NCBI GenBank assembly: GCA_050331235.1
Contig: JBHJHA010000046.1
Coordinates: forward strand, 1 to 64,000
Reading direction: 5' to 3'
Origin: Leptolyngbyaceae cyanobacterium
GTDB lineage: Bacteria; Cyanobacteriota; Cyanobacteriia; Phormidesmidales; Phormidesmidaceae
Length of the DNA stretch: 64,000 bases
A program made the position numbers and the translations under genes. Below the pieces are notes generated by a model. It searched no databases. It was not told the origin of the DNA and saw nothing but the letters and a program-made list of their open reading frames with translations. Positions 1 to 64,000 of the stretch are shown in pieces (within the stretch, counting starts at the first letter, position 1; each line of letters starts with the position of its first letter).

Positions 1-247
1 CTTCGCCAAGCCCAAGCGGAACATGAAAAATAGGCTGATGCGGCTGACGGACAAGCTCTTGGCCCGAAAGCGCGCCATCATTGAAACCGTGATTGACCAA
101 CTGAAAAATATTTCGCAAATTGAGCATTCCCGGCACCGCAGACCAACTAATTTCATGGTCAACCTCATCAGCGGCCTAATTGCCTACTGCCATCAGCCCA
201 AGAAACCAACCCGGCAACTCGAGTGGGCTTTGCCGGCTGCTGCTTAA
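1..247 (+). mobile_element. IS982-family transposase, 3' part (runs off window start); putative right end ACCCGAACTGAGGTTA at ~247-262
   Basis: C-terminal motif [24 protein letters not shown]...N...[12 protein letters not shown] typical of cyanobacterial IS982 transposases; ACCCGAAC terminal motif directly after the stop. Confidence 0.85.
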
Positions 248-262
248 CCCGAACTGAGGTTA

Positions 263-383
263 TGTATAGTCGTGATTCTGCTTGAAAACAGAACAGACAC
301 CAACGGTTCTCCGGCTTTAGACAATAGCCAAGCCCAAACAGCAAATCTGTCCAAGCAATGTCCAGACGTTTGCGGGGAATCAT
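263..383 (-). pseudogene. N-terminal remnant of a gene (MIPRKRLDIAWTDLLFG..., resembling the start of DegT/DnrJ-like PLP enzymes) abutting the IS982 end
   Basis: Protein-like N-terminus whose frame runs into the IS end; family assignment from memory of similar N-termini only. Confidence 0.35.
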
Positions 384-689
384 GGGCTGATAACTCGTAC
401 CTACTTAGTTCTGGCTAGTTGTTTGGTAGAGGAAAGTTTCTCCCTAAAATTCTGTTTTGATTAAACAGACTGGATGGTTCAGTATAGTCAGTATCTCAAT
501 TCCAGGCTAATCCAGTTTAGGGTTTGTTCACCAGGCTGATTGGTGTACTGCCAAGGCCATCTAAAAAAGACAGGAAAATTGCTAGCACATGCATATGACG
601 AACCTGGCCTAAACTGCGATGAAACGATATCAGGTCAGTGTTCAGTCGGATTGAGGAAAGATACAGAGCTCCTGGCTGCGATCGCTAGC

Positions 690-1448
690 CTAGCGTTTAT
701 GCTCAGGGCTGTTGAAGTCTGACTTACACCCAGCATCCCAAACATCGGGTTGATTGCCGTGGGCAGGAATGCCACCACTATCTTTGAGCATGCGGGCAAG
801 ATGCATACAGTTCCACGTTAAAAACGTGGTGTTGCGGTTGGTAAAATCATTCTCTGGTCCACCCGAACCGGCATCCAAATAAGAGGGACCGGGACCTACC
901 TCTCCTAGCCAACCGGCATCTGCTTGGGGTGGGATGGTGTAGCCAATGTGAGACAAAGAGAAGAGGATATTCATTGCACAATGTTTGATGCCGTCTTCAT
1001 TGCCGGTGATTAGCGTAGCCCCCACCTTGCCGTAGTCGCGATACTGTCCTTTGGCATTAAGTACATGGGTGTAGCCATACATGCGCTCCAGTACCCGGTT
1101 GCAAACAGAGCTTTTTTCCCCTAGCCAGACAGAGGTACACAGAACGAGAATGTCGGTCCCATCAATCTCTTTTTGAATTTGGGGCCAGTCGTCTTGATCC
1201 CACTCTGGGGTTTCAGACATATCTAGGCCCAAGCCAGCAGGAATCACATAATCGACGGGGCGTATCACCTGGGTCTGTACACCATTCGCCTCAAAAATTG
1301 TTTTCGCAATGTTGATAACGCCTTCGGTGTGGGAGAGTACTGGTGTTCGGTTCAGAGTGCAGTTCAAAAACAGCGCTCTGAGGTCGTTGTACTGGGTGGG
1401 TGGGGTGGTGCACTGTTGTTCGGTGATTTTGGCGAGTTGTTCTGACAT
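690..1448 (-). CDS. Flavodoxin-like / NAD(P)H-dependent FMN reductase family protein
   Basis: LNCTL..SHT, ILVLCTSVWLGEKSS, GNEDGIKH and HIGYTIPPQAD motifs of the multimeric flavodoxin family. Confidence 0.85.
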   Translation of the reverse strand: MSEQLAKITEQQCTTPPTQYNDLRALFLNCTLNRTPVLSHTEGVINIAKTIFEANGVQTQVIRPVDYVIPAGLGLDMSETPEWDQDDWPQIQKEIDGTDILVLCTSVWLGEKSSVCNRVLERMYGYTHVLNAKGQYRDYGKVGATLITGNEDGIKHCAMNILFSLSHIGYTIPPQADAGWLGEVGPGPSYLDAGSGGPENDFTNRNTTFLTWNCMHLARMLKDSGGIPAHGNQPDVWDAGCKSDFNSPEHKR

Positions 1449-1597
1449 GGTGGCTACCGTGACTTCGGTGATTAGAAGGACAAGTTATTTTGATAGTGCA
1501 TGAGAGCTCATCAAACCTGTGTGGCGGGTGAATATAGCATTTGGTCAGGATGTAACGATTCCAAGTTGGAGCTAACGATGCGCCCCAATTAGCTTGG

Positions 1598-2341
1598 TTA
1601 AACCGCTAACAGCACCAATCCATAGACGGCAGCTCCAACGCAAAAGAAGCCAAAGTGACTGGCTTGTTCCTCTGGCAGTTCCTCTTTCAGCACGTTGAGG
1701 ATGATACCGCCTGCCACCAAGGCCCAAATGGCAAGCACGGCTGCTTCATTGAGGTGAAAGGCTTCCCCCAAGGCCCATCCTAGAACGATCGCTCCGGCCA
1801 GTATCCATCTGCCAAGGCGGTCATATAAGGACTTATGGTGCTCTCGCAAACCGACATCATTAACCCCAAAGTGGAGTGCTAGGGCAAAGAACAGTAGCAG
1901 GCAGGCAACGAGCCCATGGTTTTCGGATTCTCGCAACAGGTATCCCAAAATCGCGTTGTAGATGGCAAAGGAAGTAATGTGTATCCAGAACACGCCGGCA
2001 TGGGTAGCATCTTCGGCGTGGGTATCTTGACGTTGGGCGCGCGATCGCAGGGCTAGTTTCTCCAACCCGTAAAACAGAGCGAGGCCAATCAGTGCTAATA
2101 GATACACATGGTTTTCCAGGTAGGCAATCATGCCAATCTGACTGTGCTGAATTTCTGCTTGGGCATGACTCAGCTCCGGCAAGATATCGAGAAAGATGTA
2201 GGCGATTGAGACCCCACCCGCGATCGAAATCCACCAACATTCAGGAATTTTGCTAAGCCACACAGTCTGGCTGGCAAAGATGTGAACTAGAGCCAAACAG
2301 ATTGCCAACGCTAAGCCGACAATGTTAATCCCAATCTCCAT
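1598..2341 (-). CDS. Multi-pass membrane protein, divergent ZIP-like fold
   Basis: ~8 hydrophobic segments; GGVSIAYIFLDILPEL, ALHFGVND and LNVLKEELPE resemble ZIP transmembrane signatures. Confidence 0.65.
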   Translation of the reverse strand: MEIGINIVGLALAICLALVHIFASQTVWLSKIPECWWISIAGGVSIAYIFLDILPELSHAQAEIQHSQIGMIAYLENHVYLLALIGLALFYGLEKLALRSRAQRQDTHAEDATHAGVFWIHITSFAIYNAILGYLLRESENHGLVACLLLFFALALHFGVNDVGLREHHKSLYDRLGRWILAGAIVLGWALGEAFHLNEAAVLAIWALVAGGIILNVLKEELPEEQASHFGFFCVGAAVYGLVLLAV

Positions 2342-2395
2342 GATGGCTAGCCGCTAAGTAAATTTGATGTTACAACCTCATTACAAGCTGTAAGC

Positions 2396-2444
2396 ATTAG
2401 CCTAAAAGGCCTTTCAGGCTAATACTGCCTGAAAAAATCAGCCT
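2396..2444. promoter_or_regulatory. 28-bp near-perfect palindrome plus an additional GCCTGAA..TCAGCC site in a divergent promoter region
   Basis: ATTAGCCTAAAAGGCCTTTCAGGCTAAT (2396-2423) is self-complementary at 26/28 positions; GCCTGAAAAAATCAGCCT follows at 2427-2444. Confidence 0.5.
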
Positions 2445-2566
2445 ATTGTTAGGAAAATGGCTGCCGGTTGCTAAAGGTGTTAGAAAATGCTGGGACTTGG
2501 CTGCAGATCGGCTATGACAGCCCACTCATCTCTTAGGATCGCCGTGTAAACAAACAGGAATCGGAG

Positions 2567-3919
2567 ATGCTTGCGGAAGATGCCCTGGCCTTGCTTGATC
2601 GCCTCTTGCCGACGCCCCTCAGCAACTTACAAGAGACGGTCTTTTGTCAGGTTTGGGAAGACAAAACCTATGCTGAAATTGCTGACGAATACAGCTACGA
2701 ACACAGCTACATCCGGGATATTGGCTTTCGACTATGGCAAATGCTGTCTGAGGCTTTGGGCGAAAAAGTCTCCAAAAGCAATGTCAAAGCAGTACTCGGT
2801 CGACATGCCCGGACCCAAGCAAAAGCGCCCCGCCAGGTTACGCCCCCAGCTGCTGATACCGCTCCCCTTCACCCCTTAACAAGAGCTACGGTTGAGTTTC
2901 CCAATGGTCCAGTACCACTCAATTCCCGCCTGTATATCGGGCGGCCTCCCATCGAAGCCCGTACCTTTGCAGAGGTGCTCAAACCCGGTAGCTTGATTCG
3001 GCTGAAAGGACCTCGACAAATGGGCAAAACATCTTTGCTGAAGCGTATTCTCCACCATGCCAAGTCCCACGGCATCGAGGTAGTACCCCTCAGTCTGCAC
3101 CGGGTCGATCAGGTGACGCTGCAAGCCTTGGACCCGTTTTTGCGTTGGTTTTGTGCCAATGTAAGCTACCAACTCGGTATTCCGCCCCGACTCGATGACT
3201 ATTGGAATGCAGATATTGGGAGCAAAGTCAGCTGCACTCTTTACTTTGAGGAATATCTGCTGAAGCAGCTACAACAGCCCATCGTGATCGCCCTGGATGA
3301 AGTCAGCGAGCTGTTTCAGTTCTCACAAATTTCCGCTGAGTTTTTACCGCTGCTGAGATCGTGGTATGAAGACGCCAAGGAAATTGAAGAATGGCGAAAA
3401 ATTCGCTGGATTCTTTCCCATGCGACGGATATCTATGTGCCCCTCCAGATTAAGCAATCTCCTTTTAACGTTGGGCTGTCCATTCCCTTACCAGAGTTTT
3501 CGATTTTCCAAATTCAAGACTTAGTCGAACGACATGGTTTAGAAGATCTCCTCGGAGCTGACGGGATGAGCACGCTGATGCCACTTCTTGAGGTCATCAG
3601 CTGTCGTCCCGGCTTAGTCCGATTAGCGCTCTATCACCTCAGTCAGCAACACATGGGTGTCCAAGAGCTAATTGCCCATGCCCATACTCAGTCGGGTATT
3701 TACAGTGACCACTTGCGCCACTTATTAGCGGCTATTCACCCTTACAAAGAGTTGCAATCTGCATTGTTGAAGGTCATTGGGGCGCAGGAGCCCATTGAGT
3801 TGCAACCCATAATTGCGTATCGCCTAGAGAGTATTGGTCTGATTAAATTAGAAGGCAATCGCGCTACGGTGAGTTGCGGCCTCTATGGCCAGTTTTTCTC
3901 GCAATATTTGTCTCAGTGA
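2567..3919 (+). CDS. N-terminal winged-helix + AAA-like (AAA_35) P-loop NTPase
   Basis: LSNLQETVF..W..KTYAEIA..Y...YIRDIG..LW..LS..LGEKVSK wHTH; Walker A GPRQMGKTS; Walker B IALDEV; SPFNVG motif. Confidence 0.85.
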   Translation: MLAEDALALLDRLLPTPLSNLQETVFCQVWEDKTYAEIADEYSYEHSYIRDIGFRLWQMLSEALGEKVSKSNVKAVLGRHARTQAKAPRQVTPPAADTAPLHPLTRATVEFPNGPVPLNSRLYIGRPPIEARTFAEVLKPGSLIRLKGPRQMGKTSLLKRILHHAKSHGIEVVPLSLHRVDQVTLQALDPFLRWFCANVSYQLGIPPRLDDYWNADIGSKVSCTLYFEEYLLKQLQQPIVIALDEVSELFQFSQISAEFLPLLRSWYEDAKEIEEWRKIRWILSHATDIYVPLQIKQSPFNVGLSIPLPEFSIFQIQDLVERHGLEDLLGADGMSTLMPLLEVISCRPGLVRLALYHLSQQHMGVQELIAHAHTQSGIYSDHLRHLLAAIHPYKELQSALLKVIGAQEPIELQPIIAYRLESIGLIKLEGNRATVSCGLYGQFFSQYLSQ

Positions 3920-4150
3920 ATGCCGACTCGTCCTGTCCTGCCTCAAGTAGCGCAGATATAGCTTTGCTGATCTGGAGAAACCAATGAAACGATGGCGTGA
4001 TATGACGCTTTTGACGTCGTCTAATGCTGTCTGTGACTCTATGACCGACTTATCAAGCTCGCTACACCGTCAGAACGGATATGTCTGTATGCCTGCACCG
4101 ACGAAAGTGCTTCCTCTGTAAGTAGTCTAGTCAGCACCCCACGAATAATG

Positions 4151-5293
4151 TCATTGCTCTCTCTGAAAAATATTTTGGTTTAGCGATTTTCCCGTCTCTT
4201 GATTAAGAGTTGAGAGCAGACTAAAGCCTCCTAAAACGACTGCAGCAGCCCACATGCAGCCGTCAATCAGTAGGGAGGTTGTACCTTTCACAGAAGGTTT
4301 GATAAAGGATGCTGTTCCACTGCCATTTAACCTTAGGGCAAGGTGTATGGCTCCGACAGCCATCGCAAAGACTAAAGCACCTTTAATGAGGTTTGAAAAC
4401 AAACTGCCATACCTCAATCTACCTTCTCGTAGAAGTGGATATAGGAAGAAACAAGAATAGACAGGAATGTGATGACTAAATGGAATATTCAGAATCAAGA
4501 GATTAGCCAAATGAAATATACAGGCCATTAATAACCAAGCTTTCCAAAAACGTGCTCCAGCGAGCAAGCATAAAAAAGGTGTAAGCTCTAAAAAAACAGC
4601 AGAATAGTCCATTAGCTCTAGGAGCCAAGAGGGAATGTAGAAAACAAAGTCTGATAAGAGAAACTGTCTGCCGATGTTGAAATAGCCTGGGTAGAACCAA
4701 CTAAGAAATCCATTCGTACTTAAGTCGAAGTCAAGCCAGTTTTGATATTTCTCATAGCCTGCTGTAAACATTCCGAACGATAAGATAATACCTAGCATCG
4801 CTAGAGCTGTTTTATGAGATCGCACGGTTTTTTCCGGTAATAAGGCATTGTCAGTACCCCAGTTAGAAAAAGACATACACAGCAACGTTGCCCAGATCAT
4901 CACATCATGGTCAATTTTCCCAAAGCTGTATTGAAAAGACCTCCCAATCCAATATACAAGTACAAGCGCCAGCCCTGATATTCTTGAGCGAATTCCTACG
5001 GTAACAAACACCATGAGTAAGACGATCAATATATCTAAAGTGAAGAATAACGCTGGCGGAGGAAAGCCTGAAGCTAGCCTTGAAAAACTGAATAGCGGCG
5101 GATCGAAGAAGCTACCTGGAGCCTCCGAAATCCACCCGAAACTGGCTAAACCAAAGACCAGAAAATACAAACCAAAGAATATCCGAAAAATTGAGCTATG
5201 CCAAGTCGGCATGAATGTTGAACTTTGAATTCTGGTTAACAATGCCCCAATAAATTTATCTATTGATATGACAAGTCTATTAATAAAACTCAT
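4151..5293 (-). CDS. HTTM-domain (vitamin K-dependent carboxylase/SdpB-like) membrane protein
   Basis: FRIFFG N-motif, SFGKIDHD, FTAGYEKYQNW, FHLANLLILNIPF; many TM helices; AT-rich. Confidence 0.75.
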   Translation of the reverse strand: MSFINRLVISIDKFIGALLTRIQSSTFMPTWHSSIFRIFFGLYFLVFGLASFGWISEAPGSFFDPPLFSFSRLASGFPPPALFFTLDILIVLLMVFVTVGIRSRISGLALVLVYWIGRSFQYSFGKIDHDVMIWATLLCMSFSNWGTDNALLPEKTVRSHKTALAMLGIILSFGMFTAGYEKYQNWLDFDLSTNGFLSWFYPGYFNIGRQFLLSDFVFYIPSWLLELMDYSAVFLELTPFLCLLAGARFWKAWLLMACIFHLANLLILNIPFSHHIPVYSCFFLYPLLREGRLRYGSLFSNLIKGALVFAMAVGAIHLALRLNGSGTASFIKPSVKGTTSLLIDGCMWAAAVVLGGFSLLSTLNQETGKSLNQNIFQREQ

Positions 5294-5859
5294 AATTCAT
5301 AACGCTCCTCATCAACAATACCCTTTTCAAAAACTTCCCTTGAACCAATATCAACAGCCATGGTAGTCCTTCTTATAATAAAAAAATTCTCTTCACATCC
5401 TTGGCTGGCAAGCCTTTCCTTCAACCAAGCCTTTGTCTCCAAAATATTTTCGGCGCTCAAAGCAGTAGCTGGTGGCTTCATGTATTTGAAGCTTGGAAAA
5501 ATATTTTTTCTGAAGTTTACTTCCAACTCTTTACTGTTTTCTAAGCCAAACTTATTGTTTACAATCCTAGAAAAGTAGCGTGGCGGAATGGGATACATAA
5601 ACTCTGCAACGACCTGCTTTTCTAACTCATTAGTTTTTAGACTCTTACAATAAACACTTGTAGTGTTAAATTCAAAAGTGTTGCTATCAGTCTCTACTCT
5701 GCTAGCACCTGCAGGGAATATAATGGCTGGATAAGGCTCTTTATTGTGATTTAAATACTTAAACGTATATGGGAAAATAATGAGCATTCCCAGAAGAAGA
5801 GTTGCTGCAACGCGTCTGTATCTATCAATAAGTGATCTACCGTTTCTGCTTTCTTCCAT
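5290..5859 (-). CDS. Hypothetical single-TM protein, partner of the HTTM gene
   Basis: One N-terminal TM followed by EPYPAIIFP; stop overlaps the HTTM start (ATGA at 5293-5290); AT-rich. Confidence 0.7.
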   Translation of the reverse strand: MEESRNGRSLIDRYRRVAATLLLGMLIIFPYTFKYLNHNKEPYPAIIFPAGASRVETDSNTFEFNTTSVYCKSLKTNELEKQVVAEFMYPIPPRYFSRIVNNKFGLENSKELEVNFRKNIFPSFKYMKPPATALSAENILETKAWLKERLASQGCEENFFIIRRTTMAVDIGSREVFEKGIVDEERYEL

Positions 5860-6135
5860 ATTATGATGATGTACTTTATGAAACGACCGAAGCTGATTGA
5901 TTCAAGAATTAGCTTGCTAATGAGCACTATCCAGCAAACTAAGGCAAAACCTCAAAGTTGACGAGGCTTCACTTTATTTGCCTTAGTATGCCCATTAGAT
6001 CGTTGCCGTCAACAAAGGATTTAAAAGTCTGCTTTGTTTGAAGAAGAGATAAAGCCTTTTAAGATTAGTGGAATTAGTCTTTATCTTAGGAGCGTGCATT
6101 GTTGTATCGATAGAGAGCCATATGCTGATACCAAT

Positions 6136-6711
6136 TCAATTTGAGGATGCACTTAATACAGCATTGGTAATGAAGTCCCATCCCGTCACTGAGCGAATCA
6201 CGTCTTTGGTCATTTCTGACAAGACCTCTTGGACTCGCTGACGCAGCGCCTTCAGATTCTTGAAGATTTCCCACTGCAAAGGCGTCTTGAGATGTTTCCA
6301 GAAACGCTCAATCGGATTGACTTCGGGGGTATAGGCCGGTTGAAATAGCGGAATGATATTCTCCGGCCAGTCAATTTCCTGAGCCCAGTGAGCGCTGGCT
6401 TGATCCATCTGAACAACCACCACATCCTCCGCATAGCGAGCCGCAAACTGATGAATAAACTGCTCAAAGTGCTCACTATTGAGATGGTCAAATTGCTCAA
6501 AATAGCTCTCGCCCGTCAGGGGTTCGACCAGACCATAAAGCCAGAAGGTGGAACGTCCCCATTGATAGCGCCCTTCCGGTTTGACGCCTTTCAGCGTAAT
6601 CACTCGCCCGCTCAGGGTCAGTAATCCCCAGCCGCTCTCGTCCTGACAAAAGTAGCGCAGGGGCGTGTCGGCTTCGACGAACTCTTGTAAGACCTCTAGA
6701 GCGAGGGGCAA
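6136..6711 (-). CDS. IS630 transposase ORF B (DDE domain), reached by a -1 shift at TTTAAAAAAAC
   Basis: FCQDESG, QMDQASAH and PAYTPEVNPIE catalytic motifs. Confidence 0.85.
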   Translation of the reverse strand: MPLALEVLQEFVEADTPLRYFCQDESGWGLLTLSGRVITLKGVKPEGRYQWGRSTFWLYGLVEPLTGESYFEQFDHLNSEHFEQFIHQFAARYAEDVVVVQMDQASAHWAQEIDWPENIIPLFQPAYTPEVNPIERFWKHLKTPLQWEIFKNLKALRQRVQEVLSEMTKDVIRSVTGWDFITNAVLSASSN

Positions 6712-7196
6712 GTTTTTTTAAACTGCTCAATCGTCCCAGGGGTCTGCTTGTGATGGCTGGGACGCGGCACTTTCAGCTTCGCGTTCAACTCGTAGCGCAC
6801 AATCCGATACACCGTTTTGTAGTCCACCTCCACCTGGCACTCCTGCCGCAACCATTGCCAAATCGCCTGATAACTGGAAAATCCGGTCGGTTCGGCTAAG
6901 CGCGCTTGAAGTTGTGCTATCACCTCAGGAGAAATGACCCGAGCGGCCCCTGGGGCCGTCTTAATCTCTAGCAACTGGCGAATGCCACCGGCTCGATAAT
7001 CGTTGAGCCAACGAGTCACCGTTGAGTCATCGCGATTGAGCAATTGTGCGATTTGTTGGCGACTGCTGACCAATCCACGCTTCAGCCAATACAGCATTTG
7101 CAGCCGTTCCTGTTGGCGGGCATCCGTTTCATGCTGTAATCGTTGCTCGAGTTCTTCGCCGCTTTCGGCGATCGTGATCGTCAACGGGCGAGCCAT
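6696..7196 (-). CDS. IS630 transposase ORF A (HTH domains)
   Basis: ERLQMLYWLK, STVTRWL..YR.GG, LKVPRPSH, ends at FKK. Confidence 0.85.
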   Translation of the reverse strand: MARPLTITIAESGEELEQRLQHETDARQQERLQMLYWLKRGLVSSRQQIAQLLNRDDSTVTRWLNDYRAGGIRQLLEIKTAPGAARVISPEVIAQLQARLAEPTGFSSYQAIWQWLRQECQVEVDYKTVYRIVRYELNAKLKVPRPSHHKQTPGTIEQFKKTCPSL

Positions 7197-7560
7197 CTCT
7201 GCTTTCCTCCAATACACCGGGCTTTAGGGTAGGATGCGCTCAGCTCTAAAAGGCTATTATTAAGCGCAGCGTTACAGAGTATTGGTATGAGAATGGAGAA
7301 AACAAGAAAAGTTCAAGTGACTGGCAGACGTTCCTGAGTACCTCGGGGCACCAGATGTTTGACTTCGACCGTAGCGTTTTTGGCTAATGGCTTTATCGCC
7401 TTGCCGAGCTCGGATGCTGTTGACACACCCCTTCCAAAAACAGCCCTATGTCAGATTTGAATTGTCATGAATACATAACCATAAATATTGCAAAGATCAG
7501 GTGGTACTTAAAGATCAAGCCAGGTACCACTAGCAATCAAAAGCCCGTTGACTCTATAAC

Positions 7561-9912
7561 TCATGACTGCTTATTGAATTTGGCTTGTAGGTCTTGCAGA
7601 GTCGGGGCTGATGGGCTGGGGGGCGATTTTGGGCTGGTGTGTTTGTTGCTGCGGGATTTAGGACGATCGCCCCGGCCATGTGACTGACCTTTTTGGGGAC
7701 TTATCGGCCGGCTGGAGTGGGCCGAAGTCTGTTCAGTGGTGGAACCCTGGGAGCGCATCGATAAGCTGATGCGCTTCAGCTTATCGTCGACTTCCATGAT
7801 GCGAGCGGCGACGACTTGGCCGACTTTGACGATATCTTTGGGGTCTTTGACAAAGCGATCGGCGAGTTGAGAGATATGGACGAGGCCATCTTGATGTACG
7901 CCAATATCGACAAATGCACCGAAGTTTGCCACGTTCGTGACGATGCCTTCCAAGACTAAGCCTGGCTGGAGGTCGGCCATGGTTTGAATGTCGTCGCGGA
8001 ATTGGGCCGTGACAAACTGCGATCGCGGGTCGCGGCCGGGTTTTTCTAGCTCTTCGAGGATGTCACGCAGGGTCGGTTCGCCCACGTCATCGGTGATGTA
8101 GCGCTGCAGGTCGATGTGCTGTAGCGGCAGCGATGGCAACTGTTTCGCATCAGCTAGCGGCTGAGCTGTGTCAACCTGCAGTTCTTTGAGCATTTGCTCT
8201 ACGATGCCGTACCGCTCAGGATGCACTGCCGTGTTGTCGAGGGGATTATCGCCGTCTCGAATGCGCAAAAAGCCTGCCGCTTGCTCAAAGGCTTTGGGAC
8301 CGAGTTTGGGTACCTTTTTGAGCGCTTTGCGATCGCGAAACACCCCATGCTCATTGCGATACTGAATGATGTTGTTAGCCAAGGTCGGGCTAATGCCGGA
8401 TACGTAGGTCAGCAGCTCTTGAGAAGCCGTATTGAGATCTACGCCTACATAGTTCACACAGCTTTCCACGGTGTCGGCGAGCTTTTGCTTGAGGCGTTTT
8501 TGGTCGACGTCGTGCTGATACTGGCCTACGCCGATGGATTTTGGGTCGATTTTGACTAGCTCGGCCAGGGGATCTTGGAGGCGGCGACCAATGCTGATGG
8601 CCCCCCGTACCGTGACATCGAGATGGGGAAACTCAGCGATCGCTACATCACTGGCAGAATACACCGACGCGCCGGCTTCGTTCACCATGACCTTGGTCGG
8701 CTTTTGAGGCAAGGGTTTGAGCACTTCGTTGACAAAGGCATCGGTTTCCCGACCGGCGGTACCGTTGCCGATGACAATCAGGGTGACCTCATAGGTTTGA
8801 ATGAGTTGGGTTAACTGCTTAGCGGCGGTTTGGCGCTGGGCTGCGCCCTGATGGGGAAAGATGGCTACGTAGTGGAGAAACTGCCCAGTTTGGTCGATGA
8901 CGGCAACTTTACAGCCGGTGCGAAAGCCCGGGTCGATCGCGATCGTGGGCTTCATGCCGGCGGGTGGCGCTAGCAATAGATCCCGTAGGTTCGCTTCAAA
9001 GGTTTGAATTGATGCTTCATCGGCCCAGGCCTTTTTCTCCGCGATGACGGTGTTGGTTAGAGATGTTTTCATGAGCCGCGCAAAGGCGTCTTGGATGACC
9101 GCTCGATAAAACGATCGCAGGTCGGCCTGACGGGTGCGAATGATGGCCGCTTCCAGATGGCTGAGTATGGCATCGGTGTCAAAAGTTAGGTCCAAAGTCA
9201 GCACGCCCTCGCGCTGCCCCCGCAATAATGCCAACAGGTTGTGGGGGGCGACTTTGCTGACGGGGATAGTGTAGTTGCGGTAGAGCTCAAACTTGGTGCT
9301 GCCCTCCGGAATTTTGGCATCAATGTGAGAGTGAAAGTGGCCGGCTTTGAGCAAATATTCGCGGACCCAGGTTCGTAGATCCGCCCGCTCAGCGATCGCC
9401 TCGGCCAAGATATCGGCGGCCCCTTTCAAGGCGTCTTCGACGGAGTTGACATGCTGTTCGGAGTTTACAAACTCGGCAGCCGTGGTGGACAAGTCAAGGT
9501 TGGGGGTTTGAGCTTGGTTATGGTCAGCGATCGCCGCGGCTAGGGGAGCGAGCCCTTTTTCTTTGGCCATGGTGGCGCGGGTGCGGCGTTTAGGCTTATA
9601 GGGCAAGTACAGGTCTTCGAGCTCGTTTTTTTGAGTACAAGCGGCAATTTGAGCAGCCAGGGTATTTGTGAGTTTGCCTTGGTCAGCAATGGATTTGAGG
9701 ATGGTTTGCTTGCGATCTCCCAGCTCGGTTAAATATGCGTAGCGCTCTTGCAGCGATCGCAATTGCACCTCGTCTAAACCGCCGGTGCGCTCTTTGCGAT
9801 ATCGCGCAATAAAGGGAACAGTGGCGCCGGCTTGCAAGAGGCTGAGGGCTGCGGCGATTTGGCGAGGGGGCCGCGCGAGCTCTCGGGCCAGGAGGGGCGT
9901 CAGGTCAGTCAT
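7561..9912 (-). CDS. tex: Tex family RNA-binding transcription accessory protein
   Basis: TVPFIARYRKE, IDPGFRTGCK, ISIGRRLQDPLAELVKIDPKSIGVGQYQHD, C-terminal S1 domain; start set at ATG 9912. Confidence 0.95.
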   Translation of the reverse strand: MTDLTPLLARELARPPRQIAAALSLLQAGATVPFIARYRKERTGGLDEVQLRSLQERYAYLTELGDRKQTILKSIADQGKLTNTLAAQIAACTQKNELEDLYLPYKPKRRTRATMAKEKGLAPLAAAIADHNQAQTPNLDLSTTAAEFVNSEQHVNSVEDALKGAADILAEAIAERADLRTWVREYLLKAGHFHSHIDAKIPEGSTKFELYRNYTIPVSKVAPHNLLALLRGQREGVLTLDLTFDTDAILSHLEAAIIRTRQADLRSFYRAVIQDAFARLMKTSLTNTVIAEKKAWADEASIQTFEANLRDLLLAPPAGMKPTIAIDPGFRTGCKVAVIDQTGQFLHYVAIFPHQGAAQRQTAAKQLTQLIQTYEVTLIVIGNGTAGRETDAFVNEVLKPLPQKPTKVMVNEAGASVYSASDVAIAEFPHLDVTVRGAISIGRRLQDPLAELVKIDPKSIGVGQYQHDVDQKRLKQKLADTVESCVNYVGVDLNTASQELLTYVSGISPTLANNIIQYRNEHGVFRDRKALKKVPKLGPKAFEQAAGFLRIRDGDNPLDNTAVHPERYGIVEQMLKELQVDTAQPLADAKQLPSLPLQHIDLQRYITDDVGEPTLRDILEELEKPGRDPRSQFVTAQFRDDIQTMADLQPGLVLEGIVTNVANFGAFVDIGVHQDGLVHISQLADRFVKDPKDIVKVGQVVAARIMEVDDKLKRISLSMRSQGSTTEQTSAHSSRPISPQKGQSHGRGDRPKSRSNKHTSPKSPPSPSAPTLQDLQAKFNKQS

Positions 9913-9957
9913 ATACGAACACGCAAAACAGCTATCAGGGCTGTAGTCTAGCATTTG

Positions 9958-10141
9958 GCTGGCAGGGCGATTGCCGGTCTACGGGCGAGGGGTGGTGCCG
10001 GGGCGCTGGGCTACCGTTTGGGTGGGGCAGGATGACCGGCTCCCTGGACCTCGCCGAAGGGCACACTCGGTGGGAGTGGCAGGCGAGCTTCCGTACACGG
10101 GGTTTGGTCAGGCAGTTCTACATGCCTGTCTGTTTGCTGGT
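9958..10141 (+). ncRNA. ssrS: 6S RNA
   Basis: ~184 nt; cyanobacterial 6S-like blocks CTGGGCTACCGTTTG, CCGGCTCCCTGGACCTCGCCGAAGGG, CTCGGTGGGAGTGGCAGGCGAG, TACACGGGGTTTGGTCA; the 5' and 3' ends pair through G-U pairs only on the + strand; -10-like TAGTCT at 9944-9949. Confidence 0.85.
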
Positions 10142-10196
10142 GAGGGTTTTGCCAACAGCTCAGCAGGACAGCAGAACTCTCCCGGCTCGCTGACGG

Positions 10197-10937
10197 TCAG
10201 CCGGGAGAGTCGTCACCCGAGATTTGGGCGTCAATTACGGCAATGGAATCAATGATGGCAATGGCTTCTTCGACGGTGACGTTTTGGCAGGGGCTGTTGG
10301 GGCTCAGCATTGTCTCAATTAGGGCAGCCCCAGCAAACCGCACGACGCCCCCCGCGACTGGGAGCCAGTCCGTCACCAATAGTGTCTCAGGGAACTGATC
10401 GCGCAGGGCCGGGTCAACATAGGGACCGTAGTTGAGCCCATAGCTGCCCGTGGCCTCGGGCTGGATACTGAGAACAGGGGATGACAGGGGGTGGCGGTTA
10501 GCGGTCTGGGGCATGTCGCCGACGCCCTCTGTGGTGTACTCAATTAAAAAGCAGCGATCGCGATCATCACGATACAAAATCTGATAGCCCTCAAACCGCT
10601 CGTCGCGCGCAGCCTCTACTTGCTCAACGGCAAATCCAGCGGGAATGGCTGTTGGCAACACCAGGGGCAGCTCCAGGTCGCGAATTTGCGCTGTTTGCTC
10701 TGGGGGCAACAATGCCAAAAAGGCGGAACTCGGTGGCGGTGGCGGGGCTGAGGGGGCCGCCGGAGTGGAGACAGTGGAGTCGCTCGAAACTGGAGCGGGA
10801 GCAGCAGTCTCCTCTGCTTGGGAGGGTGGCTGAGGCTCACAGGCTCCTAGGAGCAATAGGCACAGGCCGGCAGCTAGTCCCTTCAAACCTGGACCCTGCC
10901 CCCAAGGGCAACAAAATGGTAAAGATCGCGATCGCAT
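10197..10937 (-). CDS. Hypothetical lipoprotein
   Basis: Hydrophobic stretch ending in lipobox LLGAC, Pro/Ser/Ala linker, globular domain; start uncertain. Confidence 0.7.
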   Translation of the reverse strand: MRSRSLPFCCPWGQGPGLKGLAAGLCLLLLGACEPQPPSQAEETAAPAPVSSDSTVSTPAAPSAPPPPPSSAFLALLPPEQTAQIRDLELPLVLPTAIPAGFAVEQVEAARDERFEGYQILYRDDRDRCFLIEYTTEGVGDMPQTANRHPLSSPVLSIQPEATGSYGLNYGPYVDPALRDQFPETLLVTDWLPVAGGVVRFAGAALIETMLSPNSPCQNVTVEEAIAIIDSIAVIDAQISGDDSPG

Positions 10938-11012
10938 TCCCTAACCTCCCGCAATGACCTAGCCGGGTTGCCTCGGTTGCTTCCCCCGAGCGGCACTCAG
11001 TCCGGGACTATC

Positions 11013-12077
<1,065 letters not shown>

Positions 12078-12263
12078 AGGGCTGACACTCCAAATATTGT
12101 CCGGCCTATAGTACCCAAAGGCTGAATGAAGCAGGATATAATCGCCGTAATCTTTTGTTTACATTCGGAAGCAATTCTTTGGGATCGTTTCCAAACCTTC
12201 TCAACTGGGGGGACCTGGGCGTGGTTGAAGCATTTCCCCAGCACACGTTATCGATGAGGATTT

Positions 12264-13676
12264 ATGTCGCCGTCTGTACAACCCCCACTCCACCCCGCAA
12301 AAACCACCTCTACACCACAGACAGTCCCCCCCTCAGACCCCTCATCCACCACTAGCGCTGCCCACTCTAGTCAAAATCCGGTTTGGCAGTCGGCCCTACC
12401 GTGGCTGCGCCGACTGGCTTGGACGGGTCTCTTTGGCAGTACGGCGATCGCTGCGGCAGTCGGTGGAGCCCTGTTTGCCTCCACCGTGCCCTTGCCCGAC
12501 TGGCTCGCCCCTAAAGCGAGCCAGCCATTAAACCTTGCTGACCTTTGGCAAACGGGCTTTCGGTATCAAGTTACCCGCCCGGTCAACTTATTAGTGATGG
12601 GCGTCGACCTCCCAGAACCAGGACAAGACGATGGCGATACACTGTTCTCTGGCCGCTCTGACACGATGCTGATGGTGCGCGTCAACCCCGAAGACGGCAC
12701 CGTGGGGTTACTTTCCATTCCCCGAGATACCCGGGTCAACATTCCTGGTGAAGGCGTCGCCAAAATTAACCATGCCAACTTTGCCGGGGGACCTGAGCTG
12801 GTCGCCCAAACGATCCAGTCCAACTTGGGACCCGTCCCCCTTGATCGCTACGTGGTGGTCAGCACGGGTGCCCTGCGAGAACTGGTTGACCTATTGGGTG
12901 GTGTAGAAGTCAATGTGCCCCAGCGTATGGTGTACCAAGACGTGACCCAAGGGCTAAATATCGATTTGGAGCCTGGTTGGCAAACCCTTAATGGGGATCA
13001 AGCTGAGCAGTTTGCTCGGTATCGCGGCGATGGTAACGGTGATATTGGCCGGGTGCAGCGCCAGCAGATGCTGATGAAAGCACTACGAGAGCGACTGACC
13101 CATCCGACGGTAATTCCCCGGTTGCCCCAGGTCATGCGGGTGATGATGCGCTACGTCGAGACTAATCTGACGCTAGAAGAAATCTTGGCCCTAGCCAATG
13201 TCGCCATGGAAATTGAACCGCAGAGCCTCCAGATGGTGATGCTGCCGGGTCGATTTAGCACGCCTAGCGAATACGTTGCGAGTTACTGGATTCCTGATGA
13301 GACCGCGACTCAGCAAGTTTTAAATAACTTTTTTCAGCTAGACGAAGTGACTCTGCTAGCGGGGCAAGACAGTCGCGCCATGACCAGCTTACCAATCGCG
13401 GTGCAAAACGCCTCCGGAGAGCCCCGCATTGCTCAAGCGGTGGCCCGCTACCTCCGCCAAGAAGGGTTTCGCAACGTTTATATTGTTAGTGACTGGTCGA
13501 GTGAGCTGCAGCGGACTCAAGTGATTGCCCAGCGGGGCGACTTGGAAAGTGCTGACCTGATGACCTCCATTCTCGATGTGGGGCGGGTGGTTGCCGACTC
13601 CACTGGCGATTTAGAATCTGAACTGACCATTCGCGTGGGGCGAGACTGGCTGATGCGGACCCCCGATGTTCAGTAG
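12264..13676 (+). CDS. LCP (LytR-CpsA-Psr) family protein with C-terminal LytR_C domain
   Basis: N-terminal TM; GRSDTML, SIPRDT, FARYR..GDIGRVQRQQ; VQNASG...IRVGRDW. Confidence 0.92.
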   Translation: MSPSVQPPLHPAKTTSTPQTVPPSDPSSTTSAAHSSQNPVWQSALPWLRRLAWTGLFGSTAIAAAVGGALFASTVPLPDWLAPKASQPLNLADLWQTGFRYQVTRPVNLLVMGVDLPEPGQDDGDTLFSGRSDTMLMVRVNPEDGTVGLLSIPRDTRVNIPGEGVAKINHANFAGGPELVAQTIQSNLGPVPLDRYVVVSTGALRELVDLLGGVEVNVPQRMVYQDVTQGLNIDLEPGWQTLNGDQAEQFARYRGDGNGDIGRVQRQQMLMKALRERLTHPTVIPRLPQVMRVMMRYVETNLTLEEILALANVAMEIEPQSLQMVMLPGRFSTPSEYVASYWIPDETATQQVLNNFFQLDEVTLLAGQDSRAMTSLPIAVQNASGEPRIAQAVARYLRQEGFRNVYIVSDWSSELQRTQVIAQRGDLESADLMTSILDVGRVVADSTGDLESELTIRVGRDWLMRTPDVQ

Positions 13677-13721
13677 GCTAGCGATATTTGGCGAAGCTCT
13701 AACTCGGTGTGATTGATTCAA

Positions 13722-13832
13722 ATGCACCCGTGTCTTGCGTGGAGTTTGAAGATTGGCGGCGCGATCGCACTGGCGGTGCTGTGGCTATTGCTGTTTGAAG
13801 ATGCAGCGATCGCCCTCAGTTCCTCAGCGTGA
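13722..13832 (+). CDS. Putative 36-aa single-TM small protein (not in ORF track)
   Basis: MHPCLAWSLKIGGAIALAVLWLLLFEDAAIALSSSA*; hydrophobic core; both HIP1 sites fall in the Ala-Ile-Ala frame. Confidence 0.45.
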   Translation: MHPCLAWSLKIGGAIALAVLWLLLFEDAAIALSSSA

Positions 13833-13898
13833 TCCGGGTTGCTTGGGGTCGTGCCAGTCCCCACTGAGACCTTAGGTCGTCTCTTCAATAGCTTTCGG

Positions 13899-15101
13899 TT
13901 AATCAATTTCCGGTTCCGCAATTTTAAGGGGCAGCGTCACCATAAATGTTGAGCCCTCCCCGACTTCTGAGAAAACCTCAATCTTACCGTTCATTAGCTT
14001 AACGATGCTTTGGACAATTGCGAGACCCAGGCCGGTGCCAGCGATGGAGCGTGTTTGAGAATTAGAGCGGGCATAGGGATCAAAAATCTGCGATCGCGCC
14101 TCCTCAGCAATGCCAATACCCGTATCGATAACTTGCAGTTCCCAAGAGTCTTCATCAATTTGTCGGCAGATGATATGGACGCTGCCTTCCTCTGTGTAAC
14201 GAATCGCATTTCCTACCAAGTTAGTCAGTAACTGCTGGACCCGCAGCTCATCGGTCACGATCGACGTCGGTGCTCGCTCGAGATCGACGGTTAGCAATAA
14301 GTCCTTTTCGGCGGCAATGGGGGTCAAACCATCATCAACGACCTCTCTGATCAATGACTTAATATCGACAGAGGTTGGTCTGAGGCGAATTTGTCCTTGG
14401 TTATAACGCGAGATTTCTAGCGTGTCATTGACGATTTGCAAAAGCTTCCGACCGTTTCGCAAAACTCGCTCTAACTGTTTGAGGTTCGTTGCCGTATCTT
14501 TTTCAGCGAGTTTTTGGCGCTGACTTTTCAACAAAACAGAGGAGTGACCAATGATAGAAGTCAGCGGCGTTTTCAGCTCATGGGCCATGTAAGACAAATT
14601 GTCTTTGTGAACTTGAAGAAGACGCGTAAGTTCTTGGTTAGTTAGGGTCAGTTGACCTTGCATATTACGCAGCTCAACTAGACGCGATTCGATGTAGCTT
14701 TCCATGCTGGCGGTAATAATTTGGTCAAAGACTTTATCGATTAAGCGAATAGCATCAATGACCTCTTTGGCTGAGCCAGTGAGTAAGCTAGGTTCTAAAG
14801 CTACTAAGATAACTTGGCGAAGAATTCGATATTCTCTAACAATTTCAGCTGTATCATAACCTTGGTCAGCTCTTACTGAGCCATGGCATAGGCTTTGTTC
14901 TTCTAATTCCGCTTCGTCACTTTCAATACTTGGGGAAAGTAGCCCTGCTAGCTCCTCTAATACATTCGGCAGACTATTTCTGACCGCTTCATACGCCAGT
15001 TTCTTCGCGCTTTCAATTTCCGAATCTTGGTGGACAGCTTCAATCCATCTCTGAGTAATGGCTTCGACTTGTTCAGTCAAAGCTTGACCAAGGTCATTCA
15101 T
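13899..15101 (-). CDS. Soluble histidine kinase with RsbRD_N-like N-terminal domain
   Basis: RWIEAV..D..IES...HG..RADQGYD..EIVREY; AHELKTPL; N box LVGNAIRY; DTGIGI; GTGLGL. Confidence 0.9.
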   Translation of the reverse strand: MNDLGQALTEQVEAITQRWIEAVHQDSEIESAKKLAYEAVRNSLPNVLEELAGLLSPSIESDEAELEEQSLCHGSVRADQGYDTAEIVREYRILRQVILVALEPSLLTGSAKEVIDAIRLIDKVFDQIITASMESYIESRLVELRNMQGQLTLTNQELTRLLQVHKDNLSYMAHELKTPLTSIIGHSSVLLKSQRQKLAEKDTATNLKQLERVLRNGRKLLQIVNDTLEISRYNQGQIRLRPTSVDIKSLIREVVDDGLTPIAAEKDLLLTVDLERAPTSIVTDELRVQQLLTNLVGNAIRYTEEGSVHIICRQIDEDSWELQVIDTGIGIAEEARSQIFDPYARSNSQTRSIAGTGLGLAIVQSIVKLMNGKIEVFSEVGEGSTFMVTLPLKIAEPEID

Positions 15102-15171
15102 ATATCCGCGCACCTTAAGACAAAAGGCTACTTTAGACTATCACGATTGCTAAAGCCAGTTGCCGCTGTCA

Positions 15172-16419
15172 TCATAAACCAAATTGGGAAAGCACCTCAC
15201 CGGTAATCCATTGGGTGTTGCGTTTGAGATTACTTTCTGGTGTGGGCAAAAGGCTTAAGTAGGCAGCTCGCCGAACTAAGTGCCCCACTCGCCCGGTAAG
15301 CATGACGGTATCAAAAATTTCAACTACGCTTGCATCTAATCCGGTTTTTAGAAGTATGCCGTTTTCAGTGGTTGAGCAGGGTTTTGAGGGCTGTCCCTGA
15401 ATCATCGAAATAATATTTTTAGCGATCGCGCGCCCCTGTTGATGGGCGATTTGGGCTGTAGCGGAGCGCGGCGTATGCACATTAATGGCGCAGTCTCCCC
15501 CTGCAAAGACATGGGGATAGCCAATGAGTTGTAAGGCAGAAGTCAGATATGGACGCTCGCGATCATCTTTATGAACGGGGGCGACCGCGAGTGAGCGGAT
15601 CAACGGATGAGTCACCGAACCCGTTATCCATAGGGTGGTGGCAGTCGGTAAGATGTGGGTTTGCTGATGCTGGGAATATTCAACGGTGTCAGCAGTGACG
15701 GCATTTGCCTGGGTTTCTAAACGAATATCCACTGGGCATTGGCGATCGCCCAATGCCTGCAAAGCCGCATCCCGCATGTCTGACTTGACCGTGGGTAAGA
15801 TTGCCGCGTCGCGATGGAGCAAGACTACACGAATTTCTTGGGGCTCTCCTCCCATGGCCTGGTATTGCTCGGGCAGAAAGTCCGCTAAGGTTGCGGCTAG
15901 CTCAATGCCCGAACGCCCCGCCCCAACAACGACAAAGTTGAGGCAAGCCTGTCTGATTTCATCGTTGTCGGTGCTCAGCGCCTTTTGTAACGTGGCCTGA
16001 ATATGTTGGCGTAAAACCATCACATCTTGGGCGGAGCGAAATGAAAACGCGTGGTCAGCAGCGCCGGGGCTATTACTGCGAGAGTCAACATCGCCAAGCG
16101 CTAAGACTAAGTAGCGAAAAGCATGATTTTTTCCTGAAGAAAGGTGAATCTGGCGCGCGGGCAAATCGATCGATTCAACGGTATCTTGCCAAAAAGTAGC
16201 CTGACGTTTAGCAAATAAATCAGCAAATGTCGGTTGAATCTGCTCCGTTTCGATGTCATCGCAGAGCAGCTCATATAGAAAAGGCTTAAAGACAAAATCT
16301 TGACTGCTATCAATGAGCCGGATTGGCAGAGGACACTGCAAATCACATAGCTCGAGGGCCGCAAATAACCCTGCAAACCCACCGCCTAATATGAGAATCT
16401 GATCGTTGTCTGTGTCCAT
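15172..16419 (-). CDS. Type-II NAD(P)H dehydrogenase-like FAD oxidoreductase
   Basis: GGGFAGL, FKPFLYELL, YLVLALG, GAGRSGIELA, FAGGDCA, TAQIAHQQG. Confidence 0.85.
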   Translation of the reverse strand: MDTDNDQILILGGGFAGLFAALELCDLQCPLPIRLIDSSQDFVFKPFLYELLCDDIETEQIQPTFADLFAKRQATFWQDTVESIDLPARQIHLSSGKNHAFRYLVLALGDVDSRSNSPGAADHAFSFRSAQDVMVLRQHIQATLQKALSTDNDEIRQACLNFVVVGAGRSGIELAATLADFLPEQYQAMGGEPQEIRVVLLHRDAAILPTVKSDMRDAALQALGDRQCPVDIRLETQANAVTADTVEYSQHQQTHILPTATTLWITGSVTHPLIRSLAVAPVHKDDRERPYLTSALQLIGYPHVFAGGDCAINVHTPRSATAQIAHQQGRAIAKNIISMIQGQPSKPCSTTENGILLKTGLDASVVEIFDTVMLTGRVGHLVRRAAYLSLLPTPESNLKRNTQWITGEVLSQFGL

Positions 16420-16637
16420 GTTGATAGGTAATTAGGGCTAGCCTAGGTAAGTCGGGTTGTAGACAGTGTTTATAGACATCCCTCGGAGCCTAAAGGCGCG
16501 AGTGTGGCCATTAGGCACTGAGTCAGTAGGGACGGTTAGCTAGTGCTTCGTCCTAATCATCGACAGATTAAACCATTGCCGCTAGTTTTGAGCCACGGTA
16601 CGCGGCGATCGCTAACCTGGCATATCGCTGCAACTCC

Positions 16638-17507
16638 CTAGCTAGAGGTCTGACCACCGGCCACGTCCAGTAGAGCACCCGTGACAAAACTACTGTCCTG
16701 CGAGGCCATAAATACATAGGCTGGGGCCAATTCCTCGGGTTGTGCAGCGCGATTCATCGCGACATCGGTATCGTAGCTGCCGACCTTTTCTTTGGGCATG
16801 GTCGCGGGAATGTTGGGAGTCCATACTGGGCCTGGCACCACGGCATTGACGCGGATCTCTCGCTCGGCCAGATTGAGGGCTAGCGATTGCGTCATTATGT
16901 GCACAGCTCCTTTGCTAGCCGCGTAATCGACCAACATACCTTTGCCAATTTTGCCAACAATGCTGCCGGTATTGATAATCACGTCCCCCGCCTTGAGGTG
17001 GGGCAGGGCAGCTTTGATCATGTAGAAATAGCCAAAAACGTTGGTCTCCATTGTGCGCCGAAACTGTTCTAAAGAAACATCCTCTAGCTTGGGCTGAGCC
17101 ATTTGGTAGGCGGCGTTGTTGACGAGGATGTTGAGCTGTCCTAGCTGATCAACGGTTTGGAGGATCGCTGCCTCACAGGCCGCATAGTCTCGGACATCAC
17201 ATTTCAATACCAAGCATTTTTGCCCGTGCTCTTGCACTTTGGCTTGGGTGGTTTCGGCATCGCTATCGTTTTCGTTATAAAGAATGGCTACGTCGGCTCC
17301 CTCCATGGCGTAGGCGATCGCCACGGCGCGGCCAATGCCCGAGTCGCCGCCCGTAATCAGAGCTACCTTGCCTTGCAGCTTATGGGCGGGCTGATAGTTC
17401 GACAAGTCGCTATCCGGTGCGGGCACCATATCTGATTGCTCAGCTGGATATTCCAGCTTTTGCGCAGGAATCTCGTCGGGAGTAGGGCGGCGTTCTGGGG
17501 TGGTCAT
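16638..17507 (-). CDS. SDR oxidoreductase (YdaD/general stress protein 39-like)
   Basis: KLQGKVALITGGDSGIGRAVA, NNAAYQ, YAASKG, VVPGPVWTP, AQPEELAPAYV. Confidence 0.9.
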   Translation of the reverse strand: MTTPERRPTPDEIPAQKLEYPAEQSDMVPAPDSDLSNYQPAHKLQGKVALITGGDSGIGRAVAIAYAMEGADVAILYNENDSDAETTQAKVQEHGQKCLVLKCDVRDYAACEAAILQTVDQLGQLNILVNNAAYQMAQPKLEDVSLEQFRRTMETNVFGYFYMIKAALPHLKAGDVIINTGSIVGKIGKGMLVDYAASKGAVHIMTQSLALNLAEREIRVNAVVPGPVWTPNIPATMPKEKVGSYDTDVAMNRAAQPEELAPAYVFMASQDSSFVTGALLDVAGGQTSS

Positions 17508-17720
17508 GGGGGCACACACATCACATTTACTCGATTGATATTAGGCATCAACCAGGCAAATTCGATGTCCTCAAGGGATGACCTCTGTGTCTGTAAAAGG
17601 AAATATCTTGATGCGCTTCAAGTCTTCCCAATGGGGAGATCCCTTGGCCGACAATATCAGCGTTGTCTGCACTTGGCCCCTGATGACTGTAGTCGCACCT
17701 GAGTTCACGTTGCCATGAGG

Positions 17721-18524
17721 CTACAGGCTGATGCTTGCAACGGAGCCACCATCCACTCGGTAGTTGGCCCCTACGACAAAGCTAGAGAGCTGTGAACAGA
17801 GGAACGTGATCACCGCGGCGACTTCTTGGGCCTTGCCCCGGCGCTGTAGCTCTAGATGGGGGCGCTTCTCTTTGAGGAAAGTCGCGATCGCCTCGTCAAA
17901 CCCAACCCCTAATTTTTCTGACCGCTGCTGCATCATCGCGTCCGTCATGGGCGTGGCGATAAAGGCCGGCGAGACCGAATTCACCAAAACTCCGTCTTTG
18001 GCATAGGCCTTAGATAGGTTTTTAGTAAAGTTGAGCAAGCCCGCTTTAGCGGCGCAGTAAGGCATTTCATCAGTGTAGGGCTGAATAGCGTCTTCTGAAG
18101 TGACTAGTACGACTCGCCCCCACCCGGACTTTTGCATCAGGGGAATAAAGCTTCGGCACACTCTAACTGCGCCCATCAAATCAACTTCAATGGCCTCGTA
18201 CCAGTCATCATCACTGATTTCCATAAAGTTGCCGGTCGCGCCAGTAATACCCGCACAGTTAACGAGGATATCCACTGTGCCATAGTGGCTAATGATTTGT
18301 TGCTTGGCAGCCTCAACTTCCGCCAAATTTCGTAAGTCCGCAGAGACTGCAAACGCCTCGCCCACCGTTTTGACTTCTTCAACAGTCTCTTGGAGTTGCT
18401 CAGTTGTCTTATCCAGCAGAGCAATCTTGACACCTTCGTCGGCTAATAACTTGGCAGTGGCGCGTCCCATGCCGGAGTCGCCGCCAGTAATCAACGCGAC
18501 TTTGCCTTTGATGCCTAATTCCAT
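17721..18524 (-). CDS. SDR oxidoreductase
   Basis: TGGDSGMG, LVNCAG, YCAAK, YRVDGG. Confidence 0.9.
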   Translation of the reverse strand: MELGIKGKVALITGGDSGMGRATAKLLADEGVKIALLDKTTEQLQETVEEVKTVGEAFAVSADLRNLAEVEAAKQQIISHYGTVDILVNCAGITGATGNFMEISDDDWYEAIEVDLMGAVRVCRSFIPLMQKSGWGRVVLVTSEDAIQPYTDEMPYCAAKAGLLNFTKNLSKAYAKDGVLVNSVSPAFIATPMTDAMMQQRSEKLGVGFDEAIATFLKEKRPHLELQRRGKAQEVAAVITFLCSQLSSFVVGANYRVDGGSVASISL

Positions 18525-18705
18525 GACCTTTCCCCATGCGTCTATCCATAGGCTACAAAAGCCGCTGAAGGGAACCTATCCGTCTATTGACAGAGGTCGA
18601 AGCCGGCTGAAGAGGGATCTTTCCCACGGGGCTCTGCCGCGATCGCCCCTGACAGCGATAATGGTGCCGCTGTTGGGCATGATCGCGGTTCAGCTGGTTA
18701 GGCGA

Positions 18706-20187
18706 CTAGGCTGCCTGGGGGGTCCACACAGATACGGAACCCGCCTCACAGGGAAACTCAGCCCAGCCGTGCTCGTTGGTGGTGACTGGGTTGGCAATAT
18801 GCTCTGTAATGTCGACGTACGTTTGATGGGGCTGTCCCGTTTCCATCCATTTGACGCCGCGATCGCCGTTACTCAGGACCACTGCCATCCCTCCCGGATG
18901 CTCTGCATTGCCTAGTCGCGTCCAGCCAATGGTGCTCGGATGATCAAAATAGTCATATTGCTCACCATAGGCGTAGTGCTGACGGGCTAGCAAAAACTTT
19001 TCAATCAGCCAGCGGTGACTGTCTAGCCACACTTCATGTTCATTACCGTCATCCCCCTCATCTGTATAGTGAGCCCTGTAGTAGTCAGCGTAAAAAATGC
19101 AGGGGTAGCCGTCTTGCCGCAGCAAAATCAAGGCATAGGCTAAAGGCTTAAACCACGGCTCCACCACTGACTCCAAGGACTGCAACGGCTGCGAATCATG
19201 ATTATCTACCAAAGTCACTGCCAAGGCAGGCTGCTGCTTGACCAAGGTGTGATCGAAAATTGTTCTCAGATCGTAATTTTCGCCGGCATTACTCGCCTCA
19301 CAAAAGTTGTAGTGCAGCGGCGCATCAAATAGGTGGACGTCGCCCCCCGTGGTCTCGATGAAAAAGTGAAGAGCCTCAATCTCGTAAGACCAATATTCGC
19401 CCACGGCAAATAGGCGACGCCCGGCAGTGCGGCGGCAGTGATTGAGCCATTCAGGAAAGAAGCCTGCCTCGACGTGCTTGACAGCGTCAAAGCGAAAACC
19501 GTCTATATCTGTCGTGTCGACATACCAAGCTCCCCACTCCTTTAAGGCATCACGGACTTCCTCGGACTCCATGTCCAGGTCGCACCCCATGAGATAGTCA
19601 AAAGCCCCTTTTTCAAGATCTACGTTGTCGTCAAATGACTTGCCCTCAAACAGATAAACGGCGTCAAACTCGGGATTGTTTTCGTCATAGTCAACGCCAT
19701 CAAAGTGCCACCAGTGCCATTCCATATCGCTATATTTGCGATCGCGCCCAGCAAACTTGAAGTGAGTCCAAACCTTAATCGTGCGGGGTTCACCAACGGC
19801 TTCCATCCGATTCTCTGGATCAAAGGGGGTCGCGGTGACTTCTTCCGGGGCGTCGCCGCCTAGCATATGGTTAAAAACAATGTCCGCATACACGCGAATC
19901 CCGGCCGCCTTTGCTGCCTGAATGGCCTGCAAATATTGAGCCTTTGTGCCGTACTTAGTGCGAGTGCTGCCCTTTTGGTCAAACTCACCTAAATCGTACA
20001 AATCGTAGACGCTATAGCCGACGTCATAACCGCCACTCGCACCTTTGTAAGCCGGTGGAAACCAAATCGAGGTAATGCCAATATCCGCCAGTTCTTGGGC
20101 ATTTTGAACGAACTCGTTCCACAACTCTCCATTGGCAGGGGTGTACCAATGAAAGTACTGCATCATCACGCCATTAGGCTCAGACAT
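18706..20187 (-). CDS. amyA: Cytoplasmic alpha-amylase (GH13, AmyA-like)
   Basis: NGVMMQYFHWY, DLYDLGEFDQKGS.RTKYGT, DGFRFDAVKH, VGEYW, VDNHDSQP. Confidence 0.92.
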   Translation of the reverse strand: MSEPNGVMMQYFHWYTPANGELWNEFVQNAQELADIGITSIWFPPAYKGASGGYDVGYSVYDLYDLGEFDQKGSTRTKYGTKAQYLQAIQAAKAAGIRVYADIVFNHMLGGDAPEEVTATPFDPENRMEAVGEPRTIKVWTHFKFAGRDRKYSDMEWHWWHFDGVDYDENNPEFDAVYLFEGKSFDDNVDLEKGAFDYLMGCDLDMESEEVRDALKEWGAWYVDTTDIDGFRFDAVKHVEAGFFPEWLNHCRRTAGRRLFAVGEYWSYEIEALHFFIETTGGDVHLFDAPLHYNFCEASNAGENYDLRTIFDHTLVKQQPALAVTLVDNHDSQPLQSLESVVEPWFKPLAYALILLRQDGYPCIFYADYYRAHYTDEGDDGNEHEVWLDSHRWLIEKFLLARQHYAYGEQYDYFDHPSTIGWTRLGNAEHPGGMAVVLSNGDRGVKWMETGQPHQTYVDITEHIANPVTTNEHGWAEFPCEAGSVSVWTPQAA

Positions 20188-20436
20188 GACTCAAGTCCTT
20201 AAAAAACTAGTCCATTAATATCGCAGGAAAAATCGTATTGCTCAATCGTCCTTTAGATACATAGTTCTTCATGGAAAGCTATTTTGAGCTGCTATAAATA
20301 GCTGAATTTACCTGGCCTGGTAAAGTTTTTTGGGGAAGCCTAGATCACACTTTCATTTATACAAAACGATAGATACATCACACTTGAACTACACCATATG
20401 CTAAACAGGCTGGAAGTTCTGACTGGGAGATGGCTC

Positions 20437-20601
20437 ATGTTAAAATTCACGCTTTTGTTTTTGATCGTTGCAATTGTGGCCGCAATTTTTGGATTTGGCG
20501 GTATTGCGGCTGGAGCAGCAAGTATTGCTAAGGTTTTATTCTTTATTTTCTTGGCGTTGTTTGTAGTTTCCCTCGTTATGCGCTTAGTAAGAGCTGCGTA
20601 A
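20437..20601 (+). CDS. DUF1328 (UPF0391/YtjA) small membrane protein
   Basis: [39 protein letters not shown]. Confidence 0.92.
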
Positions 20602-20623
20602 CGAATCTCTGATTTAAAGAAGG

Positions 20624-20660
20624 AGCCCCTGCAGATTTCAAAAATCTGCAGGGGCTTTTG
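20624..20660 (+). terminator. Rho-independent terminator of the DUF1328 gene
   Basis: AGCCCCTGCAGATTT / AAATCTGCAGGGGCT stem followed by TTT. Confidence 0.8.
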
Positions 20661-20728
20661 TCTGTTTGGCAATGCTTTATTAAGTGCCCATTGACCGTCC
20701 ACTTGAGCCGAAAGATGAGCAGCAAATC

Positions 20729-21178
20729 CTAAAGCTCATCAAGGGGAAATTCCTTGTGTAGCTGCTTGCATTTCTCTTTTAAAAGTCCACTTTCAATTTT
20801 GTATTCAGCGGGCGATCGCCGAAATACCTCTTCACAGCGCAGGTCAATCATGTTAGGATTACTATTCTCAAAATCATCATTGCCGACGCCATATATAATG
20901 TGGTGAATGCCCGCCCACAAACAGGTTGCTGCACACATGGGACAGGGTTCGCAAGTTGTGTAAAGTGTGTAAGTGCCTGGGGGAGAAGCATTTTCCATCC
21001 GTTTGGTGAGCTGTCGGATGGCGTTGACCTCAGCATGACAGGTCGGATCATGGTCGGAGTGAACGGTGTTGCCGCACTGGACAACAACTTCATGATCATT
21101 GACGATGACAGCTCCGAAAGGGGTTTCACTTTTTTGGGCTTCCGCGATCGCCAAGCGCATAAATTTTTCGTCAGACAT
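20729..21178 (-). CDS. Nucleoside deaminase (TadA/guanine deaminase-like, Zn-dependent)
   Basis: PFGAVIV, DPTCHAEVNAIR, EPCPMC. Confidence 0.9.
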   Translation of the reverse strand: MSDEKFMRLAIAEAQKSETPFGAVIVNDHEVVVQCGNTVHSDHDPTCHAEVNAIRQLTKRMENASPPGTYTLYTTCEPCPMCAATCLWAGIHHIIYGVGNDDFENSNPNMIDLRCEEVFRRSPAEYKIESGLLKEKCKQLHKEFPLDEL

Positions 21179-21220
21179 CAATATTTACTCACCCATCACT
21201 GTTTGAAAGGAATATACCGT

Positions 21221-21250
21221 AAAAAAAGAGGCGAAAGCTTCGCCTCTTTC
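21221..21250 (-). terminator. Rho-independent terminator of csbD
   Basis: AAAGAGGCGAA / TTCGCCTCTTT stem with a T-run on the minus strand. Confidence 0.8.
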
Positions 21251-21273
21251 AGAACTAACTTAGAAAAAAACAA

Positions 21274-21456
21274 TTAGTCAACTGCTTTCTTGACCTGATC
21301 TTTCACATTTTCCTTGCTGTGCTCGGCTTGAGCTTCTACTTGCTTAGCCTTGCCTTCTGCTTCATCGGAAGGATTGCCGGCCAAATCGCCGACGGTCTCT
21401 TGTACTTTACCTTCGACGTTCTTAGCAGTTGCTTCTACTCTATCTTCGATACCCAT
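21274..21456 (-). CDS. csbD: CsbD family stress protein
   Basis: MGIEDRVEATAKNVEGKVQETVG...EAEGKAKQ. Confidence 0.9.
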   Translation of the reverse strand: MGIEDRVEATAKNVEGKVQETVGDLAGNPSDEAEGKAKQVEAQAEHSKENVKDQVKKAVD

Positions 21457-21640
21457 ATGATTAAAGTCCTCTCTAATCAAGCTACGTTTTACATTTTAGA
21501 AAACGGCTGCTTTGGTTACCTCTGCCTCCAGGAACATCCCAACCAACCACATATTATTTCGATGGGTACATTCTGGCCTGGCTTCGTTCAGTTTAAGATT
21601 GCCAGAGCGAAAAATTGCCATCGTTTAATGACAGCCACGA

Positions 21641-22987
21641 TTAGCTGGCGACGCTAAAAATTTCCTCTGCTGCGGTGGGATGGATGCCGACAGTTCTAAA
21701 CAGCTCCGTTGAGGTGAGGCCTCGCCGCAGGGCCGGAATCAATCCTTGCAGCATGTTGGGCGCTTGATCACCGGCCATGTGAACGCCTACAACTTGCTCG
21801 GTTTGGCGATCAATTACTAGCTTGATCAGTGACTGCTGGGGGGTGGGCAACAGACTGTGACTCAGAGGCACAAATGTATGGCACTGGGTTTGCACGTTGT
21901 CTGCGCCTAATTTGTCTTGGGCCATCGCCTCTGACCAGCCCACGGTGGCAACAAACGGGGCGCCAAAAACCGCCGAAGGAATCCAGCGATAATCGACTGC
22001 AATCGGTTGCCGCTGGCAAATGGTTCGGGCAACGGCTTCGCCCTCGGCGATCGCTACTGGAGTTAGGGGCAGCCGCTCAACGCAATCTCCTACAGCATAA
22101 ATATTGGGCTGTGAAGTTTGGCCATAGGCATCGGCAACGATCTTGCCATCGCTGACTTGGACGTTGGCGCGCTCCAAATTGAGCCGTGATAGATTGGGCG
22201 ATCGCCCCACCGCAAACAAAATTTCATCGGCGGTGATTGCTGTTTTCGTAGAGCCAGTCAGAGAGAGGACCTTGTGGTCAGCTGCCTGGCGCACCGCGGC
22301 GCAGCGGGACTCCGCAATAAATTTCACCCCCAATGCTTGCAATCCCTCCTGAACCGCCGATCGCAGCGTAGGGTCAAACCCGCTCAGCACTTGCTTATCC
22401 GTGTCAATTAGCGTTACCTGGGTGCCGAGCAGCACCAAAATATGACTAAACTCGAACCCGATGTATCCTCCACCGACGACAGCCATATGTTTAGGCAGGG
22501 TCGTGAGCTGAAACATATCGGGGGAGGTCAACACCAGATCTTGTCCTTCCATATCTGGCACAATTGGCGCGCCCCCCACAGCAATCACCACATGGTGAGC
22601 GGTTACTTGGCAGTCGTTGATGGTGAGCTGATGGGCATCAATGAACTGGGCCGTGCCACGTAAGATATCAATGCCTGCTTCGGTTAAGGTTTCTTGCTGA
22701 GACTGTCGAATCTGGCTGATGTGATCCTGAATGGCAGTTTGCAGGGCTTGCCAGTTGAGCGATGCCGGGGTGTCGTCCCAGTGAAAGGATTGGGCGACCT
22801 TTTGTTGGGAGGCAAAACTAGCGGCATTGACCATGAGCTTTTTGGGCACACAGCCGCGATTGACACAGGTGCCACCAAGGGCGCGGGACTCCGCGATCGC
22901 GACTGTGGCACCCAAGCTGGCAGCTTGCTTGGCGGTGGCGAGTCCGCCAGAGCCCCCACCAATTACCAAAATGTCGTAGTCAGCCAT
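21641..22987 (-). CDS. Glutathione reductase-like pyridine nucleotide-disulfide oxidoreductase
   Basis: GGGSGG, GGTCVNRGCVPKK, GGGYIG, YAVGDC, LTPVAI, HPTAAEE. Confidence 0.85.
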   Translation of the reverse strand: MADYDILVIGGGSGGLATAKQAASLGATVAIAESRALGGTCVNRGCVPKKLMVNAASFASQQKVAQSFHWDDTPASLNWQALQTAIQDHISQIRQSQQETLTEAGIDILRGTAQFIDAHQLTINDCQVTAHHVVIAVGGAPIVPDMEGQDLVLTSPDMFQLTTLPKHMAVVGGGYIGFEFSHILVLLGTQVTLIDTDKQVLSGFDPTLRSAVQEGLQALGVKFIAESRCAAVRQAADHKVLSLTGSTKTAITADEILFAVGRSPNLSRLNLERANVQVSDGKIVADAYGQTSQPNIYAVGDCVERLPLTPVAIAEGEAVARTICQRQPIAVDYRWIPSAVFGAPFVATVGWSEAMAQDKLGADNVQTQCHTFVPLSHSLLPTPQQSLIKLVIDRQTEQVVGVHMAGDQAPNMLQGLIPALRRGLTSTELFRTVGIHPTAAEEIFSVAS

Positions 22988-23075
22988 GTCGATTCCCAGT
23001 CTCTCCACACGTAATTGGCGACATGTTTAGAGTAGAGAAAATTTGAGTCGGAAAACTCAGCCAGGAGAAATATCT

Positions 23076-24233
23076 CTACTTCATAACGGGCTTTTGGACG
23101 GGTAAAAACAGGGTAAAGGTGCTGCCTTGGCGGGGCTGTGAAGACACATCGATAAACCCTTGATGCATTTGAGCAATCCGCCCCGCTAGGTGTAGCCCTA
23201 AGCCACTACCAGCCCGGCGCTGGGTTCCCTGACGAAACCAAGCAAAAATTTCTGCTTCCTCTGACTCGGAGATGCCAATACCGGTATCAATGACCTGAAC
23301 GGATAGCCACGATTTGGCTCTTTGGCCCCCAACCCCTGTCAAATTGGGGGGCGGTTGCTCGGAGTGGTCAAGCTGCACGAGGATATGGCCCTCATCGGTG
23401 AATTTAAGAGCATTGCCAATGAGATTGGTTAACACTCGGCGCAATTCCATCACGTCTCCGAGCATCTCGTAGGGGGCCGTATCGGTGATTGTGGTTCCTT
23501 GGCGATCGCTCAGCTTAAGGGTCAGATTTTTCTCAGCGGCTAGCGGTTTGAGCTCACTCACGACTGCCGCCGCAATGTCATAGAGATTAAGGGGGATAAT
23601 GGTTAGTGACTTATGGCCCGAATCGTGACGATAAACTTCCAGCAGCGTGTTGACCATAGACAGGAGCTGCTCGTTATTTTGCATCGTTTCGGTCAGGGCT
23701 TCTTTAGCCCCATCGGCAACGGGACCAAACGACTCATTTTTGCAAAAGGACAGCATGCGATTGGCCGCGACCAAAGGCGTGCGTAAATCGTGGGTGAGAC
23801 GGGCAACAAAATCGTCGCGCTGGCGCAGCATGTAAGCCTGACCATCCATTGCCTCTCTCATGCGCAGCAGCGATCGCACTCGCGCCTGCAATTCATCAAT
23901 ATCAAACGGCTTGCGAATGAAGTCATCGGCACCGGCATCGAGCCCTTCCACCAAGCTGACGTGATCGTGGGCCGTCAGCAGTAGGATGGGGACATAGGGC
24001 AATTCTGCTGCTCCCCGCACGCGTCGGGTGACTTCATAGCCATCCATGCCCGGCATCATGATGTCGAGCAGCAGCAGATCCGGAGGGTGATCGCCAATTT
24101 GGGCGATCGCGGCTTCTCCAGACTTGGCAAAGCTCAACTGATATTCGTCAAGATCTAAAATCGTTTCAATAAGAAATAAGTTATCGGGAGAATCATCAAC
24201 GGCAAGAATATGCTTGGGTTGCGCTTTATCCAT
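23076..24233 (-). CDS. Hybrid REC-histidine kinase
   Basis: VDDSPDN, PDLLLLDIMMP, FIRKP; THDLRTPL, NLIGNALKF, DTGIGI, GSGLGL. Confidence 0.93.
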   Translation of the reverse strand: MDKAQPKHILAVDDSPDNLFLIETILDLDEYQLSFAKSGEAAIAQIGDHPPDLLLLDIMMPGMDGYEVTRRVRGAAELPYVPILLLTAHDHVSLVEGLDAGADDFIRKPFDIDELQARVRSLLRMREAMDGQAYMLRQRDDFVARLTHDLRTPLVAANRMLSFCKNESFGPVADGAKEALTETMQNNEQLLSMVNTLLEVYRHDSGHKSLTIIPLNLYDIAAAVVSELKPLAAEKNLTLKLSDRQGTTITDTAPYEMLGDVMELRRVLTNLIGNALKFTDEGHILVQLDHSEQPPPNLTGVGGQRAKSWLSVQVIDTGIGISESEEAEIFAWFRQGTQRRAGSGLGLHLAGRIAQMHQGFIDVSSQPRQGSTFTLFLPVQKPVMK

Positions 24234-24766
24234 GTCAGGTACATTTAACGTCTTTGTTTAAACAGAGATTTAAAAAATCAAATTGAGTTTCATGGTTACA
24301 TGCACTCGGTGATGCGGCGTCTATCTATTGAATGAGCTTGCTTGAGGCCATCGAGAAAACTCAACTGCTAAAACGAACTATTCGTGTGAATAAAAGGGTG
24401 GCTGCTATGCTGATATCGCAATGTATCGCAAGGACCCAAAAAGCCACCACTAATTTATCAAAAGCCCTATGGGTCAACGAGTTCGGCAATAACTCATCAG
24501 CCCGATTTACGAAATTGACAGGTTGATCGTTGTCTACAGGATGGATAGATATTCCCTGTTTTATAGATAAAAAATTCGGTTATCAAACCCTTCAATTGAG
24601 TTGTGTTAATGGCTAGACTCAGTCAAATGCTAAGCCGTTAACTGAAGGGTAGACAAAACCGGATCGGCCCGTTTGCTCTCCCTGGGCCCAGAAAGATCCA
24701 GGCGTCGCCCGGCTGAGTTGAACATTATGCGTAACACTAAAGAAAAACGGTGGGAGTGGAATTGCC

Positions 24767-25561
24767 ATGGACTGGCGTGAGGTATCGGGCAACTGGTTGT
24801 ACATGCCCCCACAGCCCCGAGCCATTATCCATTTTTTGGGCGGTGCCTTTGTTGCGGCGGCCCCTCATGTCACGTACAAGCCTTTGTTAGAAACGCTTGG
24901 CCGGCGCGGGTATGTGATTGTTGCGACGCCCTTTATCAATACGTTTGATCATCGAGCGATCGCCCAAGAGGTTTTGGTGACTTTTGATCAGGCTTTGCGC
25001 TACCTCGAAAGCCGGGTCACGCTTAAGCCATTACCGATCTACGGCTTGGGCCACAGCATGGGCTGCAAGGTGCATTTGCTGATCAATAGTCTGTATGAGG
25101 TCAAGCGGGCGGGCAATATTTTGATGGCGTTTAACAACTATTCGGCACGGCGATCGGTCCCTTTTTTAGAACAGGTCATGTCCTTAACGCCTGCTTTGGA
25201 GGCGTTGGGGCCGATGGAGTTTGTCCCTTCTCCTGAGGAGACCTTAGCCCTGATCGATCGGTACTATCCCATCGAACGTAACCTGTTAATCAAATTTCGT
25301 AAGGACGACATCGACCAAACTCGACCGCTCCACGGGGTTTTGCATCGTCACTTTCCTCAGCTCACGAGTGTCGAGATTTTGCCCGGCACCCACACCACCC
25401 CCATGGCCCAAGATATTCCCTGGCAGCCGGGAACCCAGTTCAGCGCTTTTGATGCCATTGGGCAGTTCGTCAAGCAGGAATTCACCCGGGATCTAAGACG
25501 GCTAGAGGATGTGATCTTGATGTGGTTGAATCCCCTTGGCGCCATGCGATCGCGCCGCTAA
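24767..25561 (+). CDS. DUF1350 family alpha/beta hydrolase-like protein
   Basis: IIHFLGGAFVAAAP..TY, GLGHSMGCK, EF.PSPEET, GTHTTP. Confidence 0.88.
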   Translation: MDWREVSGNWLYMPPQPRAIIHFLGGAFVAAAPHVTYKPLLETLGRRGYVIVATPFINTFDHRAIAQEVLVTFDQALRYLESRVTLKPLPIYGLGHSMGCKVHLLINSLYEVKRAGNILMAFNNYSARRSVPFLEQVMSLTPALEALGPMEFVPSPEETLALIDRYYPIERNLLIKFRKDDIDQTRPLHGVLHRHFPQLTSVEILPGTHTTPMAQDIPWQPGTQFSAFDAIGQFVKQEFTRDLRRLEDVILMWLNPLGAMRSRR

Positions 25562-25906
25562 CCCCAGGGGCAAGACTGCTGTCTACGGCCCAGGCAGCGC
25601 CAGCGACTAGCTCGGGCCGCCTGGATCAACGGGATCAGGGCTTAAGCAGTCAAAAACGACAAACATTACCGGTTGGAAGATCTTTACAACCGTCTAAAAC
25701 ATCGTTCAGTGCGTAGGTTCTAGAGATTACGCCGTTTTCCCGGAAACCGTGGGCTGCCGTCCGTAGAGTTTTGTATGGCTTGAGAGCTACCCGTTGGTAA
25801 TCTTGAGCTACTGGGTCGCTGTGGGAATATTACTGAAGCCATGACTTAATCGTTTCAGGCTGCCTCTACTCGCCGCGCACCTGTCTTATTGTCGACAGAT
25901 GTCAAC

Positions 25907-27154
25907 ATGCTCCACTCTTCTGATCGCTTAGTGGCCGAGATCCACCCTTCTATGACCTCATCTTCAGAGGATTCTGGCTTCAGTCTGCTGTTGATTGATG
26001 CTGGCGGCGGGCAGCGGGCTGCTTTGCTGCAGGCATTGGCCAATGCGGGTGTCACTGTTCATCTCAAACCAACGATTGCTGCCGCTCAGGTTTGTCTGAC
26101 TAGCGTGCCGATCCACGGCATCGTGGGGATTATTTCCCCGGTCGGTCCTGATATGTTTGAGTTTTGTCGTCGGCTTAAGCAAGTGCCGCAATTAGCGAGC
26201 CTGCCTGTTGTTCTCATGGGTGTTGCTGAGGACGATCGCGATCGCCTGCGGGCCTTGAGCGTGGGCGCTGCCGCTTTCCTCAGTCTGGCCAGTGAGCCCA
26301 GCCAAATAGTGGCGCAAATCCAGGCGCAAATGCTGCCCCATCCCGCCCGCCAGCAGGCCGCGCGCCAGGCGCAGCAAATGATTATGAATCGCCAATACTC
26401 CCCCCTGCTGGCCAACCTGCAAAAGACCCTGCGCCAGCAAACCGTCAAGCTCAAGGCGCAGAACGAGCAGCTCCAGCAAGAAATTCGAGAACGCCAGGAA
26501 ATTGAGCGGGCCCTGCGCCAGGAACAGCAGAAGTCAGAACAGCTATTGCTCAATATTTTGCCGGGGGCCGTGGTCAATCAGCTGAAGCAGTTTCAAGGTT
26601 CTCTTGCAGAGCGCTTTGATGAAACCACTGTCTTGTTTGCCGATATCGTCAACTTCACTCCCCTCGCGGCCCAATACAGTCCGCTTGCCCTGGTGAATCT
26701 GCTCAACCATATTTTTTCTGAGTTTGATCGCCTGGCCGAGGTGTACCAATTGGAAAAAATAAAAACCATTGGGGATGCCTACATGGCGGTCGGCGGGGTG
26801 CCCGTGCCCCGCGAAGACCACGCGATCGCGATCGCTGATTTGGCCTTGGCTATGCAGACAGCGATTGGGCGCATCAGCCAAGAAAGGGAAGTGCCGCTGC
26901 AGCTACGCATTGGCATCAACAGCGGCACCGTGGTAGCTGGGGTCATCGGCATCAAAAAATTTAGCTACGATCTCTGGGGTGATACGGTCAACGTTGCCAG
27001 CCGCATGGAATCCCAAGGTCAACCGGGCAAGATTCAAGTCACAACCAACACTTACCAAAAACTTAATTCCCTATTTTGCTTTGAGCCCGCCCACAAGATC
27101 GAGATTAAGGGCAAAGGGTTGATGAAAACCTATTACCTGTTAGGTCGCCGATAG
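25907..27154 (+). CDS. Class III adenylate cyclase with degenerate N-terminal receiver-like domain
   Basis: VLFADIVNFT, EKIKTIGDAYM, RIGINSG, YDLWGDTVNVASRMES; start uncertain. Confidence 0.88.
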   Translation: MLHSSDRLVAEIHPSMTSSSEDSGFSLLLIDAGGGQRAALLQALANAGVTVHLKPTIAAAQVCLTSVPIHGIVGIISPVGPDMFEFCRRLKQVPQLASLPVVLMGVAEDDRDRLRALSVGAAAFLSLASEPSQIVAQIQAQMLPHPARQQAARQAQQMIMNRQYSPLLANLQKTLRQQTVKLKAQNEQLQQEIRERQEIERALRQEQQKSEQLLLNILPGAVVNQLKQFQGSLAERFDETTVLFADIVNFTPLAAQYSPLALVNLLNHIFSEFDRLAEVYQLEKIKTIGDAYMAVGGVPVPREDHAIAIADLALAMQTAIGRISQEREVPLQLRIGINSGTVVAGVIGIKKFSYDLWGDTVNVASRMESQGQPGKIQVTTNTYQKLNSLFCFEPAHKIEIKGKGLMKTYYLLGRR

Positions 27155-27416
27155 GCTGCGGCTGAACGGCATCGCGATACACTATTGAAGTTTGTGAGCG
27201 GAGGCGCTGCTGGCTAGCCAGCAAACTTGACCAAGGCTCCTGTTGTGAAGCTACAAAATCTCCCGGCGAAACACCTGTGGTCAGGTGATCGCCGCTGGGA
27301 AAATGTAGGTTTGTAGTTCTCTCTGCAGCGCTCTTGGATACTGGTTCAACCGCCAGCCCTCACTGTTCGTTTGGCTGAGACCCGGCGTTCCTGACAGGAA
27401 ATTGATATCAAAGGCT

Positions 27417-29573
27417 ATGGTAACGTTTCTACTAGAAGTGGGGACCGAAGAACTCCCTGCCAGTTTTGTCCAAGAAGCGCTGGATCAGTGGCGCGATCGC
27501 ATTCCCGCTGAGTTGGAAGCGGCTTTTTTGACGCCGGGAGAGATTCGCTACTACGGTACCCCGCGGCGGCTAGCGCTATTGCTGGTGGATTTGCCGGACA
27601 AACAGCCCGACCGCGAAGAGGAAGCCAAGGGCCCCCCCGCCCAAGCCGCGTTCAGAGACGGTCAGCCGACTAAGGCCGCCGAGGGCTTTGCGCGGTCGAA
27701 AAATGTCACCGTAGAAGATTTAGAAATCCGCGAAACGGACAAAGGCGCGTTTGTCTACGTCCAGCACCAAATTCCTGGCCGCTCCGCTGTAGAACTGCTG
27801 CAAGAGTGGGTGCCCCAATGGATTCTCGGGCTAGAGGGCAAGCGCTTTATGCGCTGGGGAGATGGTGACCTCAAGTTTCCCCGGCCCATTCGCTGGTTGG
27901 TGACGCTGTTAGATGACGAATTGATTCCCCTGTCGTTGCAAAATGGCTCCGAGCAGTGCCGCAGCGATCGCGTTACCCAAGCCCACCGCATTCTTCATCC
28001 CGATCCCATCATCCTCAGCCGCGCCCAAGACTACGTTGAGAAACTGCGCGAGGGCTTTGTAGAGGTAGATGTCGCCGCTCGGCAAACCCAAATTCAAGGA
28101 GCCGTCGAGCAGGCTGCTGCTTCGGTAAAGGGGGTAGCGCGCATTGATCCGGATTTGCTCAGGGAAGTGGCCAATCTAGTAGAGTGGCCCAACGCCGTGG
28201 TTGGACCGTTTGAGACGGCGTTTTTAGAGCTGCCTGCCGAGGTGGCCATCATGGAGATGGAGAGCCACCAGCGTTACTTTCCCGTCTTGCAGGCCGCCGA
28301 GGCTAATGAACTACTGCCCTACTTCATCACCATTTCCAACGGCGATCCTGAAAAGTCGGCTCTGATTGCTGAGGGTAATGGCCGCGTCATTCGGGCGCGG
28401 CTATCGGACGGCAAGTTCTTTTTTGACGCCGATCGCGCCGTGGCGTTAGACACCTTTGTGACGAAGCTTGACGCGGTCACCTTTGAGGAACGGCTGGGTT
28501 CTATGGGGGCTAAGGTTAACCGCATTGAAGCGATCGCTGCCTTTATTGCCGACCAACTTAACTTGAGTGAACCGGAGCGGCTGCATCTGCATCGAGCAGC
28601 CCATCTCTGCAAGGCAGACTTAGTGACCCAAATGGTGGGCGAATTTCCGGAGCTTCAGGGCGTCATGGGGGAAAAATATGCCCGCCACAGTGGCGAACCC
28701 GCCGCCGTCGCGGGGGCCATTGCCGAGCATTATTTGCCACGGGGGGCCGGCGATCGCCTCCCCCAAACCTTAATTGGTCAGGCTCTGGGCCTTGCAGATC
28801 GTCTCGATACGCTGGTGGGGATTTTTAGCTTAGGCATGTTGCCCTCGGGCTCATCTGACCCCTTTGCCCTGCGCCGCGCCGCCAATGCGATTGTCACCGT
28901 CATTTGGGATGCCAACCTCGCCATCAACCTCAACGCGCTGTTAGATCAGGTGGTCAACGCCTTTGTGCAAAATCCTGATTTGTCGGTGGAGGCCGCCGAG
29001 CCCCTGCGATCGCAACTCCAGGACTTTTTCCTCCAGCGGGTGCAAACGCTGCTGCAAGATGATCTGAACATTGACTACGACTTGGTCAATGCTGTTCTGG
29101 GGGAAAACGACCCCACCTATACCCAGCGCGCCCTGACGGATTTGCTCGACGTGCGCGATCGAGCCCAATTTCTTCAGGCGATTCGCCAAGATGGCACCCT
29201 AGCTAAGATCTACGAAACGGTCAATCGCGCGGCGCGGCTCGCGGCCCAGGGTGAGCTGGGAACTGCCCCCCTCGATCCCACCTTGGTCGTTGATCCCGAC
29301 CGCTTTCAGCAAGCTTCCGAGCAGGCTTTTTACGAGGCTCTGCTGGCACTCCTGCCCGAGACCCAAGCGGCCCAGCAAAGCCGCGCCTATCGCCAGCTCA
29401 TCACCGGGTTGGAAAATGCGGCTCCCATCGTCAGTCGCTTTTTTGACGGGCCTGATAGCGTCCTAGTGATGGACAAAGATCCCGCCATCAAGCAAAATCG
29501 ACTGCATCTGCTTGCTCTATTGCGTAATCACGCCCGTGTGCTGGCAGATTTTGGTGCCATCGTCAAAGGCTAG
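27417..29573 (+). CDS. glyS: Glycine--tRNA ligase beta subunit
   Basis: [52 protein letters not shown]. Confidence 0.96.
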
Positions 29574-29589
29574 CAGCATAGGCCAAGTT

Positions 29590-30933
29590 ATGGAGAAGCA
29601 AGCTCATGTCATCGGATTGGGCAAGTCGGGCATCGCTGCCGCGCGGTTGCTGGCCCGCCAAGGCTGGCAGGTGGTGCTCAGCGATCGCTCAACCACGCCT
29701 CTCCTCAGCGAGGACATTCCTCGACTAACTGCCGAGGGCGTCACCGTACAGCTTGGGCACAGCTTTTCGCCCGACGATGCGGCCCAGTTAGTCGTCGTCA
29801 GCCCCGGCGTACCTTGGGATTTGCCGGCTCTGGTCGCCGCTCGGGAGCACGGCAAGGAGGTCATCGGTGAAACGGAATTAGCCTGGCGCGCCCTCAGCGA
29901 TTGCCCTTGGGTGGGTATCACCGGCACCAATGGCAAAACCACTGTTACTGCCCTCACCGCTGCTATTTTTCAGGCGGCGGGGCGCCAGGCTCCGGCCTGC
30001 GGCAACATCGGCCATGCCATTGGGGAGCTAGCGCTGCAGCCGTCGGTGCCAGACTGGGTGATCGCCGAGCTCAGCAGCTACCAGATTGAAGCGTCGTCGA
30101 CGCTGAGCCCCAAGCTTGGCCTGTGGACAACCTTTACGCCGGATCATTTGGCTCGCCACAAAACCCTGGAAAACTACTTTCAGATCAAGGCCAAACTGAT
30201 GCACCAGTCCGACCAGGTGGTGCTGAACGGTGATGACCCCTACCTGCGGACCCACGGAGCCGCGCACTTTCCCGCTGCTTACTGGACGGGCACCCGGCCT
30301 GAGGCGATCGCCCCGTTGACGCCCTTGGCGTATATTGACTCGGGCTGGGTCAAGGTCAATGACACGCCCATTTTGACCGCCGCCGCCCTCAAAATGGTCG
30401 GCACCCATAATCAACAAAACCTTCTGTTGGCGGTGGCCGCGGCCCATCTGGCAGGGCTCGCCCCGGAGCAGATTGCCCTCGGGGTGGAGACCTTTCCCGG
30501 TGTGCCCCATCGGTTAGAGCGGGTCCTGACTTGGCAGGGGGTCGACTTTATCAACGACAGCAAGGCCACTAATTACGATGCGGCGGCGGTCGGGCTTCGG
30601 GCGATCGCGGCTCCCGCCATTCTCATCGCCGGGGGAGAAGCTAAGGCTGGCGATGATGCTGACTGGCTGAGCGAAATCCAGCAAAAGGCGGCAACTGTGC
30701 TCCTCATTGGCAATGCGGCTGATCAGTTTGCTCAGCGGCTAGCGGCGATTGGCTACGAGTCCTACGAAATTGCTGAAACGATGGAGCGGGCAATCCACCG
30801 GAGTATTGAACTGGCTCCCCAACTTGACGCTAAAGCTGTGTTGCTCTCCCCCGCCTGCGCCAGCTTCGACCAATACCCCAACTTTGAGGTGCGGGGCGAC
30901 CATTTTCGCCAACTCTGTCAAGCAATGCTATAA
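29590..30933 (+). CDS. murD: UDP-N-acetylmuramoyl-L-alanine--D-glutamate ligase
   Basis: [48 protein letters not shown]; start set at ATG 29590. Confidence 0.96.
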
Positions 30934-31053
30934 ATGCCCAAAGTCTACGATTTTAGGCAGACGATTAATCGGCAATGAAGGCTATAAAATGGACGCGATC
31001 GCCGGTGCCTCGTCGGTGCTTTTCTCCTATCCTCACGTTGTCGGAGCCTTTCC

Positions 31054-31605
31054 ATGCTGAAACTCTACGGTGGTGCCTTTAGCCGCGCCTCAATTGTCAG
31101 ATGGTATCTAGAAGAGTTAGACGCGCCCTACGAATTCGTCACCCTTGATATGCAAGCAGGGGAACATCGCCAGGATGACTTCCTCACGATCAACCCCATG
31201 GGCAAGGTGCCGGCGTTAGTCGATGGCGAAATTACCCTGTGGGAATCGGGGGCCATCTTGCTGTATCTCGCAGAGAAATTTGGAAACATGCCGGGCACCC
31301 ACCAAGAGCGAGGCCTACTGTATCAGTGGGTGCTCTTTGCCAACTCCACCCTGTCAGAGGGCCTATTTAACGAATCGTTGCGGGAGAAGCAAACCCCACG
31401 TTTATTACAGCCGCTAGATGACCTGCTTAAGACCCAGCCCTACTTGATGGCTGACACCTTCACCGTAGCGGACGTCGCGGTGGTCTCACTGCTAGGATTT
31501 GCAGTGCAAATGATCCAGCTAGACATGAGTGCTTATCCTGCGGTCCAGGCATATCTGCAGCGGTGCAGTCAGCGATCGGCGTTCCAAAAAGCGATGAGCT
31601 CCTAG
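31054..31605 (+). CDS. Glutathione S-transferase family protein
   Basis: SRASIVRWYLEEL, INPMGKVPAL, LWESGAILLYL, FTVADV. Confidence 0.92.
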   Translation: MLKLYGGAFSRASIVRWYLEELDAPYEFVTLDMQAGEHRQDDFLTINPMGKVPALVDGEITLWESGAILLYLAEKFGNMPGTHQERGLLYQWVLFANSTLSEGLFNESLREKQTPRLLQPLDDLLKTQPYLMADTFTVADVAVVSLLGFAVQMIQLDMSAYPAVQAYLQRCSQRSAFQKAMSS

Positions 31606-31714
31606 GCTCCACAGGCTCCGATACGGCTGTGGCTCCGTGTAGCTTCGATAATTGGGGGCAGCGACTACGCCGACATCATCTATCGTCCGAGGCCAACCGA
31701 TGAAGCACGCCCGT

Positions 31715-31800
31715 TATCCCAATTCGCCAAATTGAGATTACCAAACCTGTCTCTTCACAGCCCCTTGCCTAAGCGCGGGAGAAGGGGTTGGAGTGAGGGC
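31715..31800. repeat. Degenerate MITE-like/dispersed repeat fragment (CCCCTT..GGGAGAAGGGGTTGGAGTGAGGG)
   Basis: Starts TATCCCAATTC (IS630-like end) and contains the C-run/G-run hairpin motif common in cyanobacterial intergenic repeats. Confidence 0.5.
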
Positions 31801-31803
31801 TAA

Positions 31804-31913
31804 TACTATTTCTGTAATCGCGACTACATGTAGATTCTTCAAAGGCCCTTTTTCAAGGGGGCAGCGACAGCGGGGGATCTTCAAGTCTGTAGCGCTATTA
31901 CAGAGAATTGGTA
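31804..31913. mobile_element. MITE copy 1 (~110 bp)
   Basis: Imperfect terminal IRs TACTATTTCTGTAATCGCG / reverse complement TACCAATTCTCTGTAATAGCG; near-identical inverted copy at 34445-34553. Confidence 0.8.
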
Positions 31914-31949
31914 TAAGGTCACAGCGAAGGACAGCCTTGGGATTACTCC

Positions 31950-31977
31950 AAAACCTAGAACCTAAAATCTGAAAACC
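31950..31977. repeat. Heptamer tandem repeat (STRR-like), 4 degenerate units
   Basis: AAAACCT AGAACCT AAAATCT GAAAACC. Confidence 0.4.
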
Positions 31978-31983
31978 ATTTCC

Positions 31984-33087
31984 TTAGCGTTCAGATTGCG
32001 CGATATGCACAAGGGCATCACCCTGATGCACCAGCGGCGTCTGGTGATGGCCGATGACCCAGCCTGCTATCGGGCTGCGAACTGGCGCTGGGCGATCGCC
32101 AAACGCATCGGTGATAAAGCCTAAGATCTCGCGATGGTCTACCGCCTGCCCCAACTGCACCTGACGGTGCCAAAACCCGCCCTGGGAGGCTCTGACCCAT
32201 TTAGTGTGCCATGCTTCTAAAGGTGGCGTCACCGCACTAGCCGCCCCTGGGCTAGTCATCTCGAGATAAGCCAAAACCCGATTGATACCATCGACCCCAA
32301 TCTGGATGGCGTCTTCGCCAAACCGTAGTGCCTCGCCCCCCTCGTACAGGAGGGTGGGAATGTTAGCTTTGGCGGCGGCCTGCCGCAGGGAGCCATCCCG
32401 CGTATCCGCATGGATAAGCATAGGAGCGCCAAAGGCCTGAGCAATGGCATAGGTGGTCGAGTCGTTGAGGTTGGCCCGGATTTGAGGGAAATTGCTGCGG
32501 TGGATGGCGGCTGTATGCAGGTCAATGCCGTAGTCAGCATGGCTCACCACCTCCCGCATAAAAATGGCAGCCAGCCGACTGGCTAGGGACCCACGTCGTG
32601 AACCGGGAAAGGAGCGATTTAAATCGCGGCGGTCAGGCAGATAGCGCGACTGCTCAATTAGGCCAAAAATATTCACCACCGGTACCGCTAATACCGTACC
32701 GCGCAGGCTGCTGGGCTGTAGCGATCGCACTACCCGGCGAATGATTTCAACCCCGTTCAGCTCATCGCCATGAATGGCGGCACTTAGCCAAATACAAGGT
32801 CCGGGCTGACGCCCCCGCACTACCGCCACCGGTAGCGAAAGCATCGTCCCCGTGGGTAAGCGCGTCACGGGTAATTCAATCTTGACGCGCCTATTGCGAG
32901 GAACAGTGACATTCCCAATGACTAAGGGTGGCCGCTCGGCTCCCGTCGGAACCGGTGAGTCCGTCGCGATCGCCGGTTCGCTTTCCAAACTCGATAGACT
33001 CCATCTACGTAGTTTGCTTAGAGTAACAAATCTGCCACGATTCTCAACTGGGGCCGATGCCAGGAGGCCCCGGCCGATATGCGCCAC
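31984..33087 (-). CDS. Succinylglutamate desuccinylase/aspartoacylase (M14-like) family protein
   Basis: AAIHGDELNG, DLNRSFPG, IDLHT, YEGGE; start uncertain. Confidence 0.88.
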   Translation of the reverse strand: MAHIGRGLLASAPVENRGRFVTLSKLRRWSLSSLESEPAIATDSPVPTGAERPPLVIGNVTVPRNRRVKIELPVTRLPTGTMLSLPVAVVRGRQPGPCIWLSAAIHGDELNGVEIIRRVVRSLQPSSLRGTVLAVPVVNIFGLIEQSRYLPDRRDLNRSFPGSRRGSLASRLAAIFMREVVSHADYGIDLHTAAIHRSNFPQIRANLNDSTTYAIAQAFGAPMLIHADTRDGSLRQAAAKANIPTLLYEGGEALRFGEDAIQIGVDGINRVLAYLEMTSPGAASAVTPPLEAWHTKWVRASQGGFWHRQVQLGQAVDHREILGFITDAFGDRPAPVRSPIAGWVIGHHQTPLVHQGDALVHIAQSER

Positions 33088-33451
33088 GGGCTAGCGATCT
33101 CAAGCCACATTGAATCCCAATTCTCTATGTCAATCCGCTAATGCTGGCCGATCTATCGAGCCGGCAGCCAGATTTTTCTGAGGGCTATGAGAAAAGTCGG
33201 AAACCCCCATGGGCCAAGGGAAGTGATGCCCTCGCCGAGAATAAAAGGAAAATCGACAAAACCGCAAGAAAGTGGTACAAATTTACTGGATTAAGTTGCT
33301 CTGTAGGATGCCTTGGAATATTGGGCCTGTGAAAGTAGGGCGATCGCTGATTGCGGCCTTTGCATCCCCTAAGCGCTTAGCCTTCTAGATTCGGCGATCG
33401 CGACGCTCAGTTAGATCAAACTTACCATTCTGTTCTATAGAGGTAGAGATC

Positions 33452-34243
33452 ATGGCCGAATTCAGCACCTACGCTCCGGGTACGTTTTGTTGGGTTGACT
33501 TAGCAACCACCGATACTGTCGCCGCCAAGCAGTTTTATTGCCACCTCTTTGACTGGACCGCAATCGACGTTCCGGCCGGTGAGGCCGGCGTTTACACCAT
33601 GCTCCAAAAAGCTGGCAAGGATGTTTGCGCGCTATATGAAATGCCTGCGGCACGTCAGCAGCAGGAGCCGCCTAACTGGCTGAGCTATGTATCAGTTGCC
33701 GATGTAGAAGCCAGCACGGATAAAGCCAAAGCCTTGGGGGGCGAAGTGTTACAGGCGCCGTGCGACGTGATGGAATCAGGTCGCATGAGCTTGATCAAGG
33801 ATCCTACAGGGGCAGTTTTTGCCCTATGGCAGCCGCAACAACACCTTGGCGCGACCCTAGTGAATGAGCCCGCCACCCTTTGCTGGAACGAGCTGCAAAC
33901 CCACAAAGTTGAGCAGGCGACTCAGTTCTACACTCAGTTATTTGGCTGGGAAACTGAAACCACTCGCAATGCTGCGGGGGGCGATTACAGTTTGTTTAAA
34001 CAGAGCGATCGCCATGGAGCTGGCATGATGGAGATCCAACCGGAGTGGGGAGAAGTCCCCCCAAACTGGGCCGTCTACTTTGCGGTCGAGAACTGCGACC
34101 TCACCCTTAAAAAGGCCGTCGAGCTCGGTGGCAAAGTCGAGATGCCCCCCATGGAAATTGCCGATGTTGGTCGACTTGCTATCATTCAAGACCCTCAAGG
34201 TGCAGTCTTTACCGTTTTACAGATGGCAGAAGGCTCGAACTGA
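33452..34243 (+). CDS. VOC (glyoxalase/bleomycin resistance) two-domain protein
   Basis: PGTFCWVDL, WLSYVSV.D, DPTGAVFALWQ; second domain LCWNEL...DPQGAVF. Confidence 0.9.
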   Translation: MAEFSTYAPGTFCWVDLATTDTVAAKQFYCHLFDWTAIDVPAGEAGVYTMLQKAGKDVCALYEMPAARQQQEPPNWLSYVSVADVEASTDKAKALGGEVLQAPCDVMESGRMSLIKDPTGAVFALWQPQQHLGATLVNEPATLCWNELQTHKVEQATQFYTQLFGWETETTRNAAGGDYSLFKQSDRHGAGMMEIQPEWGEVPPNWAVYFAVENCDLTLKKAVELGGKVEMPPMEIADVGRLAIIQDPQGAVFTVLQMAEGSN

Positions 34244-34275
34244 CCGGTAAGCGCCAACCCGACTGATCCAGGAAT

Positions 34276-34318
34276 CGGTGTCTGGCCTTTGATTTCTCAT
34301 ATTGAACGGCCAGACACC
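34276..34318 (+). terminator. Stem-loop downstream of the VOC gene
   Basis: GGTGTCTGGCC / GGCCAGACACC 11-bp perfect stem, no clear U-tract. Confidence 0.45.
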
Positions 34319-34444
34319 AACAGCAATCGCAGCATTTAAGTCAGATCAACATCAATCGACAGGGGATGGGTTCAGGCGTAACTATCAATCCGCACAACGC
34401 GCTGCCAGTGAAATCTGGATAACGTTGGCATCGCCTCGCCGTTA

Positions 34445-34553
34445 CACCAATTCTCTGTAATAGCGCTACAGACTTGAAGATCCCCCACTGTCGCTGCCCC
34501 CTGAAAAAGGGGCTTTGAAGAATCTGTATGTAGTCGTGATTACAGAAATAGGA
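34445..34553. mobile_element. MITE copy 2 (inverted relative to copy 1)
   Basis: CACCAATTCTCTGTAATAGCGCTACAGACTTGAAGATCCCCC...GATTACAGAAATAGGA aligns to the reverse complement of 31804-31913 with few mismatches. Confidence 0.8.
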
Positions 34554-34950
34554 TGACTGCCTCGAAGCGTAGATGTGGGAGTGCGAAACGCCTACTTCCT
34601 GTGCTTTCGATCCCTTTGGCGGGGTTGTTTCTAGTCGATCTGCTGGAGATCGCTAGCCGGGGTCATGCGAGGTTTAATTTCGGTGTTGCGAATGCACGTT
34701 CACTGAGGGGAATGTCGGTTTCTCCCCAGTCCTCCCGCGTTATAAACCTATTGGCAAAGGGGAGAGCGCGACTGGTGTATAGCTAATAGGCTTTATGGCC
34801 GGTCATCTGCCTGCGCCATCTACCTAGCGGTGGCTGATTCATCCCCCCATTAAAGAACGTCAGCGTTGCTGCCTTGCCCAAAATCCAGCGATCGCTTTTT
34901 GTCGAACAGCGATACAATACATGCGTTCTAAGTAATGGCAATGAGACCCT

Positions 34951-36117
34951 ATGCCCGTTAGCCCTGCTCAGATTCGCGCGGTCCTCGATGAGAAACGTCA
35001 GGCGCTTACCGAGTTTAACCAAACCTTTGCCTCTGACCTCAAACGCTATCGAGATACTTGGCAAGCGCTGACTCAGGAATCCTTTGCCCCGACTGCCAAA
35101 CGACTAGGCAAACCAGGGATTGGCGCTCACCTGCTCGAATCGTTTAGCCTCATTCGTAAGGGCGTTATCCCCAATCAAAATCACTGGGCAAATCGAGAAG
35201 ATAGCCTCGGCTGGGTTCGAGAACAACTGGCTGGGGTGACCACCTTTGCTGTCGATGGTTCGCAAATTTTCCCGAGTAAAGACGTCTCCATGCCGATCGC
35301 CCTAGTGCAGATTGGTTGGTTTGAAAATCCGCATACAGATGACGGACAGTACACCAAAGATATTGCCCTGGATGTGCTCACCCCTGATGATCTGCGGGCC
35401 TACCATCAGGGCGAACCCGTTGATCGCCGGGTCAATATTCGCCGCTTTGAGATGGAGGTCAAGCGTCTCGTTAGCTACATGGAGTCTTGCCAGCAGCCGG
35501 AGCGCACATTGGTGCTGTTCGATGGTTCTCTGGTGGTGACCTTTGCCGATGCGTTTGATCCCGAAAGCCAAGCCGCCTACGTCAGCGCCATGGTGAATCT
35601 GCTTGCCACGAGTCAGCGCTGTCGGGTCCCGCTGGTGGGCTTCATTGACACATCGAATGCCCGCGACCTCGCGACCCTGCTACAGCATTACGATCCCGCG
35701 CTCAATCCGGTCGAAACCATCCACGATGCCCAAATCCTCAAAAAAGCGATGCACTGGGGCGATCGCACACCCCTATTCCACTGCGATCGCGAAGGCATTT
35801 TGGAGCAATATGGTGACCAGCAAGATCAGGTGATTTTCAGCTATCTACAAACCACCCGTGATCGCCCCCCGGCCCGGTTAGAGATGCCCCGGTGGCTATG
35901 GGAGGCCGACCTCGCAGAAACTGCGATCAACTGGGTTAAGGCTGAAGTCATTGTTGGAGGTGGCTACCCCTACGCAATCGAAACGGCTGACCAAACGGCA
36001 GTATTACAGGCCCCGGATCGACAGCTGTTTTATCGAATTTTGCAAGATTGGGCCAATCGCGAACAGCTAAATGTGCAGTTTTCGCGCAAGCTAGTGAGCA
36101 AAATGCGACGGCGCTAA
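34951..36117 (+). CDS. NurA domain nuclease
   Basis: FAVDGSQI, LFDGSL, GYPYAIETADQTAV. Confidence 0.85.
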   Translation: MPVSPAQIRAVLDEKRQALTEFNQTFASDLKRYRDTWQALTQESFAPTAKRLGKPGIGAHLLESFSLIRKGVIPNQNHWANREDSLGWVREQLAGVTTFAVDGSQIFPSKDVSMPIALVQIGWFENPHTDDGQYTKDIALDVLTPDDLRAYHQGEPVDRRVNIRRFEMEVKRLVSYMESCQQPERTLVLFDGSLVVTFADAFDPESQAAYVSAMVNLLATSQRCRVPLVGFIDTSNARDLATLLQHYDPALNPVETIHDAQILKKAMHWGDRTPLFHCDREGILEQYGDQQDQVIFSYLQTTRDRPPARLEMPRWLWEADLAETAINWVKAEVIVGGGYPYAIETADQTAVLQAPDRQLFYRILQDWANREQLNVQFSRKLVSKMRRR

Positions 36118-36176
36118 CGCTGCCAGATGAGTTATCCCATCAACTGAGGATGGGTGCGGCTTCTCTGCAGCATTGT

Positions 36177-36491
36177 CTAGTGGGGAGCCATGACGGCGGC
36201 AGCTAAGACAGCATCCAGAACACCGGGAAAGCGTTGATTGAGGTCTTCCGTCCGCAGGGAATTGAGATGCTGAGTGCCTTGCTTACGGCAGTGAATGACG
36301 CCTGCTTCACGCAAAATCTTGAAGTGATGGGATAGCGTTGACTTTGCTACTGCGGCATTGATAGCAGCGCAGGGTAGTTCGGGAGAGTCGGCCAGTCGTT
36401 TCACAATTGCTAATCGTATCGGGTCGCCCAAGGCGTATAGCACTCCCTCCAGAGTGATGTCGTTCTTATCAGGATGGTAAATCGGCTTCAT
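36177..36491 (-). CDS. ArsR/SmtB family regulator, RexT-like
   Basis: VLYALGDPIRLAIV, C before the HTH, KSTLSHHFKILREAGV; divergent from a thioredoxin gene. Confidence 0.85.
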   Translation of the reverse strand: MKPIYHPDKNDITLEGVLYALGDPIRLAIVKRLADSPELPCAAINAAVAKSTLSHHFKILREAGVIHCRKQGTQHLNSLRTEDLNQRFPGVLDAVLAAAVMAPH

Positions 36492-36521
36492 AGTTGCATT
36501 ATTACATATCTCAGGCTATAG

Positions 36522-36552
36522 TCTAATTGTTCGAGAAAATTGAACAATTAGA
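36522..36552. promoter_or_regulatory. Perfect 11-9-11 inverted repeat operator between the ArsR and trx genes
   Basis: TCTAATTGTTC-GAGAAAATT-GAACAATTAGA, overlapping the end of -10-like TATAGT (36517-36522). Confidence 0.75.
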
Positions 36553-36586
36553 TGTTTCCTTTCAAGTTCTAGCGGAGGTAAAGTCC

Positions 36587-36913
36587 ATGTCCGCAGTATT
36601 AAGTACAACCCAAGCCAGTTTCGAGGCAGATGTCCTACAGAGCGATGTTCCTGTACTGGTAGATTTCTGGGCGCCCTGGTGTGGTCCCTGTCGCCTCGTT
36701 TCCGGGGTGGTGGATGCCGTCGCTCAGAAGTATGCCGGGCGGCTCAAAGTGGTGAAGGTGAACGTGGATGAGCAGCCAGCGATCGCCTCTAACTATGGTG
36801 TTCGTAGCATTCCGACCTTGTCCGTGTTCAAAGAGGGGCAGGTGATTGATCAGGTTGTGGGTGCAGTGCCCCAAACGGCTCTGGCCAAAACCCTTGATCA
36901 GCATCTGGCATAG
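36587..36913 (+). CDS. trxA: Thioredoxin
   Basis: [28 protein letters not shown] upstream of ATG 36587. Confidence 0.95.
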
Positions 36914-36989
36914 CTGTTTGGTTGTCGACTGGAGAGAGTTAGAGATCTGACTCTCTCACCACCCTATCCATTTACAGAGTTGATTGCTT

Positions 36990-38093
36990 ATGAATGCTCC
37001 CAAAGACTTATTGAGTTCCATTCGGCTGGGTCGCCATGAGTTGCGTAATCGCATTGTTATGGCTCCACTAACGCGCAACCGAGCCAACGAAGACAATGCC
37101 CCGATCGCTATGCACGTTACTTACTACACCCAGCGGGCTTCTGCCGGTCTCATCATTACTGAGGCGACTCAAGTCACCCCGATGGGTCAAGGCTATCCTG
37201 CAACGCCAGGAATTCATTCCTCGGCTCAAGTTGACGGCTGGCAACGGGTGACGGACAGCGTCCACCAAGCCGGGGGCAAGATTTTCCTACAGCTTTGGCA
37301 CGTTGGTCGCATTTCCCATCCGTCCTTTCATGGGGGGGCACTGCCGGTGGCCCCCAGCGCCATTAAGCCCGAAGGCGAAGCCATGACCTACGAAGGCATG
37401 CAGCCCTTTGTCACGCCTCGGGCCCTAGAACTCGACGAGATTCCTACCCTCATCCAGCAGTTCAAGCAGGGGGCAGAAAATGCTCTGGCTGCCGGGTTTG
37501 ACGGGGTGGAAGTTCACGGTGCTAATGGTTATTTACTAGACCAGTTTTTGCGTGATGGGACAAATCAGCGTACCGATGCCTACGGTGGGTCTAAGGAAAA
37601 CCGGGCGCGGCTGCTGCTAGAGGTGACTCAAGCAGCCATTGATGTGTGGGGCAGCGATCGCGTTGGCGTGCGGCTCTCCCCTAGCAGTACCTTTAACGAC
37701 ATGAGTGACTCTGAGCCCCGCGCTACCTTTGGTTATGCCGTTCAGGCCCTTGACCAGCTAGATTTGGCTTATCTGCATTTGCTAGAGCCCAGTGAGGCCG
37801 ATTTGCGCCACGGTGGCATTCCCCTTCCGACTAAGGAGTTTCGACCGATGTATAGTGGCAATCTCATGGTGAACTGGGGCTACGATCGCGAGTCGGGAAA
37901 TCGGGCGATCGCTGCTGGTGAAGCTGATCTTGTTTCCTACGGCAAGCTATTCATTGCGAATCCTGACTTGCCGAAGCGCTTTAAGCTTGAGGCTCCCCTT
38001 AATGAACCCGACGAATCCACTTTTTACGGTGGTGATGAGCATGGCTATACGGACTATCCGTTTTTAGCCGAGAGTGAGACGGCCACAGTATAG
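36990..38093 (+). CDS. Old yellow enzyme / alkene reductase (NemA-like)
   Basis: NRIVMAPLTR, QRASAGLII.E, QLWHVGR, VHGANGYLLDQF, FIANPDL, GYTDYP. Confidence 0.93.
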   Translation: MNAPKDLLSSIRLGRHELRNRIVMAPLTRNRANEDNAPIAMHVTYYTQRASAGLIITEATQVTPMGQGYPATPGIHSSAQVDGWQRVTDSVHQAGGKIFLQLWHVGRISHPSFHGGALPVAPSAIKPEGEAMTYEGMQPFVTPRALELDEIPTLIQQFKQGAENALAAGFDGVEVHGANGYLLDQFLRDGTNQRTDAYGGSKENRARLLLEVTQAAIDVWGSDRVGVRLSPSSTFNDMSDSEPRATFGYAVQALDQLDLAYLHLLEPSEADLRHGGIPLPTKEFRPMYSGNLMVNWGYDRESGNRAIAAGEADLVSYGKLFIANPDLPKRFKLEAPLNEPDESTFYGGDEHGYTDYPFLAESETATV

Positions 38094-38096
38094 GAG

Positions 38097-38155
38097 CCAT
38101 GGTGGTGACTCTGCTCTACGCTGGCTGATTGCCAAGGGCAGAGTCATTGCTACGG
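38097..38155 (+). terminator. Long 3' stem-loop after the OYE gene
   Basis: ~21-bp stem with G-U pairs: CCATGGTGGTGACTCTGCTCT / AGGGCAGAGTCATTGCTACGG. Confidence 0.5.
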
Positions 38156-38301
38156 TAGCTTGCGGCTCTCCGGGACCGGCCAGCATTATCAATGGGATGG
38201 CGAGCCAAGTTCGATTAGATCCTTTTAAGGGCGGGATTGCCCGTGGTGTGGCTTCTCTGGGGACCGACTGATAAAACGCGCTTGATTGACTGCAAAATCG
38301 A

Positions 38302-39858
38302 TCACAAATCCAGCGCTTCATGGCGATAGGGCTGCCAGCCACGCTTGTGCTTTTCCGTGATTAAAGGCGTGGCTGTGAGTTGCAGGGGAATTCCCTCATT
38401 CACGTCAACTCTTAAAGCCGTATAGGGTCGCCGCAGGGTTGAGCCTTTGCCCGATCGTCCCAAAAACAAATGGGATGTCGCGACTATCTGCTCTTGCCCT
38501 CCGACTGATTCCCTGAGTTCACTACCTTGGGAGCGTTGTCGCCGTAAGCTGTAGCCGCTGCCACCGCAGACAATCCAGGGAATGTGCGCGTCGCCGTGGC
38601 CGGTATCCCCCGTGCGGAGATATTCAAAACAGTGGGCATGGCCGCAAAGCACTAGATTTAACAACGGGGTGCCCTGGGTCAGGGCTGACACCTCGACTTG
38701 CACCGCATCCAGCACGCGGCGGAGATGATGGCGCACGGCCAAAGTTTGTCCCTGAAACCACTTGGTGGCTTCTGTGACATAGGGGGGATGGTGAAAAAAC
38801 ACGATACGTCCCCGGACCGCCGGGTCGCGCCAAGATGCAATCAGGCGATCGCGGAACCAATCTAGCTGTTCATAATCGACGACCGCAGGACTGACGTGGT
38901 CTAGCTGTTTGTCGATGTCGTAAATGGCTTCGTCGAGTTCTTCCAGCTCGCCCGTGAGGTCATCGTGATCTTCATCGCTCATAGGATTCGCCACAGCAGC
39001 GCCTAATTCCCTGAGGATATGAGCCTTTTCCGCTGCGAGTTCCTGGCGTTGGGCGGCGAGCTGGGCCCGGGTGTGATATAGATTATCCGGGTCATCTAGG
39101 GGCAGCGGCTGGTTGAGGGTGTTGGAGTCCAGCGCAAAGAAGTCAATGCCGCCATAGCGAAAGGTGTAGTAGCGATTGGGTAAGCGGGTAAAGTGACTTG
39201 GGCGATAGGTTAAACAGCGATCGCGCCCAAAGTAACTGTCATAGTGTGTATCCAGATGAGCACCGAGCTGGGCGTCAGGAATGCCCTGTAGGTAATCGAT
39301 GAAGGCCCTAGCGTAGGCATCTCCCTGAAAGGAACCATGCCAGCCAATATCAAGGTCGACATAGGAGCGCAGCGCATAGCGCAGGGGGCCGCCCAAGCCC
39401 GATAAAAGACCCAGCAGTCGGGGCAAATCATAGTAGTCATGGTTGCCCAGCACCGGAAAGAAGGGGCGCTGAAAGATCATGCGATCGTAGGCAATTTTCT
39501 GATACTTTTCGCCCCCGAGCAGCCATTCCCGATAGGGACGAATAAAGTTAGCGCGATATTGTTCGCTAGAGCCTACGAGGTAAACGACATCCCCTGTGTG
39601 CAATGTAAAATCAGCGTCTTGGCCATATTTCAGCAGGCACTCGGCGACTCGGCGCTGGGGATTGCTGCCCCGGTGACGCCCTGTACCGCTGTCGCCTAAG
39701 ACCAAAAAAGAGAACCCTACAGGGGCCTCAAGGGTTTCAGCGATGGATAGACGAGTTTGGTCGATGTGGCGCTGGGTAACTTTCTCATGTTGCCAACGAA
39801 CGCGTGCTCGCATCCGGCGGATTTTGACATCGATTTGAGGTTCAGTAATCAGTTTCAT
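38302..39858 (-). CDS. Calcineurin-like metallophosphoesterase with coiled-coil insertion
   Basis: GDSG, GDVVY, GNHDY, HHPPY, GHAH. Confidence 0.9.
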   Translation of the reverse strand: MKLITEPQIDVKIRRMRARVRWQHEKVTQRHIDQTRLSIAETLEAPVGFSFLVLGDSGTGRHRGSNPQRRVAECLLKYGQDADFTLHTGDVVYLVGSSEQYRANFIRPYREWLLGGEKYQKIAYDRMIFQRPFFPVLGNHDYYDLPRLLGLLSGLGGPLRYALRSYVDLDIGWHGSFQGDAYARAFIDYLQGIPDAQLGAHLDTHYDSYFGRDRCLTYRPSHFTRLPNRYYTFRYGGIDFFALDSNTLNQPLPLDDPDNLYHTRAQLAAQRQELAAEKAHILRELGAAVANPMSDEDHDDLTGELEELDEAIYDIDKQLDHVSPAVVDYEQLDWFRDRLIASWRDPAVRGRIVFFHHPPYVTEATKWFQGQTLAVRHHLRRVLDAVQVEVSALTQGTPLLNLVLCGHAHCFEYLRTGDTGHGDAHIPWIVCGGSGYSLRRQRSQGSELRESVGGQEQIVATSHLFLGRSGKGSTLRRPYTALRVDVNEGIPLQLTATPLITEKHKRGWQPYRHEALDL

Positions 39859-40114
39859 ACCAGCAGGGAGCAACGATCAGTCAGTCAGCCAGTGGCGGCG
39901 TATCCAGCGGCGTCACCCCACTTTATGTCGTTTGACCGTCCACAGCGACCTTCTCAAGTCGGAACTCGTTTGACGAATTGTGAACCCGGAACGCGGCTAC
40001 TGCCAACGCGCCGGCAGTAGCCCCTAAAAATAAACCCTTCCCAAGTGGCCGTGGGAAGGGGGAAAGAACGGTGACAAATCAGTAGCAATTGGCCCACTCG
40101 TTGAAGGGGTCTGA

Positions 40115-40288
40115 CTAGAGCCGGTAGCGGACCCCGCGATAAATCATTTCACCCGCTGGGCGATCAGCGACTAAGGCCTGTTTGATTTGATAGCGTTGAC
40201 CGCGAAAGGTGGCTACGAGCTGGGAGACGGGCGCTTCGCAACCAATTTTTTGGTTGACGTAGGACTGGCCATGGAATATGAGCTGCAT
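40115..40288 (-). CDS. DUF4278 family small protein (57 aa; not in ORF track)
   Basis: MQLIFHGQSY...ATFRGQRY...MIYRGVRYRL*: three repeats of the [YF]RG.xY motif; RBS GAGG upstream. Confidence 0.8.
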   Translation of the reverse strand: MQLIFHGQSYVNQKIGCEAPVSQLVATFRGQRYQIKQALVADRPAGEMIYRGVRYRL

Positions 40289-40581
40289 AGTGTTGATGCC
40301 TCAATAGGTAGATGTATCTAGGCTGAAATTCTCAGCTTTAACTGCCTGTTAATAGGCTATTTCGAGAATGTTTGCGTTGATGTGTGACCCGTGTTTGCGA
40401 TGTGTATAAGATTTGACTCGGCGGCGTCTCCGCGCGATCGCCCCTGGCATTTTCTCTCAGTCCGTTAAGGCGTGAGCGGTTGCTGAGCGATCGAGGATCT
40501 ATTTCAGATCGTTAGGCATGTCACAGGGAGAATTTGTCATTATGGGCACAGGTTATTTGCCCCTTTCTTTGCCAGCTCTCA

Positions 40582-43119
40582 ATGACTATGTTTTCCCCTG
40601 TCGATCGGTCGATCCGCCCTGCGCAAATCAGCCTGCCGGAACTACTGGCCCCCGCTGGCAATTGGGACTGTGCCAAAGCGGCGGTGGAAAACGGAGCCGA
40701 CGCCATCTATTTTGGGCTTGATCGCTTCAATGCGCGGATGCGGGCGGACAATTTTACCGAGGCAGATCTGCCTGACCTCATGGCCTTTTTGCATCGTCGC
40801 GGGGTCAAAGGCTATGTCACGCTGAACACACTCATTTTCACCGCTGAGCTGCCGGCTGCTGAGCAGTATCTCAGAACGGTTATTGCGGCGGGGGTCGATG
40901 CCGCGATCGTCCAAGACATCGGCCTCTGTCGGTTAATCCGACGTCTATCGCCCGATTTTCCCATCCACGCCTCTACGCAAATGACGGTGACGAGCGCCGC
41001 TGGGGTCGCGTTTGCTCAGGAGCTCGGCTGTCAGCTCGTTGTCTTAGCGCGGGAAACGTCGCTCAAAGAAATTGATCGCATACAGCAGCAGCTCAGCGAT
41101 CGCGCCGTCGCCATGCCGTTAGAGGTCTTCGTGCACGGGGCGCTGTGTGTGGCCTATTCGGGGCAGTGCTTGACCAGTGAGGCTCTGGGTGGGCGCTCAG
41201 CCAATCGGGGAGAGTGTGCCCAAGCCTGCCGCATGACCTATGACTTGATTGCGGATGGTCAGCCAATCGATGTGGGCGATCGCCAATATTTGCTCAGCCC
41301 CCAAGACCTCTCGGGTTTGCCGGTGCTGTCTGAGCTGATTACCGCTGGGGTGGCCTGCCTTAAGATCGAAGGCCGACTAAAAGCCCCAGAATACGTGGCA
41401 AATGTCACCCAGGTGTATCGCCGCGCCTTGGACCGAGTTGCGGCGCAGCTCTCGCCAGCGGCCCCCACCCCACCCCACTATCGCCCCAGTGACGACGAAC
41501 GCTATCGGCTAGAAATGGCCTTTTCTCGCGGGCTGTTCACCGGCTGGTTTGAGGGCATTGATAATCAGTCCCTCGTCCATGCCCGGTTTGGCAAAAAGCG
41601 GGGGGTTTACCTCGGTAAAGTCCAAAAGATCAACCAAGAAGGTATTCTGCTAGAGCTCCAGGCCCCCGTAAAAGCGGGGGATGGTGTGGTGTTTGATCAT
41701 GGACATCCCGCTGCCAAGGAAGAAGGCGGCCGCGTCTATGCTGTGCAGCACCTGGGAAAAGCTACACTGCTGACTTTTGGTCGTCGCGATGTCAATCTCA
41801 GCCGCCTAAACGTGGGCGACTACGTTTGGAAAACTAGCGATCCTGAGCTTGATAAACAGGTGCGGCAAAGTTATGCCGGAGGTACGCCTAAGTTTCAACG
41901 GCCGATGACCCTCGAGGTGCACGGCTGCGTTGATCATCCACTGACGGCGATCGCCCGCGATGCCCAAGGCCACATTGCTCAAGCCGCGTCGGCAATGCCG
42001 CTCGTGGCGGCCCACAACACACCCCTCAGCACCGAAAAGCTGACCCAGCAATTTAGCCGGTTGGGCAATACCCCTTTTCACCTAGAAAACCTGACGAATC
42101 AGGTTGAGGGGGACGTGATGCTGCCCGTTAGCGAACTCAACCGGTTGCGGCGAGCCTTGGTGGATAGGCTCGATCAGCAGCGATCGCGGCCCCAAGTTTG
42201 GCAACTCTCTGAAGCTGCGGCCCTGCCCACGCTGCGGCCCCCGTCACCTCCTCCTGCAGCCGCTTCGCCGGAGCTCGTTGCCCTAGTGCGTAACCAGGCC
42301 CAGCTCGCGGCGGCGATCGCCACCGACATCGCGACTATCTATTGTGAGCTGGAGAATCCTGCCGCGTATAAAGACCTGGTCCATTGGTTTCGCCAGCACC
42401 GCCGTGCGGAGACGCAAACGATTTGGGTGGCCCCACCGCGCGTTACTAAGCCCCTCGAAAATTATATTTTGGAGCAGGTGGCGCGATCGCAGGCGGACGG
42501 CTATCTGGTGCGCAACTATAATCAGCTTGCCTGGTTCCGCGATCGGCCCTGCATTGGTGATTTCTCCTTAAATGTGGCGAATCCGCTGACGGCCGCCTAT
42601 TTCAAAGACCACTACGGTCTCGAACGGTTGACCGCATCCTACGACCTGAATATTGATCAGCTAGAAGCGCTGCTGCAGGGGAGTCCGGCCGATTGGTATG
42701 AGATCACGCTGCATCAACACATGCCGCTGTTTCACATGGAGCACTGTGTATTTTGCGCCTTTTTGTCTGACGGCAAAGATTTTCGCGACTGTGGTCGCCC
42801 CTGTGAAACCCAGACCGTGACCCTGCGCGATCGCACCGGCACGGAGCACGTGCTGCAAGCGGATGCGGGCTGCCGCAACACTCTTTACAATGGCGTGGCG
42901 CAAACGGGGGCCGAGTATGCCCAGCGCTTGATCAAAGCGGGGGCACGACGGTTTCGAGTTGAGTTTTTGGATGAGTCAGCGGAGCAGGTGGCCCAAACCC
43001 TGGCGGATTATCAAAAACTGCTCTCGGGCCAGCTCTCGGGGGCAAAGCTCTGGAAAACTCTGAAGCTAGAGAGTAAGCTCGGCGTTACCCGTGGCCCACT
43101 AGATAAAGCTCATCGCTAG
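40582..43119 (+). CDS. U32 family 'peptidase' with DUF3656 (RlhA-like Fe-S RNA hydroxylase)
   Basis: PELLAPAG, HASTQM, EVFVHGALCVAYSGQC, NRGECAQACR, KIEGR; start uncertain. Confidence 0.9.
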   Translation: MTMFSPVDRSIRPAQISLPELLAPAGNWDCAKAAVENGADAIYFGLDRFNARMRADNFTEADLPDLMAFLHRRGVKGYVTLNTLIFTAELPAAEQYLRTVIAAGVDAAIVQDIGLCRLIRRLSPDFPIHASTQMTVTSAAGVAFAQELGCQLVVLARETSLKEIDRIQQQLSDRAVAMPLEVFVHGALCVAYSGQCLTSEALGGRSANRGECAQACRMTYDLIADGQPIDVGDRQYLLSPQDLSGLPVLSELITAGVACLKIEGRLKAPEYVANVTQVYRRALDRVAAQLSPAAPTPPHYRPSDDERYRLEMAFSRGLFTGWFEGIDNQSLVHARFGKKRGVYLGKVQKINQEGILLELQAPVKAGDGVVFDHGHPAAKEEGGRVYAVQHLGKATLLTFGRRDVNLSRLNVGDYVWKTSDPELDKQVRQSYAGGTPKFQRPMTLEVHGCVDHPLTAIARDAQGHIAQAASAMPLVAAHNTPLSTEKLTQQFSRLGNTPFHLENLTNQVEGDVMLPVSELNRLRRALVDRLDQQRSRPQVWQLSEAAALPTLRPPSPPPAAASPELVALVRNQAQLAAAIATDIATIYCELENPAAYKDLVHWFRQHRRAETQTIWVAPPRVTKPLENYILEQVARSQADGYLVRNYNQLAWFRDRPCIGDFSLNVANPLTAAYFKDHYGLERLTASYDLNIDQLEALLQGSPADWYEITLHQHMPLFHMEHCVFCAFLSDGKDFRDCGRPCETQTVTLRDRTGTEHVLQADAGCRNTLYNGVAQTGAEYAQRLIKAGARRFRVEFLDESAEQVAQTLADYQKLLSGQLSGAKLWKTLKLESKLGVTRGPLDKAHR

Positions 43120-43144
43120 AAAACTAGTCGGGGGACTGCTCTTT

Positions 43145-43687
43145 CTAAAGCAGGATCCGAACGTTAATCTCAATTTCTGGAAACGCTAGCGGGGCAATGA
43201 CTCCTTCGCTGAATCTTCGTTCGAGGCGATAATCATCGTTTTGAGGGTCCCGATATACAATCAGTTCACCATCTCTCAAGTTAGCGACCCAATAGTCTCC
43301 AATGCCAGCCGCCGCATAGGCGTGCCGTTTCTCATCGGTATCCTTTTCCAGCGAAGAGTTGGCAAACTCAATGATCAAAAAAACGTCCGTTGGCGTGGGG
43401 TGCCCCTGCCGGTATGCTTGTCGCCGCACTAGCGCAATGTCGGGCTCAGGTTCACTCCCGGTCGCAGCAATAGTGATAGGTTTGGCATCTCTCACCTGAT
43501 AGCGCCCCTGCGATCGCGTGATAAAAAACTCCGCCACCCCCGTTGAGAGATCTGCGTGATCTGGGCCTTCGGGAGCCATTTCTAATACCAATCCATTCAG
43601 TAACTCAACGCGGCGATCGTCCAACAATCCCGCCTCGATCATGCGGTGGTAGTCAGCGATCGTCCAACGCAGCAGAGTGGTTGTCAT
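43145..43687 (-). CDS. Uma2 family endonuclease
   Basis: YHRMIEAG, VELLNG, SEPEPDIAL, LIIE..SSLEKD..KR..YA.AGI.DYWV. Confidence 0.92.
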   Translation of the reverse strand: MTTTLLRWTIADYHRMIEAGLLDDRRVELLNGLVLEMAPEGPDHADLSTGVAEFFITRSQGRYQVRDAKPITIAATGSEPEPDIALVRRQAYRQGHPTPTDVFLIIEFANSSLEKDTDEKRHAYAAAGIGDYWVANLRDGELIVYRDPQNDDYRLERRFSEGVIAPLAFPEIEINVRILL

Positions 43688-43748
43688 AACTGTTTTCTCC
43701 CTAGCTTTTATCTAGGTATTACTGAGCAACTCTAATCTGAGCAGCCTT

Positions 43749-44405
43749 TCATGGGTTCATATTTTCATATAGAAAAAAGCAAGCTGACCGATAAGTCGTA
43801 ATCAAAACGTCATACACATGGATAAAATGACCACTCTCGTAAAAATAATTGAAGTCGCAAACAATTCCTCCACCTTCACCAGGAATCAACTTTTTACATG
43901 GAACGGGAGCCCCTCTTTCGTCGTAGGCTAGACCAGTTTGGATATCAACATTGCAGCCATAGCGAGTTATCTTTGTGCTTATCATATGAACAATAGGCTC
44001 GAATGAGGCTTGATATAGTCCTGAATCTTTGATCTCATATGCCTGCTTAGTATGTCTATAAAGTGCTGGAAAGTCTGAATGAACTAGTTTATTCCTTATT
44101 TGTGAACTTTTCTTCAATAGAAGTCTCAAAGACTCACTTATTATGTATTGGTTTAAGCTATCAAGTAAATCCGAATATCTTTCATAGCTGTCGTTGAGCA
44201 AATTATTCCTTCGTGCAAATTGCTGATACCCAGCACGAACGTTGTACTCAATCAAGCCACCAATGCCCGTCAATGCAAATAGCAATTTCTGCTCATCATC
44301 TGGAGAACGCTGCTTTCTTGAACCATGATCAGTCATTACATAGTTCAAGTAACTATTTATAATAGCCGTTGGATATTCAAGAAATGGAACTCTAACTTCA
44401 TTCAC
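43749..44405 (-). CDS. Hypothetical AT-rich protein with HEPN-like RxxxxH motif
   Basis: Helical-looking region with GGLIE and IRNKLVHS; no HIP1 sites. Confidence 0.6.
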   Translation of the reverse strand: MNEVRVPFLEYPTAIINSYLNYVMTDHGSRKQRSPDDEQKLLFALTGIGGLIEYNVRAGYQQFARRNNLLNDSYERYSDLLDSLNQYIISESLRLLLKKSSQIRNKLVHSDFPALYRHTKQAYEIKDSGLYQASFEPIVHMISTKITRYGCNVDIQTGLAYDERGAPVPCKKLIPGEGGGIVCDFNYFYESGHFIHVYDVLITTYRSACFFLYENMNP

Positions 44406-44806
44406 ATCAATTAATTAGCTCTGTATAAAATTGGCCGACTAATTTATTTGTGATAGCTGCACTTCTAATATGATACGGCCTTTCAACAAGATGTGCTTTT
44501 TTATAAGCGCACTGTTGGGTCTGAAGCAGCCATGAGATTTTTAAGCATATGCAGAAGTCGATACACATACAGCTCAAATATGATTTACCTATTTGAATCC
44601 TTAACTCGATTAGCATGGATCTATCGACAAAAACTGAATAGGCGTTAGCTAAAAATCTTAACAATCAAGCCGAGATATGAGTTTATACTTTCCAAGTAAA
44701 ATATCTGGCCATCTAAGGCTAAAACAACTCCAATAGCTGGGTTTAAATCGTCGACACTAAGGGCCTTCGGTTCTCATATCTACTAATTTTTCTGCTGTGG
44801 AGATGG

Positions 44807-45048
44807 CTATTCTGAATCGAGCTCTCCAGCTTCGCGGCGCAGCAAGTAATCCAAAACGCGGTCATGGCGCTCACTAGCGGCTGTTAGCGCTCTGATATCG
44901 ACCGCATTACGCCGAGTTTCCTGCGCGATCGCTTCAATATCTGGAGCATTCCTTTCAGCAACTCGAGAGGCTGGAATGAGCAGCTTTCAGCGCTATCTAG
45001 CAGCGACTCTGTACGATCAAACCGTGCTGTCAGGTCATCATTAGGCAT
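44807..45048 (-). pseudogene. Frameshifted small coiled-coil protein gene
   Basis: RBS GAGG + ATG 45048; adding one A at GAAAG restores MPNDDLTARFDRTESLLDSAEKLL...ERHDRVLDYLLRREAGELDSE*. Confidence 0.55.
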
Positions 45049-45064
45049 TGCTTAGTCCTCGCAT

Positions 45065-45166
45065 TTACTCGTTATTAAGTTCTGCCGCTTCACGGCGCAG
45101 CAAGTAACCCAAAGTTCAGTCATGCTGCTCGCTCGCTGTAACTAAACCCTCCACTTCTGGAAACGC
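45065..45166 (-). pseudogene. 3' remnant of a paralog of the 44807-45048 gene
   Basis: ...VTASEQHD*TLGYLLRREAAELNNE* matches ...TAASERHDRVLDYLLRREAGELDSE*; DNA direct repeat of ~44830-44880. Confidence 0.55.
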
Positions 45167-45236
45167 GGCAGTTTGTTCTCCAGAGACCTCGGTAACGCCA
45201 GCGTCATCGGCGTTCAGAGACTCTAAGCTAACTCGT

Positions 45237-46058
45237 TCAACCATATCTGAGGGGGGGTGGGGGCGGCACCGAGGTCTTCCGCCCCTGCCATATCCCCAGT
45301 CCTTGTAGCCCCAACAGCGTCAAGTAAGCCGGATTTAAGAATACGTACCGCTTCCACAACCGACCAGGTTCATGGAGCAGACGATATAGCCATTCCAGTC
45401 CGCGTCGCTGCATCCAACTGGGAGCCTGGGACATCCTTCCTGCATGAAAGTCAAACGCGGCACCGACGGCCAGACAGGGTAGGCTAATTAGCCGGCTGTT
45501 TTCATAAACCCAGACTTCCTGTCGGGGACAGCCCAGGCCAACGAAGACGATGGCGGCGCCGCTGGCACGAATGTCTTGGGCAATGGCCGCTTGCGCTTGC
45601 TCCGTAATCTGGGCAAACCGGGACGGTTGAGCCCCAGCAATGGTCAACCCCGGAAAGCGCTGTTTGAGATTCGCTTCCAGGGCCTCAAGTACAGACATGC
45701 GGCTACCGTATAAATAGATCGGCAGCCCCACTTGGGCCGCCTGCTCACAAACTTGCAGCATCAACGTAGGACCATAGACGCGATCGGGCAGTTGCGTCTG
45801 ATAGAGCCAGTTCAACGCCCAACGAACCGGTTGTCCATCGGGCACTACCAAATCGAGCTGATTTAGCCGATAGCCCTGCTCAGCATCGAGCACCCCCGTC
45901 ATAATGCCATGCACCGCCAATGCCGAGAGGGCCAAAGGTTGTCGAGACTTGGCAGCGGCGATAATCTGCTCAACCACAGCGCGGTAATTGATGGCATTGA
46001 CGCGGATACCTAAAACGTTGAACTTGCCGCTGTCAATGATTGGCGGGCTGTTCGCCAT
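45237..46058 (-). CDS. WecB/TagA/CpsF family glycosyltransferase
   Basis: PDGQPV, RVYGPTL, FVGLGCPRQE, VGAAFDF, APSWMQRRGLEWLYRL..EP.RLWKRY. Confidence 0.93.
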   Translation of the reverse strand: MANSPPIIDSGKFNVLGIRVNAINYRAVVEQIIAAAKSRQPLALSALAVHGIMTGVLDAEQGYRLNQLDLVVPDGQPVRWALNWLYQTQLPDRVYGPTLMLQVCEQAAQVGLPIYLYGSRMSVLEALEANLKQRFPGLTIAGAQPSRFAQITEQAQAAIAQDIRASGAAIVFVGLGCPRQEVWVYENSRLISLPCLAVGAAFDFHAGRMSQAPSWMQRRGLEWLYRLLHEPGRLWKRYVFLNPAYLTLLGLQGLGIWQGRKTSVPPPPPLRYG

Positions 46059-46516
46059 GACCTTAAGTGCTAACCGAGAAATGTTCATAAAATCGTTTTG
46101 CCATCATAACCGGGGGCGCTGCATTCATGACGACCCCGGTCTCCCTTGACTCTGAAAGGCGACTGCAAGCAGCGCAATCTCTCAGGGTGAGAGACTTTAG
46201 CACCTACCACAGCTACTCGTTAGGCAATTGAGTCAGCGGGGCATCGGTATCAACATAATTTGTGTAAAAGCCTCCTACCATGACAGCTTTTGCAAAAATC
46301 TCGGAATACTAGCGATAGCAAGCTGAGGATAAACAGCCTGGGCCGGCAGCCAACATAAACAAGTATCGCACCTTGCAGACGATGACCGGCAGAGTTGCCA
46401 GGCCACCAAGCCTTTGACAGCGGTTAGACGCAACAGTTGCCGGTAGTAATATCAACTATTCGCTATAGCCTCAGCAAAAAAGATTTCAATAGGCTAAGTA
46501 ACAGGTCTAAATTCAA

Positions 46517-48271
46517 ATGAAACATAACAGTTTATTAAAGGCTAATTTATCCTATTGGCTAGTGCTGATATTAGCTTGGCTGATGTTTGTAGTCATTTGC
46601 TCGCCCCTGCGAGAAACCGTAATAGATGACGATTTTGCCACCCTTCGGGAGGCTCAAAACTATTTGTCTTCAGGTAGCTATGTGCCCTCCCAGTGGACTG
46701 CTCCCTTCACGTTCCCACAAATTTTGTATGGGACTAAGGTTGCTGAATCACTGATTGGACTTATCTCTCTTCCAGCAGCGCTGAGGCTTTCTAACTTACC
46801 TTTCTCGCTGCTCGGAATTATTTCACTATTTATTATTTTACAACAACATACAATATCTAAAAAAGCAAGCCTGATTTGCTGCTTTCAGCTGATCGCTAGC
46901 TCTATATACATGTATTTGAGCTATCTGTTTTACTCAGACATTCCTGCTCTTGCTACGGGGTTACTGAGCATTGCTCTGTACAATTATGGATTATCAGGGA
47001 ATCGGAGACTGGCTTTTCTATTCGCCTCTTTATCCGCCTCTGCTTCGATTCTCTTCCGCCAAACGGGCATTGCCATTTTTATTGCCCTTATCCTATTCAT
47101 GCTGTTCAAAAAAGAGAAAGGAAAAGCAGCGCTTGCGATTACTGCGAGCCTGATATTGCCTATAGCCTGTATTTTTTATGTGTTTTCCCACCAGGCCAAT
47201 CCGGTGACTTTTGCTGCTATCACCCACAATGCTTTGCAGGCTGAATATTTGCGATCGCCCATAGCGATCGCCGTGGAATTTATCAAGAGACTCTCTCTAT
47301 TGACAATCGTGATCGTAACTCTGTCTGCACCGCTTTCATTTTTTGTTACTTGGTGCGTCTTTAGGGATATTCGTGACGATCAAGTCATGTCTACCAAAAC
47401 ACGATTCTTTGAGGGGCAGACTCAACTCAGTTCATCCCATCACCTGTTTCAATTGACCCTCTGTATTCTTTTTGTCATATCCATTTTGGTTAGCCGACTG
47501 ATTCAAGGAGAACCCATCTGGCTTCCTTATTTGCCATGGTATTACAGCTATGAGTTTATTCCGAAGGCGATTAGCAATCCATTGTTTAGCGTATGGGTAC
47601 TCTTATCTTCGGTTTTGGTTCTTTATATATTTTCATTATTCTTTTCGGAGAAATTGACTACTGTCACTCATCCTAAAGCTGGTCAGAATATCGTTTCTGC
47701 TTCGATGCAAATTTTTGGTAAGCTCACCCTTTTCGATTGGTTTGCTGTATCTAACTTGATATTGCTGCTTGCAATATTTAAGGTTGGAGATAAATATTTT
47801 ATTGTGTTAATTCCTTGGTTTTTAGTTTTCATCGGCAGGTACTTTCAATGTTTTATTGAAAAATATTTTTTGCTGATTTTAATGATTATGAGCTTGGTGA
47901 CGATAGGAAATGCGGCAATTCTAGACAAAAGTTATGCTGTCATGGAAGCAGAATTTCGAGCAGTCAGTCATCTTCAAGATTTGGGAGTGACAGACGACAA
48001 TATCTGGTACAGCATGGCTAGCTACACTAACTTTAATGATTATGTAGAAGAAGTTGGTATGATGCCGCCTCAAATAGAAAAGGGTATTTACTACGATTTT
48101 TTTAATCGTTGGGCGCCTGGGCGGGCAAGACAAGCGCAATACCACGTGGTGAGGCTTGGTGAGAGGGAAGATCAATGGACAATGGTCTCTGGAGAAATTA
48201 TCAACGAAATTGAGGTGCAACACTGGGGCAGATCGACTACCAAGGTTTTGACCGTAAGAGTTTTGCCCTAG
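46517..48271 (+). CDS. GT-C fold membrane glycosyltransferase (ArnT/PMT-like)
   Basis: DD motif after the first TM (IDDDF), YSDIPAL, RQTG; >10 TM segments; AT-rich. Confidence 0.7.
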   Translation: MKHNSLLKANLSYWLVLILAWLMFVVICSPLRETVIDDDFATLREAQNYLSSGSYVPSQWTAPFTFPQILYGTKVAESLIGLISLPAALRLSNLPFSLLGIISLFIILQQHTISKKASLICCFQLIASSIYMYLSYLFYSDIPALATGLLSIALYNYGLSGNRRLAFLFASLSASASILFRQTGIAIFIALILFMLFKKEKGKAALAITASLILPIACIFYVFSHQANPVTFAAITHNALQAEYLRSPIAIAVEFIKRLSLLTIVIVTLSAPLSFFVTWCVFRDIRDDQVMSTKTRFFEGQTQLSSSHHLFQLTLCILFVISILVSRLIQGEPIWLPYLPWYYSYEFIPKAISNPLFSVWVLLSSVLVLYIFSLFFSEKLTTVTHPKAGQNIVSASMQIFGKLTLFDWFAVSNLILLLAIFKVGDKYFIVLIPWFLVFIGRYFQCFIEKYFLLILMIMSLVTIGNAAILDKSYAVMEAEFRAVSHLQDLGVTDDNIWYSMASYTNFNDYVEEVGMMPPQIEKGIYYDFFNRWAPGRARQAQYHVVRLGEREDQWTMVSGEIINEIEVQHWGRSTTKVLTVRVLP

Positions 48272-48454
48272 CTAGAGCAAGTTTTGGAGCTAACCCGATG
48301 CTTCACAATTAGACTTGTTCGTTCGATATTCTGCTGATGGTGATAAGTTTTGGGCCCCTTTGCGGAATACTTGGGAGCATTAGAGCCGCTTTGGCGACTT
48401 TCCGCTAATGATCAAGCGCCAAACTATTGAAGTGTTATCTGATGCCCCAGCTTT

Positions 48455-49900
48455 ATGCATCCCCAAACCCATCACTCTGCACGAAAGCTACCCTTAGATA
48501 TTCGTGCCCCCCAAGGTGTCCGATTCAAGAGGGCGTTGGGCTGGCCCCTGCAGCGATCGCTGTTTTTGATGCTGGCGGATATTACGGCTTTGATGCTGGC
48601 CTGGCATATTGCGCGATCGCTCAATCAGCTCTTTTCCCCCATTCCGTCTGAGCTGGTCTGGTGGACGTGGTTGTCGATTCCCAGCCCTTTGTGGATTTTG
48701 GGAGCCTGCACTTTATTCCTAATCGGGTTCGCTGGCTTATATCGAGCCCAGTACCAGATTAAAAATTATCTGCGGGCCGGCAAATTACTAAGCCTCATTT
48801 ACTTGGCATCCCTCGTGCTGATGTATTTTTATGACCCCAAGCTGGATTTACCGCGATCGCTATTTTTCTCGGCTTGGCTATGCAGCGTGGTACTAGTCGT
48901 CCTGTTGCGACTAATATCCAGCGTGGTCCTTCGCTCAGTGGAGCGATCGTGCATCCCCAACACCGTTTTCCTGATTGCTCCTGCCCAACGGTTACAGCCT
49001 TTAGCCAAAGTCCTCTTCCAGCGGGCCAACATTCGCGTCATTGGTGCCGCCTTGCCCAACACCGCCAATTCTGAGGCGACCTTTCAATCGATTTTGGCAG
49101 CCAATGCCCCCCTTGTCCTAGTGGAAAGTATTCCTACTGCTGACTTGGCTTCCGAGTTGTACTGGAAGCTACAGCGGGCGGGGATTGCGATGCAGTTGGT
49201 GCCTGACAGCCGTGATATGCTCTTTCGCCGCGGCACCCCGGAAACCCTGGCCGGCATTCCGACTCTCCGACTGGATGTCTCAGCGGTGGGTAACTGGGAA
49301 TATCGCCTCAAGCGCTTTGTCGATTATCTGGGAGCCGGGGTTGGGGCAGTGCTATTGGTACCGGTGTTTTTGGTTATTACCTTGTTGATAAAACTTGATT
49401 CACCGGGGCCAGTCTTTTTTCGCCAAGAGCGGGTTGGTCTGCACGGTCAGCGATTTTGGGTTTGGAAATTTCGGACGATGTGTCTCGATGCTGATCGCCA
49501 ACAGGTACACCTGGAGCAGCACAACGTTTCGGCAGACGGCATTTTGTTCAAAGTCAAACGAGATCCGCGCATCACTCGGGTAGGCGCTTTTTTGCGACGC
49601 ACGAGCTTGGACGAGCTGCCGCAAATCTTAAATGTTTTGCGAGGGGAAATGACCTTGGTTGGGCCTCGTCCCCTGCCGGTGCGGGATGTCGCTCGATTCG
49701 ACGGCTGGCATCACATCCGCCATCAGGTATTGCCGGGTATCACGGGACTCTGGCAGATCTCAGGTCGGTCTAATATTGACAGCTTTGATGATGTGGCGCG
49801 GCTCGATCTGCACTACATCGATAACTGGTCACTCAACCTAGATTTAGAAATCTTGGCGGAAACTCTACGAATTGTCATCGTGGGGAAAGGCGCTTACTAA
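48455..49900 (+). CDS. Polyprenyl-phosphate sugar transferase (WcaJ/WbaP-like initiating GT)
   Basis: KRFVDY, DSPGPVFFRQERVG, KFRTM, DPRITRVG.FLR.TSLDELPQ, GPRP, PGITGLWQ. Confidence 0.93.
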   Translation: MHPQTHHSARKLPLDIRAPQGVRFKRALGWPLQRSLFLMLADITALMLAWHIARSLNQLFSPIPSELVWWTWLSIPSPLWILGACTLFLIGFAGLYRAQYQIKNYLRAGKLLSLIYLASLVLMYFYDPKLDLPRSLFFSAWLCSVVLVVLLRLISSVVLRSVERSCIPNTVFLIAPAQRLQPLAKVLFQRANIRVIGAALPNTANSEATFQSILAANAPLVLVESIPTADLASELYWKLQRAGIAMQLVPDSRDMLFRRGTPETLAGIPTLRLDVSAVGNWEYRLKRFVDYLGAGVGAVLLVPVFLVITLLIKLDSPGPVFFRQERVGLHGQRFWVWKFRTMCLDADRQQVHLEQHNVSADGILFKVKRDPRITRVGAFLRRTSLDELPQILNVLRGEMTLVGPRPLPVRDVARFDGWHHIRHQVLPGITGLWQISGRSNIDSFDDVARLDLHYIDNWSLNLDLEILAETLRIVIVGKGAY

Positions 49901-50093
49901 GGGCTGCCATTATTTGATAGTCCAACCATTTCAGAGATAGATGACAGCCCTGAGCTGGTGAAGGGAGTGCAGGCGCGATGTCGTGTAGCCTCAAGGGTGG
50001 CTGGGATGGAAGAATGACACCTCCTAGAACACCGATCTCTAGACTCGGCGGGCAGAAATCTGAGTGTGATATGCAGAGCGAGACAGGATCCCC

Positions 50094-52631
50094 ATGACCG
50101 AAAACGCTTCATCGCCGCTTAAGCTCAGCAATCATGCTGACGGCAACCTGCTAGTTCTACTTATCAGCGGTCTGTACGTCCTATTTACCTTTGTCAGCAG
50201 CACTCAAAATATCATCTGGCCGTGGGTGGTCCTCTGGCAGGCAGTACTCATCCTGCCAATGGTGTGGCTATTGTGGCAGCTCTGGCATAAGCGGCTGAGT
50301 CGATTTCGTCTGGGCCAGGGCTTTGACTGGTTGGCAGGATTAGTCCTGCTGGGGGTGGCCCTATCCACTGCGATCGCCCCCTTTGCTCAACCGGCTATCT
50401 GGTATAGCATCGGAGCCTTGAGTGGACTGGCTTTGCTGTACAGCTTGGTGGGATGGCTGACGCCGGCCCGAGCCCATTGGCTGTTAGTCAATCAGGGATA
50501 TCTCGCGATCGCCTTTATCTTGGTCAGCTTGGTTCGCTGGGGCTGGCAAATCTATCGACCCGAGATGCAGCGGTTGGCGGCGCTGCGGGCCTACGGCTTA
50601 GCGGTAGAGTTTGATGCGAGCGCCCTCGGGTTGAGAAACTGGTATCCGCTCGGTCACCAAAACTATGTGGCCGGTTACCTACTGCTGATGGGGCCGCTGC
50701 TAGTCGGCCTAGCCATCAGCGACAAAACTTGGCGGCGTTGGCTCTGGGTCATAGGCCTCGGACTGGCCCTCATTGATCTCTACACGACTAACTCCCGGGG
50801 CGCGACGCTGGGGTTCTTAGCTTTGCTGATACCGGCGATCTTGAGCATTCTTATCTTGAGCCGCTGGCCTCGCCGCCTGTGGTTGCCTGTGAGTTCGGTC
50901 AGTTTAGCCCTAGCCGGCATTTTTGTCTTGACCAATGTCCGACTGCGGGAGTCCATCGCGGCCATTAGCCGAGGTAGCTTTGCCGGTGGGGGCGTCGTTT
51001 ACCGGGCCATTACGAATGTAATTGGCTGGCACATGGGGCAGCAGCGCCCGTGGGCTGGTGAAGGCTTAGGCAGTGTCCTCGTCGTCTTTCAAAAATATCG
51101 CCCCCATTGGGCCGGACAGGAAGCGGAACTGCATTACCAGCTCCACAGCACCCCGGCCCAGCTCTGGGGTGAGCTGGGCCTCTGGGGCGTCGGTTTACCT
51201 CTCGCCGGTGCCGCATTGCTGCTGCTAGCCTTGGGGCGACGGTCCTCTGCCCCTGACCAAGAGCGCCTGCCGTCATCCCTGCGGTGGAGCTTGGTTGCTG
51301 CTTTTTGGGGCTATGGCGTGTTCGGCCTCACGGACTACCAGCTTGATGTCATTCCGATCAGCGGGGTGCTGTTGATTTTTACCGCCATCTTGCTAGCTGA
51401 TTTGCGATCGCCAGCCCCATTGCCGACAGAGACCTCGCCGCCGCGATGGCAAAAAGGAAGCGTACTGGCGGGGGTCGGGCTAGTGGTGGCTTTAGTGATT
51501 TGGTTGGTGCCGTTGCATCGAGCATGGGCTGTGTCCGCCCAGGGATTTGTAGAGCTGAGTAAAAACAATCTGCCAGGTTTTGTTACGGAGCTGCAGCGAG
51601 CCAGCAATTTGTCCGCTGGGGATGCCTATTATCCCTTTATGCTGGGATGGGTATTGGGCGATCTGAGCTACCAGGTAGAAAACCCGGAGATTGCTACAGC
51701 GCTCAAAGCGGATGCCATTCCTTGGTTGCAGCGGGGCAACCGAGTCTCACCCTATCAAGAATTTGGGCACTCCAATTTAGCCTGGCTGGAGCTGCCAGAA
51801 AATCCCCCCGCGGCGATCGCGGAATTTGCCCAATCGGCCACCCTCGTGCCCGCTAAGCAGGGCGTATTTTTTGGTCTCGGATATAGCCTTTACCTAGAGG
51901 GCCAACGGGAACTTGCGGTCGAGGCGATCGCTTTAGAAATTCTCCGAAATCCGCTCGTCATTACCCATCGAGCCTTAAACGAGGGAGTTTTGAGTGATCT
52001 CTTGCCGGCAATTCGCGATCGCGTAGACAGTTTGGTCGACGAGCTGCTAGCCGCCCCCGATGCAACCAGGACGACGGGCCTGCTGCGGCAAATTCGCGGG
52101 ACTCTCCACTGGTGGACGGACGATCTGGCCAGCGCGGCGGCCGATTGGGCTGTCTCTCAAGAGCCCACGAGCTTGGCAGTCTTAGCCACGGCACAAAACG
52201 AACCAGTGGCTCTAGAGGACTTACCCGACTCCCCCGGTAAGTTTGCCCTTCAGGCGTGGCGGTCTCCAGAACAGCGGCGGCAGTGGCTAGAAACGGCTTG
52301 GCTGGCCTACGAAGAAGACCTCCCGCAGCTGGCCCTAGCTGAGGCCCCGGCACAGCAAATCAGTGCCCTCGTGAATACTATGAATGCCGCTGACAGCTTT
52401 GACCAATGGCTCAAGGCTACTGCCCCCTACATTCGTCTGAGAAATGAGCGTTTGGGATTTGGCGTCTTGATGCGCCACGACGATGGGCCAAGCCCAACCG
52501 ATTACTACCTGCGCCTCGAAAATTTGGCCATGACTCGATTTTTTGAGGTAATGCTGCCGTCGCCTCCCTATTTCGCCCCTTTAGATCGGCAGCTGCAGCC
52601 CTATCGAGAGGCGCTGCTAGCTGAACTGTAG
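50094..52631 (+). CDS. O-antigen ligase (Wzy_C) family protein with C-terminal TPR-like region
   Basis: GHQNYVAGY, TNSRG, G.GLG, HSTPAQLWGELG.WG; helical C-terminus. Confidence 0.8.
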   Translation: MTENASSPLKLSNHADGNLLVLLISGLYVLFTFVSSTQNIIWPWVVLWQAVLILPMVWLLWQLWHKRLSRFRLGQGFDWLAGLVLLGVALSTAIAPFAQPAIWYSIGALSGLALLYSLVGWLTPARAHWLLVNQGYLAIAFILVSLVRWGWQIYRPEMQRLAALRAYGLAVEFDASALGLRNWYPLGHQNYVAGYLLLMGPLLVGLAISDKTWRRWLWVIGLGLALIDLYTTNSRGATLGFLALLIPAILSILILSRWPRRLWLPVSSVSLALAGIFVLTNVRLRESIAAISRGSFAGGGVVYRAITNVIGWHMGQQRPWAGEGLGSVLVVFQKYRPHWAGQEAELHYQLHSTPAQLWGELGLWGVGLPLAGAALLLLALGRRSSAPDQERLPSSLRWSLVAAFWGYGVFGLTDYQLDVIPISGVLLIFTAILLADLRSPAPLPTETSPPRWQKGSVLAGVGLVVALVIWLVPLHRAWAVSAQGFVELSKNNLPGFVTELQRASNLSAGDAYYPFMLGWVLGDLSYQVENPEIATALKADAIPWLQRGNRVSPYQEFGHSNLAWLELPENPPAAIAEFAQSATLVPAKQGVFFGLGYSLYLEGQRELAVEAIALEILRNPLVITHRALNEGVLSDLLPAIRDRVDSLVDELLAAPDATRTTGLLRQIRGTLHWWTDDLASAAADWAVSQEPTSLAVLATAQNEPVALEDLPDSPGKFALQAWRSPEQRRQWLETAWLAYEEDLPQLALAEAPAQQISALVNTMNAADSFDQWLKATAPYIRLRNERLGFGVLMRHDDGPSPTDYYLRLENLAMTRFFEVMLPSPPYFAPLDRQLQPYREALLAEL

Positions 52632-52900
52632 CAATGGTCAGGTTGAGCCGCGACGATTAGTTAAAAGTTGGGCCTAAGGTGTAACGTGACGGGTACAAAA
52701 TGAGCTTTTCCCATTGGCAAACCGCTATCTCGCTTTAGTCAACTAGACAGGCTGCGTAATGTCAGAGTGGTCTCTGGGAGTAATCGGCTCAAGCTGCTGG
52801 GGGGAGCGAGTGATGAATCTATGTTCTGGAATTTTGCAACCGGGGGTATGGAAGGTTGGTCACGTCAGCAACCGAGCGACTTTTGTGCAAGGGACAGCTT

Positions 52901-54298
52901 CTATTTGGGGGCTTCGCTGAGCAGCGGTAGCTGAATGCTCACAGCGGTGCCCTGGTGAGGTTGGCTACGAATCTGGATGTCACCTCCGTGATTATCCACG
53001 ATTACTTTAGCAATCGCTAAGCCGAGGCCAGAGCCCGTGGCTGAGGAACGCTGGCGCGCTGGGTCAGCCCGATAAAAGCGATCAAAGATGTGGGGAAGCG
53101 CATCGGGGGCAATGCCGACGCCCGTATCTTTGACCGTGATGCAAATTGCCGGTTGGCTTTGCAGTTTGGCCTCGTCTAGGCTGATCTCAACCAGTCCATC
53201 GTTAGGGGTATATTGCAGACTGTTGCCAATGACATTGGTAAATAGGCGCGTCAACTGATCGGCATCGCCGTTAACCGTCCAATTGGGCGGCGCTGGATGA
53301 GTGGACGCGGCCTGGGTCAAAGCTACCAGCGCATTTTCGCAAGCTTGGCAGGTCAGCTGAATCCGCTTGTAGTCGGCGATCGCCTCCTGCTCTTCAATGA
53401 CGTCCGTCAACAACAGGGAAATGTCGACGGGTTCGGTCTTTAGGGGAACTAAACCGCCATCGTGTCGCGCCAAAAAAAGCAGATCATCCACCAAGCGTCC
53501 TAGCCGTCGGGTCAGCCGTTCGATTACCTGGAGCTGCTGATGTTGGGCGGCGGGGTCCGGGTCGGGGTCGGCCAAAGCCACTTGGGCATTGGTTTGGATC
53601 ACCGCGATGGGGTTGCGCAATTCATGGGAGGCGTCGGCGGTAAACTGCTTGAGCTGCTGATAGGAATCCCGCACTGGAGCGATCGCAATACCCGACAGCA
53701 GCCAGCCTACGGCAGCTACGGCAGCCACCATCAGGCTGATGCCTAGCGAGAGATCTTGGAGGAATTTGCGGCTGGGCTTTGTCACCTCAAACCAAGGATG
53801 ACTAACCCGTAAATAACCCAAAACCTGATCGCCCGCCATGATGCGCTCAGTCATCTGGCGCACGACCTGTTCTTCGTTAATGGGGACCGTTTTGCCCTGG
53901 TGATTGACCTTGATCGGCAGCTGTAGCGGCTCCGACAACGTCGTCCAAAGCAGTTGACCAGTGGGGCTAAACCATTCCAGATCAATGTGGTCATCTTCCG
54001 TGGTCGGAGCATTGTCGCGAAAGCTGGCTTCCACATTGACCTGTAGAGACGGTGCCCGCAGACCAATGTTGGTCAGACTCGTTGCCATGGTGGCTTGATA
54101 GGGCTCGATCACCAGCGATCGCTGCACAATCTCGACCACATGGTTGAGCGTATCGTCCACCCGCTCCACGAGAGTAGTGCGCACATAGAGATATACCCCG
54201 CTGGCAAACAGCAGCAGGACGATCGCAGTCACGGTGGTATACCACAGTGCGAGGCGGCGGCGGGTGGTCTGAAACATGGCCGATTGCGATGCTGTCAT
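52901..54298 (-). CDS. Membrane sensor histidine kinase (resembles ManS/Hik27-type kinases)
   Basis: Two TMs with a periplasmic EDDHIDLEWF segment; ADASHELRNP, DTGVGI, FYRAD, GSGLGL. Confidence 0.85.
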   Translation of the reverse strand: MTASQSAMFQTTRRRLALWYTTVTAIVLLLFASGVYLYVRTTLVERVDDTLNHVVEIVQRSLVIEPYQATMATSLTNIGLRAPSLQVNVEASFRDNAPTTEDDHIDLEWFSPTGQLLWTTLSEPLQLPIKVNHQGKTVPINEEQVVRQMTERIMAGDQVLGYLRVSHPWFEVTKPSRKFLQDLSLGISLMVAAVAAVGWLLSGIAIAPVRDSYQQLKQFTADASHELRNPIAVIQTNAQVALADPDPDPAAQHQQLQVIERLTRRLGRLVDDLLFLARHDGGLVPLKTEPVDISLLLTDVIEEQEAIADYKRIQLTCQACENALVALTQAASTHPAPPNWTVNGDADQLTRLFTNVIGNSLQYTPNDGLVEISLDEAKLQSQPAICITVKDTGVGIAPDALPHIFDRFYRADPARQRSSATGSGLGLAIAKVIVDNHGGDIQIRSQPHQGTAVSIQLPLLSEAPK

Positions 54299-54357
54299 GG
54301 GGTTAATTGGTTTAGTGAGCTTGTGCAGGGGATTCCAGCCAACTTAACCGCTGCTTT

Positions 54358-55299
54358 CTACCCTCCATTGGGGGCTTCGTCAGGGGTGTCTCTACCCGCT
54401 GACGGTGATGAATGCACTGTCAATTTGCCGGCATCGCCATCTAAGGTGGCGATCGCCCCGACGGGCAAAGCAGCGTTGACGCCGTCATGGCCAAAGGGCA
54501 GATTGGCCACTATCGGTACTCCCAAGTCGCCCAGGCGATCGCGCAGCACCGCTTCAACGCTCAGGCTGGTAGCAGCATCAGTGGGGTCACAGCGGCTAAA
54601 CCGGCCTATGGCGATTCCCCCAATGGCGGCAAACCGGCCCAACATTCGCCAGTGGGTCAGCATTCGATCAATGCGATAGGGGGCTTCAGTGACATCTTCA
54701 AACGCGAGAATCGCCCCCGACAAATCAGGCTCATGGCGGGTCCCCAACAGATGGGTGGCCACAGTAAGGTTAGCCGGTAGGAGCCGGCCCTTGACCATGC
54801 CAGTGCTCCACCCCTGACCAGTTAAGGGGGTGATTGATCGACCGGTCACCCAGTCAAATAGCCGCCGTTGCGACCAGTCTGGTTCTTGATCCAGTGTTGT
54901 CAACAAAGGACCATGAACTCCGCCGATTCCCCGCTGCCCGAGACTCCATAACAGGCTTGTAATATCAGAAAACCCAATTAGCCATTTCGGCTCGGTGGAG
55001 GGCCAAGCCCATGACTCCAATAGCCGGGTGCCGCCATAGCCGCCCCGGGCGCATAAAATTCCCCGGCAACTCGGCGATCGCCAGGCAGAGAGCAATTGCC
55101 GCCGCCGATTAGTATCCGTACCGGCCAAGTAGCCCCAGCGATCGCCACATCCCTGGGCGCGAGTCACTTGGTAGCCTTCAGCCTCCCAACGAGCGATCCC
55201 AGCTTCAACGGCCGCCTGTTCCTTGAGAGCGCCGCTGGGAGCAATTACCTGCAACTCGTCCCCTGGCTGCAGCGGCGGCGGCAATCGATAGGCCATCAT
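54358..55299 (-). CDS. ldcA: LD-carboxypeptidase (peptidase S66)
   Basis: RGGYG, GFSDIT, FEDVTE, PFGH; ATG overlaps the upstream stop (ATGA). Confidence 0.9.
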   Translation of the reverse strand: MMAYRLPPPLQPGDELQVIAPSGALKEQAAVEAGIARWEAEGYQVTRAQGCGDRWGYLAGTDTNRRRQLLSAWRSPSCRGILCARGGYGGTRLLESWAWPSTEPKWLIGFSDITSLLWSLGQRGIGGVHGPLLTTLDQEPDWSQRRLFDWVTGRSITPLTGQGWSTGMVKGRLLPANLTVATHLLGTRHEPDLSGAILAFEDVTEAPYRIDRMLTHWRMLGRFAAIGGIAIGRFSRCDPTDAATSLSVEAVLRDRLGDLGVPIVANLPFGHDGVNAALPVGAIATLDGDAGKLTVHSSPSAGRDTPDEAPNGG

Positions 55300-55919
55300 C
55301 GCCGGTGACAAGGTAATGTTGCATCATCCGCTGGAGCCGGGCTGAGGTCCTGCACCATGCTATCGCCCGCCCCCTTGGGCGATAGGCTTTGCAGATGGTT
55401 TTGCCGCATAAATTGCAGATAGGTGCTCATCAGCGACCAACTCAAGGCTGGCTGATCGCCCTGCGGGGCACAGTCGTTGCGTAAATAGCTGCGTCCAGCC
55501 GCCGTTAGCCACACTTCCCCAAGCTTTTGCTGCGTGATCCGAATCAGCCCTTGGCGGGCCAAGCCCGCGATGAGCGACTGCCGTAAATTGCTTGGCACCC
55601 GAGCACTGATTTGTGCTGGAGTGATGCTGCGATCACGACACGACTGCAAGATATATCGCTCATCGGGGGTAATGGGTAAGACTGACCGATCAAGCTCTAA
55701 AAGCGTGCGCCCGGTGGCCGATAGGCCTATTCGAGTGGCTAGCACGCTGAAATCAACGAGCCCCTGCTGCTGGAGTTGTTGGTAAAGGCGATCGCGTTGG
55801 GCTGACGCCAATTTAGGCAGTGGTTGCAAGTCAGTCACCGGCGCACGGTACCCCGGATATTTTAAGAGCCAAAGGAGGGCCTTTAGCTCGGCCGAACTCA
55901 GTAAGACAGAAGCGGACAC
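55296..55919 (-). CDS. RcaD-like winged-helix protein (apparently short form)
   Basis: ELK.LL.LL...YR, GLVDFS, G..LL.LD...LPIT, EVWLT..G..YLR, L...YL.F.R pattern recalled for RcaD-family proteins. Confidence 0.55.
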   Translation of the reverse strand: MSASVLLSSAELKALLWLLKYPGYRAPVTDLQPLPKLASAQRDRLYQQLQQQGLVDFSVLATRIGLSATGRTLLELDRSVLPITPDERYILQSCRDRSITPAQISARVPSNLRQSLIAGLARQGLIRITQQKLGEVWLTAAGRSYLRNDCAPQGDQPALSWSLMSTYLQFMRQNHLQSLSPKGAGDSMVQDLSPAPADDATLPCHRR

Positions 55920-56194
55920 GTAACCCCTTGAGTCGCTGAACTTTGCCTAGTGTAGCGGAGACCACTCCGGGATAAGCGGAGCCAACCGCGACATCGGTTG
56001 CAAAAATCGGTGCGATTGTAAACAACTGGCTGAGGAGCAGCAATTGTATTGAAAAAATTGGGTATTGATAAAGCACGTATTCTCGAACGCTGACGGATTC
56101 CCCCGACCCTTTAGCGAAGACGTTGCCTCAGTCGCGCATCGGCAAGCAGTCACCAGGCTCGACTAGATAAAGGAGGTTTGTTAAAGAAAACAGG

Positions 56195-58573
56195 GTGTTT
56201 TGTCTAGATCCATGCAGAAAAATTGCTAGGGTTTTCTTCTCTATTCGCTTTTTCGATTTAGATCCAAGGTTGTCTTTGTTGCATTCTCGAGACTTTGCTG
56301 ACAGTGCTTCTGGTTGGAGACTAAGCTCAGAGACCACTCCTCCAGATACCTCAGCATTAGTCAAGTTTCTTCCACTGTTTGAGCACCTACACGAAGGTGT
56401 GCAAATTTTTGCTGTGGATGGCACTTTGATTTACGCCAACCCATTAGCGATCGCGCATTTGGGGGCTACATCTTTAGAAGACTTACAGGCGGACAATGGG
56501 CAAACCGCCGGTCCCTGGCCAGGATTCCAAGACCTGACGGGCCAAGAGCTAGCCATGGAGGCTCATCCTTGCATACAAGCTTTGCAGGGGGAGACAGTCG
56601 CCGAGCAGTCGCTAGTCTATGTGGATCCGCAGCAGCTTACGCATCGGTTAGCCATTCGTGCATTTCCCCTCAGAGATGAGGCCGGTCAGATCCAGTTTGC
56701 TGCGGTGCTGAGCCATGAACTGTCACCTCTGAAGCCGCCCTCTCCAGGGTTGGAACCTGCAGTGCAAGCGGTTCAGCAAATCGCAGCGGTGATTCCCAGT
56801 TTGGTCGCCTGCCTCGACCTCCAGGAACGGCATCTATTTGCGAACCAGGCTTACCTCAGCACGTTTAACCACACAGCGGACTCGATTCAGGGAGTAGATT
56901 TGCAGACGGTGCTCGGCCCCGTCGGGTATCAACAGCTACGGGATCCGCTCCAGCAGGCCTGCAAAGGGCACGCCGCCGGTCTCTGTCTCCGGCTACACAA
57001 GGTCAAAACCCTGGCCCGCTATCAGCAGATCAGCATTATTCCTCGACTTAAAAACAGCCAGGTAAAGGGATTTTTCCTTGTCTTGAGTGATGTTGCGGCC
57101 CATCGACATACTAATGGCTTGCTGCAACACGAAAATCACTTTCTCCAATACTCCCTGGAAGCGGCTTCAATGGGGACTTGGGACTGGGATTTTGTGAACC
57201 ATACACTCATTTGGTCGGCCATCCAAGAACAGTTGTTTGGGCTATCTCCGGGGAGCTTTGATAGTCAGCCTGAGACATTTATGAACCTGGTTAACGATCG
57301 CGATCGCGAGAGCGTGAGTAATGCAGTCAACTGGGCCATGCAGCCGCAACAACTATTTATTGCGGAATTTCGCATCTTCCACGCTGACGGCACAACTCGC
57401 TGGCTCAGTCAGCGCGGCCAGGTTCTCAGAGACGACCAAGGCCAGGTGATTCGCATGGTTGGCGTGACTTTTGATATCACAGCCCAGCACGAAGCCCAGA
57501 TGCAACTGATGCATCAGATCAATCGGGAGCGCCTGATCGCCAAGGTTTCTCAAGATATCAGCCAGTCTGACCAACTAGCTGGAGTCCTAGGGGAGGCGTT
57601 GGAAGCTGTTAGGCAGCATTTGGCGGTTGACCGAGTCGCTATCGTTAATCTGCGGCAGGCACCGTCTGGAATTGTGACCGATGAGGCCTATGGCGACGGT
57701 GTCGAGTCCATGCTGGAGTGGAAAATGCGTCATCCTTGGTCGCTCAAGGCTAGCTACCTCAAGAAGTTTAAGTTGGGGCATCCACTGGCGGTCACGAACG
57801 TTCAAGAACAGTCTCTAGACGAGTCTGAACTGGGATTTTTGGAGTTTTTCAACATCGCGGCGGATCTGTCTATCCCGCTCTTGGAGGACAATAAGCTCTG
57901 GGGCATCCTTTCGGCCCAGTGTCAGCAACCACGTACATGGCAGCTCGATGAACAACGCCTGCTGCAAACGGTAGGTACGTTAGTGAGCACCGCCGTAGAG
58001 CGCGATCGCCTCACCCGTAACTTGACCCGAGCCAATCACAAACTTCAGCGATTTGCCTACTTAGATGGCTTGACCCGAGTGGCTAATCGCCGCCGCTTCG
58101 AAGAATTTTTGAATCAAGAATGGCGGCGGCTCATGCGGGAGCAGGCACCGATGGCGTTGATTATGGGGGACATCGACCATTTCAAAGCCTATAACGATGT
58201 GTATGGGCATCAGGCCGGGGACGACTGTCTCCGGCGAGTGGCGGGCATTTTGCGGAGCTCAATTCAGCGGCCAGCGGACATGGTGGCTCGATATGGCGGC
58301 GAGGAATTTGTCATGGTGCTACCCAATACTGATGTGGAGGGAGCCGAAACGGTTGCCAAGAAAGTCAAATCATTGCTTCATTCCAAACGGATTCCCCATA
58401 TTCAGTCCTCGGTAGCTGACTTTGTAACCATGAGTCTGGGCATCGCTGTGATGCGCCCGCATCCCCTCAAGTCTCCAGATGATTTGGTTAAACTCGCCGA
58501 TCGCGCCCTCTACAAAGCGAAGCAAGCAGGCCGCGATCGCATTGCGTGCCACAACTCCAACAAACGTTCGTGA
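56195..58573 (+). CDS. PAS-PAS-PAS-GAF-GGDEF diguanylate cyclase
   Basis: PAS/PAC motifs (GTWDWD, RMVGVTFDIT), GAF (LWGILSAQ..PR.W), DGLT.VANRR, RPAD I-site, GGEEF; start uncertain. Confidence 0.92.
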   Translation: MFCLDPCRKIARVFFSIRFFDLDPRLSLLHSRDFADSASGWRLSSETTPPDTSALVKFLPLFEHLHEGVQIFAVDGTLIYANPLAIAHLGATSLEDLQADNGQTAGPWPGFQDLTGQELAMEAHPCIQALQGETVAEQSLVYVDPQQLTHRLAIRAFPLRDEAGQIQFAAVLSHELSPLKPPSPGLEPAVQAVQQIAAVIPSLVACLDLQERHLFANQAYLSTFNHTADSIQGVDLQTVLGPVGYQQLRDPLQQACKGHAAGLCLRLHKVKTLARYQQISIIPRLKNSQVKGFFLVLSDVAAHRHTNGLLQHENHFLQYSLEAASMGTWDWDFVNHTLIWSAIQEQLFGLSPGSFDSQPETFMNLVNDRDRESVSNAVNWAMQPQQLFIAEFRIFHADGTTRWLSQRGQVLRDDQGQVIRMVGVTFDITAQHEAQMQLMHQINRERLIAKVSQDISQSDQLAGVLGEALEAVRQHLAVDRVAIVNLRQAPSGIVTDEAYGDGVESMLEWKMRHPWSLKASYLKKFKLGHPLAVTNVQEQSLDESELGFLEFFNIAADLSIPLLEDNKLWGILSAQCQQPRTWQLDEQRLLQTVGTLVSTAVERDRLTRNLTRANHKLQRFAYLDGLTRVANRRRFEEFLNQEWRRLMREQAPMALIMGDIDHFKAYNDVYGHQAGDDCLRRVAGILRSSIQRPADMVARYGGEEFVMVLPNTDVEGAETVAKKVKSLLHSKRIPHIQSSVADFVTMSLGIAVMRPHPLKSPDDLVKLADRALYKAKQAGRDRIACHNSNKRS

Positions 58574-58607
58574 AGGTGATGAGCTAAGGCTTACCAGCCG
58601 TGCTGCG

Positions 58608-59612
58608 TCACTGCCCCGAGCAGCCAGCTAGACATTGCCCTGCGTTGTCAAAGCGCATCGTTTGACCACTTAGGGGCACATAGACGGGGGTATTGGTAGC
58701 CGCTATAAAGCGGGCAGTTTTAGTCTCTGGCAGCACTTCCCCCCCAGCAGTTGCGGCCTCGTTAGCGTGGGAGGCGATCGCCGATGCAGGCTGAATCAGG
58801 TCATCAACCACGTAAGCCGCTTCACGGGGGCCCGTCGTAAACGTATCGCCGATGTTGATCACGACTAAGTCGGCACTGTACTGCTCTCGGACTACGGTCT
58901 CTTGCTCCGCAGTAATGCCCGTATCGCCCGATAGATACAAGACTAATCCGTTAGTAAAGGTAACGACATAGCCAGTCGGCGGGCCCACATAGGCGGTTAA
59001 GCCAGCTGCGCTCAATTGTTCACCGAGTTCCCCTTCGATAAAAGCGCCGCTGAGGCCATTGGAGTGCACCGCTGGTACGGTGGTGATGCTTACACCATCA
59101 ATCTCGCGGGAGGCCCCAAAGCGCACCAACTGGACTGAAGCGGGATCGCCGCCGAGACTGTTCACCTTATTAGCCAAGAAGCCTGCCATTTCGCTACCGA
59201 CGATCATGCGAGCTCCTTTGCCCAGGGCAATGTCTACGCTATTGGAATTGGGCGTCGTGCTGACATCGGTTTTGGGGTTACCACAGGTGCCTTGATTCAC
59301 CTCAGCAATGCGGCGATCACCCAGGTGATCACCATGGACATGGCTGATCAAAACTACATCAACATCGCCCAAGCGCGGGTCCTCGGGACCCGCAACCGTC
59401 CGACCGGCATCGTAGAGAATGCGGAGGCCATTGGGGTCTTCTAAAATTAGGGCGCGATCGCGACCACAAAACTCACCGTCATGACTTCCCAGCGGGGTGA
59501 TATTGACGGTCTCTACCGCCGCCGCTGTTCCCCAACTATCAGCAGCACTAGATCCCAAAATTAGCCCTAAACAGAGAATGCATACCCAGCCCAAACGACG
59601 AAATGTCTGCAT
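58608..59612 (-). CDS. Secreted MBL-fold metallohydrolase
   Basis: Signal-peptide-like N-terminus; SHVHGDH, AVHSN, SGDT. Confidence 0.85.
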   Translation of the reverse strand: MQTFRRLGWVCILCLGLILGSSAADSWGTAAAVETVNITPLGSHDGEFCGRDRALILEDPNGLRILYDAGRTVAGPEDPRLGDVDVVLISHVHGDHLGDRRIAEVNQGTCGNPKTDVSTTPNSNSVDIALGKGARMIVGSEMAGFLANKVNSLGGDPASVQLVRFGASREIDGVSITTVPAVHSNGLSGAFIEGELGEQLSAAGLTAYVGPPTGYVVTFTNGLVLYLSGDTGITAEQETVVREQYSADLVVINIGDTFTTGPREAAYVVDDLIQPASAIASHANEAATAGGEVLPETKTARFIAATNTPVYVPLSGQTMRFDNAGQCLAGCSGQ

Positions 59613-59806
59613 TGGAGAAACGCCCATTAGTAACCCGCCATCACCATACCGTATTCCCCTGGATCGTTGATATTGCCCAGGTTAGAGAAGCCTCGCCACA
59701 GGGTGACAGGGAGATTAGCGACTCCAGAGAAAGAAAGGTTGGCCGATTGCTAGAATTCGGAATAAAGTTGATGCGATCCGACTGCGATCATGGGCAGATT
59801 GACGCA

Positions 59807-59869
59807 AGGTCCTTAAATTCACCACTTAGCGCCTTAAACCTAGTACCCAGCGCCTTGAACCTTGTCCCC
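59807..59869. repeat. Three degenerate 21-bp tandem repeats
   Basis: AGGTCCTTAAATTCACCACTT / AGCGCCTTAAACCTAGTACCC / AGCGCCTTGAACCTTGTCCCC. Confidence 0.5.
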
Positions 59870-59896
59870 CCAAAATTGAGGATGAACTGGGGGACT

Positions 59897-60448
59897 TCAC
59901 AGTAGCGATTTATACAGCATAATCGCGTCGACGTAGCGACCATCAGGCATCTGCACGCCGTCGGGAATGCGACCAATCTCTTGAAAGCCGAGGGACTCCC
60001 ACAGCTTAAGTGAGGGTACGTTAGTTGCAAACACCAGGTTATACATCACCGCTCGGTAGCCGCGATCGCGGGCCAGCATTAACATGGATTCTCCCATCCA
60101 GCGTCCCAGCCCCTGTCCTTGCCACTCGGGCGCGACGATAAACCCCGCATTGCAAATGTGACTACAGCGACCGGGGAAGTTCGGTTTAAGATAGAAAGCA
60201 GCGACAACATCGCCACCTGCTAGACTATCTGACGATGTTTCAGATGCCAACCGCACTACAAATGCATCTCCCTTCAACCAATAGTTTGCAAAGTCAGCGC
60301 CGGTCAGCGGGGCAGATTGAGGATAGGTCGTTCCTGCTTGAATAAAGTCATTGAGCATTACCCTCACCGCTTCGACTTCATTAGGCCGCATAAGGTCTAG
60401 ACAAATTGAGACAGAAGATTTCGTTTGGCGGTAAATTGGGAGATCCAC
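59897..60448 (-). CDS. GNAT N-acetyltransferase
   Basis: FYLKPNFPGRCSHICNAGF, QGQGLGR, NLVFATN..S.KLW.SLGF. Confidence 0.9.
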   Translation of the reverse strand: MDLPIYRQTKSSVSICLDLMRPNEVEAVRVMLNDFIQAGTTYPQSAPLTGADFANYWLKGDAFVVRLASETSSDSLAGGDVVAAFYLKPNFPGRCSHICNAGFIVAPEWQGQGLGRWMGESMLMLARDRGYRAVMYNLVFATNVPSLKLWESLGFQEIGRIPDGVQMPDGRYVDAIMLYKSLL

Positions 60449-60497
60449 TGGCGATCGCGCCGGTCAGGCCACGTTTGTTGATTGATTTGAGTCTTGT

Positions 60498-63400
60498 ATG
60501 GCAATCGTACACGGAAGCTGGTTGAGCGAAAATCAGCAGTTTTTTCTTTGGGGCGAAATGTGGCAGCGCTTAGAGGCTGATGCCCTCTCCTCAGATCCAG
60601 AGCTGCAAGATCACCCCTACGGCATGGCCTTGCCAGAACTGCTCGAGCGACTCAAAGCGATTGGGGGCGTTCCTAAGCCCTTTTGGGTAGCCATGGGAGA
60701 CGGAGGGGGGCGGCGTAAAAAGCTGCCCCGAGCGCTAGACCAAGTTTTGTCTTTACCCACGGTATTCACAACCGAGGGCTGCCTGCCGAAACATTCGGCC
60801 GAAACGCTGTCCGCCGAAGCTGAGCTAACGCTTCACCCCTGGAAAATCCAGGGCATATGGCTGACCCCCAGCGAGGCGGCCTCTTTTCTGGAGAGCTTAC
60901 CCCTGGGCCAACCGGTTATTGCCGGTGTCGAGATTGGCGAAGACTTGCGCTTTTGGTGCCATACTGCCCGTTGGAGTTTGGACCTTCAGGCCCGGGGGAA
61001 GTATTTGCCCGCCATTACCATCACGCCCAAGAAGACGACTCAGGCCCAGTGGCAGCTCCTGCTTGACAGCGAAACGGATGCGCGGCGGCTGCAACTGTTC
61101 AGCCAGCGGCTACCGCTAAGCTGTCGGACCTACCAATCGGTTGCCAAACCTCGCAAAGGTCAAATAGTAGGACTCAGTACGCCGTTGCCGATCGCTACCG
61201 ACCCGCTGTTGTGTGACTTTATGCAGCAGCTTGTGGATGCCCAGGTCCGGGCCCAAGCCCAGCCGGTGGGAAGCACGGATGTGCTCAGTCCCGATTTTCC
61301 TCTGCGAGAATGGCTCGAGGCCCTGAGTAACGAGCAAGACCCGAGTTTAGAAAGTAGTGCGATCGCCGCCGCCCGCCTCCGAGATGCGCTCAACACTTGG
61401 AAAATGCCGTTACAGAGCAGCATTGACCAAAATCGCTTTCGCGTTTGTTTTAGTTTAGAGCCACCTGAAACTGATAACGATACCTGGCATCTCGGCTATT
61501 ATTTACAGTCCCGCGATGACGACGACTGTCGTATTGCCGCCGAAACCATTTGGCAATATCCCGTTGACCAAGCCGTCATTGCGAAACAGACGATTCCCCA
61601 CCCCCAGGAGACGCTGCTCGCTGGTCTCGGCCGCGCGGCTCGGTTTAGCGATCCCATTCGTGAGAGTCTGCAAGCACCACGGCCTACCCGCATCCCCCTG
61701 GACCCAGCCCAGACCTTTGTCTTTCTTAAAGTGACGTTACCGCGTCTGCGGGACACTGGTTTTGGCGTTGTTCTGCCACCCGGCTTAGAATCACCCTCGG
61801 AAGACAATCGACTGGGTATTCAGGTATCGGCAGCGGCCCCTGGCCGCAAAGAACGGCAGCAGTTAGGCCTCAAAAGCCTGCTTAATGTGGAATGGGAACT
61901 GTCCCTCGCCGGGCAAAAACTATCGCAAAAAGATTTTGAAAAGTTAGTTGCCCAAGAAACGCCCCTGCTGGAAGTCGATGGACAGTGGGTTGAGCTGCGC
62001 CCCCAAGACATTCGGACTGCCCGAGATTTTTTCAAACGGCGCCATACTCCCATTGAGCTGAGTGTAGAGGATGCCCTGCGCCTGAGTACGGGCGATACCC
62101 AGGTAATTGATAAACTACCCGTCGTTAAGTTTGAAGCATCGGGAGTTTTGCAAGACCTGATTTCCACGCTCACTGAGGGCAATCAATCCATTGAACCCAT
62201 CAGTGAACCGGCTGGATTTACCGGCAAACTGCGCCCCTACCAAGCCCGAGGCGTCTCCTGGCTGACTTTTTTAGAGCAGTGGGGACTGGGAGCCTGCTTG
62301 GCCGACGACATGGGCCTCGGCAAAACGGTGCAGTTCATTGCCTTTTTGCTGACGATGAAGCAGCGAGAGCTTCTCGATGGGCCCGTGTTGCTGGTTTGCC
62401 CCACGTCTGTATTGGGTAACTGGCAGCGCGAGATTCACAAGTTTGGCCCCGAGCTCAAGGTGCTGCTGCACCACGGCGACAAACGATCGCATGCGGCCGT
62501 GTTTGCCCGCAAAGCTCGGGGAGCTAACGTGGTGCTCACGAGTTATACCCTGGCCCAGCGCGATCTTAAAGATTTTGAGCGGGTGGAGTGGCTAGGCATC
62601 GTCCTTGACGAAGCGCAAAACATCAAAAACCCCGATGCTAAGCAATCTAAAGCCGTGCGGCAAATTGACGCGCAGTTTCACATCGCGCTGACCGGCACCC
62701 CAGTGGAAAATCGCCTAGCGGAACTCTGGTCGATTATGGATTTTCTCAATCCGGGTTATCTCGGCCCGAAGAACTTTTTTCAAAAGCGCTTTGCGACGCC
62801 CATCGAGCGATACGGCGATACGGCGTCACTCAAAACCCTGCGATCGCTCGTGCAACCGTTTATCCTGCGCCGCCTCAAAACGGACCGTTCCATCATTCAA
62901 GACCTGCCCGAAAAGCAGGAAATGACGGTTTTTTGCGGTCTTTCAAATGAACAGGCCCAGCTCTATCAAGCGGCGGTTGAAAAAGCCATGCGTGATATCG
63001 AAGCCGCTGAAGGTGTCCAGCGGCGAGGACAGATTTTGGGGCTCTTAACCAAGCTCAAGCAGATTTGTAATCATCCGGCCCAGTTTCTCAAAGAAGAAAT
63101 TGCCACCCTGGCGGCGGGGCGGTCAGGTAAGCTGATTCGCTTTGACGAAATGGTTGAAGAATTACTGGATGAGGGCGATCGCGCCCTCATCTTCACCCAG
63201 TTCGCTGAGTGGGGCAAACATCTGCAATCCCATCTAGAAAGAGTATTCGATCAAGAAACTCTCTTTTTGTACGGCAGCACAACTCAAAGCCAGCGCGAAG
63301 CTATGGTCGACCGCTTTCAGCAGGACCCCGACGGGCCGCGGCTCTTTATCCTATCCCTCAAGGCCGGTGGCGTTGGCCTCAACCTCACCCGAGCCAATCA

Positions 63401-63674
63401 CGTCTTTCACTTTGACCGCTGGTGGAATCCCGCCGTTGAAAATCAAGCGACGGACCGGGCCTTCCGCATCGGGCAAACGAAAAATGTGCAGGTGCACAAA
63501 TTCGTCACCACCGGAACCCTCGAAGAAAAAATCCACGAGATGATCGAATCAAAAAAAGCCATGGCAGAGCAAGTTGTGGGCGCTGGCGAACAGTGGTTGA
63601 CTGAGCTGGATACCGATGCTCTACGCAATCTCTTATTGCTTGATCGCTCTACGGTAATCGATGACGCCGATTGA
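60498..63674 (+). CDS. SNF2-family helicase-like ATPase
   Basis: LRPYQ, LADDMGLGKT, DEAQNIKN, LTGTPVEN, SLKAGGVGLNL, QATDRAFRIGQ. Confidence 0.95.
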   Translation: MAIVHGSWLSENQQFFLWGEMWQRLEADALSSDPELQDHPYGMALPELLERLKAIGGVPKPFWVAMGDGGGRRKKLPRALDQVLSLPTVFTTEGCLPKHSAETLSAEAELTLHPWKIQGIWLTPSEAASFLESLPLGQPVIAGVEIGEDLRFWCHTARWSLDLQARGKYLPAITITPKKTTQAQWQLLLDSETDARRLQLFSQRLPLSCRTYQSVAKPRKGQIVGLSTPLPIATDPLLCDFMQQLVDAQVRAQAQPVGSTDVLSPDFPLREWLEALSNEQDPSLESSAIAAARLRDALNTWKMPLQSSIDQNRFRVCFSLEPPETDNDTWHLGYYLQSRDDDDCRIAAETIWQYPVDQAVIAKQTIPHPQETLLAGLGRAARFSDPIRESLQAPRPTRIPLDPAQTFVFLKVTLPRLRDTGFGVVLPPGLESPSEDNRLGIQVSAAAPGRKERQQLGLKSLLNVEWELSLAGQKLSQKDFEKLVAQETPLLEVDGQWVELRPQDIRTARDFFKRRHTPIELSVEDALRLSTGDTQVIDKLPVVKFEASGVLQDLISTLTEGNQSIEPISEPAGFTGKLRPYQARGVSWLTFLEQWGLGACLADDMGLGKTVQFIAFLLTMKQRELLDGPVLLVCPTSVLGNWQREIHKFGPELKVLLHHGDKRSHAAVFARKARGANVVLTSYTLAQRDLKDFERVEWLGIVLDEAQNIKNPDAKQSKAVRQIDAQFHIALTGTPVENRLAELWSIMDFLNPGYLGPKNFFQKRFATPIERYGDTASLKTLRSLVQPFILRRLKTDRSIIQDLPEKQEMTVFCGLSNEQAQLYQAAVEKAMRDIEAAEGVQRRGQILGLLTKLKQICNHPAQFLKEEIATLAAGRSGKLIRFDEMVEELLDEGDRALIFTQFAEWGKHLQSHLERVFDQETLFLYGSTTQSQREAMVDRFQQDPDGPRLFILSLKAGGVGLNLTRANHVFHFDRWWNPAVENQATDRAFRIGQTKNVQVHKFVTTGTLEEKIHEMIESKKAMAEQVVGAGEQWLTELDTDALRNLLLLDRSTVIDDAD

Positions 63675-63745
63675 GCCCACCAGTCCCCTCCCTCCACTCA
63701 GTAATGCACTGGAAATACTAGGCGCATCGTGAGTAGAGAGATCTA

Positions 63746-64000
63746 TCAGGTATCTCCAAACAAAGACCCCTGCAGCTCTGGAAAATACTTGCTAGCCACC
63801 TCCTCATTGCAGGCGGCAAATTCATCCATGATCGCCTTAGCTACTTCCGGTGTTACAATCTCATCGTCAAGCAAAAAGCTGGGGATTTTCGAAAAGAGTT
63901 TGCTAGTCTTTTGACCTTGAAAAGGCTTGAGTAAAAACTTTCTGTACGGAGCGTAGGGGATTCCTAGAACATTGAGGCACAGAGCGTTCATCCAGCGTAA
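63746..64000 (-). CDS. C-terminal part of a hypothetical protein (runs off window end)
   Basis: Frame open to the window edge, ending ...FAACNEEVASKYFPELQGSLFGDT*; similar tails occur in sulfotransferase-like P-loop proteins (weak). Confidence 0.5.
   Translation of the reverse strand, partial: LRWMNALCLNVLGIPYAPYRKFLLKPFQGQKTSKLFSKIPSFLLDDEIVTPEVAKAIMDEFAACNEEVASKYFPELQGSLFGDT

Follow-up and report, generated by a model that had tools for sequence, protein, structure and literature searches.

The 64,000-nucleotide stretch of DNA analysed here (the window), from a Leptolyngbyaceae cyanobacterium, carries two overlapping genes whose products are predicted to work like a vitamin K-dependent carboxylase (GGCX) split in two and which, by the tests described below, fall outside GGCX itself, SdpAB, the linaridin systems and the DUF5819 pair. 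The fold, the conservation of the active site, the coupling of the two genes and their enrichment in polysaccharide clusters come directly out of the computation. I propose, recognizing that the proposal falls a little short of probable, that the two proteins are the halves of one GGCX-fold enzyme that uses a naphthoquinol, works on the periplasmic side of the membrane and alters a surface polysaccharide, likely at the proton beside a uronate carboxyl. The subfamily and its link to polysaccharide genes do not appear in the literature covered; the split architecture is known.

The gene pair and its insertion site

Both genes lie on the minus strand. The gene for the small subunit (5290..5859; ORF 5859-5290, 189 aa) runs into that for the large subunit (4151..5293; ORF 5293-4151, 380 aa) through an ATGA stop/start overlap at 5290..5293, which, to judge from sequence, is consistent with translational coupling of both. 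GC content is 0.37 in the small gene and 0.41 in the large, as against 0.53 for the window, whose lowest-GC 1.7-kb stretches begin at 4101-4701. The window has 99 HIP1 sites but 0 between 2041 and 8019, the longest gap. Since the chance of a HIP1-free stretch of 1.7 kb at the mean spacing is about 0.07, the lack of HIP1 in the pair is mild evidence only. An earlier note on this DNA had described two AT-rich, HIP1-free genes overlapping by ATGA beside an IS630 element, and had taken them to be horizontally acquired. The description is accurate in each particular, and the horizontal origin is upheld.

The pair is an accessory insertion. A block upstream of it (FMN reductase, an AAA_35 gene and, in two cases, a ZIP-like gene) is common to three genomes of the same genus up to 3917-3920, beyond which gene content differs in each of the three. 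Of 13 other genomes in the genus just 1 has a match, at another site and with a DNA identity of 72%; in the family the figure is 32 of 173 genomes, a count that takes in weak paralogues. A contig from a possible source run matches 3000-5679 with 0 differences and is not independent support. The variable site spans 3920-7560; its flanking blocks are present separately in genomes of the genus, never joined, and the downstream genes differ. A scan of the locus for promoters and terminators gave results at chance level. The listed runs containing window DNA include no RNA runs; they carry the label stromatolite metagenome and come from one study, which may be the source. Beyond tex, 5-8 kb from the pair (11013-13676), lie a mannose-1-phosphate guanylyltransferase-like gene and a LytR-CpsA-Psr gene, which are probably resident.

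One might suspect the IS630 element (about 6123..7288, minus strand), some 260 bp upstream, of having carried the pair. It can be ruled out: there is a single element, it is present on one side of the pair only, its ends recur elsewhere in the genome (it is multicopy), and across the loci surveyed it is not a recurring neighbour of the pair's relatives. The IS630 is therefore an incidental neighbour. Its two ORFs (7217-6696 and 6711-6136, minus strand), both matched by NF033545, join at an A7C run, the overlap (6696-6730) lying at the run TTTAAAAAAAC, the usual kind of programmed frameshift site. In run X1 its contig depth is 4- to 6-fold higher.

The large subunit has the fold and the catalytic Lys of GGCX

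Pfam and NCBIfam scans give 0 matches for the large subunit. The 380-aa protein does not reach the gathering score of PF05090 (HTTM), and it finds no match in the PDB either by sequence or with a 46-row profile. PF05090 matches 3 of 46 homologues at E up to 0.1 (best 2.6e-7), and kinship with the HTTM superfamily holds by profile and by modelled fold. The AlphaFold2 model has a pLDDT of 93.6. A Foldseek search with it, a check proposed in the earlier note, returns GGCX in all of the top 15 rows (best E 2.2e-4). By VIA the model aligns with human GGCX over 274 residues (Z 14.3, rmsd 4.8; next unrelated fold 7.5), and in a screen of 48,161 chains GGCX alone exceeds Z 8. The chain carries two additional C-terminal helices. 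It is helical throughout to its end, with 0 Pfam matches, and does not contain the lumenal propeptide-binding domain.

Residues were mapped in two steps, from the family profile to six bacterial GGCX-like proteins (profile-profile probability 97.3, E 1.8e-11) and from one bacterial GGCX-like protein to human GGCX (E 2e-47, numbering offset 31). By this chain K182 (4748..4750, minus strand) corresponds to catalytic K218 of GGCX and H129 to H160 of the Glu pocket, and D128 puts an Asp at the place of N159. W186 corresponds likewise to W223, A178 to A214, A232 to G259, E236 to D263, F260/H261 to F286/H287, N264 to N290 and L268 to F294. F272 aligns at M298/F299, one position off the CO2-stacking F299. 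GGCX Y395 is without a clear counterpart; the EPYP motif of the small subunit falls there by eye and by predicted contact only. The roles of the GGCX residues (K218, H160, N159, W223, N290, A214, G259, F286, F294, F299) are those given in the accessible text of bioRxiv 10.1101/2025.02.09.637231 and PMC12647623.

Three motifs had been lined up with GGCX by eye in the earlier note, and they are as described: GKIDH (residues 125-129; 4907..4921, minus strand), which includes H129, D128 and the nearly invariant K126; FTAGYEK..W (residues 176-186 of the large subunit, minus strand); and FHLAN (residues 260-264; 4502..4516, minus strand), equivalent to GGCX F286-N290, part of the vitamin K pocket. 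The note had been ready to give up the comparison should the His and Lys lie off the GGCX site. By profile alignment both lie on it.

Conservation tells the same story. Among 137 homologues, collected independently and without a motif pattern, K182 is kept in 136, W186 in 137, H261 in 137 and E236 in 136, H129 in 130, D128 in 125 and K126 in 129. The spacing from the H129 motif to the next is the same 21 residues in 61 of the 78 sequences in which the two could be located. The quinone side of the site has thus stayed intact; the change, at N159, is on the substrate side. The family has no conserved Cys pair or metal-binding set. Its size is considerable: 2659 clusters at E<=0.001 and 783 clusters (50% identity) at E <1e-30.

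Lys/Arg-rich loops alternate along the large subunit, which places H129, K182 and F272 outside and the C-terminus inside. The active site is accordingly predicted to be on the outer face of the membrane, and in a cyanobacterium that face could also be the one towards the thylakoid lumen.

The small subunit and the predicted complex

The small subunit begins with one membrane helix (about residues 10-36) and continues as an exported alpha/beta domain (model pLDDT 87), much as the earlier note had it. EPYP, residues 41-44 (5728..5739, minus strand), belongs to a conserved motif, E-P-[YF]-P-A-x-x-x-P-x-G; in the aligned partners E41 is found in 58 of 60 and P44 in 60 of 60. Pfam and NCBIfam give 0 matches for the small subunit, and none of the family profiles is passed by any of the 60 aligned partners. 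Its fold has no match in the PDB (Foldseek best E 0.065; VIA best Z 4.0), which does not prove a new fold. Nor does the partner profile significantly match SdpA, DUF5819, the paralogous partners or the GGCX-like C-terminal part, in what are small alignments.

Prediction of the pair as a complex, another check proposed earlier, gives a score of 0.85 against 0.00 for the best of three controls, a score that may reflect likeness rather than binding, since solved single-chain GGCX resembles the complex. The mark used for such scores is reached by 116 of 157 solved complexes and by 2 of 215 mismatched pairs. Runs share at least 95% of their contacts, with a partner pLDDT of at least 83. Residues 40-58 of the partner are predicted to lie on helix 173-186 and on loop 124-129 (GKIDH) of the large subunit, so that EPYP touches the catalytic helix. 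In the model the proteins form a heterodimer with an outward-facing site, which EPYP would close, and the small subunit would stand in for the last membrane helix, the linker and one lumenal lobe of GGCX. The earlier reading of the pair as a split membrane enzyme holds, at the level of a model, through the complex prediction and the coupling of the genes.

The two genes travel together

Relatives were gathered by pattern scans containing GKIDH, which gave 78 genome loci (from the best 80 of 109 confirmed) and 80 metagenome loci (the best 80 of 104). To be testable a locus needed a called ORF for the large subunit and no less than 700 bp of sequence upstream, a rule that dropped 38 of the 158. 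The partner is found directly upstream of the large-subunit gene in 118 of the 120 that remain, in many phyla, although this count is circular in part, most of the partner profile having come from the genome loci. Failure of the two genes to co-occur in other genomes had been named at the outset as grounds for abandoning the idea; co-occurrence is close to universal in these loci. In 47 of 57 loci the GC content of the pair falls below that of the flanking DNA, and transposases or integrases lie beside few of them, as judged by Pfam scans of selected neighbours.

Some loci have two copies of the pair, in tandem (L039 and L055) or opposed (L070). One protein of 545 aa (P0127) reads as partner and HTTM in one chain. 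It was not counted as a fusion: its middle reads like a frameshift artefact, possibly one of assembly.

Comparison with known systems

The large subunit shares with GGCX the membrane fold, K218, H160, W223, F286/H287, N290, the small tunnel residues and, as predicted, a non-cytoplasmic site. The pair differs in being split into two chains, in doing without the propeptide-binding lumenal domain and in the change of N159 to Asp. The substrate of GGCX is Glu of peptides, whereas a glycan is a candidate only for that of the pair.

SdpA and SdpB likewise consist of a small partner gene followed by an HTTM gene, with a similar catalytic Lys region. Yet SdpA (PF17418) and SdpB (TIGR04033) match 0 of 60 partners and do not match the large subunit, and the profiles of the pair match SdpA at 0.7% and four SdpB proteins at 15% (small samples). 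These four SdpB proteins have GGDQ, without His at the place of H129, where the window family has KIDH. SdpAB also has an adjacent SdpC-type precursor, and the window pair is without one.

Linaridin proteins H and L are proposed to act together as an epimerase, again an HTTM protein working with a small partner. The linaridin set of precursor, hydrolase, decarboxylase and methyltransferase does not travel with the window pair. That linaridin clusters contain an HTTM gene is reported in the accessible part of PMC9927463, and PMC10373908, likewise in part, offers grmL as a precedent for epimerisation.

Another close design is the DUF5819 + HTTM-DCC1 pair of Melghirimyces thermohalophilus, predicted to rebuild GGCX (bioRxiv 10.64898/2026.08.19.745780, accessible text). 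In common with the window pair, so far as that text goes, are adjacent genes, a single-helix small partner and an HTTM protein, along with the conserved Lys, Trp and Phe, extra C-terminal helices and, in some relatives of the window pair, a link to DCC1; the window pair, as modelled, also has the split architecture and a predicted heterodimer. DUF5819 itself (PF19136) matches 0 of 60 partners of the window family, the profile match being 0.25% for the partner and 76.5% for the large subunit. The HTTM proteins linked to DUF5819 (three aligned) have GGDN where the window family has KIDH. The dataset of that preprint may include the window family. In its accessible text the word polysaccharide has 0 occurrences, and no substrate or link to polysaccharide is given.

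The earlier note had thought the pair its strongest candidate for an undescribed system. As to the split design this goes too far, to judge from the accessible parts of bioRxiv 10.64898/2026.08.19.745780, PMC9927463, PMC10373908 and PMC10849128, where it is in print. As to the subfamily and its polysaccharide link the claim stands: the literature covered on bacterial HTTM, linaridin, SdpB and DUF5819, from which most subscription journals and the bioRxiv supplements fall outside, connects no such pair with polysaccharides.

Polysaccharide genes and the search for a precursor

The GT2 and GT4 profiles used for all loci were rebuilt from genes of this genome. Two or more GT genes are present at 21 of 78 genome loci (18 of 60 among those of at least 13 kb) and 13 of 80 metagenome loci, compared with 1 of 60 controls, these being 17-kb stretches from 30 host genomes that were hand-picked, lie mostly on large contigs and are blind to insertion hot spots. 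GT density per 100 kb is 6.0 at genome loci, 8.5 at metagenome loci, 0.88 in controls and 1.29 in this whole genome. Dereplication at 60% identity leaves 79 groups, of which 54 have a long locus; at least two GT2/GT4 genes occur in 20 of these 54 against 1 of 60 controls (Fisher p 6e-7), and in 8 of 30 genome-matched loci (p 5e-4). On a quick tree read by eye, loci labelled as GT clusters turn up on a dozen or more separate branches. Many of the pairs are embedded in clusters of the Wzx/Wzy or Wzm/Wzt kind that also encode pyruvyl-, sulfo-, acyl- and amidotransferases, according to Pfam scans that took in 287 and 134 selected neighbours rather than every ORF.

The association is uneven. There are 0 GT2/GT4 genes at 27 of the 54 dereplicated loci; the locus in the window and its three nearest relatives lie outside GT clusters; and of the 16 long loci in Cyanobacteriota just 3 have two GT genes or more. 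A GT situated no further than about 600 bp from the pair shares its orientation in only 11 of 16 cases (p 0.21). One locus (L037, genome G205) was counted as without GT. Polysaccharide clusters are known hot spots for incoming DNA. At L002, among the nearest relatives, the gene directly upstream is a sulfotransferase.

No SdpC-like precursor had been visible near the pair in the earlier note, and none is present in the window or common to the relatives: among 514 candidates, 0 short ORFs are common to groups. At one SdpAB locus retrieved with all three genes (L264), a precursor-like ORF is adjacent. The neighbourhood survey that the note had recommended thus yields polysaccharide genes and no precursor, and of the exported peptide, protein or glycan that it left as alternative substrates, the glycan is favoured.

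Redox neighbours and the supply of quinone

A CrtO/CrtI-like FAD oxidoreductase is present in 16 loci and a DCC1-like protein in 8, each against 0 of 60 controls. Directly adjacent to the pair are the FAD oxidoreductase in 9 of 79 groups, DCC1 in 7 and GMC in 1. The best score of the FAD neighbour is to the carotenoid ketolase CrtO, far under the cut-off. DCC1 is fused to the C-terminus in three relatives (L058, P0145, P0183) and lies just downstream of the pair in the nearest relative. It is absent at the window locus, with no remnant downstream of the pair, so the locus lost DCC1 or never had it. Elsewhere in this genome are three DCC1-like matches, and the genome also has MenB and a VKOR-family gene; for the FAD oxidoreductase the queries used found nothing past the nucleotide-binding motif. 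MenB is present in 41 of 50 host genomes tested and also in 7 of 14 control genomes. Candidates for the bacterial recycling of spent quinone are found in the DCC1 and flavoprotein neighbours. No locus has both, but about one overlap would be expected by chance, so mutual exclusion cannot be read from this. A single pair (L047:9323-13448) stands directly upstream of menF-menD-menH, co-oriented, and genes of the homogentisate phytyltransferase type are one-off neighbours at L040 and L007.

This genome also has a distant paralogous pair (G000:C36:44204-48630, or L115:10205-14631; profile match 99.7%), which ends a run of GT2, GT4, Wzm, Wzt and GMC genes; after it come a DCC1 fusion of HTTM-like type, an NDH-2-like flavoprotein and two DoxX-like genes. 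The paralogous pair keeps the catalytic Lys and is missing the His.

A proposed reaction and its rivals

K182 and the quinone pocket argue for quinol chemistry like that of GGCX, and the polysaccharide genes for a glycan substrate; relatives so often found among surface-sugar genes make a polysaccharide likelier than a protein. The pair would act as one GGCX-fold enzyme, its likely cosubstrate being the reduced naphthoquinone of the host, phylloquinol or menaquinol. If GGCX is a guide, K182 would deprotonate the quinol, and the oxygenated quinol would be a strong base able to take a proton from the carbon next to a carboxylate that H129 and K126 hold in place. The most plausible source of that proton would be C5 of a uronic acid, either in a nascent chain or in a lipid-linked repeat unit. 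To our knowledge C5 of a uronate, beside the carboxyl, is the only sugar position with the chemistry of the Glu gamma-carbon. The weakest step is the outcome. GGCX excludes water, avoiding protonation, and requires N159 for activity (PMC12647623, accessible text). The Asp at the place of N159 might serve as a proton source in the pocket, and the conserved Glu of the partner nearby would also favour re-protonation, making C5 epimerisation somewhat likelier than addition of CO2. The quinone would be recycled on the cytoplasmic side by a DCC1-like dithiol protein or an FAD oxidoreductase, supplied in this genome from elsewhere.

It may be, though I put this clearly short of probable, that the pair is a mobile and widespread two-gene cassette for the epimerisation or carboxylation of uronates in capsules and exopolysaccharides, driven by phylloquinol or menaquinol and with interchangeable DCC1 or flavin partners. 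In the literature covered, GGCX-fold chemistry is tied to peptides, and a polysaccharide would be a new class of substrate. A branch of bacterial proteins, large and unannotated, points that way, its members retaining the catalytic Lys and His and travelling with polysaccharide genes. If the idea is true, a glycan epimerase or carboxylase driven by quinol would open a new way of making exopolysaccharides charged or flexible. In stromatolites the carboxyl groups of polymers matter for calcium binding.

On an alternative view the substrate is an exported protein or peptide whose gene lies elsewhere, modified by Glu/Asp carboxylation as in GGCX and MloH or by epimerisation of the kind put forward for linaridin clusters, and polysaccharide clusters are simply where mobile DNA lands. 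All relatives described in the accessible literature do act on peptide-type substrates, and the equivalents of H160 and K218 are kept. Half the loci are without GT, many sitting among housekeeping genes, and orientation to the nearest GT is not significantly biased. I nevertheless find this doubtful. A search of 514 short ORFs gave no shared precursor, whereas the SdpAB locus retrieved with all three genes has its candidate next door; Asp replaces N159; the GT enrichment is strong and recurs on separate branches; and the Pfam scans of selected neighbours put transposases or integrases beside few loci.

It is unlikely that the pair is a quinone-linked redox module that forms no carbanion, passing electrons between the quinone pool and a substrate on the outer face (oxidizing a sugar hydroxyl, for example) with DCC1, FAD or GMC oxidoreductases. 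Few groups, about 16 of 79, have a redox neighbour; the family conserves neither a Cys pair nor a metal-binding set; and K218 of GGCX serves oxygenation rather than simple electron transfer (bioRxiv 10.1101/2025.02.09.637231, accessible text). What speaks for such a module is that the redox neighbours recur, that conservation is higher at K182, W186, H261 and E236, on the quinone side, than in the residues of the substrate side, that distant paralogues keep the Lys and mostly lose the His, and that GMC, DCC1-fused, NDH-2-like and DoxX-like genes are gathered at this genome's paralogous locus. As the substrate, a lipid of the membrane or an isoprenoid (prenylquinone, carotenoid glycoside, glycolipid) is very improbable: the resemblance of the FAD neighbour to CrtO and the menF-menD-menH and phytyltransferase loci would fit it, but neighbours of lipid type are one-offs, and the enrichment is in polymer clusters of the Wzx/Wzy and Wzm/Wzt types.

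Paralogues and single-chain relatives

Other forms of these genes were met along the way. One locus (L116; G043:C55, about 19000-24100) has three tandem pairs of paralogous partner and HTTM genes, adjoining an acsF-like gene, and at L109, L110 and L113 single related copies lie between an M48 peptidase and an acsF-like gene. Bacteroidota (L079-L084) have a full-length, single-chain GGCX-like protein with the equivalents of N159, H160 and K218, its gene adjoining one for an imelysin-like lipoprotein or a ribF-like gene, and some of these genomes also carry the split pair.
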